Assembly: GCA_963833985.1 (NCBI GenBank)
Contig: CAWIAD010000002.1
Location: 3,424,001 to 3,488,000, forward strand
Reading direction: 5' to 3'
Length of the DNA stretch: 64,000 nucleotides
From: an uncultured Planctomycetaceae bacterium
Lineage (GTDB): Bacteria > Planctomycetota > Planctomycetia > Isosphaerales > Isosphaeraceae
The position numbers and the translations under genes were made by a program. Below the pieces are notes generated by a model. That model was not told the DNA's origin. It did not search any database and was given only the letters and a program-made list of their open reading frames with translations. This document shows positions 1 to 64,000 of the stretch, piece by piece (position 1 is the stretch's first letter; each line of letters starts with the position of its first letter).

Positions 1-365
1 TCGGGGTCGTCGCGGCTCATCGCCACGTAATCAAGGAAGAGGAGCGGCTCGGCCCCCGCGCACAGGCAGTCGTTCACGGACATCGCCACCAGGTCGATGC
101 CGACGGTGCGGTGGCGGCCGGTGGCGAATGCCAGCTTCAGCTTGGTACCCACTCCGTCGCTGGAGGCCACCAGGACCGGATCGCGATAGGTTCGCGACAG
201 CAGGCCGATCTGGTCGTGCAGCCGGAAGAGTCCCGCGAACCCATCCTTCCACTCCATCACCCGCGGCGTGTAGGTGCGCCGCAGCAGGGGGGGCAGGCGC
301 CCCATCGTCTCCTCGTACTTCGAGAGATCCACCCCGGCCGCACGGTAGTCCAGCGAATCAGGCAT
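1..365 (-). CDS. purM: Phosphoribosylformylglycinamidine cyclo-ligase (AIR synthetase), 5' part; runs off the window start
   Basis: Manual translation from ATG at 365: [13 protein letters not shown]...GFAGLF...[17 protein letters not shown]...[25 protein letters not shown], the PurM signatures. Not in the ORF track. Confidence 0.95.
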
Positions 366-524
366 AACCCACACAGGTTCTTGAAGGCCGCGAAGTTTGG
401 AGATACTTTAAAGTTCCCCGGATCGTTCATCTGAGGAACACCGAGGTCCGGATCGGCGCGTGCACCGATCCTGCCCAGCCATCCTCATTATCCTACCCTG
501 ATTTCGTCACAGGAGTTGCCTCTC

Positions 525-1001
525 ATGAACCGCAAGTGGATCGGTTTCGCCGTCGTCGCGTGCTCGGTCATCGCCGGAGGCTTCGCAGGCGGGCTCTCAC
601 TCGGCCAGGAGCAGGAAAAGCACAAGGAGAACGAGACGCCCCTGGGCCGTATCATGGAGAAGGTCCAGAAGCACAACATCGCCATCACCAAGGGAACCCG
701 CACGATTGCGGCCTTCCGGAAGAGTCAGAAAGAGGTGGCGAAGTCCTCCCAGGAACTCGCCAAGCTCGCCAAGGAGAGTAAGAAATACAAGGAAGGGTAC
801 TTGAAGAACGCCAAGGATGAGGCCAATCCGCAGAGGAAATGGGACGACATCATGGACGCCTTCGCCAAGACCTCGGAGGACCTCGCCTCGGCCGCGACCA
901 AGGACGGGGCCGAACAGAAGCACATCAAGGACATGTTCCAGGTGGTGAAGAAGACCTGCTCCGACTGCCACACCGTCTTCCGCGTTGAACAGGACTTTTG
1001 A
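525..1001 (+). CDS. Exported class II (cytochrome c'-like) c-type cytochrome
   Basis: N-terminal signal peptide, helical Lys-rich body, single C-terminal heme motif CSDCH; AGGAG upstream. Confidence 0.8.
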   Translation: MNRKWIGFAVVACSVIAGGFAGGLSLGQEQEKHKENETPLGRIMEKVQKHNIAITKGTRTIAAFRKSQKEVAKSSQELAKLAKESKKYKEGYLKNAKDEANPQRKWDDIMDAFAKTSEDLASAATKDGAEQKHIKDMFQVVKKTCSDCHTVFRVEQDF

Positions 1002-1038
1002 ACGGTCTGGGAGGTCGGGACGCGCGTCCCTGCGGGTC

Positions 1039-1772
1039 ATGTCCGTTGATCTGGCTCTGCTGGACCTGACCCTCGAGACCGCGGAGGCGAACCTGGCGCT
1101 CGACGAGGCCCTCCTGGTCGCGGCCGACGAAGGCCGGGCAGGCATGTCCTCAGGTTCTGGGAACTGCCCACGCTGGCCGTGGTCCTGGGTGCGTCGCGCC
1201 GGCTCAGGGATGAGGTGCTCCTCGCCGCCTGCCAGGCGGATGGAGTGCCCATCGTCCGCAGGTCGAGCGGTGGCGGCACGGTGGTCATCGGCCCGGGAAC
1301 CCTGAACGCGACCCTCATCCTTTCCGGCACGGCCGCACCCGGGCTCACCGCGGTCGACACGGCCCAGCGCTTCGTGCTCGAGCGGATCGCCCGGGTATTG
1401 CAACTGGCCGGACGCCCCGTCGTGGTGGCCGGCTCGGGTGACCTGACGATCGACGGCCGCAAGTTCGCCGGCAGCGCCCAGCGCCGGCTGCGGCACTGGT
1501 TCTTCGTTCATTGCACCATCATGCACTCGTTTCCGCTCGAGCGGATCAGCCGTTACCTGGCCCTGCCCGGGCGCCAGCCCGATTATCGCGCGGGCCGCAG
1601 CCACGCCGAGTTCTTGAGGAACCTGGAGCTACCGCGTAAAATCGTGATCGATTCGATTTGTTCGGCATTCTCGCCTTCCTCGATCCTGCCGGCCGCCGAT
1701 GTTCCTCACGACTTGCTCCAGGCGCTGCTTGCGGAACGATTCGCCAACCGCTCCTGGATCGAGCGGCTTTGA
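1039..1772 (+). CDS. lplA: Lipoate-protein ligase A family protein (frameshift near 1146)
   Basis: NLALDEALL in one frame joins RRSSGGGTV, GDL, RKFAGSAQ in ORF 1179..1772; directly upstream of sucAB. Confidence 0.85.
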
Positions 1773-1994
1773 GAGGCAGGGCACGCCTCTCACCGCGCTC
1801 GTTCGCGAGCTCGTGGCCCATTGCTTGCTTTCGCGCCTATATTTAACAACAGGCAGCTGCGGGACGACTCGGTTGCTGGCCGGGGGGCGTCTGGACCCCC
1901 GTGACCACGGGCGGAAGACCGAACCGCGGCGATCGTGCGGGCCTCTGATCCCGAACGCGCGATCTCAGCCGCCTGCACTCATTCCGAGACAATC

Positions 1995-4787
<2,793 letters not shown>

Positions 4788-4789
4788 TC

Positions 4790-6130
4790 ATGGCGGCCGT
4801 GCCGATCACCGTTCCGGGCGTGGGCGAATCGATCTCCGAGGGCATCCTGGCGCGCTGGCTCAAGCCCGACGGTGCGCAGGTTCAGGCCGGCGAGCCGCTC
4901 TTCGAGCTGGAGACCGACAAGGCGAGCAGCGTGGTCCCCGCGGCAACCTCCGGCGTCCTCAAGATCAACGTCGCCGAGGGTGAAACCGTGGCCATCGGCG
5001 CCACCGTGGGCGCGCTCGACCCCGCGGCCAGGCCGGCCGAACCAGCCGCTCCGGCCGCACAGGCGCCGGGCCCAGCGCCAGCCCCGGCCGCGGCCTCGTC
5101 CGTGTCTTCCAACGGCGGAGCCGGGGCGCACTCCGGCGCGGCCCTTTCCCCGGCCGTGCGCCGCCTGGTCGCCGAGCACGAGGTCGATCCGGCGCGGGTG
5201 ACTGCCACCGGGCCGGGCGGCCGGATCACCAAGGGCGACGTGCTGGAGTACCTGGAGCCGCAGCCGGCGGACGGCAGCAAGACAGAAACACAGACTCAGA
5301 CCGCGGCCGCTCCCACTGCACCTGCACCCGCGCCCGCTCAGCGGCCTTCGGCCGATCTCGCTCCGGCCAGCGCCGCGGCCCCGCCCGTGGGGAAAGCCCC
5401 CGCAACGCAGGCCGTCAGTGCCAGCCCGTCCAGCCGCGAGACCCGCCAGCGTATGAGCGGCCTGCGCCAGCGCGTGGCCCAGCGCCTCGTGCAGGCCCAG
5501 CAGACCGCGGCCATCCTGACCACGTTCAACGAAGCCGACATGTCGCGCGTGCAGGACCTGAGGGCCCAGTTCAAGGAGCTCTTCCGCACCCGGCACGGCG
5601 TGGGCCTGGGGTTCATGTCGTTCTTCGTGAAGGCGGTCATCGAGGCCTTGAAAGCCTACCCGGCGGTGAACGGCCGGATCGACGGCACCGACATTGTGTA
5701 CCACAACTTCTACGATATCGGCGTGGCCGTGAGCACTGACCGGGGCCTCATGGTTCCCGTCCTCCGCGGTGCCGACGCCCTCTCGTTCGCCGACATCGAA
5801 AAAGGAATCGCCGGCTTCGCCGACAAGGCCCGCAAGGGGACCATTACCGTCGACGACCTCCAGGGCGGCACGTTCACCATCACCAACGGCGGTACCTTCG
5901 GCTCGCTCATGTCGACGCCGATCTTGAACCCGCCGCAAAGCGGCATCCTCGGCATGCACGCCATCAAGAAGCGCCCCGTGGTCGTGGACGACCAGATCGT
6001 CATCCGTCCGATGATGTACCTGGCATTGTCGTACGATCACCGCCTGATCGACGGCCGTGAGGCCGTCAGCTTCCTCGTCCGTGTCAAGGAATGCATCGAG
6101 GATCCGGAGCGGCTGCTGCTGGCGCTTTGA
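4790..6130 (+). CDS. sucB: Dihydrolipoyllysine succinyltransferase (E2)
   Basis: Lipoyl domain ELETDKA, E3-binding domain, catalytic SYDHRLIDG; follows sucA. Confidence 0.97.
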
Positions 6131-6151
6131 GCCCGAGGTCGCCTGCCGCGT

Positions 6152-7181
6152 TCACGAATGAGCCTGGTGGAATTCGCGGACGTTTGCGAGCCGGCGACCC
6201 AGGGGCGGATAGGTCAGGTACTGCTTGAGCAGCCAGCCGGTAAGCCCGGAATAGATGTACTTCGATTCCGCTTCGAGGAACTGCTCATTGAGCCGGTGGT
6301 GCATCTTGTTGCCCACGCACAGCCGCTTGAGGGCAGTCTTCGCGGCCGAGACGTCGCCCGCGGCCGCGCAACCGCAGTTGTCGCAGGTGAACTCACGGGC
6401 CGCCTTGAACGCCGCAGGCCGATAGATAAGGAACTTGCCGCCCATGGTGTCGTCAAGGACCAGATGGGCCAGCTCATGGCCGATGAGGAACCGCAGTTCC
6501 GCCGGCTGGTCGATGATTCCTTCGAGCACCTCCGAGAGCAGCACGATCACTTTCTTGCGCGCGAAGCGGACGGCAAACGCGTTCATCTCGCCGGAGCTGA
6601 GAACAAGGACTTTGGGCTCCTTGGTGACGCCGAACTGGCGGCATGTTGCCGCCAGCGCCTGCGCCACCTCAGGAAATTGATCCAGGGTCGCGGCCGTTCC
6701 CAGTGCCTGCAACTTCCGTACGTGGTACTCGGCAAGCAACCGGTTGATCAACCAGCCGAAGAACCAGACGACCAGCAGAACGCCGTAGCTCGCCAGCATG
6801 AAGATGCTGAGGACCAGCCAGATCAGCAGGCTGACCAGAAACGCGCTCGTCTTTCTCTTTTTCTCCTCGCGGGAGATGCACTGCTTGATCGAGGTTACGC
6901 GGGCCAGCCCGCTCATGGGCGTTCCGTTGGGCGTGGCTTGTTGACGCATCACGGGAGGAGACGGGACGGGCTCCTCGGCGACCGCAACGGCAACCGTGAC
7001 CGAGCTCGAAGTCATCGTCGAAGAGCCCCTTGATCAGGTTGGCTGCAACCCACTTCCCCTCGTTCCGCCGAACCTGATCCGTCCGGCTCAGCTTGCCGCC
7101 CTGCGCCAGGGACCGCAGTTGCTTCGCCGTGATCGGTCCTTTCGCGGCTCCATCGGACATCAGGTACCATTCCGCGGTCAT
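6152..7181 (-). CDS. GYF_2 (DUF4339) domain fused to a membrane M48-family metallopeptidase (frameshift near 7000)
   Basis: N-terminus WYLMSDGAAKGPITAKQLRSLAQGGKL...KWVAANLIKGLF; second frame has a TM segment, NAFA, HELAH, REFTCD. Confidence 0.75.
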
Positions 7182-7417
7182 CGCACTGTCTCCTGCCTGA
7201 GTGAATGTCCTTTCCAGGTCGATCCGCGGCAAGAACCGGGAGGACGGTCCTGTCCGCATGGAACAATTCAAGCAGGCAGGATATTATCGAAGCAGGAAGG
7301 GCCTGTCCACCGTTCAGTGCGACAACGATCGACTGATCGACTTTCGGTGGTCGCAGGCAACGCGGTGGTGTTCAGAGGCGGAGCTTCCGAACCAGAAGCT
7401 AACGATGGAGGCTCTGG

Positions 7418-8755
7418 TCAGCTATCCACGAACACACGTGTCTGGACCACGGCCTGGCTGGAAAAGCCGATCGGCCCGAAGGTGGGCTGATACGCCAGTG
7501 CGGCCAGTTCGGGGATGGTCGGCTTCTCGGAGGGCCGGGTCGGCTTCCTGGGGGAGCTTCTCCGTGCGGCGAGAGCCTCGCGCCAGTCTCTGGGGTTGCG
7601 GCCAAGGTCCTTACCGGCGACCTCGCGGGCGACTCCCATGACACGGTCGTTGAACTGCTTGCGGTCCGCATTGATATTCTTGATCGCGGCCACGTCCGAC
7701 TGGAGCTGGGACTGGGCCATGACGGCTCCCCGCTGAGCCTCGAGCATCAGCTGGTAGGGCGAGATCGTCTCGTAATAGTCCACTTCCTTGGTCGTTTGCT
7801 TCACCAGGGTCTTCGAGCCCGGCACGCCCACCGTACTGGTGGCCACATAACTTGTTCCAGTGCGATGCGCGATGACGGGCATGCCGGAGGCATCGTAGGT
7901 GGCAATGTCTCCCGGGCCGAAGGGGATGTTGGGGGCTGCCGGCGGAGCGTAGAACCGCATGGAGTTGAATCGCTCGCCTTTCACGAAAAGGACGCCGGGT
8001 GAACCCGGGCCGCCGACCGGCCTCACGTCGAAGCGGATCGGGTCCACCATCAGTCCAACCAGCAGGTCCAGAGAGTCGCTGGAGGGTCTTGACCGCAAAG
8101 TCTGGGTGGCGCGTCCCCGGACCTCGGGCGTGCTGCCGTAGACGGCGAGCATGGCCAGGACCTGGGTGGAGACGGGTCGTTCGATCTGGCCCAGAGCCTG
8201 CACGAGGATCAACTGGTCGGACTGGCCCGCGCCGCCGAACTCGCGGTAGAGCGGCAGCACGGCCCGCGAATCCGAGATCTCGGCCAGCGCGGTGCGGGCC
8301 AGTTCTTGCTTCCTGGCTCCGCTACCGCCATGAATGTCCCGGTGCAACTTCTTCAGGCGAGACGACCAGACCTTGTCGGCCTTCTTCTGAAGTCCGTCCT
8401 CGGCAATCTGCTCCGGGGTCATCCACCGGCCGCCGACCTTCTTGAGCCCCAGCTTCCTCCAGGCGGCGTCGCGGCTAGGATCAAGCCGCGCGGCCTCCGA
8501 AAAATGCGTGTACGCTTCCGGCTTGAGCCCATTCTTTTCGCACCAGAGCCCGAGCTTCCACTGGCCGGCGGCGGTCGCAGGAGTCCTGTCGCGAAGCGTC
8601 TCGTACTCGGCCATCGCCTTGCGGGAATCGCCGTCGGCATCGCTCTGCGCCTGCGCAGGCGCCTGTGCAGGCGGCTTCTTCTCCACGGCGGGACGGGACG
8701 CTGCCGGTACCTGAAAGGCGAGAATCGCCGAGGAGAGGAGCGCCAATCCAATCAT
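7418..8755 (-). CDS. Exported planctomycete-type hypothetical protein with TPR/HEAT-like helical repeats
   Basis: 445-aa ORF with signal peptide, QWKLGLWCEKNGL motif and HEAT-like repeats. Confidence 0.65.
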   Translation of the reverse strand: MIGLALLSSAILAFQVPAASRPAVEKKPPAQAPAQAQSDADGDSRKAMAEYETLRDRTPATAAGQWKLGLWCEKNGLKPEAYTHFSEAARLDPSRDAAWRKLGLKKVGGRWMTPEQIAEDGLQKKADKVWSSRLKKLHRDIHGGSGARKQELARTALAEISDSRAVLPLYREFGGAGQSDQLILVQALGQIERPVSTQVLAMLAVYGSTPEVRGRATQTLRSRPSSDSLDLLVGLMVDPIRFDVRPVGGPGSPGVLFVKGERFNSMRFYAPPAAPNIPFGPGDIATYDASGMPVIAHRTGTSYVATSTVGVPGSKTLVKQTTKEVDYYETISPYQLMLEAQRGAVMAQSQLQSDVAAIKNINADRKQFNDRVMGVAREVAGKDLGRNPRDWREALAARRSSPRKPTRPSEKPTIPELAALAYQPTFGPIGFSSQAVVQTRVFVDS

Positions 8756-9166
8756 CTGGGGTTCTCCAAGGTCGCGGATGTTCCTGATAGTTCAGCAGGC
8801 CGGCGGTGGTCTTGAGTCTGAGCTGAAATGGAACCACGCATCATGGTCCTGAAGTCGGACGGTCGCCCACGAACGAGTCTCGGCTTGCCGCAGAGCGGCC
8901 AGGCGAAGGCTTCGTGCGACAGCCGATTTCTGAAAGCACTGCGTGAGTCCTGCAACAGAGTGCACCGCAACGAGCGAGCGAATACAGCTTTCTTGTTTTT
9001 CAGGGTTCCTGCACACGGGGAGACGCGGCATGATCTCGCGCCACGGCGATCAGGCCTCGATTCGCCGTTCTCGCGTGGCGCACCGTGCACTCCTGGTTCG
9101 CGTTGACTACCATAGGGTTCGGCAAGCAACTTTCCGGTTGCGGCTCGATGATTCGAGGAGCAAATT

Positions 9167-10573
9167 GTGGCACAGCGGTTTGACCTGGTCGTGGTTGGTG
9201 CGGGCCCGGGCGGCTACGTAGCCGCCATCCGTGCGGCGCAGCTTGGCATGAAGGTGGCCTGCGTCGAGAAGCGCGCCAGCCTGGGCGGCACCTGCCTGAA
9301 CGTCGGTTGCATTCCCAGCAAGGCCCTGCTCGATTCCAGCGAGCTTTACCACCTGGCGCGCGACCGCTTCGGCCGGCACGGCATCAAGGTGGACGGCCTG
9401 GGACTGGACCTGCCCGCGATGCTCAAGCGCAAGGATGGCGTTGTCAAGAGCCTCACCGACGGCGTCCGCTTCCTCTTCCGCAAGAACAAGATCGAGACGA
9501 TGCAGGGCACGGGGCGACTGACCTCGGCGACCAGCCTCCAGGTGAAGCAGATCGAAGGAGAGCCGGTCGACCTGGAAGCCGGCCACATCCTGCTGGCCAC
9601 CGGGTCCGAACCGACTCCCTTGCCGTTCCTGCCCTTCGACGGCAAGGCGATCGTGAGCTCGACCGATGCCCTGTGCTTCGACAAGGTCCCCGAACACCTC
9701 GTGGTGGTGGGCGGCGGTTACATCGGGCTGGAGCTCGGCTCGGTCTGGCGGCGGCTGGGCTCGAAGGTCACTGTCATCGAGTTCCTGCCGCGGATCGTCC
9801 CCATGGCCGACCTGGAGATCGGCGAGCAGCTCAAGAAAAGCCTGGTCAAGCAGGGCCTCGAGCTGCACCTGGAAACCAGGGTCACCGGGGCGAAGATCCA
9901 GGGCGCCGCGGTCACCGTTTCCGCGGAGACGAAGGTGGGCAAGCCGCTCGCCGTCTCGTGCGACAAGGTGCTGGTGGCCGTGGGCCGCCGGCCGTACACC
10001 GAGGGGCTGAACCTGGAGGGCGTGGGCGTGCAGGTCGAGGCGAAGACGGGCAAGGTCCCCGTCGACGACCACTTCCGCACCAACGTCCCCACGATCTCGG
10101 CGATCGGCGACCTGATTGCCGGCCCGATGCTGGCCCACAAGGCCGAGGACGAGGGCGTGGCCTGCGCCGAGATCCTTGCCGGCAAGCCGGGCCACGTGAA
10201 TTATGACACGATCCCGAGTGTGATCTACACCTGGCCGGAGATGGCGAGCGTGGGCATCACCGAGGAGCAGGCGAAGGAGCGAGGCCTGAAGTACCAGGTC
10301 GGCAGGTTCCCCTTCCTGGCCAACGGGCGGGCCAAGGCGATGGACGAGACCGAGGGCCTGGTGAAGGTGATCGCCGACGCCGCGACCGACCGCGTGCTGG
10401 GCGTGCACATCATCGGCCCGCGCGCCTCGGACATGATCGCCGAGGCCGTGGCCGTCATGGAATTCGCCGGCAGCGCCGAGGACATCGCCCGCACCTGTCA
10501 CGCCCACCCCACGCTCAGCGAAGCCCTCCGCGAGGCCGCGCTCGCCGTGGAGAAACGGGCGATCCACAGTTGA
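9167..10573 (+). CDS. lpdA: Dihydrolipoamide dehydrogenase (E3)
   Basis: GAGPGGYVAA, GGTCLNVGCIPSK, GGGYIGLE, HAHPTLSE. Confidence 0.98.
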   Translation: MAQRFDLVVVGAGPGGYVAAIRAAQLGMKVACVEKRASLGGTCLNVGCIPSKALLDSSELYHLARDRFGRHGIKVDGLGLDLPAMLKRKDGVVKSLTDGVRFLFRKNKIETMQGTGRLTSATSLQVKQIEGEPVDLEAGHILLATGSEPTPLPFLPFDGKAIVSSTDALCFDKVPEHLVVVGGGYIGLELGSVWRRLGSKVTVIEFLPRIVPMADLEIGEQLKKSLVKQGLELHLETRVTGAKIQGAAVTVSAETKVGKPLAVSCDKVLVAVGRRPYTEGLNLEGVGVQVEAKTGKVPVDDHFRTNVPTISAIGDLIAGPMLAHKAEDEGVACAEILAGKPGHVNYDTIPSVIYTWPEMASVGITEEQAKERGLKYQVGRFPFLANGRAKAMDETEGLVKVIADAATDRVLGVHIIGPRASDMIAEAVAVMEFAGSAEDIARTCHAHPTLSEALREAALAVEKRAIHS

Positions 10574-10586
10574 TCCGGAGCACGCC

Positions 10587-12574
10587 TCATCCGCGGCGAC
10601 CGAGCGCGCTGATGATTGCGTCGGTATCGTAGACGCAGCCGGCCCAGGTGCCGCCGGCGACGGACTGGAGCGCCGCCCAGAGGCGCGTATCGTCGGGCAG
10701 GTCGGGATCAGGCGAGAGGTCCGGATGCGGGGTGCGGGAGGCAAGCACGCGCGTTCCTTCATCGGCACCCTGCTCGAATTCCTTTCCCCCTGCTGCGCCC
10801 ACCAGGTTCAGCGTGCCCTCGAGGTTCACGCGGTCGACCACGATGCGGATCAGGTCGCCGTCGCGGACCTTGCCGAGCGGGCCGCCGGCCAGGGCTTCGG
10901 GGCTGATGTGGCCGATGCAGGCACCCGTCGAGACTCCCGAGAAGCGGGCGTCGGTGAGCACAGCCACCTGCTTGCCGAACGAGAGGTGGCGCAGCGAGGC
11001 GGTGATCTGGTAGATCTCCTCCATCCCCGCGCCCATCGGGCCGCGCCCATCAGCACCAGCACGTCGCCGGGCCTGATCGGCCGATCTCCCTGGCCCTTGA
11101 TCGCGGCGATGGCGTCCTTCTCACGCGTGAAGACGCGCGCCGGACCGGTCTTGCGGTAGACTCCGTCGGAATCCACCACGCTCGGGTCGATCGCGGTGCT
11201 CTTGATGACGGCGCCGTCCGGCGACAGATTGCCGCGCGGGAAGGTCACGGTGCTGGTCAGCCCGCGCTCGCGGGCGCGTGCAGGGCTCATGATCACGTCG
11301 TCCGGATCCACCTGGTCCGCCTCGAAGAGGCGCTCGCGAAGCCGCTTGCGGCGCTCGCTCGCTTCCCACCATTCGAGGGTCTGCCCGAGCGGCTGGCCCG
11401 CCACGGTCAGGACCGAGAGGTCGAGCAGGCCAAGCGCCCTCAGGTGCAGCATCACCTCCGGAACGCCTCCGGCCAGGTAGGCCCGCACGGTGGGGTGGTC
11501 ATACGGGCCGTTGGGGAGCACGCTCACCAGGCGCGGAACCTTCAGGTTGACGGCGTGCCAGTCGTCCACCGTGGGCCGGCGCAGGCCGGCGGCGAAGGCG
11601 ATGGCCGGGATGTGCAGCAGCAGGTTCGTGGAACCGCCGAAGGCCGCATGAACGCACATGGAGTTGCGGATGGCGGCGTCGCTGAGGATCTGCCGTGACG
11701 TGATGCCGCGCCCGGCCAGGGCCACCAGCGCCCGCGCGGAGCGGCGGGCGACGTCGCGCCAGATCGGCTGGCCGGAGGGGACCAGGGCCGAGTGAGGCAA
11801 GGCCATGCCCAGCGCCTCGACCACGACCTGCGACGTGGCCGCGGTGCCGAGGAACTGGCACCCTCCGCCAGGGCTGGCACACGCCCGGCAGCCGAGCTCG
11901 GCGGCCTCTTGCAGGCTCAGCTCACCGTGGGCGTAGCGGGCACCGACGGACTGAATCTTGCCGGCGTCCTCGCCCTGGCGCGGGGGCAGGGTGACCCCGC
12001 CCGGCACCAGCACGGTGGGCAGGTCTCGTGAGCCGGCCAGGGCCATGGCCATGGCGGGCAGGCCCTTGTCGCAGGTGGCGATGCCAAGAACGCCCTTGCG
12101 CCTGGGAAGTGAGCGGACCAGCCGCCGGAACACGATTGCCGCGTCGTTCCGGTAGGGCAGGCTGTCCATCATGCCGGGCGTTCCCTGGGTGCGGCCGTCG
12201 CAGGGGTCGGAGACCATGCCGGCGAACGGCACAGCGCCTAGCCGCTTGAACTCCTCGGCCGCCTCGTGGACCAGCAGGCCAATCTCCCAGTGCCCGGTGT
12301 GGTAGCCCAGGGCGATCGGCGTTCCGTCCGGCGCGCGCAGACCGCCCTGGGTGCTGAGGATGAGAAACGGATCGCGCGCGACCTCGACCGCCTGCCAGCC
12401 CATGCCGGCGTTCTGGCTGAGCCCAAAGAGGTCGCCCGAGGGCCAGTGCCTGAGCATCTCATCGCTCAGCGGCAACGAACCGGCCGGACCGTCGGCCTTT
12501 GTCTGTACGCCAGCCCAGTCCATCCCCGGTGATTCAAGGACCGGCGGATCTTGCGATTCAGAAGAGACAGCCAT
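10587..12574 (-). CDS. YjhG/YagF-family sugar-acid (D-xylonate) dehydratase, IlvD/Edd superfamily (frameshift near 11040)
   Basis: [44 protein letters not shown]-terminal frame has [16 protein letters not shown]. Confidence 0.88.
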
Positions 12575-12809
12575 GACGGACCTTTCCTCGCTGGGCTTGC
12601 TTCGCCCGACCCTTTTCACGGAAGACTGACCGACCCCACGATCTCATCATGACCGCTCCCGCCGGTTCGCGGCAACGTGCGGGAGACCGTCGATCTACGC
12701 GCATTCGCCACTTGCTCGCATGATCGGCGCATGAATTGCCACTCTGATTCGCTGGAAGTTCGTATCGCCCGGGCCAACCTGACACTCGCGCTTGCAACGG
12801 GAGAACAAA

Positions 12810-13274
12810 ATGGATCGTCGTGAAGCACTCAGCTGGATCGGCGCCGGTACCGCGGGAGTGGTTTTCGCCGGAGGGAACAGCCTCCAGGCGCAGGAACATG
12901 AAGCTCACCCGATGGCCGAACATCTGAAAACCCTGGGCGAGTGCATCAGGGCGTGCAACCAGACCGCTCATCATTGCCTTCAGATCCTGATGAAGGAGAG
13001 CGCGGAGCATCGTGACGTGCATGCCCGGGCCGTCGCGCTCGCCACGGACTGCCAGGCCTTCTGCGTCCTGGCCGCAACGCTTGACGCCCGCTCCAGCCCG
13101 ATCGCCGAATTCGCGAACGCAGCCTGTGCCGAGGCCTGCCGCTGTTGCGCCGAAACGTGCGAGCAGGGGCCGGGCGAGGTCATGAAGGAGTGTGCGGCAC
13201 GCTGCCGCGATTGTGAGCGGGCATGCCGCAGCATGACGAAATCAACCGATGCGCACCACAAGTCGACCTCTTGA
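12810..13274 (+). CDS. Tat-exported four-helix-bundle copper storage protein (Csp/DUF326 family)
   Basis: MDRREAL twin-arginine leader; 14 Cys in CxxxC/CxxC spacing; several His. Confidence 0.85.
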   Translation: MDRREALSWIGAGTAGVVFAGGNSLQAQEHEAHPMAEHLKTLGECIRACNQTAHHCLQILMKESAEHRDVHARAVALATDCQAFCVLAATLDARSSPIAEFANAACAEACRCCAETCEQGPGEVMKECAARCRDCERACRSMTKSTDAHHKSTS

Positions 13275-13373
13275 GGCCCGTTTGAAGGCCGCCCTGCACA
13301 GCGGATGCGCGGCAACCAGGCCGGAATGATGGGAGCGGGCGTATGCTTGATCGGGCACGCCCGCTCGTCGAAT

Positions 13374-14534
13374 ATGAAGACGGTCATCGTGCATCGGCAC
13401 ACCCGTTCCTTTTCTGGAGCACCTTCGATGGGTTCGCAGCGCACTCGGAGTCAGCGGTCCGCGGGCAAGCCGGCGGCGGCTCGTAAGCAGGCAGGCCTTG
13501 AAGACGACTCCGAGATCCGGCTCTCGGAAGAGCACAACCTGCTCACGGTCCGGGACCGCAGGATGTTCCAGCGCGGGCAGGAATCCGTTTGCCGTGCCCT
13601 CATCTGTGCCGCGGCGCGGCAGCCAGAGGTCCGCGCGGCACAGGTGGACCTGGGCGCAAGCCTGTTCCGGCTGGAGTTCAACCCGGGCCGGGCCAGCGAG
13701 CAGGAGATGGCGGAACGGTTCGCCGCGGCGATGCGCCAGGCCCTGGCCGAAGCAGAGCACGACGGCCGCCCTGATGGCAAGCGGACCAACTGGGCCGCCA
13801 TGGCGGCATTTCCCGCACACCAGTCCGTCTCCACCTGGGAGATCGTCCGCGAGGAAACCAACGGCATCAAGCTCCGTAACGTGATCCTCCGGCATGATTC
13901 CCACATGGCGCGAAGAATTGCCAAGGAGATGCGCAGGCGGCCCGGCATCCTCTCGGCGCGGGTCAGCCAATGGCGGCGCGACCTGAAGATCCGCTACGAG
14001 GAAGGCCAGATGTCCGATCTGGCGGTCGTGAATGCTGCCGAGGAGATCCTCCAGCGTCTCCTTCGCAACGAGATTGAGCCGGCCCACGCCGGCTCCGACG
14101 AGGCGCCCGCGGTCGCCACCGGAATTCGCAAGGTCTACTACATCGTGCTGGCCAGTGGCTCGTTTGCCCTCACCGTGCTGGGGTTCATCGTTCCGGGCGT
14201 GCCAACCGTGCCGTTCCTGATGGCCACGAGTTACTACCTGGTGCGCTCCTCGCCGTGGCTCAATAACAAGCTCCGGGACGCGCCGTTCTTCGGGCCAATC
14301 CTCAAGGACTTACAGTCGGCGGGGGCCCTCCGACCCATCAACAAGGTCAAGCTGATCGGGCTCACGCTCGTGGTCGGCACGCTCACCGTACTGATCACCC
14401 TGCCGCCTGTCGGCCTCATCTTGCTGATCTCGGCCGTGTCGGGCCTGAGCATGTACGCCGTCTCGCGGATTCCCACCCTCGGGGGCAAGCCGGAAGAATC
14501 GGACCTCGGAGTGAAGGCCCCGGCCATGGCCTGA
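13374..14534 (+). CDS. Membrane protein: HMA-like N-terminal domains fused to a C-terminal DUF454/YbaN domain (start uncertain)
   Basis: C-terminal LGFIVPGVPTVPFLMATSYYLVRSSP...FFGPIL matches YbaN; GIKLRN...PGILSARVS...LKIRYE resembles ferredoxin-like HMA2 modules. Confidence 0.65.
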   Translation: MKTVIVHRHTRSFSGAPSMGSQRTRSQRSAGKPAAARKQAGLEDDSEIRLSEEHNLLTVRDRRMFQRGQESVCRALICAAARQPEVRAAQVDLGASLFRLEFNPGRASEQEMAERFAAAMRQALAEAEHDGRPDGKRTNWAAMAAFPAHQSVSTWEIVREETNGIKLRNVILRHDSHMARRIAKEMRRRPGILSARVSQWRRDLKIRYEEGQMSDLAVVNAAEEILQRLLRNEIEPAHAGSDEAPAVATGIRKVYYIVLASGSFALTVLGFIVPGVPTVPFLMATSYYLVRSSPWLNNKLRDAPFFGPILKDLQSAGALRPINKVKLIGLTLVVGTLTVLITLPPVGLILLISAVSGLSMYAVSRIPTLGGKPEESDLGVKAPAMA

Positions 14535-14627
14535 GCCCGGCGCGGTGAAACCGCGGGCGGTTCGGTTGCGGTCCGGTTCCCTGGCGCGGTTCCACTCGCG
14601 TTTCGCGTTCTCGCAAGAGACGAGAGC

Positions 14628-15954
14628 TCAGAGCAGTTCGCGGGGTGGCTGGCCGTTATCGACGATGCGGATCGGCCGGCCGTCGGGTGCCTCGAACTTG
14701 CGCTCGGGGTCAATGCCAAGCTTCAGGTAAATCACGGCCGCCAGGTCCGCCGGCGTCACGGGGCGGTCGGCGGGCAGGTCGCCGCGGGCGTCCGTCTTGC
14801 CCAGCACCAGGCCGCCGGGAATGCCCGCACCGGCAAGCAGCACGCTGTTGGCCCGGCCGTGATGGTCGCGGCCGGCATTGGCGTTGATCTTGGGGGTGCG
14901 CCCGAATTCGCCCATCATCACCAGCAGGGTGTCTTGCAGCAGCCTGCGCTCCGAGAGGTCCTCGAGCAGGGCGGAGAGGCCCTGATCGAGGGGCGGCGCC
15001 AGGGTGTTCTTGATTGTCGGGAAGTTCTGCGCGTGCGTATCCCAGCCCAGCGGGCCGGTACCGCGGTCGTTCAGCGTGACGAACGAAACGCCGGCTTCCA
15101 CGAGCCTGCGCCAGCAGGCAAGACTGGCCGAACGTGGTGCGGCCGTATTTCTCGCGGACCGCGGGCGATTCATCGTCGATCCGGAACGCGGCCTGGGTGG
15201 CGCTCGAGGTCATCAGCGAATAGGCCCGTTCGGCGAACTGGTCCCGGCTGGTGGTCAGTGGCGTGGCCGGCACATCGCGGGCAAACTCGTCCAGCGACTT
15301 GACCATGGCCTTGCGCCGCAGCAGCCGCTCGAGGGTCAGCCGGTCGGGCGGAGTGAGGTCGCGCACCCGGAAATTCGCCTGGTTGGGATCTCCGGCAACC
15401 GCAAAGGGGTCGTACGCGGGAGTCAGGTAACCGCTGGAAGAGAAGGCCGGCCCGTCCGGAATGGCCACATACGGGGGCAGCATCCCGTTCCTCGATTGCC
15501 GCAGCTTCGAGACGACGCTGCCGTAGCTGGGATACTCCAGCGCCGGCGAGGGGCGATAGCCGGTCATCAAATGGTGTGAGGCGCGGCCGTGGTCGGCCTC
15601 GGGTGAGGTCATGCTGCGGACCAGCGTCACCCGGTGCATCGATCTGGCAAGCCGGGGGAAGACCTCGCTGACCTGCAAACCCGGAACGCTTGTGGCGATC
15701 GGTTTGAACTCACCGCGGACGTCCGGCGGCGCATCGGGCTTGGGGTCGAAGGTATCCAGATGCGACGGCCCGCCGGCCAGCCAGATCAGGATGCAGTTCC
15801 GCACCGGCGAAGCGCGGCGCGTCACGTCGCCGGCCATGGCGCGAAGCCGGAAGAGATCGTCCAGCCCCAGGCCCAGGAAGCCGAGGACTCCGGCTTTCAG
15901 CACGTCGCGCCGGATCGGACCGGTGCAGGCCACGGACTTGCGCGAGGTCGGCAT
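14628..15954 (-). CDS. DUF1501 domain protein (frameshift near 15115)
   Basis: RRDVLKAG leader, LAGGPSHLDTFDPKP, YGRTTFGQSCL, WDTH, GEFGRTP, GRDHH. Confidence 0.9.
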
Positions 15955-15999
15955 GAGATCAGCTCCTGGATTCGGGCTGGATGAGAGACGAATTCCCGG

Positions 16000-18568
16000 T
16001 CAGTGGTTGAAAGCGAACTCACGTGAATTGAGCAGGGCCCAGAACAGGTCCTCGGCGGCTTCACGCAACGAGGACGCCTGCTTCAGCTCGGCCGACCAGC
16101 GCGACAGCTCCTCGGCGCTGGGCGGTCGGCAGACGGTACGCAGGTAGAGGTTCTCGATCAGTTCTTCAGGCGTCAGCTCGAGTGCCAGAGCGCTGGCGAG
16201 GTATCCGCTGAGGTGAGTCACCTTGGCCTCGATCGTGTCGCCGCCGATCACCAGCAGCGCCTGCTTGAGACTCAAAGGGGGCGTCTGGACCGCGCGCAGG
16301 TCGCCGTGCGCGGGCAACGGCCGAAGGTGTCCAGGATGGTGCTGGCCACACCAGGGTCACTGATGCGGATTGCCAGACGGGTCCCCAGCGGACCGAACGT
16401 GTTGGGCACGTCCGTCGCCTGCGCGAGGGCGTCGGCCATCTGGTGGGCCGTCAAGGGACGCGGGGTCTGGTGCGAGAAGAGCCTTTGATCGTGCTCGTTG
16501 CCGGCGATGGCGGCGCTGGAGGCCCCATACGACTGCGAGATGGCGATCGTGCGGATCAGGTCGCGAAGGTTGTACCTGTGCGCCACGAAGTGGCCGGCGA
16601 GGGCGTCCAGCAGCTCGGGATGAACCGGCGGGTTTGACCGGCTCAGATCGTCGGGCGGGTCCACCAGGCCCTTGCCGAAGAGCTGCGCCCAGACCCAGTT
16701 CACGGCGGCACGGGCAAAGTAGGGATTCTCGGGCGACGTCATCCAGCGCGCCAGCGGCACGCGCGGATCGTCGCTGGCTGCCAGGGTCACCGCGCTGCCG
16801 CCGGGCAGCCGGGGCTGGGCCGGGCGCTTGGTCCGCAGATGCAGCACCTTCCCGTTCGGGTTCACCGACAGCACGGGACGGTTCATCGTCATCCCCGCGC
16901 CGCCCATGCCGCCACGCTGAACCTTGGCAAAGAACGCGGCCAGGCCGAAATAATCGTCCTGCGTCCAGACGTCGAAGGGGTGATCGTGGCACTGGGCGCA
17001 GCGCATCCTCAGGCCCAGGAACCGCTGGGCGGTCTGCTCGGCCGCCACCGTGGCCTCGAGCGTGTCGAAGGCGTAATTCACAGGGCCGCCGGTATCCGGG
17101 TCATTGGGGTCGCCGAGCGCCGTGAGCATCTTTCGGACCATCACGTCCCAGGGCGTGTTCTCGGTCAGGCAGCGGTCGATCCACTCCTGGTAGCGATAGG
17201 CCCCGTTCCCCTGCCGCGCCTGGCTGATCTGGAGCAGGTCGCCCAGCTTGATGCGCCAGAACCAGACGAACTCGGGGCGCGCCAGCAGGCGATCCACCAG
17301 CGCGGCCCGCTTGTCCTGGTCCTTGTCGGCCAGGAACCGCCGAATCTGCTCGGGAGTGGGTTGCTCACCGGTCAGGTCGAGCGTGATGCGCCGCAGGAAG
17401 GTGGCGTCGCCGGCGGGCGGGCTGGGAGGGACCGCGAGCGCTTGTAGACGCTTGTAGAGTTTGTCGTCGATGAGGTTCTTGCGGGGCAACCGGCCGAAAT
17501 CGAATTTCAGATCGGGGTTGATCACGGTCGCCAGGCGGGCCGTCTCGACGTGCGCGCCGTAACGGACGATCACGTCGGCCTCGGCGCGCTTCAGCAACTG
17601 GCTTCGGCCGGCCGGGCTGATCGCCAGCGCGGCGTCATCGTTCACCTTGAAGATGGCCAGCCGGGTGACGTCGCGGTCGTGGCCGTCGGCGTGATGGGCC
17701 ACCACCCGCAACTGCTGGAAGCCCGGCTCAGGCAGGCGGATGCCCGCCGGCTCGACGCGGACCGAGACCACGTCGCCATGCGATTTGCCGCGCTGCCGAG
17801 GAGCCCCGGCACGGACCCAGTCGAGCAGCAGACGGTACTCGGGAGCACTCGCCGCCACCCGTGGTCCGCCGGCGTGCGGCGTGCGGCCGGCAGCCTTGGC
17901 CAGGAACAGGCTCTCCTCAGGAGCGACGAGCGAAACCCTGCGCTGCCCGGCATCTCGCACCAGGCTCTGGTAGTCGCCGTCCGGATCGTAGCCGAAGAGC
18001 GACAGGTGAAAGCCGTTCTGGCCGTCGGCCCGGCCGTGACAGCTACCGGTATTGCATCCCAGTCGGGTGAGAACCGGTACGATATCGTGCGCAACTCCCA
18101 GTCGCGTCGATCACGCGGCTCGACGCGGACCGATGCCGTGACCTCCTGCCCCTCGAACTCGGCCCGGACCGTGGCCTTTCCCCCGGCCCTGGGACGAAGA
18201 TAGCCCCCAGCTTCGACGTCCGCCACGCCGGGCGGCTGCACGCGCCAGCGCGCTCTCCCCGTCAGGTCCCGCACCGTCCCATCGGCCGAATGCTGGAGAA
18301 CGAGCAGTTGCACGCCGGGGTCGTCGGCCGTTATCGTAGCGGACTCGGGTTGGATCGCAAGCACCCGGGACGTTGCCGCGGCTGGAGGAACGGGAGCAGG
18401 CCGCAAACTCGCCACGCCCGGTTTTGGGGGGCCGTCGACCACAGCCGAGATCGCCGAAGCAGGGTGCAAGGCGTTCCCCGGCGCCGGGGTCGATCGCACG
18501 CCGCAGCCTGCAACCACCAGGCAACCCAGCAGCGCGTACGCTTCGCCGATGTACAGACGACGGGGCAT
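16000..18568 (-). CDS. DUF1549/DUF1553 protein with Ig-like domains (frameshifts near 18090 and 16300)
   Basis: FLRRITLDLTG, CAQCHDHPFD, NPYFARAAVNWVW, PELLDALA, EDLFWALLNSREFAFNH; possible lipobox VVAGC near the N-terminus. Confidence 0.88.
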
Positions 18569-18767
18569 CGAGAAGTCTCCTCCCGCCGAGAACCGGTACA
18601 GACGGGGCTCACGACAAACGTCGGATATGGAAGTATCGTAATCGCACGCCACGGGAAACTCAAGGACAATCATCAATCCGGCGCGACGGCCGCGAGAGCC
18701 ATCCTGGGACGGACCACGATGGGACACTTTTCGAGATCGTTGCCCGGCACACAGGAGCGAATGGGAT

Positions 18768-18890
18768 ATGGGCAAGGGTGACAAGCGATCCAAGCGGGGC
18801 AAGCTGTTCAAAGGCACCTTCGGCAAGCGCCGGCTCCGGCCCGAAAAGGCGGCCAAGCATGCGAAGGCCGCGGCCGCAGGCGGTTCGTGA
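18768..18890 (+). CDS. 30S ribosomal protein Thx (bS31/bTHX)
   Basis: Manual translation MGKGDKRSKRGKLFKGTFGKRRLRPEKAAKHAKAAAAGGS, matching the Thx signature MGKGDxxxxRGKxxxGxxGK; AGGAG upstream. Confidence 0.88.
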   Translation: MGKGDKRSKRGKLFKGTFGKRRLRPEKAAKHAKAAAAGGS

Positions 18891-19130
18891 ACGCCGGGTG
18901 CTGCGTCCCGGGACCGGACACTGCCGGCTCCGAGTCGTCTGGCCGGTTCTGGGCTGCCGCATTACAATTCAGCCTGGTCTAGAATGGAGCGGGGAGTCCG
19001 CCGGTGTTGGCTGACACCAGCGACTCGGTTTCTGTGCAATGCTGTGGGACCGGACGCGATCGCGCCGGAGACCGCGGAGAGGGCTTTGCGGCTGCCATGC
19101 CGCACGCGGAGAGAGAAGGAGACTCGAACC

Positions 19131-19358
19131 ATGGCCAGGCTCCGGCTGCTGAAAACGGGACACGGCGACCTGACGCTCGCCGAGTGGGACAAGGACCATC
19201 CGGAAACCGTCGCCTCCGCGAGCGCGCAGTTCACGGAGCACTTCACCGCTGGCCGGATGGCATTCCGGCTGGACGGTCCGGGGCAGACCCGCCCGATCCG
19301 CCAGTTCGACGCCACGGCCCCGGAAATCCTCATCGTTCCGGCCATCCAGGGCGGTTGA
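19131..19358 (+). CDS. 75-aa protein with C-terminal di-glycine; candidate ubiquitin-like/beta-grasp protein
   Basis: AAGGAG Shine-Dalgarno about 9 nt before the ATG; GC3-rich codons; ends EILIVPAIQGG-stop. Confidence 0.8.
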   Translation: MARLRLLKTGHGDLTLAEWDKDHPETVASASAQFTEHFTAGRMAFRLDGPGQTRPIRQFDATAPEILIVPAIQGG

Positions 19359-19438
19359 CCGGAGCTCAGGGCCATGTCTCCCGGTCGCGAGACGACTGGC
19401 GAGGCTGCGCTTCGCGTGTCCATTCGAGCGGTCCGAAC

Positions 19439-20299
19439 ATGATCCGCACCGGATACCTGCGCTGGGAGATCGAGGTCGACGACGTGCGCAGCGCCGTGGA
19501 CTTCCAGGCGCGCGAGGTCGTCTTTCTTGCCCGGCCAACGCATCGCCGCGTACGTATCAAGCGCACCGGTCATGTCGATGCGGCAGAGCAGTTCGCCCGT
19601 GGCGACGCAGCTTATGATGCGGTTTTGCGGACCCTCCAGCGCGAGGGCGGCGAGGTCGAGCTGACAATTCCCGACGTCGGTCCGCAGCACTTCCGCTATT
19701 CCGAGGCCGACCGGGCGCGGATGGTTCGCTACTGGATGGAAAAGCTCCAGCGCGAGGCCAGCGGCTTTGCCCACGAAGTGGTGCGCGTGGCCTCCTCATT
19801 CCCGCAGCTCGTGATCACCAGCCCCGCGCTGCGAGCGGGCTATGCCCGCCTGGTGGAGGCCGAGATCTTCCGGGTCATCGAAGGCAAGAGCACGCCTCAA
19901 CCCACGTCGGAGCAGCCATTCACGCTGGACGAGTCGGCCTACCAGCAGGGGGTCCCCGAGCTGGTGGCCGCGGAGCTGGTGCGCAACGTGGTCGAGCCCA
20001 AGGAGTTTCACGAGTTCTGCCAGTTCGACTGCGTGACGGTGAAGAACGGCGGCCACTATTACCGCATCCCGCGCCGGCCGCACAGCCTGATCGAGGTCTG
20101 GGAGGCCGCGACCCGGCGCCCGCACGCCCGGCTCTGCGTGGTCTTCGAGGATGCGGGCATGCCCCCCTCCGACGAGGTGGTCATGAAGTACCTGCTGGCC
20201 AAGCACCAGCCCGAGCTGCTCTGGCAGATCGGCGTGCGCTTCAGCCCCCCCACCGGCAAGTTCGAGGTCACCCCACCGAGGCGCTGGACGGTGGACTGA
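19439..20299 (+). CDS. Hypothetical protein, partner of the GG-ending protein; C-terminal domain with YYRIP...RLC...PPSDE
   Basis: 286 aa from ATG 19439 within ORF 19004..20299; GC3-rich codon usage; same strand, 80 nt downstream of the GG protein. Confidence 0.75.
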   Translation: MIRTGYLRWEIEVDDVRSAVDFQAREVVFLARPTHRRVRIKRTGHVDAAEQFARGDAAYDAVLRTLQREGGEVELTIPDVGPQHFRYSEADRARMVRYWMEKLQREASGFAHEVVRVASSFPQLVITSPALRAGYARLVEAEIFRVIEGKSTPQPTSEQPFTLDESAYQQGVPELVAAELVRNVVEPKEFHEFCQFDCVTVKNGGHYYRIPRRPHSLIEVWEAATRRPHARLCVVFEDAGMPPSDEVVMKYLLAKHQPELLWQIGVRFSPPTGKFEVTPPRRWTVD

Positions 20300-20462
20300 A
20301 GAAGGCGTCATGAGCAAGCTGCTTCCGTTCGACACAACCGAGCCGGGACTCGGGCGTGGCTGGAAGCGTGCTGGGCAAGACGACACTGGTGCCGTCAGCG
20401 CCGATTCGAAGATGACCGGGGCATCCTCCGCGTGCGATGAGGGCTCGCGGCGCGACAAGAGC

Positions 20463-22841
20463 TCAGCTCTTCGGGGCTTTGATGGTGGGCAGACTGATCA
20501 CCTTGATGGTGTCAGAACCCTCGGTGATCTCGATCATCTGGTCGGCCTTGATGTCGTGCAAGGTCTGTGTGGTCTTGCTGGTGGGCCAGGAAACGATGAG
20601 CTGGCTGACCGTTGCGGAGTCCACCAGTCCCACGTGCTCCACCAGGCTATTGCCGCCGAAGCTCGAGTTGTTGCCGATGGTGCGGTGAACTGAAACGGTC
20701 GAACCGTCGGCGGTCTTGCGATCCACGCGAATGCTGGCACCCAGCGCGGCGCGGTTGGTCGTGGTGCCGACGAGCTTCACCTTCAGCCAGTGGCGATGAT
20801 GGCCGGGGTTCTTGAAGAGCGCGTTGTATCCCTGGTCGCCCGGCGTTGCGCCGCCGAGCTCGACGAAGAGGTCGAGATCACCATCGCAATCAAAGTCGGC
20901 AAACGACACTCCGTGGCCTTTTTGCAGGTGTCCGGTTCCGGAGCTGGTCGTGACGTCGGCGAACTGCATCCCGTCGACATTCTTGAAGAGCAGGTTGATA
21001 TCGAGACCCTCGTACGACATATCGCCGGTTCCCAGGTAGAGGTCCAGGAAGCCGTCGTTATCGATATCACCGAAATTCACGCCCATCGGGGCCATGGCGC
21101 GGTCGAGGCCGACGCTCCGGGTCACCTCCTCGAACTGGCCGGATCCCAGGCCGCGGTAGAGCCGGGGCCTGCTGGACCCCTCCAGATGCGCTCCCATGGC
21201 GGTTCCCAGCACCTCGGCAACCTTGGCGCGGTAGTCGTTCACGTAGAGGTCGAGGTTGCCGTCGTTGTCAAAGTCCCAGAACCAGCAGGCAAAGCTGAAG
21301 GCCGAGCCAGTCACTCCCAGTTGCGGAGCGACATCCACGAACTTGCCGCCTCCCTCATTGTGAAAGAGCCGGCATTCCTGACCCATATTGGAGACGAACA
21401 GATCGAGCCGGCCGTCCTTATCATAGTCGCCCCAGGCCGAACCCTTGGCGCACCGGCCGTTCGTCACGCCGGCCTGCTCGGCCACGTTGCGGAACTTGCC
21501 GTTCCCCTCGTTATGGTAGAGCCGGCAGAAGTTGCGCCGGTCGTGGGGGGCCTTCGCCGCTTCGGCTTCGCTGGCGCCGGGCGAGAGGTACTCGCCGCAC
21601 ATGAACACGTCGACCAGGCCGTCGTCGTCGTAGTCTCCCCAGGCCGCCGATTCGCCGGCGATCGGTTCGACGAGGCCGGCGGCGATGGTCACGTCCTCGA
21701 ACTCGCCGTTGCCCAGGTTCCGCAGCAGCGAGGGCCGCAAGGGGTTCTCCCAGCCGCCCCGCAGCAGCAGGACGTCCAGGCTGCCGTCATTGTCGAAGTC
21801 CGCGCGCGTGAGATTGAGGGCGTATACCTGCTCTCCCAGCCGGGCCGACGCGGATCGGTCGTCAAACGTGCCGTCGCCACGGTTGATGAACAGCGATGCG
21901 CCCAGGTCGGCGTCCAGCGACGTGGTCAGCAGGTCGGGGAGGTGGTCGCCGTTGAAGTCGTCGAAGATGCTGCCGCCGGCGAGGTTCGGGCCCCGGGTGG
22001 TCAAGCCGGACTGCGTGGCGACGTTCTCGAACCGGCCGACATCCTGCCTGGACTGGAAAAACTCGGTCTTCAGCAGGTACCGGGGCGGTACCTTGTCGGG
22101 ATACTCCCCCAGCGTCATGTAGGCAATGTTCAGCAGCCAGATGACCCGCAGGTCCCGGGGAGAGCCATCCAGATAGCGGGTGAACCACTCGACCGCCTCG
22201 CGTGATCCGGTCTGGTTGCGATGCATGGCCTGGGAGGAAATCGGAAAGATGCAGCTCGACGGGCCAACGCACTCCAGGCAGTTCTCCACCTCGCCCTGAC
22301 GCAGCGAGATGATTCCCATCAGTGCCTGGAGCCGGCTTCGGACCGCCGCCGGGAACCCCGGGCCCTGCGCGGTCGCCAGCGACTTCTCGAGCCAGCTCTT
22401 CGCCTCTCGAAATCTTCCTTCGTACATGAACAGAAAACCCAGCGATTGCTCGAGCGATGCCTTGGCAATGAGCTGCTGCTGCGTCGGGGGAGTGTCAAAT
22501 TGCAGCGACTCGTAAAGCCCGTGGACCTGTGTGATGCCGCGCCGGGCCCGGCCTCGAACGGACTCGCGCAGTTCCTGGAGCGACCGAGTGTCGCGGATCG
22601 GGGCAGCGAAGCTCATCGCCGTCTTGTAGCCGCCGTCCTCGAAGCGGTCCTCGTTGAGATCGTAGACAAGCGGCTGGCTCGGGTCCGCGGCCGTCTTGCG
22701 GGAGACCGAGGCGTCCGTGCTGCCAGGAGCACCGGAGCGCCAGCCGGCCAGGAGGGCAGGCTTCTTGAACCAGACGGCCCCGGCCACAGCCAACCCTGCG
22801 CAGCCCAGCACAACGAGCAACAGCCGCATGGCAGAACGCAT
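20463..22841 (-). CDS. CRTAC1/ASPIC-UnbV family protein with FG-GAP (VCBS) repeats and N-terminal TPR-like region
   Basis: Repeated D(F/Y)DNDGxLDL motifs, GHLQKGHG, C-terminal HWLKVKLVG...NRAALGA...HVGL. Confidence 0.88.
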   Translation of the reverse strand: MRSAMRLLLVVLGCAGLAVAGAVWFKKPALLAGWRSGAPGSTDASVSRKTAADPSQPLVYDLNEDRFEDGGYKTAMSFAAPIRDTRSLQELRESVRGRARRGITQVHGLYESLQFDTPPTQQQLIAKASLEQSLGFLFMYEGRFREAKSWLEKSLATAQGPGFPAAVRSRLQALMGIISLRQGEVENCLECVGPSSCIFPISSQAMHRNQTGSREAVEWFTRYLDGSPRDLRVIWLLNIAYMTLGEYPDKVPPRYLLKTEFFQSRQDVGRFENVATQSGLTTRGPNLAGGSIFDDFNGDHLPDLLTTSLDADLGASLFINRGDGTFDDRSASARLGEQVYALNLTRADFDNDGSLDVLLLRGGWENPLRPSLLRNLGNGEFEDVTIAAGLVEPIAGESAAWGDYDDDGLVDVFMCGEYLSPGASEAEAAKAPHDRRNFCRLYHNEGNGKFRNVAEQAGVTNGRCAKGSAWGDYDKDGRLDLFVSNMGQECRLFHNEGGGKFVDVAPQLGVTGSAFSFACWFWDFDNDGNLDLYVNDYRAKVAEVLGTAMGAHLEGSSRPRLYRGLGSGQFEEVTRSVGLDRAMAPMGVNFGDIDNDGFLDLYLGTGDMSYEGLDINLLFKNVDGMQFADVTTSSGTGHLQKGHGVSFADFDCDGDLDLFVELGGATPGDQGYNALFKNPGHHRHWLKVKLVGTTTNRAALGASIRVDRKTADGSTVSVHRTIGNNSSFGGNSLVEHVGLVDSATVSQLIVSWPTSKTTQTLHDIKADQMIEITEGSDTIKVISLPTIKAPKS

Positions 22842-23188
22842 CGAACTCCCCCAATGAATCGGTCATCCGCTGGCAATGCACCGAAGTGTCACGAAGCAAA
22901 ACCCGTGGAGTAATCAGGCGCTGGGAGGGAGACGCCTTGTCTCTCCGAATCTGGCTTCTGGTACAAAGCCTCCACGTGCATGTGAGCAACGCGCGCACCT
23001 TCCACGCGAACGGGGGTGATTGACCTCCGCCCCGGTTCGACCTGTGGTGTCCCAATGTATTCGGTGTCAATTCGCAGGAAATCGGCCCAGGTTTCTTGGC
23101 CGGCTCCGGGATTTCTTGCGAACTTCATGCTGGGGGCGATCTCGCGGCCGGCATACGCCGGGCGCAAGGCTGCGCCGCTTCCCCGGCA

Positions 23189-24837
23189 TCATTCAGGCCT
23201 TCTGCGCGCTTCGATGAAGCGGACGACGTCGAAGTTGTCGCGCAGGATGTTCTGCCACTCCTCGTCGTACAGGTTCGCGTTCTGATCGTCGGAGGGGAGG
23301 GTGGGAAGCCAGAGTTCCGGCGCGATGGAATCCAGCTGCGCCAGCGCGCTCGCGTAGCGCTCGGGGTCGCCGGGTGCATGCGTCAGGTCATAGATCAGGC
23401 GCTCGCCAACGGGCTGGTTCACCTTCACCGGGATGATCCCGGAGCAGAGCACGCGCTTCCCGGAGAGTTCGAACTGGTAGGCGATCGGGTGGTTTCCCCG
23501 GCCGTCCAGCATGTGGGTCGCCACGACGACCCACCCCTTGGCGGCCAGCAGGTTCGCCGCGATGAACCGGGTCTGGGGCGGACAGGCCTTCGTCAGATCC
23601 GCGATTCCCTCGGCAGGAGCCACCACCTCGACATGATATTTCTCGATCAGCTCGCCCAGGCCGGCCGTCTTCAGAGCATCGCACGAGGTCAGGATCACCG
23701 CGGTCGGCGGCCTTGGCTGTACGCCCAGCGCGGAGCCGCTCGTTCACGAAGTCCACCAGACCCGGTCCGCCGGGCGCGTCGATCAGAAGCAGCCGGGCCG
23801 CGCTCACGAGGCCGTACACCGCCGCCCCGTGAAATGTCCCCAGGTAGTAGAGATCCGGGAGCAGACGCTTGGGGTTCCCGTCCAGGAAGTCCGCACCGTC
23901 GGCCTCGTAGCGGGCCAGCAGGGTTTCCATGTCGTGAATCCCCCGATCCAGCAGGGCCTCCCACCGCGTCTGCGTCAGGCAGGGGCTTTCCGGAGACACG
24001 TCCGCGCGGATGTCCGGGAAGGACAAGGTCGGGAACGGGCATGGACCGGAGCAGCCGGAGCGAGTTCAGGAAGTTGCGGGCATCGCCCCGGTAGCGCGGG
24101 GCCAGGTAGGCCGAATAGGTGCCCAGCGGCTTGCCCAGCTCGTTGCGCGGCTTCGCGTCGCCGCGCAGCATGAGGATGACATCGCCCGCGAAGAGGATGC
24201 GCAGTCCCGCCTGCTCGACCTGGTAGCAGATGCTTCCCGGCGTGTGGCCCGGCGTACCGATGGCGCGCACCACGGTCTTGCCGAACGGAAGCGTCTCTCC
24301 GCCCCGCAGCGCGACGTCCACGGTCGTCGCGTGCAGTTCCTGGTTGGGCATGTGAAACGTGCTGAAGAAAGCCTCGCGCGGTTCGCCCGCGCGGAGCACG
24401 TCGAGGTCGCCCGCTCCGGCGTAGACCTTCGCCCCGGTCTGCTCCCTGAGCGCCTGGGCGCCGCCGGTGTGGTCTCCGTGCGCGTGCGTCAGGAAGATGG
24501 CGACGATTGCCTTCCAGTCAAGCCGGAGGCTGGCCATCTGGGCCTTCAGCGAGGCGGCGTCGGCGTCCAGTCCGGAGTCGAAGAGCACGAGGCCCGCCGA
24601 CGTCTCCACGACGTATGCCGCCGACGGCGAGAGGCCTCCCAGCAGGTACACCCCCGGAACGACGGAGATGGGCCGGTGCACCAGCCGGGGCACGCGGTCC
24701 GGCGCGTAGCGAAACGCCGTCGCCGCGCGGTACTGGCGAATTCCCTCGACCAGGCCGGCTCCCACCAGCAGAAGAACGAGCGCGGCAATGAGTGCGCGTT
24801 TCAACACGGGGCGTTTCATCGTGCCGGGCATGGCCAC
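23189..24837 (-). CDS. Membrane-anchored MBL-fold metallo-hydrolase with a second degenerate MBL domain (frameshifts near 24010 and 23705)
   Basis: LTHAHGDHTGG, TPGHTPGS, FAGD, LPGHP; continuation frames have LLIDAPG and ILTSCD. Confidence 0.75.
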
Positions 24838-25012
24838 TTTTCCGATCCTGCTTGCAGGAAGCCGCTGAGCGCCGGCCTCCGCGCGTTGGAGCCCGTTCTA
24901 TCCTGGAGCCCGATCTGGTACCTTACTGGCCGGACCGGCCGGCCGGCCAGTGCGAATCGATCGCGGTGCACCGGGACTTGCCCGACCGCCGTCGTTCACC
25001 CGGGAAAACGTC

Positions 25013-26332
25013 ATGAGCCAGTCAAGGAAGATCGCCGTTGGCCCGCAGATCACAACCGACCGCTCGGAGCTGGAATCCGGCTCCGGCGGACGCCTCCGCA
25101 AGCGGAACATCACCCTTGCGGCAGGCCTGGCGCTCGGGTCGTTCATCCCGCTGCTGGTCACGGTCGGCCCCTGGGTCCTCTCCGGCCGGGAGATCGACGA
25201 ATTCAACACGATCGACAAGCTCTACTATTCCGTTGCCGACCGCATCTGCGAAGGGCAGGTTCCCTACCGCGACTTCCCGCTCGAGTATCCCATCGGTTCC
25301 CTTCCCCAGATCCTGCTGCCGATCCTCGTGGGGCGCAGCATGCCGGCCTACCGCATCGGCTACATCGGCGAGATGCTCCTGGTCAACGCCCTGCTGCTTC
25401 AGGTCGTCGCCTGGCAGGTCGGCCAGCGAGAAGGAGAAGCGGCCGTCGCGGGCCGGCTTGGCTGGTATTTCCTCTGCTTCTTCTTCCTGTGCCGGATGAT
25501 CGTCAGCCGCATCGACCTTGTGCCAGGTCTGATCGCGCTGCTCGCCGCGCTTGGCTGGGCCGGCGGCCGGCCGATCGCGGGCGGCGTCCTCGCGGCCCTG
25601 GGCGGACTGGTCAAGATCTTTCCCGTTCTGGCTGCGGTTCCGGGGGCGCTTCAGGAGCTCTTGCACCCGAGAACAACAAGGTTGAAGGGCTCGCTCGCTT
25701 TTGCCGGCACAGGCCTGCTGGGGATGGTGCTCTGGTACGGCGTGGGCGGCTCGGGCGCCACGGCCTCGCTGCTGTACCACGCCGAGCGGGGGCTGGAAGT
25801 CGAGTCGCTGTACGCCGGTCCGCTCTTGCTGCTGGGCCGGCTGAGCGGCGAGCCCATGGCCGTGGAGCTTGGCCATGGCTCGTACGAACTGATCTCCGCG
25901 CGGGCACCCGGCGCCGTGGCCGCGTCGCGCTATGTTCAGTTGCTGGTGCTGGCCGCCAGTGTTGCCCCGTTTCTGCTGCGGCGTCACGCCTCCGCGCTGC
26001 AATGCTCGTGTGCCCTCATCCTGGGTTTGGTCCTGGCCTCACCGGTCTTTTCCCCGCAGTTCATCATCTGGGTCTTCCCCCTGATGTGCGTGCTGTGCGG
26101 TCCGCCGGGCCGCCGGGCCCGCCCGCTCTACGCCGCGATCTGCGTGCTCACGTTCCTGATCTACCCGGTCTTCTTCCACCGCGGCCTGGTCCCCATGCGG
26201 CTGCCCGCGATCCTGCTCCTGAACCTGCGAAACACCCTGCTTGTCGTGCTGTGGGGGCTGGTCGCGTTCGGAGCCGGGTCCACGGCGCCTTCCGCAGAGG
26301 GATCGGGCCACCGCCGCGCACCCGCGGACTGA
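25013..26332 (+). CDS. GT-C fold membrane glycosyltransferase (GT87/DUF2029-like)
   Basis: Multiple TM helices, PYRDFPLEYP, KIFP, RGLEVES, VFSPQFIIW. Confidence 0.8.
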   Translation: MSQSRKIAVGPQITTDRSELESGSGGRLRKRNITLAAGLALGSFIPLLVTVGPWVLSGREIDEFNTIDKLYYSVADRICEGQVPYRDFPLEYPIGSLPQILLPILVGRSMPAYRIGYIGEMLLVNALLLQVVAWQVGQREGEAAVAGRLGWYFLCFFFLCRMIVSRIDLVPGLIALLAALGWAGGRPIAGGVLAALGGLVKIFPVLAAVPGALQELLHPRTTRLKGSLAFAGTGLLGMVLWYGVGGSGATASLLYHAERGLEVESLYAGPLLLLGRLSGEPMAVELGHGSYELISARAPGAVAASRYVQLLVLAASVAPFLLRRHASALQCSCALILGLVLASPVFSPQFIIWVFPLMCVLCGPPGRRARPLYAAICVLTFLIYPVFFHRGLVPMRLPAILLLNLRNTLLVVLWGLVAFGAGSTAPSAEGSGHRRAPAD

Positions 26333-26356
26333 ATTGGGGCCATCAAGGAGTGTTCC

Positions 26357-26728
26357 ATGTGGGTCTTCACCAGACACGGATTCTTCAGTGCGGTCTGTGC
26401 CCGGCAGGGTGATGGCAAACTTGGCCAGGCCGTCGATCCTGACCGCATCATGATCAGAACCAGAGTCCGAGACCATCTCGAAGCCTTGAAGCAGACATTC
26501 CCAGATCTTCTCGGCGAAAGCACAATCCAGGTCTTTCCCGGCACCGATTACGCCTACCGGATATTTGTGCGGAAATCCGCTTGGACTCAGGTGCTCGCCA
26601 GGCTTGCCGAGGAAACCGACTACGACAACTTCAAGTCTGAGGTCGCACGGTATCAGGGTCGTGCCGGTGCGGCCTATGAGCACGCGCTGCATGAAGTCTG
26701 GTCCGTGATGCACGGATTGCAGGAATAG
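26357..26728 (+). CDS. Conserved hypothetical protein
   Basis: AAGGAG RBS; 123 aa with MWVFTRHGFFS, DYAYR, DYDNFK, VWSVM motifs. Confidence 0.75.
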   Translation: MWVFTRHGFFSAVCARQGDGKLGQAVDPDRIMIRTRVRDHLEALKQTFPDLLGESTIQVFPGTDYAYRIFVRKSAWTQVLARLAEETDYDNFKSEVARYQGRAGAAYEHALHEVWSVMHGLQE

Positions 26729-26857
26729 GAGAGGGGGGAAGCGGCCCGTGGATGATTGGAGCGGAACGCGAGGCGGGTTGCACGCCCGGAATTCCTCGGG
26801 TTTCTTGTGTCTGGGCTTCCTCCGTGCAGCTACCTACGTTGTAAGGCAGCTGAGCAA

Positions 26858-28009
26858 GTGGCTGGTCGCATCTACCTTCTGAAAGAAGATTCAACGCTGC
26901 TTGCCATGGAGGAAGCTCTGTACGACTCAGAGAGCCTCTTGGAGAAGCTGCTCGCGGATCACCCGGATCTCCTTGGCGGGGACCAGATCAACGCTGAGGA
27001 GCCGAGGCGTTGGCTACTCGAGACCCGTGAGATGGCTGTGCCCGGCGAGCAGGATGGGGCGGGTCGCTGGTCGCTCGACCACCTTTTCCTTGACCAGGAG
27101 GCCATCCCCACCCTGGTCGAGGTGAAGCGAAGTTCCGACACCCGGATTCGCCGGGAAGTCATCGGTCAGATGCTCGACTACGCCGCCAACGCCGTTGCCT
27201 ACTGGCCCGTCGAGGAGATCAAGGCCAGGTTCGAAAGTCGATGCAGGGAGGACGGGATCGACGCCGAGGCCGAACTCGCCGGATTTCCAGACGAAAGTCA
27301 GGACGCATCCGCTTTCTGGCAGCAAGTCAAAACGAACCTCCAGGCTGGGCGGGTCCGCTTGCTCTTCATCGCCGACGAGATCCCGCCCGAGTTGCGGAGG
27401 ATCGTGGAATTCCTCAATAGCCAGATGGACCCGGCGGAGGTACTCGCCATCGAGGTCAAGCAGTTCGTGGGCGAGAACCTCAAGACGCTTGTGCCCCGCG
27501 TGCTGGGGCAGACCGAACTGGCTCGCCAGAAGAAGAGCCCCGATCGGGGCCAGTCACGCCAGTGGGACGAGCCCTCGTTTTTTGAAGCATTGCTCAAGCG
27601 GCGAGGTGAGCAGGAGACGGCAGTCGCCGGGCGACTTCTTGAATGGGCGAAGCAACAGGGTCTCCGTATTTGGTGGGGGCAAGGCACGAAAGACGGGTCG
27701 TTCTTCCCCATGTATGACAACAATTTCGGCAAGAACTTTCTCTTCTCGGTCTGGACCTATGGAACCTTGGAGCTTCAGTTCCAGCACATGAGGCTTCCTC
27801 CATTCTCTGAGGCTGAGAAACGTGCAGAGCTTGCCCGTCGGCTCTCCGAGATTCAGGGATTGTCCATTTCTGAATCCGCCCTGTGCAAGAGACCGTCGTT
27901 CAAGCTCGGCGTGCTTGCTGGCTCTGGTCCTCTGGAGACGTTCTTGGCAGCGTTCGACTGGATGCTTACCGAGATCAGGAAGGGTGAGGTCGTTTCGAGT
28001 TTCGAGTGA
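26858..28009 (+). CDS. PD-(D/E)XK nuclease-like protein (NucS/DUF91-like) with an additional C-terminal domain
   Basis: E-x-LL...SLDHLFLD...LVEVKR...VIGQMLDYA motifs; probable GTG start at 26858. Confidence 0.7.
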   Translation: MAGRIYLLKEDSTLLAMEEALYDSESLLEKLLADHPDLLGGDQINAEEPRRWLLETREMAVPGEQDGAGRWSLDHLFLDQEAIPTLVEVKRSSDTRIRREVIGQMLDYAANAVAYWPVEEIKARFESRCREDGIDAEAELAGFPDESQDASAFWQQVKTNLQAGRVRLLFIADEIPPELRRIVEFLNSQMDPAEVLAIEVKQFVGENLKTLVPRVLGQTELARQKKSPDRGQSRQWDEPSFFEALLKRRGEQETAVAGRLLEWAKQQGLRIWWGQGTKDGSFFPMYDNNFGKNFLFSVWTYGTLELQFQHMRLPPFSEAEKRAELARRLSEIQGLSISESALCKRPSFKLGVLAGSGPLETFLAAFDWMLTEIRKGEVVSSFE

Positions 28010-28126
28010 AAGAAAAAGACACGCCATCAAAGCTGGTGGACCACACGAGTCGTCTGCGGGGCCAGGGCTTCGCGGCGAGCCGGGAGGCGATGCGTGTGAT
28101 GCGGCGAGGTGCTGGCCAGGCTGGAA

Positions 28127-28168
28127 GCTGGATCCTGGTCGGGCTGGCGGCTGGATCCTGGTCGGGCT
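28127..28168. repeat. Perfect 19-bp direct repeat, two copies, period 23
   Basis: GCTGGATCCTGGTCGGGCT at 28127-28145 and 28150-28168. Confidence 0.85.
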
Positions 28169-28212
28169 CACGCCCGAGGTTGGAGGCTGCGCCCGTGAAA
28201 ACCACGCGCTGA

Positions 28213-28297
28213 CGCACGTGGCCATGCGCCCGGGACTCCAGGGCGGTGGCGCACGTGGCCATACGCTCCGGACTCCAGGACAGTGGCGCACGTGGCC
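28213..28297. repeat. 37-bp tandem repeat, about 2.3 copies
   Basis: CGCACGTGGCCATRCGCYCSGGACTCCAGGRCRGTGG at 28213 and 28250, partial third copy at 28287. Confidence 0.85.
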
Positions 28298-28661
28298 TTC
28301 CGCCCGGGACGCCGGGGCGTGTGGGACTGCCGCAACGACCTGCGTACGATGGGCTAACGCACGAAGAGAGTTCGGGCTGGCCAGTCGCCGGCCCGTCCCG
28401 GCGAGGCGGTGACAACAGGCGGGCCGAAGCAGGCGCCGTGCATCCGGGCGCCGGGCGGATCATGGCGGCTCCGCACGCTCGCCGAACGCTCGCATGCTCG
28501 CCGATTGCTCTCGAGGCTTGCCCGGGCTCTGCTTGTCGGGTTGTGTCCGAACTTCTTATAGTGCTATGCAGTCGCAGTTCAGCAGTCTGGCCGATCGGAG
28601 CGGCAGTCAGGGGGCGTGCACGCGGGCCAATCCATGCCTGCACTGGGGTCAGAGGACGTTG

Positions 28662-29832
28662 ATGGAGAGCGGCCACTCGCTGACTCGTGTCGTGATACTG
28701 GGCTCGACGGGGTCAATCGGGCGAAACACGCTGAGCGTGATCGAGCATGACGGCGGCCGCCGGCTGCGGTCCTGGGGGCTCGAGCGCCCACTCGAACGGT
28801 TCACTGCTCGCGGATCAGGCCCGGGCGTTCCGGCCCAGGTTCGTCACGGTGACCGATCCCCACCAGTTCCAGGTGGTGCGCCAGATGCTGCACGGCCTGG
28901 ATGTCGAGGTCCTGGAGGGCCGTGCGGGCATCGTGAGGATGGTGCAGGATCCGGCGACGGACCGGGTTCTCAGCGCGATCGTGGGAGCCGCGGGGCTGGA
29001 AGGAACCTGGGCGGCACTCGAGGCGGGCAAGACCGTCGCGCTGGCGAACAAGGAAACGCTGGTGGTGGCCGGCCCGCTGGTGATGGAGCTGGCACGCAGC
29101 CGCCAGGCGAAGGTGTTGCCGGTGGACAGCGAGCACTCGGCCATCTTCCAGGCACTGGAATGCGGCCGGCGCGGCGACGTCCGGCGCGTGATCCTGACCT
29201 CTTCCGGCGGGCCCTTTCGAGCCCGGTCGCACAGGGAACTGGCCGAGGTCACTCCGGAAGAGGCACTGAAACATCCCACCTGGCAGATGGGACCGAAGAT
29301 CACCATCGATTCCGCGACGCTCATGAACAAGGCGCTCGAGATCATCGAGGCACGGTGGCTGTTCGGCCTGGAGCCCGAGCAGATCGACGTGGTCATTCAT
29401 CCGCAGAGCGTGGTGCATTCGATGGTGGAGTTCGTTGACGGCAGCGTGATCGCGCAGCTTTCGCCTCCGGACATGCGTCTGCCCATCCAGTACGCCCTGA
29501 CGCATCCTGAACGCCTGCCGGCGCCTGGGCCCCGGCTCGACCTGAGCACGGCCGTCGCGCTGCATTTCGAACCGCCCGACCGCGAGACGTTTCCCTGCCT
29601 GGAGCTCGGTTACGAGGTGATGCGCCGGGGTGGGACCGCGGGAGCGGCCCTGAACGCCGCCAATGAGGCCGCGGTCTCCCGCTTCCTGGGCGGAGAGATC
29701 GGGTTTCTGGATATCCCGCGCGCCTGCCGGGCCGCCCTCGACAATCATACTTTCGATCCCCATCCGACGCTCGACCAGTTGTGGAAGGTCGATGCGCGGG
29801 CACGCCTGGAGGTGCAATGCTGGCAACGCTGA
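28662..29832 (+). CDS. dxr: 1-deoxy-D-xylulose-5-phosphate reductoisomerase (frameshift near 28775)
   Basis: ILGSTGSIG, LANKETLV, LPVDSEHSAIFQ, HPTWQMGPKITIDSATLMNKALE. Confidence 0.95.
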
Positions 29833-31838
29833 TCTGGCTCTGGAACATCTTCAAGGTCGTCTTCGGACTGGGCTTCGTCATCTTCATCCACGAGCTCGGG
29901 CATTTCGTCCTGGCCAAGTGGAACGGCGTGAAGGTGGAGAAGTTCTCGATCGGCTTTGGCCCCACTCTGATTGGCCGCAAGCACGGTGAGACCGAGTACG
30001 TCATCGCCGCGGTGCCCCTGGGCGGCTTCGTGAAGATGCTGGGGGAGGAGCCTGCCGACGAGGAGAGCAAATCCACCGATCCCAGGGCCTACAGCAACAA
30101 GAGCGTGGGCGCCCGCATGGCCATCATCTCGGCGGGCGTGATCATGAACGTGATCCTCGGCCTGGGCTGCTTCGTCTTCGCGTACGGGCACGGCATGACG
30201 CAGATGCCCGCCCGGGTGGGCGGGGTCGAGCCGGCCTCGCCGGCCTACGACGCGGGCATGCGTGCCGGCGACGAGATCGTCGCCATCGACGGCCGGGGCG
30301 ACCTGAGCTGGAACAGCATGACGCTGAAGGTTGTGCTCAGCAGCCAGGGGCAGACCCTCGACTTCGACGTCAGGCGGCCTGACCGCGACGGGCTGGTGCG
30401 CCTGAAGATTCAGCCCCGGCGCGAGGGCGGTTCGGATCGCCCCCTGATCGGCGTGCACAACAGCAACAGCCTGAACATCAACGGGGTCTTGATTCCCGCG
30501 GGCATGGCAAGCCCCCCCGACTATCCGCAGACCGAGGGAACGGAAGAAAGTGCTCCGATCGACACACTGGTCGCCGCCGGGCCGCCGGGACAGGACCCCA
30601 CCGCGGTCAGCGACGTCCGCCAGTACCAGACGCTGCTGGCGCGGCTGAGCGACCAGCCGGTGGTGCACGTCATCGAGCGCCGAGATGGCACGCTCGATGA
30701 GCCGGGCAAGGTGCTGGACCACCTCCAGGTCACGTTCCCGCCCGCGCACTTCGTGGATTTCGGTCTGCGCATGTCGATCGAGCCGATCGTCGCGATTCGC
30801 AAGGACTCGCCCGCGGACCAGGCCGGCTTTCGCAAGGGAGATCTGATCCTCAAGGTGGATGGGCGGGAGGTCGACCCGGTTCGCCTGCCGAGCCTCTGCT
30901 ACGACCGCGCCGGCAAACCCATGACCGTCGAGGTCCAGCGGACTGCGGCCGACGGCTCGAAGGTCAGCCATACCCTGACGGTGACTCCGGACGATTCGCC
31001 CCCCTGGACCGATCCTCCGGCCGCCAGCGATGCCCTGGACGTGCCCGGCCTGGGGCTCTGCTACCCCGTCCGTCCGCACGTCGCGGCCGTCGCACCGGAC
31101 TCGCCCGCGCACCGGGCCGGTATCAAGGCCGGCAACGTGATCAGCGCGATGACGATCGCTCCGCCGCGGGTCGTCGAGGCTGTCAAGCTCAAGGGAGCGA
31201 AGGCCACGACACCCTCGTCAAAGCCGGAGACCATCACCTTCGACGAGTCCTCCTCCGGCTGGATCAAGGCCTTCTGGAACCTCCAGTACAGCTCCAGCCT
31301 GGCCGTGTCGATGGTCGTGAACAAGAGCTCCAAGCCCATCGAGCTGAGCGCCGAGCCGGATCCAAACTGGTACTTCCCCTCGCGCGGGCTGGTCTTCGGG
31401 ACGCTCTACCAGAAGCTTCCCCCGCAGTCGATCACCGCGGCCCTGCATCGCGGCTGGGACGACACCGTCGAGAACATCCTGGGGATCTATCGCACGATCC
31501 GCAACCTGATCGTGGGCCGGCTCAGCCCCAAGGGCCTGGCCGGGCCGATCCGCATCGTCGGCTTCGCCTACGACAGCGCCCGCTCCGGCATCAACTACCT
31601 GATCCACTTTCTGGGCATCCTGAGCATCAACCTGGCCGTGATCAACTTTCTGCCGATCCCGCCCCTGGACGGCGGCCAGATGGTCTTCCTGCTGGCCGAG
31701 AAGGTGCGCGGCCGGCCCTTGCCCGAACGGGCCCTGGTGCCCTTGATCATCACCGGTGTCGTCTTCGTCGTCTGCCTGATGATCTTTGTCCTGTATCAGG
31801 ATGTGCTCTGGAACCTGGAGAAGTGGAAGGTGTTCTGA
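29817..31838 (+). CDS. rseP: RIP metalloprotease RseP (M50) with several PDZ domains
   Basis: IHELGHF, FSIGFG, NFLPIPPLDGG; follows dxr as in many bacteria. Confidence 0.92.
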   Translation: MLATLIWLWNIFKVVFGLGFVIFIHELGHFVLAKWNGVKVEKFSIGFGPTLIGRKHGETEYVIAAVPLGGFVKMLGEEPADEESKSTDPRAYSNKSVGARMAIISAGVIMNVILGLGCFVFAYGHGMTQMPARVGGVEPASPAYDAGMRAGDEIVAIDGRGDLSWNSMTLKVVLSSQGQTLDFDVRRPDRDGLVRLKIQPRREGGSDRPLIGVHNSNSLNINGVLIPAGMASPPDYPQTEGTEESAPIDTLVAAGPPGQDPTAVSDVRQYQTLLARLSDQPVVHVIERRDGTLDEPGKVLDHLQVTFPPAHFVDFGLRMSIEPIVAIRKDSPADQAGFRKGDLILKVDGREVDPVRLPSLCYDRAGKPMTVEVQRTAADGSKVSHTLTVTPDDSPPWTDPPAASDALDVPGLGLCYPVRPHVAAVAPDSPAHRAGIKAGNVISAMTIAPPRVVEAVKLKGAKATTPSSKPETITFDESSSGWIKAFWNLQYSSSLAVSMVVNKSSKPIELSAEPDPNWYFPSRGLVFGTLYQKLPPQSITAALHRGWDDTVENILGIYRTIRNLIVGRLSPKGLAGPIRIVGFAYDSARSGINYLIHFLGILSINLAVINFLPIPPLDGGQMVFLLAEKVRGRPLPERALVPLIITGVVFVVCLMIFVLYQDVLWNLEKWKVF

Positions 31839-31866
31839 GCGTGAGCCTGAGCGGCAGGACAGCGCG

Positions 31867-32586
31867 ATGCGAGGTGGCGTGATGGGATCCCTACTTGAGC
31901 GAGTCGAAGCGGGCAGTGTGCCCCGGCTGAGAGACTCCGGGCAGCCAGTCGCGGAGATCCTCGAGCGGCTCGAGTCGGCCGGTGTCGCCGGGCTCGCCGC
32001 AGTGGACGCCGCCGATCTGCTGGCGTGCGTGGCTCACGCCGCCCTTGGCGATGCGAAGGTGAGCCCGGGGCCGGAACTCATTCGGCAGCCACCGCCGCGC
32101 CCCCGCCTGGAGCGCTCATGCAGCGAGCCGGCGCTCGCACGTCTCCTGCCGGAAGCCGCGCGCAACGGCCGCCTGGCCCTCGCCGCGGGGTTGCTCCAGG
32201 TCCATGATTTCTGGGAGGCCAGCCACGAGGCCGCGCAGGCTGCCGACGACCTGGGCGAGCGTACCTTCTCGGCCTGGTGGCACGGCATCGCCCATCGCCG
32301 CGAGCCCGATCCGGGCAATGCCGCCTACTGGTTTCGCCAGGTGGGCCGCCACCCGCTCTTCGAGGCGATTGCCCGCGCGGCCCGGCCGATCCTCGCGGAG
32401 CAGGGCGACGACCGGTGGACCCGGCGGGTGCTTGGCGGCGACACCTGGAATCCCCAGGCGATGATCGATCTCTGCACCGCCGCGCGCCCGGGTTCCTTCG
32501 AAGAAGCGCTCGCACGCAAGTTCCAGCGCCTGGAGATGCAGCTCCTGCTTGACGCCACCGCCGCAGCCGTTGCGGGCACGTCCTGA
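31867..32586 (+). CDS. Conserved hypothetical protein (start uncertain)
   Basis: SHEAAQ...WWHGIAHRREPDPGNAAYWFRQVGRHP motif; GC3-rich codons. Confidence 0.7.
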   Translation: MRGGVMGSLLERVEAGSVPRLRDSGQPVAEILERLESAGVAGLAAVDAADLLACVAHAALGDAKVSPGPELIRQPPPRPRLERSCSEPALARLLPEAARNGRLALAAGLLQVHDFWEASHEAAQAADDLGERTFSAWWHGIAHRREPDPGNAAYWFRQVGRHPLFEAIARAARPILAEQGDDRWTRRVLGGDTWNPQAMIDLCTAARPGSFEEALARKFQRLEMQLLLDATAAAVAGTS

Positions 32587-32740
32587 TCTGGCTCCGGCTC
32601 GCGACACCGGCTCGCGGTGATTGACGCGCTATCGGGGCCCCCTTAAGATCAATACCGTAGAAATAGCAATAAGTTGAGTGCAGGCAGAGGTTTGTTCCTC
32701 GTTCCCACGCTCCGCGTGGGAATGCCGTCTGCGACGCTCT

Positions 32741-34391
32741 GAGACTGTGAGTTTTCGACCGCACGGCGGGTTTTCCCATCGGCGTGCGTCGATTGATCAG
32801 GGGTCGGGGTCGCGGTAGTTCCCCTGCGATCACGTCACCTGTGGGTGTTCTCTCCGCTATCGAGGCTCGAAAATGCCCTCCGCTGCCTGTTTTCTACCCC
32901 TTTTTACCTCATCCCTGCCCCTCCGCGACCGCCGCGCGCACGTTCCCCTGGTGCATCAGATTATGCGTGATCGCGTACAGCGTCGCCACGATCCGACATT
33001 TTGTCCGGCCACGCACCGGCATCCGCCAAAGCCCTCTATTACGGCACATCGCGTTAACCCACTCCGCCGTCTGGGCCCGCAGCTTGTAGATCAACTGCGC
33101 CGCCTCCGTGCCCATCCGCTCCCGCCACGCCGCAGTGTTGTCCGTGTCGTGCGGCTTGCGGGCGTACGGGTCTTTGCCCGCCTCCTTCTGCTTCTCCTGG
33201 TCCTTGATCGGTGCATACACCTTGCAGCCACGCTCCTCGACCGCATCAATCGCGTCCAAAGATGCAAACCCACCATCGACAAGCATCTCATCCGGCACGT
33301 CGTTGTAACGCGTCTCCAGTTGATCGAGCATCGGCGGCATTTCCTCGCTGTCGGTGCCGGCGTTGGTCACGTCCACCCCCACCACGATGCCTGTCGCCGT
33401 GTCGGTGGCGAACTGCACGTTGAACGCGGGGCGATAGCCGCCGTCGCTGAAGTTGATGTTCCGCGCCTCCGGATCGGTGGTCGACGCGCCGCGCCTCGGA
33501 CGATTTCTCTTTTCTCCCCTTGTTTCTTTTCTCTTTCTTCTGCCGCAACTCCTCGCAATGGCGTGCCGCCTCCTCGATCCGCGCTTGACGCTCTGCCGCA
33601 GCACGCGCGCAGGCGGCCCGCTGCCGTTTCGACAGTTCGTCAGGGTTGGTTTCAGCCAGTTCTTTGAGCGCCTGGACCTGTGCTTCGGACTCGGCCAGCA
33701 ACTCCTTGAGCCGCTCCCCACTGCGGAAGGAACTTTTACCGGCGTCGGCCCGCACCCGCATGCCATCCTGGGCCACCCGCTCCATGGTGACCAAGCCTTC
33801 GTCCATGAGCGTGGCGACGATCTGGGTGAGCATTTCGTCCCACTTCTCGCCTCCCTGGGAGCGGAAGTCGGCGAGCATGTGGTAGTTCACCGAGACGCCA
33901 CCGCAGAGCCACTGGTAGGCGAGGTGGTTCTTGCAGAGGCGTTCCAGCTCGCGCGCACTGCCGACCCCCTTGAGGGTGGCGAACACCCAGAGCGCGACCA
34001 GCAACCGGGGGTCGGTGGCGTCGCGGCCGACGTGGCCCTCGACGGCCTTGATGTCGGCGAGCCAGGCGTCGTGGTCCAGGCGGCAGACCATGGTCCAGAC
34101 GACGCGGGCCTGAGAGTCGGGATCGAGGCGATCGTCGAGCGAGGTCCAGGTGAATTCAACCTGATCGCGGTGCGGGACCCGAAGCCTGGGTTTGCCCCGA
34201 CCGGGCGTGTTGGCGGCCTGCTCGGGGGTGGGCTCGGGGAGGTTGTCCGGCAGCAGGGGGAGGATTGTCACGGGAGCCTCGCGGGGATGAGTGGGTGCAA
34301 ACGCCAGCAGGACGGAGGGCCATCGCTGTTCTGAATTATATCATGATCACATTTTCAGTACAATGGGGATCTCCGAAAAAATCACAGCCTC
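32741..34391 (-). mobile_element. IS1182-family insertion sequence, about 1.65 kb
   Basis: Imperfect terminal IRs GAGACTGTGAGTTTTCG and (reverse complement) GAGGCTGTGATTTTTTCG; 3-bp TCT duplication at 32738-32740 and 34392-34394. Confidence 0.85.
32909..34271 (-). CDS. IS1182-family DDE transposase (frameshift near 33500-33540)
   Basis: GRDATDPRLLVALW, SARELERLC, AYQWLCG, DGMRVRADA; second frame STTDPEAR, YRPAFNVQ, LVDGGF, YKLRAQTAE. Confidence 0.85.
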
Positions 34392-34660
34392 TCTGCGTCG
34401 ATTGAGCCCGTGCTGAGGCCGGGAAATCCATGGCACGCAGAGCGTCCCGACCGGTGTTCCCACGCAGAGCGTGTGAACAAGTCTGTCGCAAAGCTTTTGC
34501 CCCTTTCTCGTAAACGCTATTTCAACGTTATTGCGCTTAAGTTCCTCATCAAGCGTGCCTCCGCGATGAGCCCTGCGCCTTCGGACGGCCTTCCCGGGTG
34601 TGCGACTCGACGGGCCCGGCCGATGCGCCCATTCCTCTCTCGATCCTGGAGCCTCTGAAC

Positions 34661-36646
34661 ATGTCCCTCGAGGTCAAGAGCGGTTCGATCACGAGCGTCC
34701 TTCAGGAGACCCGGGTCTTTCCCCCTCCGGCCGACTTCGCCCGCGCGGCCCACGTCTCGAGCCTCGAGGAATACCAGGCGCTCTGGAACCGGGCCAAGGA
34801 TGACCCGGAGGGTTTCTGGGGCGACCAGGCGCGGCAGCTCCTGTCGTGGTTCAAGCCCTGGGACCAGGTGATCGACTGGAAGCCGCCCTTCGCCCGCTGG
34901 TTCGTCGGCGGCCAGCTCAACGCCTCGTACAACTGCATCGACCGGCACTGCGAGGGCCCCAGCAAGAACAAGGCCGCACTCATCTGGGAGGGGGAGCCCG
35001 GTGAGCGCCGGGTGCTCCGCTACCAGGACCTGCTGCGCGAGGTCTGCAAGTTCGCCAACGTGCTCAAGAGCCTGGGCGTGGCGAGGGGCGACGTGGTGGC
35101 CATCTACATGCCGATGGTCCCCGAGCTGGTGATTGCGGCGCTGGCCTGCGCCCGCATCGGCGCACCGCACATGGTGGTCTTCGGCGGGTTCAGCGCCGAG
35201 GCCCTTGCCGGCCGGATGCAAGACTGCAAGGCCAAGGTGCTGGTGACCGCCGACGGCGGCTACCGGCGCGGCAAGATCGTGCCGCTCAAGGACGCCGCCG
35301 ACGGCGCCGCGGCACTCTGTCCGGACCTTCAGCACATGGTCGTGTTTCGCCGCACCGGGCTGGACATCCCCTGGTCGCACGGCCGCGATCACTGGTGGCA
35401 CGAGATGACCGCGATCGCCTCGGGCGTGTGCCCTCCCGAGCCCCTGGACAGCGAGCATCCCCTCTTCATCCTGTACACATCCGGTTCGACAGGCAAACCC
35501 AAGGGCATCCTCCACACGACCGGCGGTTACCTGCTGGGGACCACCCTCTCCACGCACTGGGTCTTCGACATCAAGCCGTCTGACACCTACTGGTGCACGG
35601 CCGACGTGGGCTGGGTGACCGGGCATTCCTACCTGGTCTACGGCCCACTCTCGCTGGGTGCCACCTGTGTCATGTATGAAGGGGCACCGAACTGGCCCGA
35701 TGAGGGCCGGTTCTGGCAGATCGTCGAGGATTACCAGGTGACCATCCTCTACACCGCGCCCACGGCCATCCGGGCGTTCATGAAGTGGGGCGAGCACTTC
35801 CCCCGCCGGCACGACCTGTCCAGCTTGCGTCTGCTGGGCACGGTGGGCGAACCGATCAACCCCGAAGCGTGGATGTGGTACTACCGGGTCATCGGCGGCG
35901 GCAAGTGCCCGATCGTGGATACCTGGTGGCAGACGGAGACCGGGGCGATCATGATCTCCCCGCTCCCGGGTGCAACGCCCGCGGTCCCCGGCTCGGCCAC
36001 GCGGCCCTTGCCGGGGATCATCCCGGAGATCGTCACCAAGGACGGCCAGCCCGTGGGACCGAACCAGGGCGGCTTTCTGGTCATCAAGCAGCCCTGGCCG
36101 TCCATGCTGCGGACGCTCTACGGAGACGACAATCGCTACAAGGCGCAGTACTGGAGCGACATCCCGGGGGTCTACTTCACCGGCGACGGTGCGCGGTGCG
36201 ACGAGCATGGCAATTACTGGATCATGGGCCGCGTCGACGATGTGCTCAACGTCGCCGGCCACCGGCTCTCGACGATGGAAGTCGAGAGTGCCCTGGTCAG
36301 CCATCGGGCCGTGGCCGAGGCCGCCGTGGTGGGCAAGCCCGACGACATGAGAGGGCAGGCGATCTCGGCGTTCGTCACCCTGGAATCAGGCTTCGCGCCC
36401 AGCGAGGCCCTCCGCAAGGAACTGCGCGACCACGTCGTCAAGGAGATCGGTGCGCTCGCCCGCCCGGACGACATCCACTTCACCGATGCGCTGCCCAAGA
36501 CCCGCAGCGGCAAGATCATGAGACGCCTGCTGCGGGACATCGCGGCCGGCGTGGAGAGCGGCGGGGACACCTCGACGCTCGAGGACCTCAGCGTGATGGT
36601 GCAGCTGCGCCGCCACGAACAGCAGAAGGCCGCCGAGGAGGAATAG
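34661..36646 (+). CDS. acs: Acetyl-CoA synthetase
   Basis: [48 protein letters not shown]. Confidence 0.97.
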
Positions 36647-36709
36647 GCCCCGATCCGGCAAAAGCAAGAAACGCGATCAGAGACGACAACGCACCAAAGG
36701 TGCATCAGG

Positions 36710-37030
36710 TCAGATCGGGTACAGGTTCTTGAGCTTCTTGCGAGCCTCCGCGCTGCCTTTGGACGCTTTGATGAGCGGAAAGGTTTGCATCTTGCCGTCG
36801 ACCTCGAGCCTGAGCTCGCCGCCACGGATGACGGAAGTGGCCACGCGGACGTAGCGCGTCTGACCGTTGGGCAGCCAGACGTGGATGCGCTGGAGGTTGG
36901 GCTTGAAGGTGCGCCGGCTGATGCCGGTCGTCTTCTTGCCGACGCCGCCCAGGTACTTGGCCTTGCCACGCTCGGTCTTGTGGTTGCCGAACGTGGTCTT
37001 CTTGCCGCTGACTTCACATTCACGACCCAT
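36710..37030 (-). CDS. rpmB: 50S ribosomal protein bL28
   Basis: MGRECEVSGKKTTFGN...GISRRTFKPNLQ, with a RGKAKYLGGVG insert. Confidence 0.92.
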   Translation of the reverse strand: MGRECEVSGKKTTFGNHKTERGKAKYLGGVGKKTTGISRRTFKPNLQRIHVWLPNGQTRYVRVATSVIRGGELRLEVDGKMQTFPLIKASKGSAEARKKLKNLYPI

Positions 37031-37117
37031 GGAAATCTCCTCGCTCGCGACCGCGCGATCCGCCACGGATCGTCTTCCGCCGGCTCGATGCCCGCGCTGT
37101 CGTGCAATCGGTCAAAC

Positions 37118-37324
37118 TTATTTCTTGGCTTTCTCTTTGGCCATCGGATTATGCGGCTTGCTGCGTTGCACGTTGCCGCATTCTTCGACCAGCTCGCACA
37201 CCTTGTGAGGCGGCACGGCGAGCTTGCACTGCGGGCAAACATTCAGGGCAGGAGCGATCAGAAAATCGTGACTCCTTCGTTTCCCTTTTGCTGATATTGA
37301 CTTACGTCGCTTTGGTACGGCCAC
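37118..37324 (-). CDS. rpmF: 50S ribosomal protein bL32
   Basis: MAVPKRRKS...RRSH...CPQC...PHKVC...CG. Confidence 0.93.
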   Translation of the reverse strand: MAVPKRRKSISAKGKRRSHDFLIAPALNVCPQCKLAVPPHKVCELVEECGNVQRSKPHNPMAKEKAKK

Positions 37325-37503
37325 GAACGGATTCTCCGAACGGAAATCTCTGGTCTTCCTTGGGTCGAAAAATACTATTATCCGATTCTTTGCCTTGCTT
37401 TCAAGACAGACCCGAGCGAGGCATGGCCATCCTCATCGTCCATCGGGCCATTGACCATGCCACGCCACCCGAGCCCTGGCGGTCCAGGCGGACGACCCGT
37501 TTA

Positions 37504-39016
37504 CTATGCGCCAGACCGGGGCTGCGAGGACTCGGCGGCAAGCGGACTTGGCTCGTCGTCGGATGCCACGGCCAGGTGTGGCTGGGGTTCGAACTGGGCC
37601 AGGTTGGCAAGTGACGCCCGCGCAGCGACTGGAAGGCTGCGCTGGGTCAGCTCGATGACCGCGGCGAGAGTCCAGAGACCGACCGGAAGCGTCGCGTAGT
37701 GGGCGTAGCTGTCGGCCGCGGGCAAGACCCATCCGGCGGGTGGCAGCAGCAAGATCAGGGGATACACGAAGCCGGCCAGCAGCGAGGCCGCGCCGGCGGC
37801 CATGGCGAGGGCAGCGACCAGGTGGCCGGCCTGCTCTTCGAGGAGCCGCCTGAAACCCCACAGGACCTCGGCCATGGAGCCGCGGCTCCAGGCCACAACG
37901 CCGACAAGCCCGATCAACACGAGTGCCGCACCCTGGAAGTCCACCAGGCCCCACCCGAGCTGCCAGCGGATGTACTGGCCGCTTGCTCCCGCTCCAATCC
38001 ATGTGGGCAGGTGCTGCAAGGACAGAAACACGAGGGTGACCAGGTAACGCGCGGGCAAGGCCACCACGCAGGCGAGCATTGACGCGGGCATCAGCTCCAG
38101 TGCCGGGCCGGGATGGAACCGCTCCTCGCCGAGCCGGTCAAAGCCGGCGTTCCGCAACTCGCAGAGGACCCAGGCCAGCAGGTAGCCGTCGCAGATCAGC
38201 ATGATGAGCGGAACGACCAGCGCCTCGACGACGAGGCATCCGCCGAGCGGTAGATCCATGCTGCCGGAGGCGCGGGCGACCAGACGGTAGAGGATGTACA
38301 GGGAGCCGCAGCCCCAGATGACCGTTGACCAGCCGGACCCGCGCTCCTGGCCGAACCTCGAGCTGGCCGTCGCCCGCTCTCCGGCCACATGCCCGATGGC
38401 CGGATCAGCGGGCGGCAACATGCCCGAAGACGCCCGAAACACCAGGTACACGGCGCACAAGAGGAGCGGCAGGTTGTCGGCCAGGCCCGCCACGTCGCGA
38501 AGCGGCGTCAAACCCGCAAAAACGCCCTGCTCGATCGCGAGCTCCAGCCGCTCGCGGGAGCGCGAAAGCAGCAAGAGATCGGCTCGACCCCTGTCGGCCC
38601 TGGCCGCCAGAAAACCAAGGGCCTGGCTGCCAGTCCAGGCAAGCACCGTGAAGGTAATCAGTGTGGAGACCAGCCGCCCCGCGCCAGACGCGGCGGGTGG
38701 CTTGCCGGAGGAGCCTCAGGTGGCCGGGGATGTCGACCAGTTGCCCGAGGGCGCGGCGGGGACCTTGCAGCACGATGGCCAGGAGCAAGAGCGTGCCCAG
38801 CGCGGCCAGCAACACCCACAATCCATCCATGGACGGCAGCATTTCGGGTGAGCTCAGGGTCAATCCCGAGCACCAGCGGCGTAGCGCCAGCGACGCCATC
38901 GCGGCCGGGTTGCCGGCACTCGGGGCCGCACCCGCCGCGCCGGCCGCCCCTGCGGCCTGGCCCGAGGTCGGCCCCGCGGCCTGAGCCCATAACCATGGCA
39001 TCGTCCAGGTGTCCAT
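37504..39016 (-). CDS. Multi-pass membrane hypothetical protein (frameshift near 38680)
   Basis: ORFs 38405..39016 and 37504..38646 join into one hydrophobic reading frame. Confidence 0.65.
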
Positions 39017-39694
39017 GACCTATCCTGTTCTCAGGAACCGAAACCGCGCGGCTCTGTCACCGCCTGGCACGCCGCTGGATGTCTCGTTGGTCCGGTAAAG
39101 ACAATCTACCGCCCGGAGTCCGAAACCTCTGACGATTGTACTCGGCTCGGACAGACGGGACCAGAGAGTGCCCCCGCTTGCTCAATTTCGGCTTTGCCTG
39201 GACCCGACGGCCAGACCACCCCGGACCAGCAGACGTCAAGGAATACAACTTCAGGGAAGATGTCTTCTTAATCTTCCAGCAATGTTAGACAATCAGCCAA
39301 TCTGGGCGGAACGCGCGTTTTTCTCTGGTCTTTTCTTCCGGGAAAGGGAGCGATAAGACAGAATTCATTTCCGTGATCCGGTAGAATTCTCCATACTGGA
39401 TGAGTTCCGCCCGTGGCTTCCCTGCGCCACATTGTTTCGGGTGCACGGTTGGTTGCCAAGGCCCAGGGCTCGTTGCAGTCGGCTTATTAAGGTTGTTTCA
39501 GGATGCCCGGAGCCTTGATACGGGGCCTCTGGCGGAGGATCCGGCAAGCGGGCTATTTCCTGTGATTCGAGAGGACGGGCTGGATCGGCCCCTGGCCACC
39601 GAAAGTAATGGCGTCCGCGCGCTGGGGTCTCCCTGGCTATCGACATGATTTCCTGCCTCGAACCCTGTCCGAAACCGATTGGGTGCGAATCTCA

Positions 39695-40141
39695 ATGGCT
39701 TCGTCTCAAAACAGCTTGAATGAACTTTCGTTGCTGATGGAATTGCGCCTGGCTTTTGGCCCGGGCACGCGACTGTGGGCGTACACTTCCCGTGAAGAGC
39801 TCTGTTACGACTGGCTTCATTTCAAATCGCGACGTGCCCAGCCGAGTTTTCGCGAATTCGCACTGGGGCTCTACGCACAGGAGAAGGAGCACGCCTTACC
39901 CTGTGCCAGCTCGGTGGCGATGCTGAGACGGATTGCAGCGGTGCTCAGGACGTATCGGATCCGGAGGCAGGAGGCCGGTCCCCAGGGGCCTTCCCGGACC
40001 GCGCACACCAGCCATGGCGCCAAGCCGCACGGTCCCTCCTGCCCACCCTCGATCCCTCCCACGGGAGTGACCACTGCCACGCTCCCGTCCGCGGACGCCG
40101 ATCGTCAGGTGGTGGCGCAGCGCGGCCGGTCGGGACAATAG
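39695..40141 (+). CDS. Hypothetical protein
   Basis: ORF with a plausibly globular N-terminal half in an otherwise empty region; no motif recognised. Confidence 0.4.
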   Translation: MASSQNSLNELSLLMELRLAFGPGTRLWAYTSREELCYDWLHFKSRRAQPSFREFALGLYAQEKEHALPCASSVAMLRRIAAVLRTYRIRRQEAGPQGPSRTAHTSHGAKPHGPSCPPSIPPTGVTTATLPSADADRQVVAQRGRSGQ

Positions 40142-40231
40142 CCGTTCGCCAGGCGGCCGCGAGGGCGGAAGACCGTCCGGGTGCTCTGCTCGCGGAGCGC
40201 GCATCCCACCCGGATCGGCATGGACGGGACG

Positions 40232-42310
40232 TCACCGCGACCAGTGGGCGATCCGCCGCACGCTGGGCCGGTAGGCGGCGGGTCGGCTGCGCGCCTGGGA
40301 GAACGTCCGACGGCCCTTGAGGTCGCGCATGGCGACGAGGCAGCCGGCAACCGCCACGGCGGTCGCGAAGGCGAGCCGCGGAGTGGAGCCTTCCCGTGGC
40401 TCTTGCTCATCTGGCGAGGCCTCCCGCACGAGGGGAGCGGCCGGCGGCGGGAGCTCGGCCGCCAGACCAGTCTCCGTCGTCCTGCCGCCTGGAGAATTCT
40501 TCAAGATGGTGGCAGGCACAAGCGAGGGGGCGCCTGGCAACATGACCGTCGCCGCGCCCGGCAGTCGCGGCGCTGCGGCCTTGTTCGGCACGATGGCCGG
40601 CAGCGGACCGCCTCCCATGGGCTCGACGACGTCGATCAGGTCGGCCACCACGGTCCCGGAGCTGAACCGGCTGAACCGGGAATACAGGCTGTCCACAATC
40701 ATCGGTTGGCCAACGGTGCTGGTGGTGCCCGTCGTATCCGACGGCAGGTTGACCATCGCCGGCGTCTCGAACTGGATGGGGTGCGCGGTGGATGCGAACG
40801 GCGAGTGCGCGAGGGTCGTGTTCGGGACGATGGCGATGATCGTTGTCGGGCCCACCGGGATGACGACGATGGTGACGGCCGGGAACGGAACCGGGAAGAT
40901 CGACGACGTGCTGCTCGTCGCGCTGGAACTCGCCGCCGGGCCGCTGGTGCTCGAGGTCTGGTCCAGGTGCGACACGGTCAGGCCTTGCAGCGAGCCCGCC
41001 GGCACGGGCGGCAACGTCAGCAGCGTGCCGTCATGGACTCCCTGGCTGGCCAGGAGCCCGGAGATGATGCCGCCGGCCACCGGTGTTCCCAGGCCGCCGG
41101 GGAGATGAACGCCAGACCCGATGATCGAACTGCTGCTGGAGGCCCCTGCCACGGTGTGGAAGGCGGAGGGAGGCAGGGCGTAAAGGGCAGCCTGGGCGTT
41201 GTGCAGTGCGCCGACGCCCGCGAGGGCCAGGCCCTGGTCGGCCACGGCAATCAGCCCTGCCCACTGGGGTGCCGCGGCGCTCGTGCCGCCCACGGAGAAC
41301 CATCCGGACTGGCCGTTGTCGCGCACGGAGTCGAACACCGAGAGCCCCGTCGCGGGGGCGCCCACCGCGGACACGTCAGGGACGCTGCGCGTGCCAGTAC
41401 CGGAGCCGGCAAGGGCCTGGACAGTGGCCTGGTACGCCGGCGCCGGCTCGTAACGGCTGGAACCGCTGGTGCTGCCCGTCCAGGCGGACTGGCCCGCGGC
41501 ACTCGATCCGCCGCCCGGCGCCAGCGCCGTGGCACCCACCGAGAGCACGTTCGGAGACGACCCGGGGTACGAGAGCCCGGTCCCCGCGCCGCTGTCGCCG
41601 GCAGCGGCGACAAACGTGATTCCGCCGGGCAGTTCGTTACCGCCGATGTGCCCGGCCGGAGTGGTGAACAGGCTGTCGAGCGAGGTCTCGCCCGGGAACT
41701 CGCTGGTGCCCCAGCTCATGGAAACGGCCACCACCCCGCTGGTCGACCGCGCGACGTTAACCGCGCTGGCGAGATCAGCCAGGCTGGCCGATGGCGCCTC
41801 GACCAGGAGCAGGTTGGCAGCCGGAGCCATCGCGTGCGCCCATTCGACATCGAGCGCCGTTTCCAGCGACCAGCCGGGATCGGTCGCCGTTCCCGGCACG
41901 CTGTACGTCGTCAAGGAGGGCGGGGCGGGCAGGCCGTAGGTGCTGTCGAACCGGGCGAGGTCGCTGGCAATGTTGGGATCGTCGTAGGCCACGACCAGGG
42001 CGATGGTCTGCCCGGCACCGTTGCCGGCGACGGCCCCGTTCTGGAAAGTGACCTGGTTGACCCCGTAGGCGTGCTGAACCTGGCTGGGGGAGAGGCCCGT
42101 CGGGTACAGGCTGGAAAACTCAGGCGTGGGGTTGGAGGCCACGCTCGGCTGTGCCATCACGTGGCTGGGATCGAGCCCCGCCAGCGAGAGTAACTGCCTG
42201 GTCTCCAGCCACTCGAGTCTGAGCAGGACCTGCCTGCGGAGGGTTCTCCGGCCGGTTGCCGGGAAACGAGAACGAGTACGCACGCGAGAGGCGAATGGGA
42301 AATGGCTCAC
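40232..42310 (-). CDS. S53 (sedolisin/kumamolisin-like) peptidase with planctomycete LEPRxLL-type N-terminal motif (start uncertain)
   Basis: LRLEWLETRQLLS, ETALDVEWAHAMAP, AAAGDSG, PDVSA, GGTSAAAP. Confidence 0.85.
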   Translation of the reverse strand: MSHFPFASRVRTRSRFPATGRRTLRRQVLLRLEWLETRQLLSLAGLDPSHVMAQPSVASNPTPEFSSLYPTGLSPSQVQHAYGVNQVTFQNGAVAGNGAGQTIALVVAYDDPNIASDLARFDSTYGLPAPPSLTTYSVPGTATDPGWSLETALDVEWAHAMAPAANLLLVEAPSASLADLASAVNVARSTSGVVAVSMSWGTSEFPGETSLDSLFTTPAGHIGGNELPGGITFVAAAGDSGAGTGLSYPGSSPNVLSVGATALAPGGGSSAAGQSAWTGSTSGSSRYEPAPAYQATVQALAGSGTGTRSVPDVSAVGAPATGLSVFDSVRDNGQSGWFSVGGTSAAAPQWAGLIAVADQGLALAGVGALHNAQAALYALPPSAFHTVAGASSSSSIIGSGVHLPGGLGTPVAGGIISGLLASQGVHDGTLLTLPPVPAGSLQGLTVSHLDQTSSTSGPAASSSATSSTSSIFPVPFPAVTIVVIPVGPTTIIAIVPNTTLAHSPFASTAHPIQFETPAMVNLPSDTTGTTSTVGQPMIVDSLYSRFSRFSSGTVVADLIDVVEPMGGGPLPAIVPNKAAAPRLPGAATVMLPGAPSLVPATILKNSPGGRTTETGLAAELPPPAAPLVREASPDEQEPREGSTPRLAFATAVAVAGCLVAMRDLKGRRTFSQARSRPAAYRPSVRRIAHWSR

Positions 42311-42555
42311 CTGCGAACCTCGGTGTTGTAGGTGCAAGATGCTTCGGTGTGGGAATGATGACCGTGCCAGTTTAGACGAAGCAGCCGTTTCGATGAAAGG
42401 AAAAACAGGCAAGTTCCGCGCGGCTCGCCGGCCCGCCTGTCGCGGTCGTGACGTCCGGAGATGTGAGAAGCCGGCCCGATCTGGTATGGTGGTGGCGTGT
42501 CCCGATTTCCGGATCCCTTTCCGGACCAACGTTCACCACGAGACCTGGCAGACTC

Positions 42556-43098
42556 ATGATTCACCCCTGGCACGACGTCACTCCGGGGCACCGCTTGCCA
42601 CAGGAGTTCATCGCGCTCGTCGAGATTCCCATGGGGTCAAGCATCAAGTACGAGCTGGACAAGAAGACGGGCTTGCTGCGGCTTGACAGGGTGCTCTACT
42701 CGGCGGTGTACTACCCGGCCAATTACGGGTTCATCCCCCAGACCTATGCCGAGGACGATGACCCGCTCGACGTCCTGGTACTTTGCCAGGAGCCGCTCTA
42801 TCCGTTGACGCTCGTCACGGCGCGCGTGATCGGGCTTATGACCATGGTCGATTGCGGCAAGCACGATCACAAGATCCTAGCGGTCGCGGTGGACGATCCC
42901 GAGTTCAACAGCTTCAAGGAGGCCGCGGAACTTCCGGCGCACCGGCTGATGATGCTCCGCCGGTTCTTCCAGGATTACAAGATGCTCGAGGGCAAGTCCG
43001 TCGAGGTCGACGAGATCCAGCCCGCCGAGAAAGCCATGCCCATCATCCAGGATGCCCTCCAGCGGTACAGCGAGATCCGGCGGCGGGGGTTCCACTGA
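42556..43098 (+). CDS. ppa: Inorganic pyrophosphatase (family I)
   Basis: HPWHD, KYELDK, YPANYGFIPQT, DDDPLDVLV, FFQDYK. Confidence 0.95.
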   Translation: MIHPWHDVTPGHRLPQEFIALVEIPMGSSIKYELDKKTGLLRLDRVLYSAVYYPANYGFIPQTYAEDDDPLDVLVLCQEPLYPLTLVTARVIGLMTMVDCGKHDHKILAVAVDDPEFNSFKEAAELPAHRLMMLRRFFQDYKMLEGKSVEVDEIQPAEKAMPIIQDALQRYSEIRRRGFH

Positions 43099-43099
43099 G

Positions 43100-44094
43100 A
43101 TGAGCACGGAGTTAGCAGCCATGCACGCGACGACGGTGCCTGCCAGTGAAGTTGTCAGGCCCTCCGGCAAGCCGCTCCGCGCCGTGGTGATCGGCGGCTC
43201 GGGACAGCTTGGCGGCTGGCTCATGAGGATCCTTCAGGAGCGCGGGCATACGGCCGCTGGAACGTTCGCCACGGTGCCGTTTCCCGGCCTGGTTCCGCTC
43301 GATGCCGGTGACCTCGAGACCGCGGCCGGGTGGGTTCACGCGCAGCGCCCGACGTCGTCTTTTACCCGGCCGGTTTCACCTGGGTGGATGGCTGCGAGCA
43401 GGATCCGGCCAGAGCGTATGCAGCGAACCTGGAGCAGCCGCTGAACCTGGCCAGGGCGGCCGCGGCAACGGGCGCCCGGTTCATCTACTTCTCCACGGAT
43501 TACGTCTTCGACGGCATCTCCGGCCCGTACTCCGAGGAGTCGGCAACTCACCCGCTGTCGGTGTATGGAAAGGCCAAGTACGACGCCGAGCGGGCGCTTG
43601 CCGGCGAGCTGGGCGACGGCCAGCTCACCATCCGCACCTCCTGGGTGTTCGGCCCCGAGCGGCAGGGCAAGAACTTCGCGTACCAGTTGCTGCGCAACCT
43701 GGCGCAGGGCAAGCCCACGGTGTGCCCCTCCGACCAGGTCTCCAGCCCCAGCTACGGCCCGGATGTGGCACGGGCAGCGGTGCTGCTCACGGAAAACGGG
43801 ACGAGCGGGTTGATCCACGTGGTCGGCCCCGAGGTCATGGGCCGGGTTGAGTTCGCGCACGCCATCGCGGCAGCCTTCGGGTACGACGGCCGGCTCATCG
43901 TGCCAAGGTCGACCGCGGAGCTGAACCAGGGGGCTCCCAGGCCGCTTTACGGCGGGCTGCTCACCAATCGCCTTGCCGCGGCGCACCCCGGGACCATGAG
44001 GCCTCTTTCCGAGGTGCTGCAAGACTTCCGCGGCATCCTGACTGATCCCGGGTTCGGCTCATGGGTGCAACCGGTCCCGGGATTTCCGGCGTGA
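43100..44094 (+). CDS. dTDP-4-dehydrorhamnose reductase-like SDR (RmlD family; frameshift near 43350)
   Basis: GGSGQLG, TWVDGCE, STDYVFDG, YGKAK, DQVSSP. Confidence 0.85.
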
Positions 44095-44144
44095 CCGAAG
44101 AACAGGCATGAGCGGCGGCGCTCGCCGGTCGGAGGATCGAGGAC

Positions 44145-45299
44145 TTGGACGCCAAGGTGCTTCGTGTCCCCGAAGACGGGGGGCGCCCTCAACCCGGAGA
44201 ACCGATCGGGCCACAGAAAGACGTGGACGCCCCGGCACCGATCCTGCGTCGCGCGGCCAGCCAGGTGAGCCTGCGTAACCTGACCTTCGTGCTCCTGATC
44301 GCCGCCACCAGCCTGTACCTGCTGGAGCGGCTGGAGCCCGTGTTGCGGCCCCTGCTCATCGCCGTACTGCTCTCTTACCTGTTCCTGCCCGTCTACACCT
44401 ACCTGCGCCGGTCCATGCGGCCGGTCTTCTCGTTCCTGATCATCGTGGTGGCCATCACGCTCGGGCTCCAGGGGCTGGCGCGCATGGTCTACCGGGACGT
44501 CATCGTGATCGATCACAACCTGCCGCGCTACATGACCCGGGTGGGAGAGCTGGAGGAGCGGGTGCGGGAGCTCTCCAAGTCCATCGTGCCCCGGTTTCAG
44601 AAGCAAAGGACCGGCGACTCCAGCGCAGGGTCCGACGACCTGCTCGCCAGCGAACTCTCCCAGCGGGTGGTCCGGGGTGCGGCGTCGGCGTTCCTGACGG
44701 TCTGCCTCGAATCGATCGTGGTGGCGTTTTACATGATCTTCCTGCTGCAATCGGCGTCGCGGCTGCCGGACCGGATTCGCTCGAGCTTCTCGCCGGACCG
44801 GGCGTCCGGAATCCTCCAGGTCACGCAGTCGATCAACAAGGCGATCTCGGAATACCTGGTGGTGAAGGTGAAGGCCAGTCTGCTGGTCGGCATACCCGTT
44901 GGCCTGGCCTGCTGGGGCTTCGGCGTCACCGGCGCGGTGACCTGGGGGGTGATCACGTTCTTCGGCAACTTCCTCCCGTACGTCGGGGCGCTGGTGGCCA
45001 TCGTGCCACCGCTGGTCCTGGCGTTCCTGGAGTTCCCCACGTTCGTGCCTCCCCTGCTGTTTGCCCTGGTCCTGCTGTGCATTCACGGCGTCACGGCGAA
45101 CCTGATCGAGCCGGCGATGACCGGCAAGGCGCTCGGCTTGAGCCCGCTGGTCGTGCTCGTGGGCCTGGCATTCTGGAGCCTGCTCTGGGGTTTCGTGGGC
45201 ATGGTGCTGGCCGTGCCGCTGACAGTCATCTTCAAGATCATCCTGGAGCACACCCCGGCCACCCGGCCGCTGGCCCGGCTGATCTCGGACGACCAGTGA
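44145..45299 (+). CDS. AI-2E family transporter
   Basis: Multi-TM; NFLPYVG, NLIEP, LSPLVVL, LWGFVGMVLAVPL. Confidence 0.9.
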   Translation: MDAKVLRVPEDGGRPQPGEPIGPQKDVDAPAPILRRAASQVSLRNLTFVLLIAATSLYLLERLEPVLRPLLIAVLLSYLFLPVYTYLRRSMRPVFSFLIIVVAITLGLQGLARMVYRDVIVIDHNLPRYMTRVGELEERVRELSKSIVPRFQKQRTGDSSAGSDDLLASELSQRVVRGAASAFLTVCLESIVVAFYMIFLLQSASRLPDRIRSSFSPDRASGILQVTQSINKAISEYLVVKVKASLLVGIPVGLACWGFGVTGAVTWGVITFFGNFLPYVGALVAIVPPLVLAFLEFPTFVPPLLFALVLLCIHGVTANLIEPAMTGKALGLSPLVVLVGLAFWSLLWGFVGMVLAVPLTVIFKIILEHTPATRPLARLISDDQ

Positions 45300-45308
45300 C
45301 GGCAGGTC

Positions 45309-46007
45309 TCAGCCCCGGACCGGCGCGGGCTCGCGGGCGGCTTGCCCGTTCACCAGCAGGCCATCCTCGAGCTCGAAGAGCAGATCGCCCGCGCGGATGT
45401 ACCGTCGATCGTGGGTGACGACGATCAGCGTGCACCCGCGCTCCTGCTGGTGGTGGCGAAGGATCTGGAAGATCTCATCACCGGCCCTGGAATCGAGCTC
45501 GCCGGTCGGCTCGTCCGCAAGGATGAGGAGCGGGTCCTTCACCAGCGCCCGGGCGATCGCCACGCGCTGCTGCTGGCCGCCGGAGAGCTGCGCGGGCCGG
45601 TGCTTGAGCCGGTTCCCCAGCCCGACGTCGCCCAGCAGCTGGATGGCTTTCTCACGCCATTCCGCCCAGTTCGTACCCGGCAAGATCGGGATCAGCACGT
45701 TATCCAGGGCCGACAGGTTGCCGATGAGGTTGAACGCCTGGAAGACGAACCCGACTTGGTCGTGCCGGAACTCGTCCTGCTCGTTTTCCGTCATCGCCGC
45801 GAGGTCGCGGTTGCCGATGAGGACCTGGCCCGAGGTCGGCCGGTCCAGAGCGCCCAGCAAGGTCAGCAGCGTGCTCTTGCCGGAGCCCGAGGGACCGACG
45901 ATGAACGCACAGGAGCCCTGGGGCACTTGAAATGTCACGCCCCGAAGTGCCTCGACCCGGTTTTCGCCCGTGAGATACGTCTTGGCAACATTGATGACCT
46001 CGACCAT
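45309..46007 (-). CDS. ABC transporter ATP-binding protein (LolD/MacB type)
   Basis: GPSGSGKST, LSGGQQQRVAIARAL, LADEPTG, VTHD. Confidence 0.93.
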   Translation of the reverse strand: MVEVINVAKTYLTGENRVEALRGVTFQVPQGSCAFIVGPSGSGKSTLLTLLGALDRPTSGQVLIGNRDLAAMTENEQDEFRHDQVGFVFQAFNLIGNLSALDNVLIPILPGTNWAEWREKAIQLLGDVGLGNRLKHRPAQLSGGQQQRVAIARALVKDPLLILADEPTGELDSRAGDEIFQILRHHQQERGCTLIVVTHDRRYIRAGDLLFELEDGLLVNGQAAREPAPVRG

Positions 46008-46046
46008 GGAACCACTCCTCCGGAAATTCAAAAAGGTCCTCGCCGG

Positions 46047-47279
46047 CTAGCGGGTTCCCTTGCGGATGGCCTCCATGGGCAAGAGCCCTGAAGCGTGCCA
46101 GGCCGGGTAGAGCCCGCCGGTCACGCCCATCACCAGGGCCAGGCCGATTCCGAGGAGCAGGTGCAATGGTCTCGCCTCGAGCTGCAACCCGTTCAGGAAC
46201 TGGTTCACGAGCGTCACGCCGGCGATTGCCAGCAGGCATCCCAGCGCGCCAGAGAGCAAGCCCAGGTAGCTGCTTTCCACGAGCACGAGATGGAGCACGT
46301 TCTTCCGCTTCCAGCCGTTGGTCCGGAGGATGCCGAACTCGACGTACCGCTCCATCGTGCTCATGAGCATGGTGTTGATGATGCCGATGCAACCGACGAG
46401 CATCGCCAGGCTGATCACCATGAGCAGGAAAACGTCGAGCTGGTTCATGGTCTGGGTGATATTCACCGCCATGTCGGAGGTGGTGCGGGCCTCTGCCTCC
46501 GGGACGGCCCGGTCGACGGCCGCGATCACCGCTTGTTGCTGCGCTGGGTCTTCCGGCTCGATGAGGAACGCAGAGACCGTCTCGTCCTTGACCCCGAGAA
46601 GTCGCCTGGCGGTGGAGATCTCCATCACAATGATCCGGTCGAGTACCAGGGAGCCGGTCTCGAAGAGCCCCACGATCTCGAACGTTTCATTGGCGATACG
46701 CAGCGAATCGCCAACCTTCCGGGGCTGACCGGGCGCCACGGGGAAATCCCCTGCGGTTTTCTTGCTGATGACGACGCGGTTCTTGCCCGTGTCGCCGGGA
46801 TCGAGAAACCGGCCTCCGCCCTGTTCCGGCGGGATCATGGCCGCGATCAGCGCGGTCTTTTGCAGGCTCAGATGCTGGGGAACGTCCATTCCCTCGATGA
46901 TCTGGGCGTCGAAGATGCCGAAGGACGACCGGGACCGCTGCCCTGAAACCAGGTTCATGGCCGAGCTGGCCAGGATGCTCTTGCCCTCGATGGGCGGGGC
47001 GATCTTCCAGACCTCCGGCGCCACGACGTGAACACCGGGAACCTGGCGGAGCGTTTCCGCCATGCGCGCGGGAAGGTCGCTGAAGATGGGCCCGGGGACG
47101 TTCGCCCGGATCACCAGCACGCCGTGCACCTGTCCCAGCGTGCCCTCCATCAAGTTGCGGATGCCCTGCGAGAGCCCCAGCAGCCCCAGCACACCGAAGA
47201 CGGGAATCGACAGGCCGACGATCGCCAGAACGGTTCGAGATGGCCGCGTCAGGAGATTTTGCCAGGCGAAGCGCCACAT
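46047..47279 (-). CDS. ABC transporter permease (MacB/FtsX type)
   Basis: One TM, periplasmic domain, then three TMs; INTMLMSTMER..EFGILR, GLYPAWHAS..PMEAIR. Confidence 0.9.
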   Translation of the reverse strand: MWRFAWQNLLTRPSRTVLAIVGLSIPVFGVLGLLGLSQGIRNLMEGTLGQVHGVLVIRANVPGPIFSDLPARMAETLRQVPGVHVVAPEVWKIAPPIEGKSILASSAMNLVSGQRSRSSFGIFDAQIIEGMDVPQHLSLQKTALIAAMIPPEQGGGRFLDPGDTGKNRVVISKKTAGDFPVAPGQPRKVGDSLRIANETFEIVGLFETGSLVLDRIIVMEISTARRLLGVKDETVSAFLIEPEDPAQQQAVIAAVDRAVPEAEARTTSDMAVNITQTMNQLDVFLLMVISLAMLVGCIGIINTMLMSTMERYVEFGILRTNGWKRKNVLHLVLVESSYLGLLSGALGCLLAIAGVTLVNQFLNGLQLEARPLHLLLGIGLALVMGVTGGLYPAWHASGLLPMEAIRKGTR

Positions 47280-47729
47280 GAAGGACCCCCGTGTTCGCAG
47301 GCGCAGACGGATAGCCGCGGCAGAAGGACCGCAAGCGGCTTCCCAGCGGCTACCAGTCGAAGCTGCAAGCGCTGCGCCAAATGAAGCAGCGCCTCGACAC
47401 TGACACCGGGAACGGACGGACCGGCCGGAAGCTGCGCCGAAGTGCCGCGCGCGGCGGGACCTCCACGGGCATTGCCAAGGCCGACGGGCAGAGCTTTTTG
47501 GTCCTCACCTTGACGCCTGGGAGCCCCGGCTCTACAACACGTTCCAGCATTGAGATGCGAGCACTGACGACGCCTTTAGTTCATGTTGCGCCGGCGGATA
47601 GGTTTAGTCCGCCCTGTTCCGGGCGGCCCGCTGGCGGTACAGGTCCGCGGGCCAATGACCTCGGGCGGTCGCCGAGCCTCACAATCGTAGCTTTTCCACC
47701 AGGACGCCTTTCGGCACATCTCCGGAGCC

Positions 47730-49349
47730 ATGAATCGAGTGAAACGGAAGCGGATCGTCATCATCGGGGCGGGGCCCGGCGGGCTGGCAAGCGCGATGCT
47801 TCTGGCCGGGGCCGGTTACGATGTCACCGTACTGGAGCGGCGTGGGCAGGTCGGCGGCCGCACCAGCACGATCGGGGGCGATGGTTTCCGGTTCGACCTC
47901 GGCCCCACGTTCTTCCTCTATCCGAGGGTGCTTGAATCCATCTTCGCGGCGGTCGGGCGGGACCTCCATGCCGAGGTCCCAATGGTCCGCCTGGACCCGC
48001 AATACCACCTCGTCTTCGGCGCTGGCGGCGAGCTCAAGGCCACCCCGGACCCGGCGCGGATGGAAGCCGCGATTGCCGCGATCTGCCCGCACGACGCCGG
48101 CGAGCTCCACAGGTTCATGGCTGATAACCGCGCCAAGATGAACGAATTCCGGCAGGTGCTCGAGTCGCCATTCCTGGGCTGGCGCGATCTGCTCTCCCCG
48201 CACCTCATGAAGGTGCTGCCGATGCTCCGCCCGTGGCTGTCACTCGACGGCGAGCTGCGGCGCTATTTTGACGATCCGCGCATCCGGCTGGCCATGACAT
48301 TCCAGTCCAAGTACCTGGGCATGTCACCCTTCAACTGTCCGAGTCTGTTCTCGATCCTCTCATTTCTCGAATACGAGTACGGCGTCTTCCATCCGCTGGG
48401 CGGCTGCGGCGTGGTCTCGACGGTCATGGCCCGGATCGCACGGGAGCTGGGTGCGACGATCTCGGTCGACGATGAAGTGCAGGAGATCCTCTTCCAGGGA
48501 CGGCGGGCGGTGGGGGTCCGCGCGCGATCGGGCTTGCACCCCGCCGATGCCCTGGTCATCAATGCGGACTTCGCCAGGGCCATGACGCGGCTGGTGCCGG
48601 ATCACCTGCGCCGCCGCTGGAGCAACCGGAATATCGCACGCAAGAAGTTCTCCTGCTCCACGTTCATGCTCTACCTGGGTGTGGAGGGCAGGTATGACGA
48701 TCTCGCGCACCACACCATCTATCTGGCGGAGGACTACCGTCAGAACCTGCTGGATATCGAGTCCCGCCACGTGCTCTCCAGCGATCCGTCGTTTTATGTC
48801 CAGAACGCTTGCGTGACCGATCCTTCGCTGGCCCCGGCCGGCAAGAGCACGCTCTACGTCCTGCTGCCTGTGACGCACCAGCATCCCAACGTGGACTGGT
48901 CCGTGGAAGCACCAAGGTTCCGCGCGCTGGCGCTTGCGCAACTGGCCAAGATAGGTGTGCATGGAGTCGAGACACGGATCGTTCACGAGCAGATGGTCAC
49001 CCCGGCTGACTGGGACCAGCAGTATGAGATCCACCGAGGAGCGACCTTCAACCTGGCCCACAGCCTGGCACAGATGCTCCACCTGAGACCACGAAACCGG
49101 TTCGAGGACCTGGATGGCGTGTACCTGGTGGGCGGAGGGACCCACCCCGGTAGCGGCCTGCCGGTCATCTACGAGTCGGCGCGGATCACCAGCCGGCTGC
49201 TGGGCAACGACCTGGGCATGCCCGTGCCGCTGGATGGGCCGCTCCATGCCTTGCCGGGCGACCGGCCGCGCAGGACGCCCGACGCGCGTGTGGAACAGTT
49301 GATCGAGACGACCGCCGCGCGTGTGGAGCAGTTGATCGAGGTGTCCTGA
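47730..49349 (+). CDS. Phytoene desaturase family protein (CrtI/CrtN-like)
   Basis: IIGAGPGGLA, FDLGPT, FQSKYLGMSP, YLVGGGTHPGSGLPVI. Confidence 0.9.
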   Translation: MNRVKRKRIVIIGAGPGGLASAMLLAGAGYDVTVLERRGQVGGRTSTIGGDGFRFDLGPTFFLYPRVLESIFAAVGRDLHAEVPMVRLDPQYHLVFGAGGELKATPDPARMEAAIAAICPHDAGELHRFMADNRAKMNEFRQVLESPFLGWRDLLSPHLMKVLPMLRPWLSLDGELRRYFDDPRIRLAMTFQSKYLGMSPFNCPSLFSILSFLEYEYGVFHPLGGCGVVSTVMARIARELGATISVDDEVQEILFQGRRAVGVRARSGLHPADALVINADFARAMTRLVPDHLRRRWSNRNIARKKFSCSTFMLYLGVEGRYDDLAHHTIYLAEDYRQNLLDIESRHVLSSDPSFYVQNACVTDPSLAPAGKSTLYVLLPVTHQHPNVDWSVEAPRFRALALAQLAKIGVHGVETRIVHEQMVTPADWDQQYEIHRGATFNLAHSLAQMLHLRPRNRFEDLDGVYLVGGGTHPGSGLPVIYESARITSRLLGNDLGMPVPLDGPLHALPGDRPRRTPDARVEQLIETTAARVEQLIEVS

Positions 49350-49601
49350 AGGCCGACCACAAGGTGCCAGGCCTTTGCATGCGGCGGGTTCTCCGCAACA
49401 ATCCATCTTATGGGTGAGGCGGGCCGGGTGAGCTTGGCTTGAAAGGGTCGAGTCAGGGACAGCGGCAGGCACGCAACACCTGGGGCGGTTTTCTGACGGT
49501 TGCAGGCAGTTTCTGAGTTTTGCAAGGGGGGGCAGTCTGCGATCCAGGTGAAAACCGCTCTGAGCTGAGACGTCGAGGGGCTGAAGAAGGGAAACGCGGT
49601 G

Positions 49602-51186
49602 ATGGCGAAATCGAGATCGAGGCGGGTGGGAGTGATCGGCGGCGGCCTGGGAGGCCTTGCCTCGGCGTGCACGCTGGCGGCGCGGGGCTACGAGGTCGTG
49701 CTCTTCGAGCGGAACGAGTGGCTGGGCGGTAAGGCCGCGGTCCTCTCGGAAGGTGGTTACCGCTTCGACATGGGGCCCACCATCCTGCTCATGCCCTCGG
49801 TCCTCGAGCGCATCTTCTGCGAGGCCGGACGTGAGCTTGCCGATGAGCTCGACCTGGTTCGCCTCGATCCCCAGTGGCGGTCATTCTTCCCGGACGGCTC
49901 GGTGCTCGACCTCCACGCCGCAACCGAGCCCATGTGCGCCGCGATCGACGCCCTGGCACCCGGAGGCAACGATGCCAGGGGTTATCGGCGTTTTCTCGAC
50001 CTGTCGGCGCGGCTGGATGAGATCTCGCAGCGTTACTATTTCTGGCGCTCGATCGGCTCGGTCGCCGACATGTTCGATCCATCGACCGCGGCGAGCCTCT
50101 CGACCCTGGGCGACGTCGTGAGGATGCGTCCCTGGAGTACGGTCGGCGCGACCATCCGCAGCTTCGTCCGCGACCCGCGCCTGGCCCAGATGCTCGACCA
50201 CTTCACGCAGTATGTCGGCTCGGCGCCGGACCTGTCGCCGGCGGTGCTGTGCGGCATTGCCCACATGCAAACCGGCGAAGGGGTCTGGTATCCCAGGGGC
50301 GGTACCCGGGCCGTCGCCGAAGCGCTGGTCAGGCTCGCCGGCGAGCTTGGTGTCGAGCTGCATTGCGGGACCGGCGTGCGGTCGATCAACATCGATGCGG
50401 ACGCGGGAGTGGCGGGGATCACGCTCGACGATGGCCGGCAGGTCCCGCTGGCAGCCGTCGTCTCCAACGGCGATTCCGTACGCACGCATCGAGAGCTGCT
50501 CGAGGGCACCGCTGCCGCACGTCGGTTCGAGAAACGTCGCCGCTATGAGCCGGCCTGTTCCGGAGTGGTCCTCTACCTGGGGCTTGATCGGCGTTACGAT
50601 CAACTCCTGCACCACAACTTCGTCTTCTCGCGTGATCCTCACGCGGAGTTCGATTCGATCTACCGCAAGGGAGAGCCGGCGCCCGATCCCACCTGCTACC
50701 TGTGCGCTCCGGCCGCCACCGAGCCGGGGGTGGCACCGCAGGGCGGCGAGGCTCTGTATGTCCTGGTCCACACTCCCTACCTGCGGGCAGGACACGACTG
50801 GAAGCGGCTCTATCCGAGCTATCGGCAGGTCATCCTGGACAAGCTGAAGACAACCGCGGGCATGGAAGATATCGAGGACCGTATCCGGCTCGAGGCGCTG
50901 GCTGACCCCGGAGGACATCGACCAGCGCTACCATGTGCTCGACGGCGCCATTTACGGGCTCGCCAGCCATGGCCGCTTCGGGGGCGCTTTCAAGCCTTCC
51001 AACCGCAGCCCCGACGTCCCGCGACTCTACCTGGCCGGCGGCGCGGCCCACCCGGGACCGGGGATGCCCATGGTGTTGATGTCCGGTTGGATCGCCGCGG
51101 ACTCCTTGCACCGGGACGGGCTGGTCGCGCCGGCTCGCGAGCGGCTGGCCCACGCTGCGGCCGCATCGAGCACCAACGGATCATGA
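49602..51186 (+). CDS. Second CrtI-family enzyme, CrtP/CrtNb-like diapocarotenoid oxidase (frameshift near 50905)
   Basis: IGGGLGGL, FDMGPTIL, QMLDHFTQYVGS, GAIYGLASHG, HPGPGMPMVLMSG. Confidence 0.8.
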
Positions 51187-51234
51187 TCATGACTTACCAA
51201 ACGGCGTGAGACGCACCGCGCCGCGGACCCGGCA

Positions 51235-52146
51235 ATGGTTTTCGGCATGAATCATGTCACGATGGGACATCTGGAACCGGCCGCACGAACGCACACCGTC
51301 CGTTCCCCGGACGGTCTTCGTCCACGGCGGTCGCCATGGCTTTTCCATCTTTTCCGCAAATACAGCCGGCGATACGTGCGGCGCCATTTCCATGCCTTGC
51401 GGCTGTCCCGGAGCGGTCCATCGCCAGGGGGCCTGCCCGGTCCCGTGATCGTGGTTGTGAATCATCCGTCCTGGTGGGATCCGCTTGTCGGACTGGTCCT
51501 CACGGAGCTCTTCCCCGCGGACGTGTGCCATTACGTGCCCATGGAATCCGCCGGATTGAAACAGTATCCGTTTCTCGAGCGGCTCGGGTTCTTCGGAGTG
51601 GAGGCCGGGACCGCGCATGGCGCACGCGCCTTTCTGCAACAGGCGCTGGCCGTCCTGTCGGACCCGTCCTCGGTCCTCTGGATCACGCCCCAGGGAGAGT
51701 TCGTGGATCCCCGGGCCCGCCCCTTGCGGCTCAAGCCGGGCATCGGGCATCTGGTGTGCCGGCTCTGCCCCGTCACCATCGTACCGCTGGCGCTCGAGTA
51801 TCCGTTCTGGAACGATCGCTGCCCGGAGGCCCTGGCGTGCTTCGGCCCGCCGACGATCGTGACGGCCGCGAGCGGCGAGACGCCGCAAGGGTGGACTGCA
51901 CGAATCGCCCAGGCCCTGGAGCACACGCAGGATCGGCTTGCCATCGAGGCCGGTTGCCGCGACCCCGGCGCCTTCGTGACGGTGCTCCGTGGCACGTCGG
52001 GCGTGGGTGGAATCTACGACGCCTGGCGCCGGCTCCGCACCGCGATGCGGGGCGAACGGTTCGACGTCGATCATCAACTCGCCAGTCGAAGCGGTGCCAG
52101 GGCCGGCGGGCCGCTCGGCGAGGGCGGCAACGCGGACACGGCCTGA
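51235..52146 (+). CDS. PlsC-type acyltransferase, probable carotenoid glycoside acyltransferase
   Basis: NHPSWWD (HX4D) and WITPQG motifs; inside the crt cluster. Confidence 0.8.
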   Translation: MVFGMNHVTMGHLEPAARTHTVRSPDGLRPRRSPWLFHLFRKYSRRYVRRHFHALRLSRSGPSPGGLPGPVIVVVNHPSWWDPLVGLVLTELFPADVCHYVPMESAGLKQYPFLERLGFFGVEAGTAHGARAFLQQALAVLSDPSSVLWITPQGEFVDPRARPLRLKPGIGHLVCRLCPVTIVPLALEYPFWNDRCPEALACFGPPTIVTAASGETPQGWTARIAQALEHTQDRLAIEAGCRDPGAFVTVLRGTSGVGGIYDAWRRLRTAMRGERFDVDHQLASRSGARAGGPLGEGGNADTA

Positions 52147-52183
52147 GCGAACCACCTCCCTTCACCTTCGAGCCGGCTTCACC

Positions 52184-53376
52184 ATGCTTGTGCCTCTGGT
52201 TGTGGTTTCATTCCTGTGTGCCCTGGTCCCCGCACTGCTGTTTCGGGCCAATCTCAAAGCCTACGCGCCACCCCCGATTCCCGCCGACCAGGATGAGGAT
52301 CCGCCGTCGATCTCGGTGCTCATCCCCGCGCGGAATGAGGAAAAGTCGATCGCGCGGTGCGTGCGGTCGACCCTCGCCAGTACGGGAGTCAGGCTCGAGG
52401 TTGTCGTCCTGGACGACGGATCGGAAGATCGAACCGCCGCGCTGGTCAGGGAAATCGCCAGCGGCGACGGCCGGGTTCGTCTGGTCTCCGCGCCGGAGCT
52501 GCCGGCAGGATGGTGCGGCAAGCAGCACGCCTGCTGGATCCTGGCGCGCGAGGCTCGTCACCCCTGGCTGGTGTTCCTCGACGCCGACGTGAGGCTGACG
52601 CCCGACGCGCTGGTGCGGATGCACGCCTTCCTCTGGACCACCGGCGCTGGGCTGGCAAGCGGCATACCGCGTCAGGAAACCGGCGCCTTCCTGGAAAAGC
52701 TGCTCATCCCTCTGATCCATTTCATCCTCCTCGGGTTCCTGCCCATGCGCCGGATGAGGCGGAGCCTCGACCCGCGGTTCGCCGCCGGTTGCGGCCAGCT
52801 CTTCATGGCCAGGGCCGAGGACTATCACAGATCCGGCGGCCATTCGATGATCCCCACGACACTGCACGACGGGCTGAAGCTCCCTCGCGTCTTTGCGCGG
52901 CCGGTTACAGGACCGACCTCTTCGACGCGACCGGGCTGGCTGCCTGCCGGATGTACCGCACGGGTGGAGAAGTCTGGTTCGGGCTCGCCAAGAATGCCGG
53001 CGAGGCCCTGGCCGCTCCGGCGATGATCGTCCCCATGACGCTATTCCTGCTCATGGGCCAGGTCTTCCCCGTGATCCTGCTTGGGGCCGGGCTCTGCTCG
53101 TGGCCCGCACCATGGCCTGCCTGGGAATTGCTGACGGCCCTGGCGGCGGTGGCTTGCAGTTATTATCCTCGGCTGGCCGCGGCCCGGCGGTTCCACCTGC
53201 CGCTCTCTGGAGCCATACTTCATCCCCTGGGAACCCTGGTGCTCCTGGCAATCCAGTGGTTCGCGTTCACGCTGAACGCGCTGGGGCGGCCGTCACGGTG
53301 GAAGGGAAGGGCCTACCAGACACCAGGCCGCGCCGCGGCCCCCTTCGCTGAGCGTGAGATCAAGGTCTCCGCCTGA
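52184..53376 (+). CDS. GT2 glycosyltransferase, CrtQ/CruC-like (frameshift near 52900)
   Basis: SVLIPARNEE, DDGSED, GWCGKQHAC, FLDAD, CRMY. Confidence 0.85.
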
Positions 53377-53448
53377 CCGGCATGCCCAGGCGCAAGACTG
53401 TGCGGAGGCGTCCACCCGGCGCTGGCGATGCAGAGAGCCGCCAAGAAC

Positions 53449-54508
53449 ATGAGCAACAGGCTGACGGTCGTCACGGGTGGCGCGGGGTTCATCGGCAGCC
53501 ACCTGGTGAGCATGCTGGTCGAATCTGGCCACCAGGTGCGCGTGGTAGAGCGTCCCGGCGCCGAGGTCCGCCATTTACCCGCATCGGTCGAGGTCGTCTT
53601 CGCGGACATCCGCGAACGCAAGACACTGGTCGCCGCCATGACCGGTGCGCGTCTGGTCTACCACCTGGCGGCCAATCCCAATCTCTGGGTAAGGGACCGG
53701 AGCGACTTCGAAGCGGTGAACCATCTGGGAACCGTGCACGTGCTCGAGACAGCGCTCGCGGCCGGCGCTGAACGCGTCCTGCATACGAGCACCGAGAGCA
53801 TCCTCACGCGGGCGAACGTGGAGGGAACCGTTGATGAGGATGTCCAGATCTCGGAGGCCGATGTCGTTGGCCCCTATTGCCTGTCCAAGCTGAGGGCCGA
53901 GGCTGCCGCAATGAAGCTGGCGCAGCAAGGGCGCCCTGTCGTGATTGCCAACCCCACCATGCCCGTCGGGCCCGGTGATCGCGGCCTCTCGCCCCCGACC
54001 CGGCTCATCAGCGACTTCTGCCGCGGCCGCCTGCCCGCGCTCATGGACTGCACGCTGAACCTGGTGGATGTGCGGGACGTGGCACATGGGCTGATGCGCG
54101 TTTTCGAGCGGGGAGTGCCCGGCCGGCGCTACCTGCTGAGCGGCGAAAACCTCACACTGGCCGGTCTGCTGACCCTGGTATCAAATTCGTGTAGCGTGCC
54201 CGTGCCGCGCTGGCGCGTGCCGTACGCGGCCGGCCTGGCCGTTGCTTACCTGAGCGAATTGTGGGCAGACCGCGTCAGCGGCCAGTGCCCCAGGGCGACG
54301 GTGACCGGCGTCCGCCTCGCGCCGGATCATGCACTTCGATGCGTCGCGCACCCGCGCGGAACTGGGGCTCTGCCCGCGGCCGGTTGCGAGCGCGGTTGCC
54401 GATGCCGTCTCGTGGCTCAAGGAGACCGGGCACATCAGCATCCCCGGGAACACGAAAACCGCCACGGTGCTGGCGGACGACCGTCCTCTCTGGCAATCAT
54501 GGGAGTGA
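53449..54508 (+). CDS. NAD-dependent epimerase/dehydratase, HpnA-like (frameshift near 54320)
   Basis: TGGAGFIG, YHLAA, YCLSK, NPTMPVGPGD..PT, NLVDVRDVA; alternative frame MHFDASRTRAELG to the stop at 54508. Confidence 0.8.
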
Positions 54509-55135
54509 TACGAGCAACCCCCGATCCGCAGTCCGGGCACCGGCCCCGATCCGCGAATCCCACACCGCGACGGCACAAGCGCGTCCTGCCTGCCATGGCG
54601 GTTCGGGAACCGTCCGTAATGATTGGTTAACTCGCGTTCTGTCTGCTATGCTCTGTACCCTCTACGTTCTGAAAAAACGACACCGCGGGAGCTGGGAAAT
54701 CATGGCCAGGTCAAAGTAGTGATGCCCTGCTGTGGTACGGTCCGGCCCGCTGCATCGGAGCCGGGCCGCCGGGAGCCGTGGCGGCTGATACCGGCGCAGG
54801 CCGGCAACATGCAGCCAGAGCAGAGCCTCGGTCGCACTGAAACTCCTGTGGCATCACGCTCGAGCGCGCGATCAGGCTCTGCGCCGGCACGGAATCCTCT
54901 GCAAACCGCCGGCGGCTTCTGTCAGTTGCGAGGACGAAATGGTGATGATTCTCAGGGTTAGGCGATTCCCTTACGGTCTCCCCATATTATATTTCCAGAA
55001 GTAGGCTCCGTACCTCGGCCTTCGGTCATCCGGCGGGAAAGGTGACATAGTCATGCAGGAGGCCTGCCGGCAGCATGGTCAATTCTCTCCGAACACCTTC
55101 GAGGCCGGTGCCGGAGAGTCCTGCGAATTTAGTGT

Positions 55136-55165
55136 TTGAATCACCAGAGTTGTGTTGACTATAAT
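55136..55165 (+). promoter_or_regulatory. Probable sigma70 promoter for the FHA genes
   Basis: TTGAAT-18 nt-TATAAT about 70 nt upstream of ATG 55233. Confidence 0.55.
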
Positions 55166-55232
55166 GCGTTCAACCTGGCAGTTCGTCTAAGCCAAGAGTC
55201 TGCCACTGGTTTCGTCCACGGGACTTGCCTTC

Positions 55233-55838
55233 ATGACCGCACGACTGGTGGCCCTCGACGAAGGACCTGACATCGTGCTGGATCGAGCCATGGTCGTCGT
55301 TGGCCGGCATCCCGCCTGCGACGCCCGCCTCGATTCGCTTCGGGTCTCCCGGCATCATTGCTGTATGATGCAGGAGAGTGGCGACGTCGTGGTGCGTGAC
55401 CTGGGAAGCACCAACGGGATCCGGATCAACGGACAACGGGTCGAGATGGGAAGGTTAAGACCTGGAGACGAGCTATCTATAGCACATATCCGCTATCGGC
55501 TCGACAACGGACAGGCTCACGACCAGACCCTGGCCGAGCCCGGCGACCCGTTTCCTCTGCCGCCGGGCGGACTGCCGGGCGGACTGCCGGGGTCGGCCCC
55601 GCGTCCCAATCATCTCGGCCCGAAAATCGACGGTTTCCCACCGGACCAGCCACCGCTCGGACCCTTCCCGGCTGACGAGAAAGCGATGGCGGCCGCCGTG
55701 CGAAGGATGCTCCCGTCGGCTCTCGCGGACAAGTATCAGATCAAGGTCATCGTGCAGCTTCCCGAGGAAAAGCCGATCAACGGTGCAGTCCCCTTGCCGG
55801 CGCCCGAGTTACGGGCCTCGGAGAACGTGGCCGAATGA
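55233..55838 (+). CDS. FHA domain protein with Pro-rich tail
   Basis: VVGRHP, VSRHHC, DLGSTNG. Confidence 0.9.
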   Translation: MTARLVALDEGPDIVLDRAMVVVGRHPACDARLDSLRVSRHHCCMMQESGDVVVRDLGSTNGIRINGQRVEMGRLRPGDELSIAHIRYRLDNGQAHDQTLAEPGDPFPLPPGGLPGGLPGSAPRPNHLGPKIDGFPPDQPPLGPFPADEKAMAAAVRRMLPSALADKYQIKVIVQLPEEKPINGAVPLPAPELRASENVAE

Positions 55839-56274
55839 ATTACCAGCTCGTCCCCGCCGATCAGGGCGTCTCCCCGCCGATTCCCGTGCACCGTCCCGTC
55901 TTGCTCATCGGCCGCCATCCCGAATGCGACTTCCGGATCAACCTTCCCAAGATTTCCCGCCGCCATTGCTGCGTTGCCCTGGCCTACGATCGAATCCTGG
56001 TGCGCGACCTGGGCAGCCACAACGGCGTGCGCGTGAACGGCGCACGGTGCAGGAAGCCATCCTGCACGCAGGTGACGAGGTCGCCATCGGCCCTCTCATC
56101 TACCGGCTGGTGGCCGAACCGGCCGCCCCATCTCCCCCCGCGAGCGGGGGTGCCCGTCCGGCGGCTGCCGGCAGGCCCGCCAGCCCCGTCAAGGCCGCGC
56201 CCGCTCCAGCAGTTGGCCCTGCGCAAGAATCCGAGGACAACGACGTCGACCTCGTCCCTCTGGACGATGATTGA
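55835..56274 (+). CDS. FHA domain protein (frameshift near 56048)
   Basis: LIGRHP, ISRRHC, DLGSHNG, then LHAGDEVAIG in the next frame; ATGA overlap with the upstream gene. Confidence 0.85.
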
Positions 56275-56533
56275 CTCACTCCGGCACGGAGCTTGCTATA
56301 ATTACTTTTGAGCGCCGAATGGTTCGGTGGTCCGCCGTACCGGGGCACGCTCGCGGATCTTGCGATTGAGCGCACTTAATCTCAGGACCAGCGGGCCGTA
56401 TGATTAGTCGATGTGGATCAACGACCTTTACCGGAGCTGGCCGGGTCTGCCCGGAACCGCCAGGTAACTCGGCCGCTGTGTCCGAGGTCCTCGAGCGCGG
56501 GTCACGATCGATCACATCCGAGGGAGTAATTCC

Positions 56534-57661
56534 ATGCACCGCAGGTTGACGTTGGCGTTCTGCATAACCGTCTCGCTGGTCGCGCTCTCGGGCCAGGCGC
56601 GGGCGCAGTGGGGTTATGGCTTCTATCCGTACGGTTATGGCGGCTTTGGATGGGGTGGCTGGGGCGGGACGGCACAGGGCAGCATTGCCCGGGGCCTTGG
56701 TTATTTCAACATGGGCGCCGGCATCTACAACCGGGAGACCGCGGTTGCCAGATCGATCAATACCGACACCATGATTCGCTGGAACCAGTACGTCTACAAC
56801 TCTCAGCTCGAGGCGACGCGGCACTACTTTGCCCGGCGTGACGCGCACCTGGCCCAGGACCGGGATGCGTACAACGCCCTGCTGAAGAGGCTCCAGGAGA
56901 CCCCGAACGCCCACGACGTGCAGAACGGCGACGCGCTGAACGCAGCGCTCGACCAGCTTTCCGATCCACGCATTGGCATCTCCGCCCTGCGTACGGCCGA
57001 CACGACCCTCTCTGCCCGGTCGATCCGCGAGATCCCCTTCCGCAACGCCTCGGAGGCCGTCACCTTCAGCCTGGCACAGCTCAAGAAGTCATCGGAGTGG
57101 CCGGCGGTCCTGCTGGAAACCCGGTTCGCCACCGAACGCAAGGAGTTCGAGGACACGGTCGACCAGATCAACAAGGAAAACAACGAGAGCGAGCAGATCT
57201 CGCCCAGGACGATCACCAGGCTGCGCAACGTCGCCGGCCAGCTCAAGAACAAGCTCGCCATCATGCCGCTGGACGACTCGGCCGAGAACCAGGAAGCTCT
57301 CAAGTTCGTGAAGACCGTGACCGCCCTGGCCCGACTGCTCGAAAAGCCCGAGATCGACGAGGTCCTCAACGAACTGAAGAAGATCGACAAGACCACCGTG
57401 GGTAACCTCCTGGCGTTCATGCAGACCTTCAACTTGCGGTTTGCTCCCGCGAGCACCGCGCGGCAGCGTGCCGCGTACAACGAGCTTTACCCGGTCCTGG
57501 CCCAGACCCGCGACCGCATCCTCGGCGAGGCCAAGCTGGACAACCCCTCGGACAAGGCAAACAAGGCGAAGGTGCATGACTTCTTCTCCGCCATGGACCT
57601 GGACCAGATCGAGGGCAAGAAGAAGCAAGCTCCCGCTCCTCCCGAGCCGCGCCAGCCGTGA
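56534..57661 (+). CDS. Exported hypothetical protein with Gly/Tyr/Trp-rich N-terminus and helical body
   Basis: Signal peptide ending ARA-Q; GAGGGAG RBS; strong codon bias. Confidence 0.75.
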   Translation: MHRRLTLAFCITVSLVALSGQARAQWGYGFYPYGYGGFGWGGWGGTAQGSIARGLGYFNMGAGIYNRETAVARSINTDTMIRWNQYVYNSQLEATRHYFARRDAHLAQDRDAYNALLKRLQETPNAHDVQNGDALNAALDQLSDPRIGISALRTADTTLSARSIREIPFRNASEAVTFSLAQLKKSSEWPAVLLETRFATERKEFEDTVDQINKENNESEQISPRTITRLRNVAGQLKNKLAIMPLDDSAENQEALKFVKTVTALARLLEKPEIDEVLNELKKIDKTTVGNLLAFMQTFNLRFAPASTARQRAAYNELYPVLAQTRDRILGEAKLDNPSDKANKAKVHDFFSAMDLDQIEGKKKQAPAPPEPRQP

Positions 57662-58355
57662 CCGGTTCGTGAGCGCATTTGCCGCATGGTCGATCGCATA
57701 CGGGTGCCGCGTGCGCCGACGGCTCTCTATAGCCGCCTCGGTTCTCGCGGCACCTCGGCGCGCCGGGCTGATCACATCAGGAACCGGATCGAGCCAGCAA
57801 CCCGACCTCCGGGTTCAAGCGTCAATTCGCTGGGATCGACCACGCCCGACTGCACCTGGACCTTCCCCGCCATGGCGAAACCGGTTTCGGATCGTGGATG
57901 AATCGCATGTAACGGCCCGGCGCAAGGTAGCCGACGCAAAGGTTCCCCGATCGTCAAAGAGTGCGCGGCGTACTGCAACATTGGGCTCTCTCAACACGCA
58001 AAACAACTCGATGCGGTTGTAAGAATCGTTCTTCGGGGCGGGCACTTTCCCGTGATGCAACCGCCCCCAGGCCGACGCTGGGGATCCAGCGCTTGCCAGT
58101 CCGGCGTGGCGAACGCCAGTGGTTCCCTGGACACGGGAACCGGCTCCACGCGGAAGAGCGGCGGGCGTGGTCTGCCCCGCGACGACCAGCACCGACCATT
58201 CGAAAGAACCCACCACTTCGAACGCCTGGTAGGAAAGTTCACGTCGGCGTGGATGTTCTTCCCTTGTTTGTGTCAAAGCGCCTGATTAGACTCTGGCGGT
58301 CGCACCTCGCGAATCCGTCCCTGTCCCTGCTCGAGTCGCCCGTCGCTGGTAAACC

Positions 58356-59684
58356 ATGGCCGACCCGGTCGATATCCTGTTCGTCTCGGCCAACGCACGC
58401 GCGCTGCCGCAATTGCAGCTCGACGCGGAGTTCCGCGATGTGGAGGAGATGCTCAAGCGATCCGCCTACGGAGGCACCGTCCGGCTCATTCCCGTGCTCG
58501 CGGCTCGCTCGACCGATCTGCTCAAGCGCTGGCTCGAGCACGACCCTGAGGTCATTCATTTCAGCGGCCACGGAATTGCCGCGCAGGGGCTGGTGTTCCA
58601 GAGAGCGGACGGCAACCAGGACGTCCTCCACCCTCAAGTTTTCCTGGACCTGATCCGGGCGCTCCAGGGGAGCGTTCGCGTCGTGGTGCTGAACGCCTGC
58701 CACTCGGACGATCTGGGCAGGAGCGTCGCGGAGGTTGTCGGCTGCGCCATCGGCATGGACGGAGCCATTGCCGACGCGCAGGCGATCGTTTTTTCGGCCT
58801 ATCTCTACCTTGCGCTCGGTCACGGAAGGTCCGTGCGGGATGCGTTCGAGATCGGGCTTGCCGCCCTGAAGCTGGGCGCTGCTGCCGATGATCGTGTCAT
58901 CGACCGGGATCTCGTGCCTGCCGGCTCCGACCCGGCGGGAGGGGCTACAGAGACCTCGATCCCCCGACTCTATTGCCGCCCGGGACTCGATCCGGCGCAG
59001 CTCACGCTCTGCCGGAAGCCAGTGCCCCGGGTCTGGCCGCCCCGCGCCGCGGCGTTGGCTCTGCTCATGAGCCTGCTGGCGATCGTGGGAGTCGAAGCGA
59101 ATGCACGTCGTGCCCGCGTGACGCTCTCGGTACCCAGCCCGGCGGTCCAGGACGAATACCTGCTCAAGGCCACTGTCTATCGCCAGGGACGGTTTGATCG
59201 CCTGCTCGACGCGATCCCCTTGCGGCAGGGCGATGAGATCAACCTCGCCGTCTCCGTCGAGAACGGTCTGCTGCCGTCGCTCTTCTGGTTTGATACCGAA
59301 GGAAAGCTCTATCGATTCGAGTTCGAGCCGGCGGCCGGCGGCGCGGCGGGCACCCGGAGGTATGCCTGGCCGGGACCTGATCGCTATCAGCCTCTGGGCG
59401 GGCCATCTGGTACCGAGCTTCTCCTGGTCTGTGCCACCCGGACCGGCACTCCTTCCGAGGAAGCGGTCAGGGACGCGCTCGCGGGTCCCGCACCCTGGCC
59501 GGAGCTACCCGGCGATTCGATGCTTGTGCTCGAGAGAGACGAGGTTCGGATCGTTTCGCCCCGGGGTCCCTCGGGCGCACCGCAAGTACGTCGTGAAGAC
59601 GCGATCTCCAGAACCCAGCAGCTTCGAAGAGAACTGGCCCGCGCGTTTCCCATGTTCTCCGGTGTTGCATTCCCCCATCGTTGA
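58356..59684 (+). CDS. N-terminal CHAT protease, TM helix and DUF4384-like C-terminal domain
   Basis: IHFSGHG and VVLNACHS dyad motifs; hydrophobic AAALALLMSLLAIVGV; PLRQGDEI...LFWFDTEGK...GPSGTELLLV. Confidence 0.75.
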   Translation: MADPVDILFVSANARALPQLQLDAEFRDVEEMLKRSAYGGTVRLIPVLAARSTDLLKRWLEHDPEVIHFSGHGIAAQGLVFQRADGNQDVLHPQVFLDLIRALQGSVRVVVLNACHSDDLGRSVAEVVGCAIGMDGAIADAQAIVFSAYLYLALGHGRSVRDAFEIGLAALKLGAAADDRVIDRDLVPAGSDPAGGATETSIPRLYCRPGLDPAQLTLCRKPVPRVWPPRAAALALLMSLLAIVGVEANARRARVTLSVPSPAVQDEYLLKATVYRQGRFDRLLDAIPLRQGDEINLAVSVENGLLPSLFWFDTEGKLYRFEFEPAAGGAAGTRRYAWPGPDRYQPLGGPSGTELLLVCATRTGTPSEEAVRDALAGPAPWPELPGDSMLVLERDEVRIVSPRGPSGAPQVRREDAISRTQQLRRELARAFPMFSGVAFPHR

Positions 59685-59746
59685 CTGGCACTCTCCGCCG
59701 GCAGCGTGCTCGTTTCTGCGTCACGGTCGCCCTTGGGAGCAAGCCT

Positions 59747-62700
59747 ATGCCGTCGCGTTGTTCATGGCCACTCGCCGCACGAGTCCTGTCGAGAGGTGTT
59801 CTGCTGCTCGCGATGAATCTCGAACCGGGCGCCAGGAACGCTCTCGCCCAGCCGGGTCCAGCGGCGGAAATGCCCCGGATGGGCGGTGCCCAGGTTGACC
59901 AGATGCTCGCCGCTCAGGCGGAGCAGATCAAGTTCGCTCTGATGACACTCAAGAACGATCCTGAGACGCCCAAAAGTTTGGTCGCCGGTCTCCAGGAACA
60001 GCTCTCGACGAACTATGAAAAGCTGGGAAGGCTTCCAGAGGCAAAGGCCGCCATCGAGGAAGCCATCCAGACCGAGATCGCAGCGCACCAGAACCAGCAG
60101 CACTGGCACCTCGTCAGTGCACGAGCCAGGAAGAAACACGTCGACCTGCTCATGAAGCTCGTCGAACGCCCGGACAAGCGGGATCTGCTCACGACGATCA
60201 AGACCCTCCGGGGGAACGCGAACGACGAGAGCGGAAAGTCCAACCCCGCCGGTTTCGCCACGGGCGTGGAACAGATCGGTGCCATCTACAAGCGGGAGCT
60301 GGGTGATGACGATGCGGTTTACATCGAGAGCCTGGAGGCGAGCGCCGCCACCCGGCTGGCGATCGGTCAAGCCGCGGAGGCCCGCCGTCTCTGCCGTGAG
60401 ATGCTCGACGCCCTGAAGAGAGCAGTCGGCGAGCATCATCCTGAGTATGCGTCCGGGTTGTTCTACCTCTCCCAGACCTACGATCCGCTCACCCAGTACA
60501 ACGTGGTCCGCGACATTCTGCTGGTGGCTCGGTCGGTCTATCAGGAGCAGGGAGTCAAGGAGACGAACCCCGAGCATTTCCAGGTGCTCACCAACCTGGC
60601 GCAGATCGCCATGTCACTCGGAGATGAACGCCAGGCGCTGGAGTGCCTCTCGTCGGCCGCCGCCGTGGCCGCCTGGCTGAGAGAGGAACAGCCGCTGGAC
60701 ATCGCGATGTCGAGCTCGGCCGCCCTGGAGCTGGCCTATGACTACGCGGTGCTCCGTCGCCCGGACCTCGCGCTGCCGTTTCTCAAGCAAAGTCACGACA
60801 TCCTCGAAAAGCTCTCGCCCCTGGAGCGGGTCTCCCCCGAGTATGCGGCCCAGGCCATGCAGTGCGCCCTGGCCTACATGGGAATCCGCTCGTCCGATCC
60901 GGCCGAGCAGGCCAGGATGCTGGCCACCGCCCGGACGCTGTTGCGCAGAGCCTCCAACATCTGTTTCAGTCTCGCGACGGCCGATCCCGCCACGGACTAC
61001 CTGCCGAACATCACGATCCTTGGTTTATTGAATACGTTCGTCGGCGACAAGGCCAACGCCCGCAAGGCCGTGGACCTTGGGTTGGAGCTGTGCAAGAAAT
61101 TCCCGGCGGAAAGAGCGGATTACGAGTGGCAGCTCCAGAGCACGAAGGCGATGTGCCTGCAACTGGATGACCAGTTCGCGGACGCGGAGCAGGCGGCCAG
61201 CCAGGGAGTTCAGTTGCTGCGCAACGACCTGGCGGTCAAGCAGTTTGTCCAGACCGAGGGGCAGCAGCTCGCGCTCCTGGAGTTCAGCCGGGGAACCCTC
61301 GACTACTACCTGAGCCTGACACAGCGGAGCGGCACGCCCGCCCAGAACGTCTATCCTCTGGTCCTGCCATGGAAGGGGTCCGTCTTTGCCCACCAGCGCT
61401 GGCTCAGGCTGATGCAGCAATCGTCGGCCCTGACGAGTCTCTACCAGAAGTGGAGCGGCCTCATCGGCAAGCTCCCGAGCCCGGTCTCGGGACCGGCGCC
61501 ACCGAGCCCGGCGAGCACCGAGCAGATCGAAAACTTCCAGCGCGAGCTGAACGCGCTGGCGTCCAGTATTGCTCCAAGCAACCCGAGCCGCACCATCGGC
61601 ACCACGGTCGAGGAGGTTCAAAAAGCACTGCCGCCCGGTGTGCTGCTCGTCGACTTCCTTGAATATGACAAGGGTTTGCTGCCGAAGGAGTCGATCATGA
61701 ACGCCGCCCCAGTACCCTGGCTGACGGCGTTCCTGGTACGAAACGACGAGGTCACGCGGGTGGAGATCGGTCCCGCCGCTCCCGTTCGCCAGGCCGTGGA
61801 TCAGTGGCGTCAGGCCATCGGAGCCGATCTCGCGGCCAGCCGGGCCCGGGCCGGCCGCGACCCGGGGCAGGCCGTGACGCCCGTGGACCCGGCGGCATGG
61901 CAGAAGCCCGCTCAATGGCTGCATGAGAATGTGTGGAAGCAACTCGGACCGTTCGTGAGAGAGAACGACGTGCTGCTCATCTCGGCCGACGGTGCGCTGG
62001 CGCGGTTCCCGTTCGCCGCCCTCCCCGGCGCGAGCCCCGGCAGGTACCTCATCGAGGATCACGCCATTGCCATGATGCCCGTTCCCCAGTTGCTGCCCGC
62101 GCTGCTGGCCGACGAGGGGAAGTCCCTGGCCGCGGACTCCTTGTTGCTCGTCGGTCACGTCAATTACGGCCAGGTCAAGCGGAAGGCGGGCAATCGCATC
62201 GCTCCAATCAAAGACATCGCGCGCCTTGACCCCGACAGGGCAGGGCTGAGGGCGCCCGCTCCCCTGGCCGACGGCTCGATCGTGTGGGAAGACCTCAAGG
62301 AGACCGACGGCGAGATTCTCAAGATCGGGGCGGAATTCGAGCGGTCCCACGAGCGCGCTCCGGTCCCCCTGCGACTGGACGGGAAGAAAGCCACCGAGGA
62401 AGCCTTGAAGCATCAGGCAAGCCGGTTCCGGTACATCCACCTGGCGACCCACGGCTTCTTCGCCCGGGTGGACGCGGGAGAAGCCGGTCAGCCCGATTCC
62501 GGATTCACGCTCTATTCGCCGTACCTGGTCTCGAAGAAGGTGGGGGGCTGGCACCCCGGCCTGCTCTCCGGAATTGTCATGGCGGGCGCCAACGAGCCCC
62601 AGGATCCGGGCCAGGATAATGAGATCCTCACCGCCCTGGAGTTCGCCACGATCGACCTCCGGGCGACCGACCTGCTGGTGCTCTCAGCCTGCGAAACCGG

Positions 62701-63019
62701 ACTGGGCCCGACGGCCGGAGGTGAAGGACTGCTCGGGCTCCAGCGCGCCTGCCAGGTCGCCGGGGCCCGGACGGTGATTGCCAGCCTCTGGAGAGTTCAG
62801 GACCGGAACGCGCGCTCGCTCATGGAGGACTTCTACGTGAACCTCTGGCAGGGCAAGATGTCGAAGCTGGAAGCCATGCGGCAAGCCCAGATCAGTGCGA
62901 TCAAGGGAGGCCTGGAACGCGGACCAGACGGCGCGGCGCACGCGCGGAAACCGTCCGAGCCGTATCGCGCACCACCGTCTGTATGGGCCGCCTGGATCGT
63001 CTCCGGCGACTGGCGGTGA
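59747..63019 (+). CDS. TPR-CHAT (caspase-like) protease with possible signal peptide
   Basis: TPR-like helices (GEHHPEYA), ISADG.L..FPFAAL, IHLATHGF, LVLSACETGLG, SLWRV, WAAWIVSGDWR; GGGAG before ATG 59747. Confidence 0.9.
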   Translation: MPSRCSWPLAARVLSRGVLLLAMNLEPGARNALAQPGPAAEMPRMGGAQVDQMLAAQAEQIKFALMTLKNDPETPKSLVAGLQEQLSTNYEKLGRLPEAKAAIEEAIQTEIAAHQNQQHWHLVSARARKKHVDLLMKLVERPDKRDLLTTIKTLRGNANDESGKSNPAGFATGVEQIGAIYKRELGDDDAVYIESLEASAATRLAIGQAAEARRLCREMLDALKRAVGEHHPEYASGLFYLSQTYDPLTQYNVVRDILLVARSVYQEQGVKETNPEHFQVLTNLAQIAMSLGDERQALECLSSAAAVAAWLREEQPLDIAMSSSAALELAYDYAVLRRPDLALPFLKQSHDILEKLSPLERVSPEYAAQAMQCALAYMGIRSSDPAEQARMLATARTLLRRASNICFSLATADPATDYLPNITILGLLNTFVGDKANARKAVDLGLELCKKFPAERADYEWQLQSTKAMCLQLDDQFADAEQAASQGVQLLRNDLAVKQFVQTEGQQLALLEFSRGTLDYYLSLTQRSGTPAQNVYPLVLPWKGSVFAHQRWLRLMQQSSALTSLYQKWSGLIGKLPSPVSGPAPPSPASTEQIENFQRELNALASSIAPSNPSRTIGTTVEEVQKALPPGVLLVDFLEYDKGLLPKESIMNAAPVPWLTAFLVRNDEVTRVEIGPAAPVRQAVDQWRQAIGADLAASRARAGRDPGQAVTPVDPAAWQKPAQWLHENVWKQLGPFVRENDVLLISADGALARFPFAALPGASPGRYLIEDHAIAMMPVPQLLPALLADEGKSLAADSLLLVGHVNYGQVKRKAGNRIAPIKDIARLDPDRAGLRAPAPLADGSIVWEDLKETDGEILKIGAEFERSHERAPVPLRLDGKKATEEALKHQASRFRYIHLATHGFFARVDAGEAGQPDSGFTLYSPYLVSKKVGGWHPGLLSGIVMAGANEPQDPGQDNEILTALEFATIDLRATDLLVLSACETGLGPTAGGEGLLGLQRACQVAGARTVIASLWRVQDRNARSLMEDFYVNLWQGKMSKLEAMRQAQISAIKGGLERGPDGAAHARKPSEPYRAPPSVWAAWIVSGDWR

Positions 63020-63150
63020 GCCGGCCTGCGCGCCCCGGTTCCAGACCGCTGCGACGGCGGATCGACAGGCGAAACCGAGTTCGCTAGAATGGGACTATTG
63101 TCAGAGGCTGCCGTCCGACAGGTCGCGGATTCGCTTTCGGGAGGCCTTTC

Positions 63151-63933
63151 ATGTCGCCAGGTGACTCCGTCGTTGGCCGGTCGCAACGGCCGTCTCCCGC
63201 GGCCAGCGTCGGCTCGGGTTTCTCGCGGGTCTATCTGTTTTGTCTCAGGGGGCTGGCGGCCGCGGTTGTGACCGCGGGAGTCCTGGAACTGATCCTGGTT
63301 GCCGGGAACGGCATCCTGCTGCTGGGGGAGCTGAGCGGGCCGCTGGGACTGATCGGCATCGTCACGATTCATATGGCGCGGTTCCTGAACAGCATGGTCC
63401 TCGTGCCGCTGAATGACCCCATCATCTTCTGGACTCGATCGGAATGGATGATCCGGACTGCTGGAAGCAGTCGTGAATACTTCGTCGGCATGACGGCCGC
63501 GCACGTTTGCCTAGGAATGCTCAACATCCTGATCGGGTACGGGCTCTGGCTGCGGCGCCCGCGGGCGAGAACCGCGCTGTTGTGGCTCATGCTCATCGCC
63601 GGGGACCTGGCCGCATTTCATGGAGCCGTCCTACTCTTCGGGGGACCGGCCTGGAAGACCTACGGCCTGATCGCGCTGCCGCTGGCGGTGCTGGTGGCCT
63701 TGCCGATCATCGTGTTTCTCATGCTGCCTGGAACGGCCGCCCTGTTCCACGATCACGGTCCGGAGCCAAGAATCGCCCACGGCCGCCGTCCGTGGTGGCT
63801 CTTGTCAATGCAGTTCCTGGCTGGGCTACTCGTCCTGGCTCTGGGTATCGGAGTGTTGCTGCTCTGGCAGCTTGGCCCACTGGTCGAGGTTGCCTGGGCC
63901 GGCACGCACATCGTCGTGGGCTGGACGCTCTGA
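63151..63933 (+). CDS. Multi-pass membrane hypothetical protein
   Basis: 260-aa ORF with about 6 hydrophobic segments. Confidence 0.6.
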   Translation: MSPGDSVVGRSQRPSPAASVGSGFSRVYLFCLRGLAAAVVTAGVLELILVAGNGILLLGELSGPLGLIGIVTIHMARFLNSMVLVPLNDPIIFWTRSEWMIRTAGSSREYFVGMTAAHVCLGMLNILIGYGLWLRRPRARTALLWLMLIAGDLAAFHGAVLLFGGPAWKTYGLIALPLAVLVALPIIVFLMLPGTAALFHDHGPEPRIAHGRRPWWLLSMQFLAGLLVLALGIGVLLLWQLGPLVEVAWAGTHIVVGWTL

Positions 63934-64000
63934 CGAGCGACCCGGCCGGCCGCGATGCCCCGGAGTTGATCGTCTCCCGTCGCCGTGTTAGTCTCGCCAT

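Follow-up and report, generated by a model that had tools for sequence, protein, structure and literature searches.

We identified a pair of adjacent genes, one encoding a small protein that ends in Gly-Gly and the other a larger partner with a conserved cysteine, which are real and together likely make up an apparently undescribed variant of the ubiquitin-like systems. The pair is conserved, Cys233, Pro242, and Asp245 of the partner are invariant, the small protein retains its last Gly, and no E1 gene is linked to the two genes; the folds are predicted. Our preferred reading, which we regard as a serious possibility a little short of probable, is that the partner serves as an acyl carrier, a divergent one of the E2/RWD type, and is loaded by an unlinked ThiF-type E1; we infer every chemical step of this reading. 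The original prediction for this locus, an E2-like Cys domain that accepts the Gly-Gly protein, was partly supported. The window (the whole 64,000-nucleotide stretch of DNA that was analyzed) carries the following features.

18768-18890, forward strand: thx, encoding 30S ribosomal protein Thx, upstream of the pair
19131-19358, forward strand: small protein P0002, 75 aa, with a Gly-Gly C-terminus, 80 bp upstream of the partner
19439-20299, forward strand: partner protein P0001, 286 aa, made up of an ordered N-domain, a conserved connector, and a C-domain bearing the Cys
19439-19888, forward strand: N-terminal alpha/beta domain of the partner, aa 1-150, confidently modeled and common only to MIRxG-type homologs
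19886-19924, forward strand: connector, aa 150-162, conserved and predicted to be ordered
19925-20248, forward strand: C-terminal domain, aa about 163-270, a four-strand meander between helix pairs with a weak RWD/E2-like topology
20081-20083, forward strand: His215, kept in 53/73 C-domains, a possible helper residue that is not essential across the family
20135-20137, forward strand: Cys233 (codon TGC), invariant in 73/73 C-domains and at the end of strand 4 in the model, the proposed nucleophile
20171-20173, forward strand: Asp245, invariant in the alignment and Glu in one phage paralog, a proposed catalytic or helix-capping residue

The reading frame originally proposed for the partner (19439-20299, forward strand) does encode 286 aa, and the sequence quoted for it matches; Cys233 lies at codon 20135-20137 as described, and the only other cysteines are Cys194 and Cys198. 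The start codon is backed by an MIRTG sequence in 120/120 close homologs. The partner ORF is a real gene, as judged by its GC3 (0.87), its dN/dS, and the number of its homologs (555 at an E value of ≤0.001 among 2,939 candidates). In comparison with a same-genus ortholog, dN/dS was 0.065/0.618 (∼0.1) for the whole partner gene, 0.078/0.626 for its N-half, 0.045/0.566 for its C-half, and 0.092/0.921 (∼0.1) for the small gene; purifying selection acts on the small gene and on each half of the partner. The 10.2-Mb host genome contains one copy of each gene. A sigma-70-type promoter or terminator was searched for at the locus, and none was found.

To describe conservation within the partner, we searched 50%-identity representatives and drew the informative set from the resulting 118 matches. 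Among these representatives, the C-domain (residues about 170 to 265) matched proteins with unrelated N-termini, which were often Thr-rich; this occurrence, together with the structural model, bears out the predicted two-domain build. Most fragments, N-terminal-only matches, and one 1,383-aa repeat protein were left out of the C-domain alignment (n = 73). Only three columns of this alignment, Cys233, Pro242, and Asp245, were invariant (73/73), and they were also invariant in all 59 rows with less than 45% identity, with the caveat that the C-domain rows were retrieved with the query, which biases the alignment toward shared motifs. The expectation that Cys233 would be conserved thus held, in distant rows as well as close ones, and the same is true of the downstream Asp if it is taken as Asp245 but not if it is taken as Asp238 (47/73). 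In contrast, Cys194 and Cys198 are lineage specific (13/73 each), and we therefore rejected the idea that the cysteines of the FCQFDC motif form a metal site. The constancy of Cys233 in the 59 distant members, set against the poor conservation of the other two cysteines, supports the carrier reading. Many positions were invariant within the 120 close homologs, Cys233 and the PPSDEVVMKY block being among them. The segment KSTPQPTSEQP, which had been described as a low-complexity linker, is instead conserved and was modeled at a pLDDT of 91; Ser151, Pro153, Pro155, and Thr156 of this connector were kept in 52 to 53 of 70 rows, 7 of which have gaps here.

The C-domain was modeled with a pLDDT of 93 as a meander of four strands, the last of which ends at Cys233, that follows one pair of helices and is joined by a Pro-Pro loop to a second pair (in model numbering, helices 12-23 and 26-35, four strands within 37-72, and helices 82-95 and 97-103). 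Cys233 sits within a hydrophobic strand, as the last residue of strand 4. A four-strand meander flanked by helices, as this model contains, is also how the E2 fold is described in the accessible text of PMC1779556. In the full-length model (pLDDT, 86; pTM, 0.72), the N-domain is an ordered alpha/beta domain.

Neither the C-domain model nor the full-length model had a match in the PDB by Foldseek at an E value of ≤0.001, and a re-examination of the top Foldseek chains gave a best Z score of 4.3. A wider structural search with the C-domain returned 4y1l_C as its best match (Z, 5.1; rmsd, 3.1; 84 residues aligned); the trust level of this search is a Z score of 8, and all C-domain scores (5.1 or less) fall below it. 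Of the top 13 rows, 7 were titled RWD or E2, and 4 more presumably belong to the RWD/E2 clan. Because the Z scores lie under the trust level, we treat this likeness as a lead that is consistent but does not prove homology. The E2/UBC and RWD structures concerned (4y1l_C, 7e2k, 2daw, 2yz0, and 2h2y) share with the C-domain a helix, a four-strand meander, and further helices, but over only 76 to 91 aligned residues, with an rmsd of 3 to 4.4, Z scores of only 3.5 to 5.1, and an identity of 5 to 13%. The 50 matches listed for this search included no chain whose title names a bacterial E2 (BilB, BubB, or Cap2). The proposed resemblance to an E2 active-site region is favored by the place of the RWD/E2 clan at the top of the fold search and weakened by the best Z score of 5.1 and by the position of Cys233 at the end of strand 4.

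The N-terminal ∼150 aa had been described as free of recognized motifs, and neither profile searches nor the full-model fold search gave a clear family or fold match for it (best Z, 5.2, to unrelated proteins). Further, searches of Pfam, NCBIfam, PHROGs, and PDB sequences returned nothing credible for the N-domain, the C-domain, or the small protein, and in the ESM Atlas P0001 matched only unnamed viral clusters (0.82 to 0.83). A known, unrelated family for the Cys domain, which would have spoken against an E2-like role, was looked for and did not match.

Membership in the E2 family was examined directly. E2 active-site cysteines lie on a flap after the HPN motif. As originally noted, this motif is missing from P0001, where His215, 18 residues upstream of Cys233, is kept in only 53/73 C-domains; the partner has no HPN flap, and its cysteine is found at the end of strand 4. 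None of the E2 profiles (Pfam UQ_con and prokaryotic E2 models) matched P0001 (0 families), although the same library finds the host's real E2, and a profile search of 47 members of the partner family found no E2 family. Moreover, the partner profile did not match the host's own E2 (probability, 0.6%). With neither an HPN motif nor a Pfam match, the partner falls outside the E2 family. It also differs from RWD domains in having an invariant Cys233, and its fold similarity to them is weak.

RWD domains are described in the accessible text of PMC1779556 as E2 folds without catalytic activity, and the best fold matches of the C-domain are RWD domains and not active E2s. The two proteins might accordingly form a noncovalent complex in which the RWD-like domain serves as an adaptor or decoy to which the ubiquitin-like protein binds, with Cys233 being structural or redox active; the location of Cys233 in a hydrophobic strand and the tolerance of tails after Gly-Gly (see below) would fit such a complex. 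We consider it unlikely, however, as a structural Cys is usually exchangeable, whereas Cys233 is constant in 59 distant sequences whose neighboring positions vary, and bacterial and phage small proteins alike retain their last Gly.

Of the best 80 among 100 genome loci, a set that includes some near-duplicates, 75 had the small gene directly upstream of the partner, and 3 of the 5 misses were at contig edges. The pairing was kept in 4/4 phage records, namely, two IMG/VR contigs, Virus Rctr197k (KX853510), and the 595-kb phage LR756511. It was also found in 9 of 12 metagenome loci, 2 of which repeat the IMG/VR contigs; the 3 misses were at contig edges. This persistent pairing in genomes, phages, and metagenomes favors the carrier reading. 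We observed two loci (L068 and L102) with a partner and no detectable small gene despite ample upstream DNA; the small gene may sit elsewhere in these genomes. No general neighbor of the pair emerged, as the two commonest real neighbor clusters each occurred in 29/80 loci. Only 13 of 30 family loci have thx linked to the pair, which hints weakly that the pair may have a role related to translation.

The partner was present in 55 of 60 genomes of the family Isosphaeraceae and in 24 of the 27 high-quality ones (this genome counted). Outside the family, a phylum-wide sample of 400 genomes contained only 2 in which the C-domain profile detected it, and these belong to one other genus. Named close homologs are from Isosphaeraceae, and strains of Singulisphaera, Aquisphaera, Paludisphaera, and Tautonia carry the pair. 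A plasmid match was searched for, and none was found. Since the C-domain tree is based on few columns and is unrooted, we do not claim a direction of transfer between phage and host. Three records titled Bryobacterales or "Candidatus Kuenenia" (L092, L112, and L114) contain copies that group with the Isosphaeraceae type, and these may have been misbinned or mislabeled.

Virus Rctr197k also encodes, near the pair, a more distant C-domain paralog (Rctr197k_110; L040:10255-10992), not among the 73 aligned rows, in which the Cys and Pro-Pro are kept and Asp245 is replaced by Glu; no small gene was seen directly before it, and it was also a BFVD structural match. A second candidate for a distant copy, A0A2L0UZL2 of Agrobacterium phage Atu_ph07, was set aside as unconfirmed, being a BFVD structural match only (E value, 3.3e−3; TMq, 0.65). 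Neither sequence profile found a C-domain copy or a small partner in the genome of this cultured jumbo phage.

P0002 is likely a ubiquitin-like beta-grasp protein. In the ESM Atlas, it matched unnamed viral and bacterial clusters at 0.94 to 0.95; the nearest Pfam-named cluster was the ThiS family, at only 0.75, and all 10 of its best matches that carry a family share one family or clan. Together with the RWD/E2 rows at the top of the fold search for the partner, this ThiS-family cluster supports the carrier reading. At the sequence level, no Pfam ThiS match was found in 26 small-protein members, and there was no PDB sequence match. Compared with the ThiS/MoaD/SAMP-type carriers that work with ThiF/MoeB, P0002 is alike in its small size, its C-terminal Gly, and the Atlas features that point to the clan. 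It differs in that its family lacks a Pfam ThiS match and has a dedicated Cys partner of a different kind and in that the phage copies end in Pro-Gly.

A Gly-Gly motif was present in 74 of 75 bacterial small proteins and was terminal in 58 of these 74; in the remaining 16, it was followed by tails of 2 to 29 aa that are mutually unrelated. When mapped onto a partner tree (71 sequences, after 9 rows were dropped), the tails require 12 changes, at least 3 of them forced by well-supported branches, and have thus been gained repeatedly. Among 11 distinct phage-type small proteins, 10 have a terminal Gly (9 as Pro-Gly and 1 as Gly-Gly), and 1 ends in Pro-Ser. Because the Gly end is found across bacterial and phage copies while the penultimate residue varies, the last Gly is the element that is kept. 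A conserved last Gly is a trait of ubiquitin-like carriers. The phage small proteins (L036:4276-4704, L037:5016-5444, and L040:7821-8249) are about 142 aa long, resemble two tandem units, and end in Pro-Gly or Pro-Ser.

The tails bear on a second alternative, in which the C-domain would be a cysteine peptidase or an ATP-free transpeptidase. Cys233 would then cut after Gly, trimming tails or removing tags, and might religate the product without an E1. In its favor, unrelated tails arose repeatedly after Gly-Gly and are present at 16/74 loci, no E1 or canonical E2 is linked to or codistributed with the pair, and Cys, Asp, and the partly kept His could make a triad. We nevertheless judge this alternative improbable. 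In most copies, there is no obvious bond to cut, since 58/74 stop at the last Gly and the penultimate Gly is Pro in the phage-type copies; this lack of a bond would favor ATP-dependent activation over transpeptidation. In addition, His215 is missing in 20/73 C-domains, and no peptidase fold ranked well in either the C-domain or the full-model structural search. Finally, JAB peptidases are encoded in the host genome, where an ordinary ThiS-family carrier also bears a tail after Gly-Gly.

We then considered where an activating enzyme for the preferred acyl-carrier reading might be encoded. No ThiF gene was found near the pair in the 80 genome loci, the window, or the 4 phage loci (the positive control was found, at an E value of 3e−19), nor in the 12 metagenome loci. 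The host genome has three ThiF-family genes, and ThiF-family enzymes were present in 4/4 other pair-carrying genomes tested; because ThiF is near-universal (12/14 control genomes), its presence in carriers of the pair lends weak support. Two JAB-family genes of the host lie far from the window; for the pair loci themselves, the JAB profile run missed its own positive control.

Rctr197k and LR756511 each carry a ThiF gene at a distance of about 60 kb from the pair, and close to this gene is another that its motif marks as JAB-like; no such ThiF-JAB cluster was seen in the two IMG/VR fragments, which are 38% and 51% complete. These sites are at L133:5757-9429 in KX853510 and L134:5617-11998 in LR756511, and the ThiF gene is short. 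Between the ThiF gene and the JAB-like gene, Rctr197k has a candidate ubiquitin-like gene whose product carries an internal Gly site. In LR756511, a gene that looks TROVE/vWA-like by eye is upstream of the ThiF gene, and no carrier was found beside the latter.

Activation by a ThiF-type enzyme could also serve a sulfur relay, in which MoeB/ThiF would thiocarboxylate the small protein and Cys233 would accept the sulfur as an acyl-disulfide or persulfide that is then used in some modification. In favor of this relay, the ThiS family is the closest named Atlas cluster to the small protein, and MoeB-like enzymes occurred in all pair-carrying genomes tested. Against these points, no sulfur-metabolism gene stood out among the neighbor clusters of the 80 loci (representative sequences, judged by eye), and the phage copies have long, variable N-termini in which no enzyme domain was recognized. 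We view a sulfur relay as very unlikely.

The host genome also encodes a complete, eukaryote-like Ubl-E2-E1-JAB operon (G000:C2:388358-392555; L122:8358-12555, reverse strand), consisting of a carrier ending in Ala-Gly, an E2 (UQ_con, with HPN), an E1 (ThiF), and a JAB, after which come a hydrophobic stretch and what is likely a coiled coil. Like the pair, the E2 of this operon is near-universal in the family (55/60 genomes), which is unusually stable for such an operon. However, the carrier of the operon has no profile match to P0002, the 5 genomes without the operon E2 all have the partner, and the 5 without the partner all have the E2. Further, four pair-carrying genomes have ThiF and no UQ_con match. 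These nonoverlapping absences, together with the four ThiF genomes that lack UQ_con, indicate that the pair is independent of the host E2 operon. We thus rejected the pair as a trans-acting part of this operon, which has its own carrier and a discordant distribution. A link to Pup/UBact was likewise rejected, as the host genome (96% complete) contained no Pup_ligase match. In a proteasome check, its single PF00227 match was a 197-aa frame, a size that we take to be that of HslV.

In the reading that we prefer, the partner and the small protein would make up a ubiquitin-like tagging module of minimal size. Any tail after the last Gly would be trimmed by a host protease, for example a JAB, and an unlinked ThiF/MoeB-type E1 would activate this Gly with ATP. 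The tag would move to Cys233 as a thioester, with Asp245 helping, and then to an amine of the target; the fixed N-domain may act as a built-in target selector instead of an E3. The carrier reading is weakened by the best Z score of 5.1, the lack of HPN, UQ_con, and a linked ThiF, and the location of Cys233 off an E2-type flap. The tails in 16/74 small proteins, the missing Pfam ThiS match of the small protein, the one phage Pro-Ser end, and the variability of His215 also count against it, as does the ThiF cluster of Rctr197k, which has its own candidate small carrier. In Isosphaeraceae, the module would be a vertically kept housekeeping gene pair and not a defense island. Its distribution is unlike the sparse one typical of defense operons (55/60 family genomes, a single copy, and a dN/dS of about 0.1).

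The closest known arrangement is that of the Bil and Bub operons. In the accessible text of PMC11601596 and PMC1779556 (types 6a to 6e in the latter), these place the gene for a small ubiquitin-like protein with a Gly end next to that for an E2-like protein, and they have no E3, the E2 being proposed to choose the target itself. The same texts describe an E1 encoded within the operon, usually with a JAB, and a role in phage defense that was shown or proposed. The pair resembles these operons, as far as those texts describe them, in its Gly-ended small protein next to an E2-like protein and in the lack of an E3. It differs in having no linked E1, no E2 profile match, and a different Cys setting and in being near-universal in one family as well as carried by phages. 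The partner may work like the Bil/Bub E2s, yet by these comparisons it belongs to neither the E2/UBC, the RWD, nor the Bil/Bub group.

No description of this pair was found in the titles and abstract openings listed by open-literature searches or in the accessible text of PMC11601596 and PMC1779556. What is new at this locus is a single-copy core gene that is fixed in a bacterial family with cultured members and has a dedicated, ordered N-domain. The Pro-Gly ends in the phage clade, the repeated gain of tails, and the unlinked ThiF genes in two phages are also new. A broader version of our reading, which we hold to be possible but rather doubtful, is that the pair represents a new conjugation branch: a phage-shared two-gene module that became a core tagger, with an RWD-like domain bearing a non-E2 Cys, a fused N-domain that replaces the E3, and an E1 that is borrowed from sulfur metabolism or not needed.

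As described in the accessible text of the papers cited above, the Bil, Bub, and CBASS operons occur sparsely, act against phages, and encode an E1 of their own, and the pair differs from them. If our reading is true, an E1-less, single-copy module fixed across a family would suggest that bacteria use another type of enzyme to tag proteins as part of housekeeping, and a cysteine that works within an RWD-like fold would inform the question of how E2 and RWD are related. The cultured strains would also offer a testable host for a gene pair that is otherwise mostly found in uncultured phages.

Elsewhere in the window, ordinary-looking genes at 14710-18856 (reverse strand), 23189-24837 (reverse strand), and 28494-29832 (forward strand) appear to be split across frames, perhaps through frameshift errors in the assembly. 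By eye, the split genes are a sulfatase-associated cluster, a metallo-hydrolase-fold gene, and a dxr-like gene.
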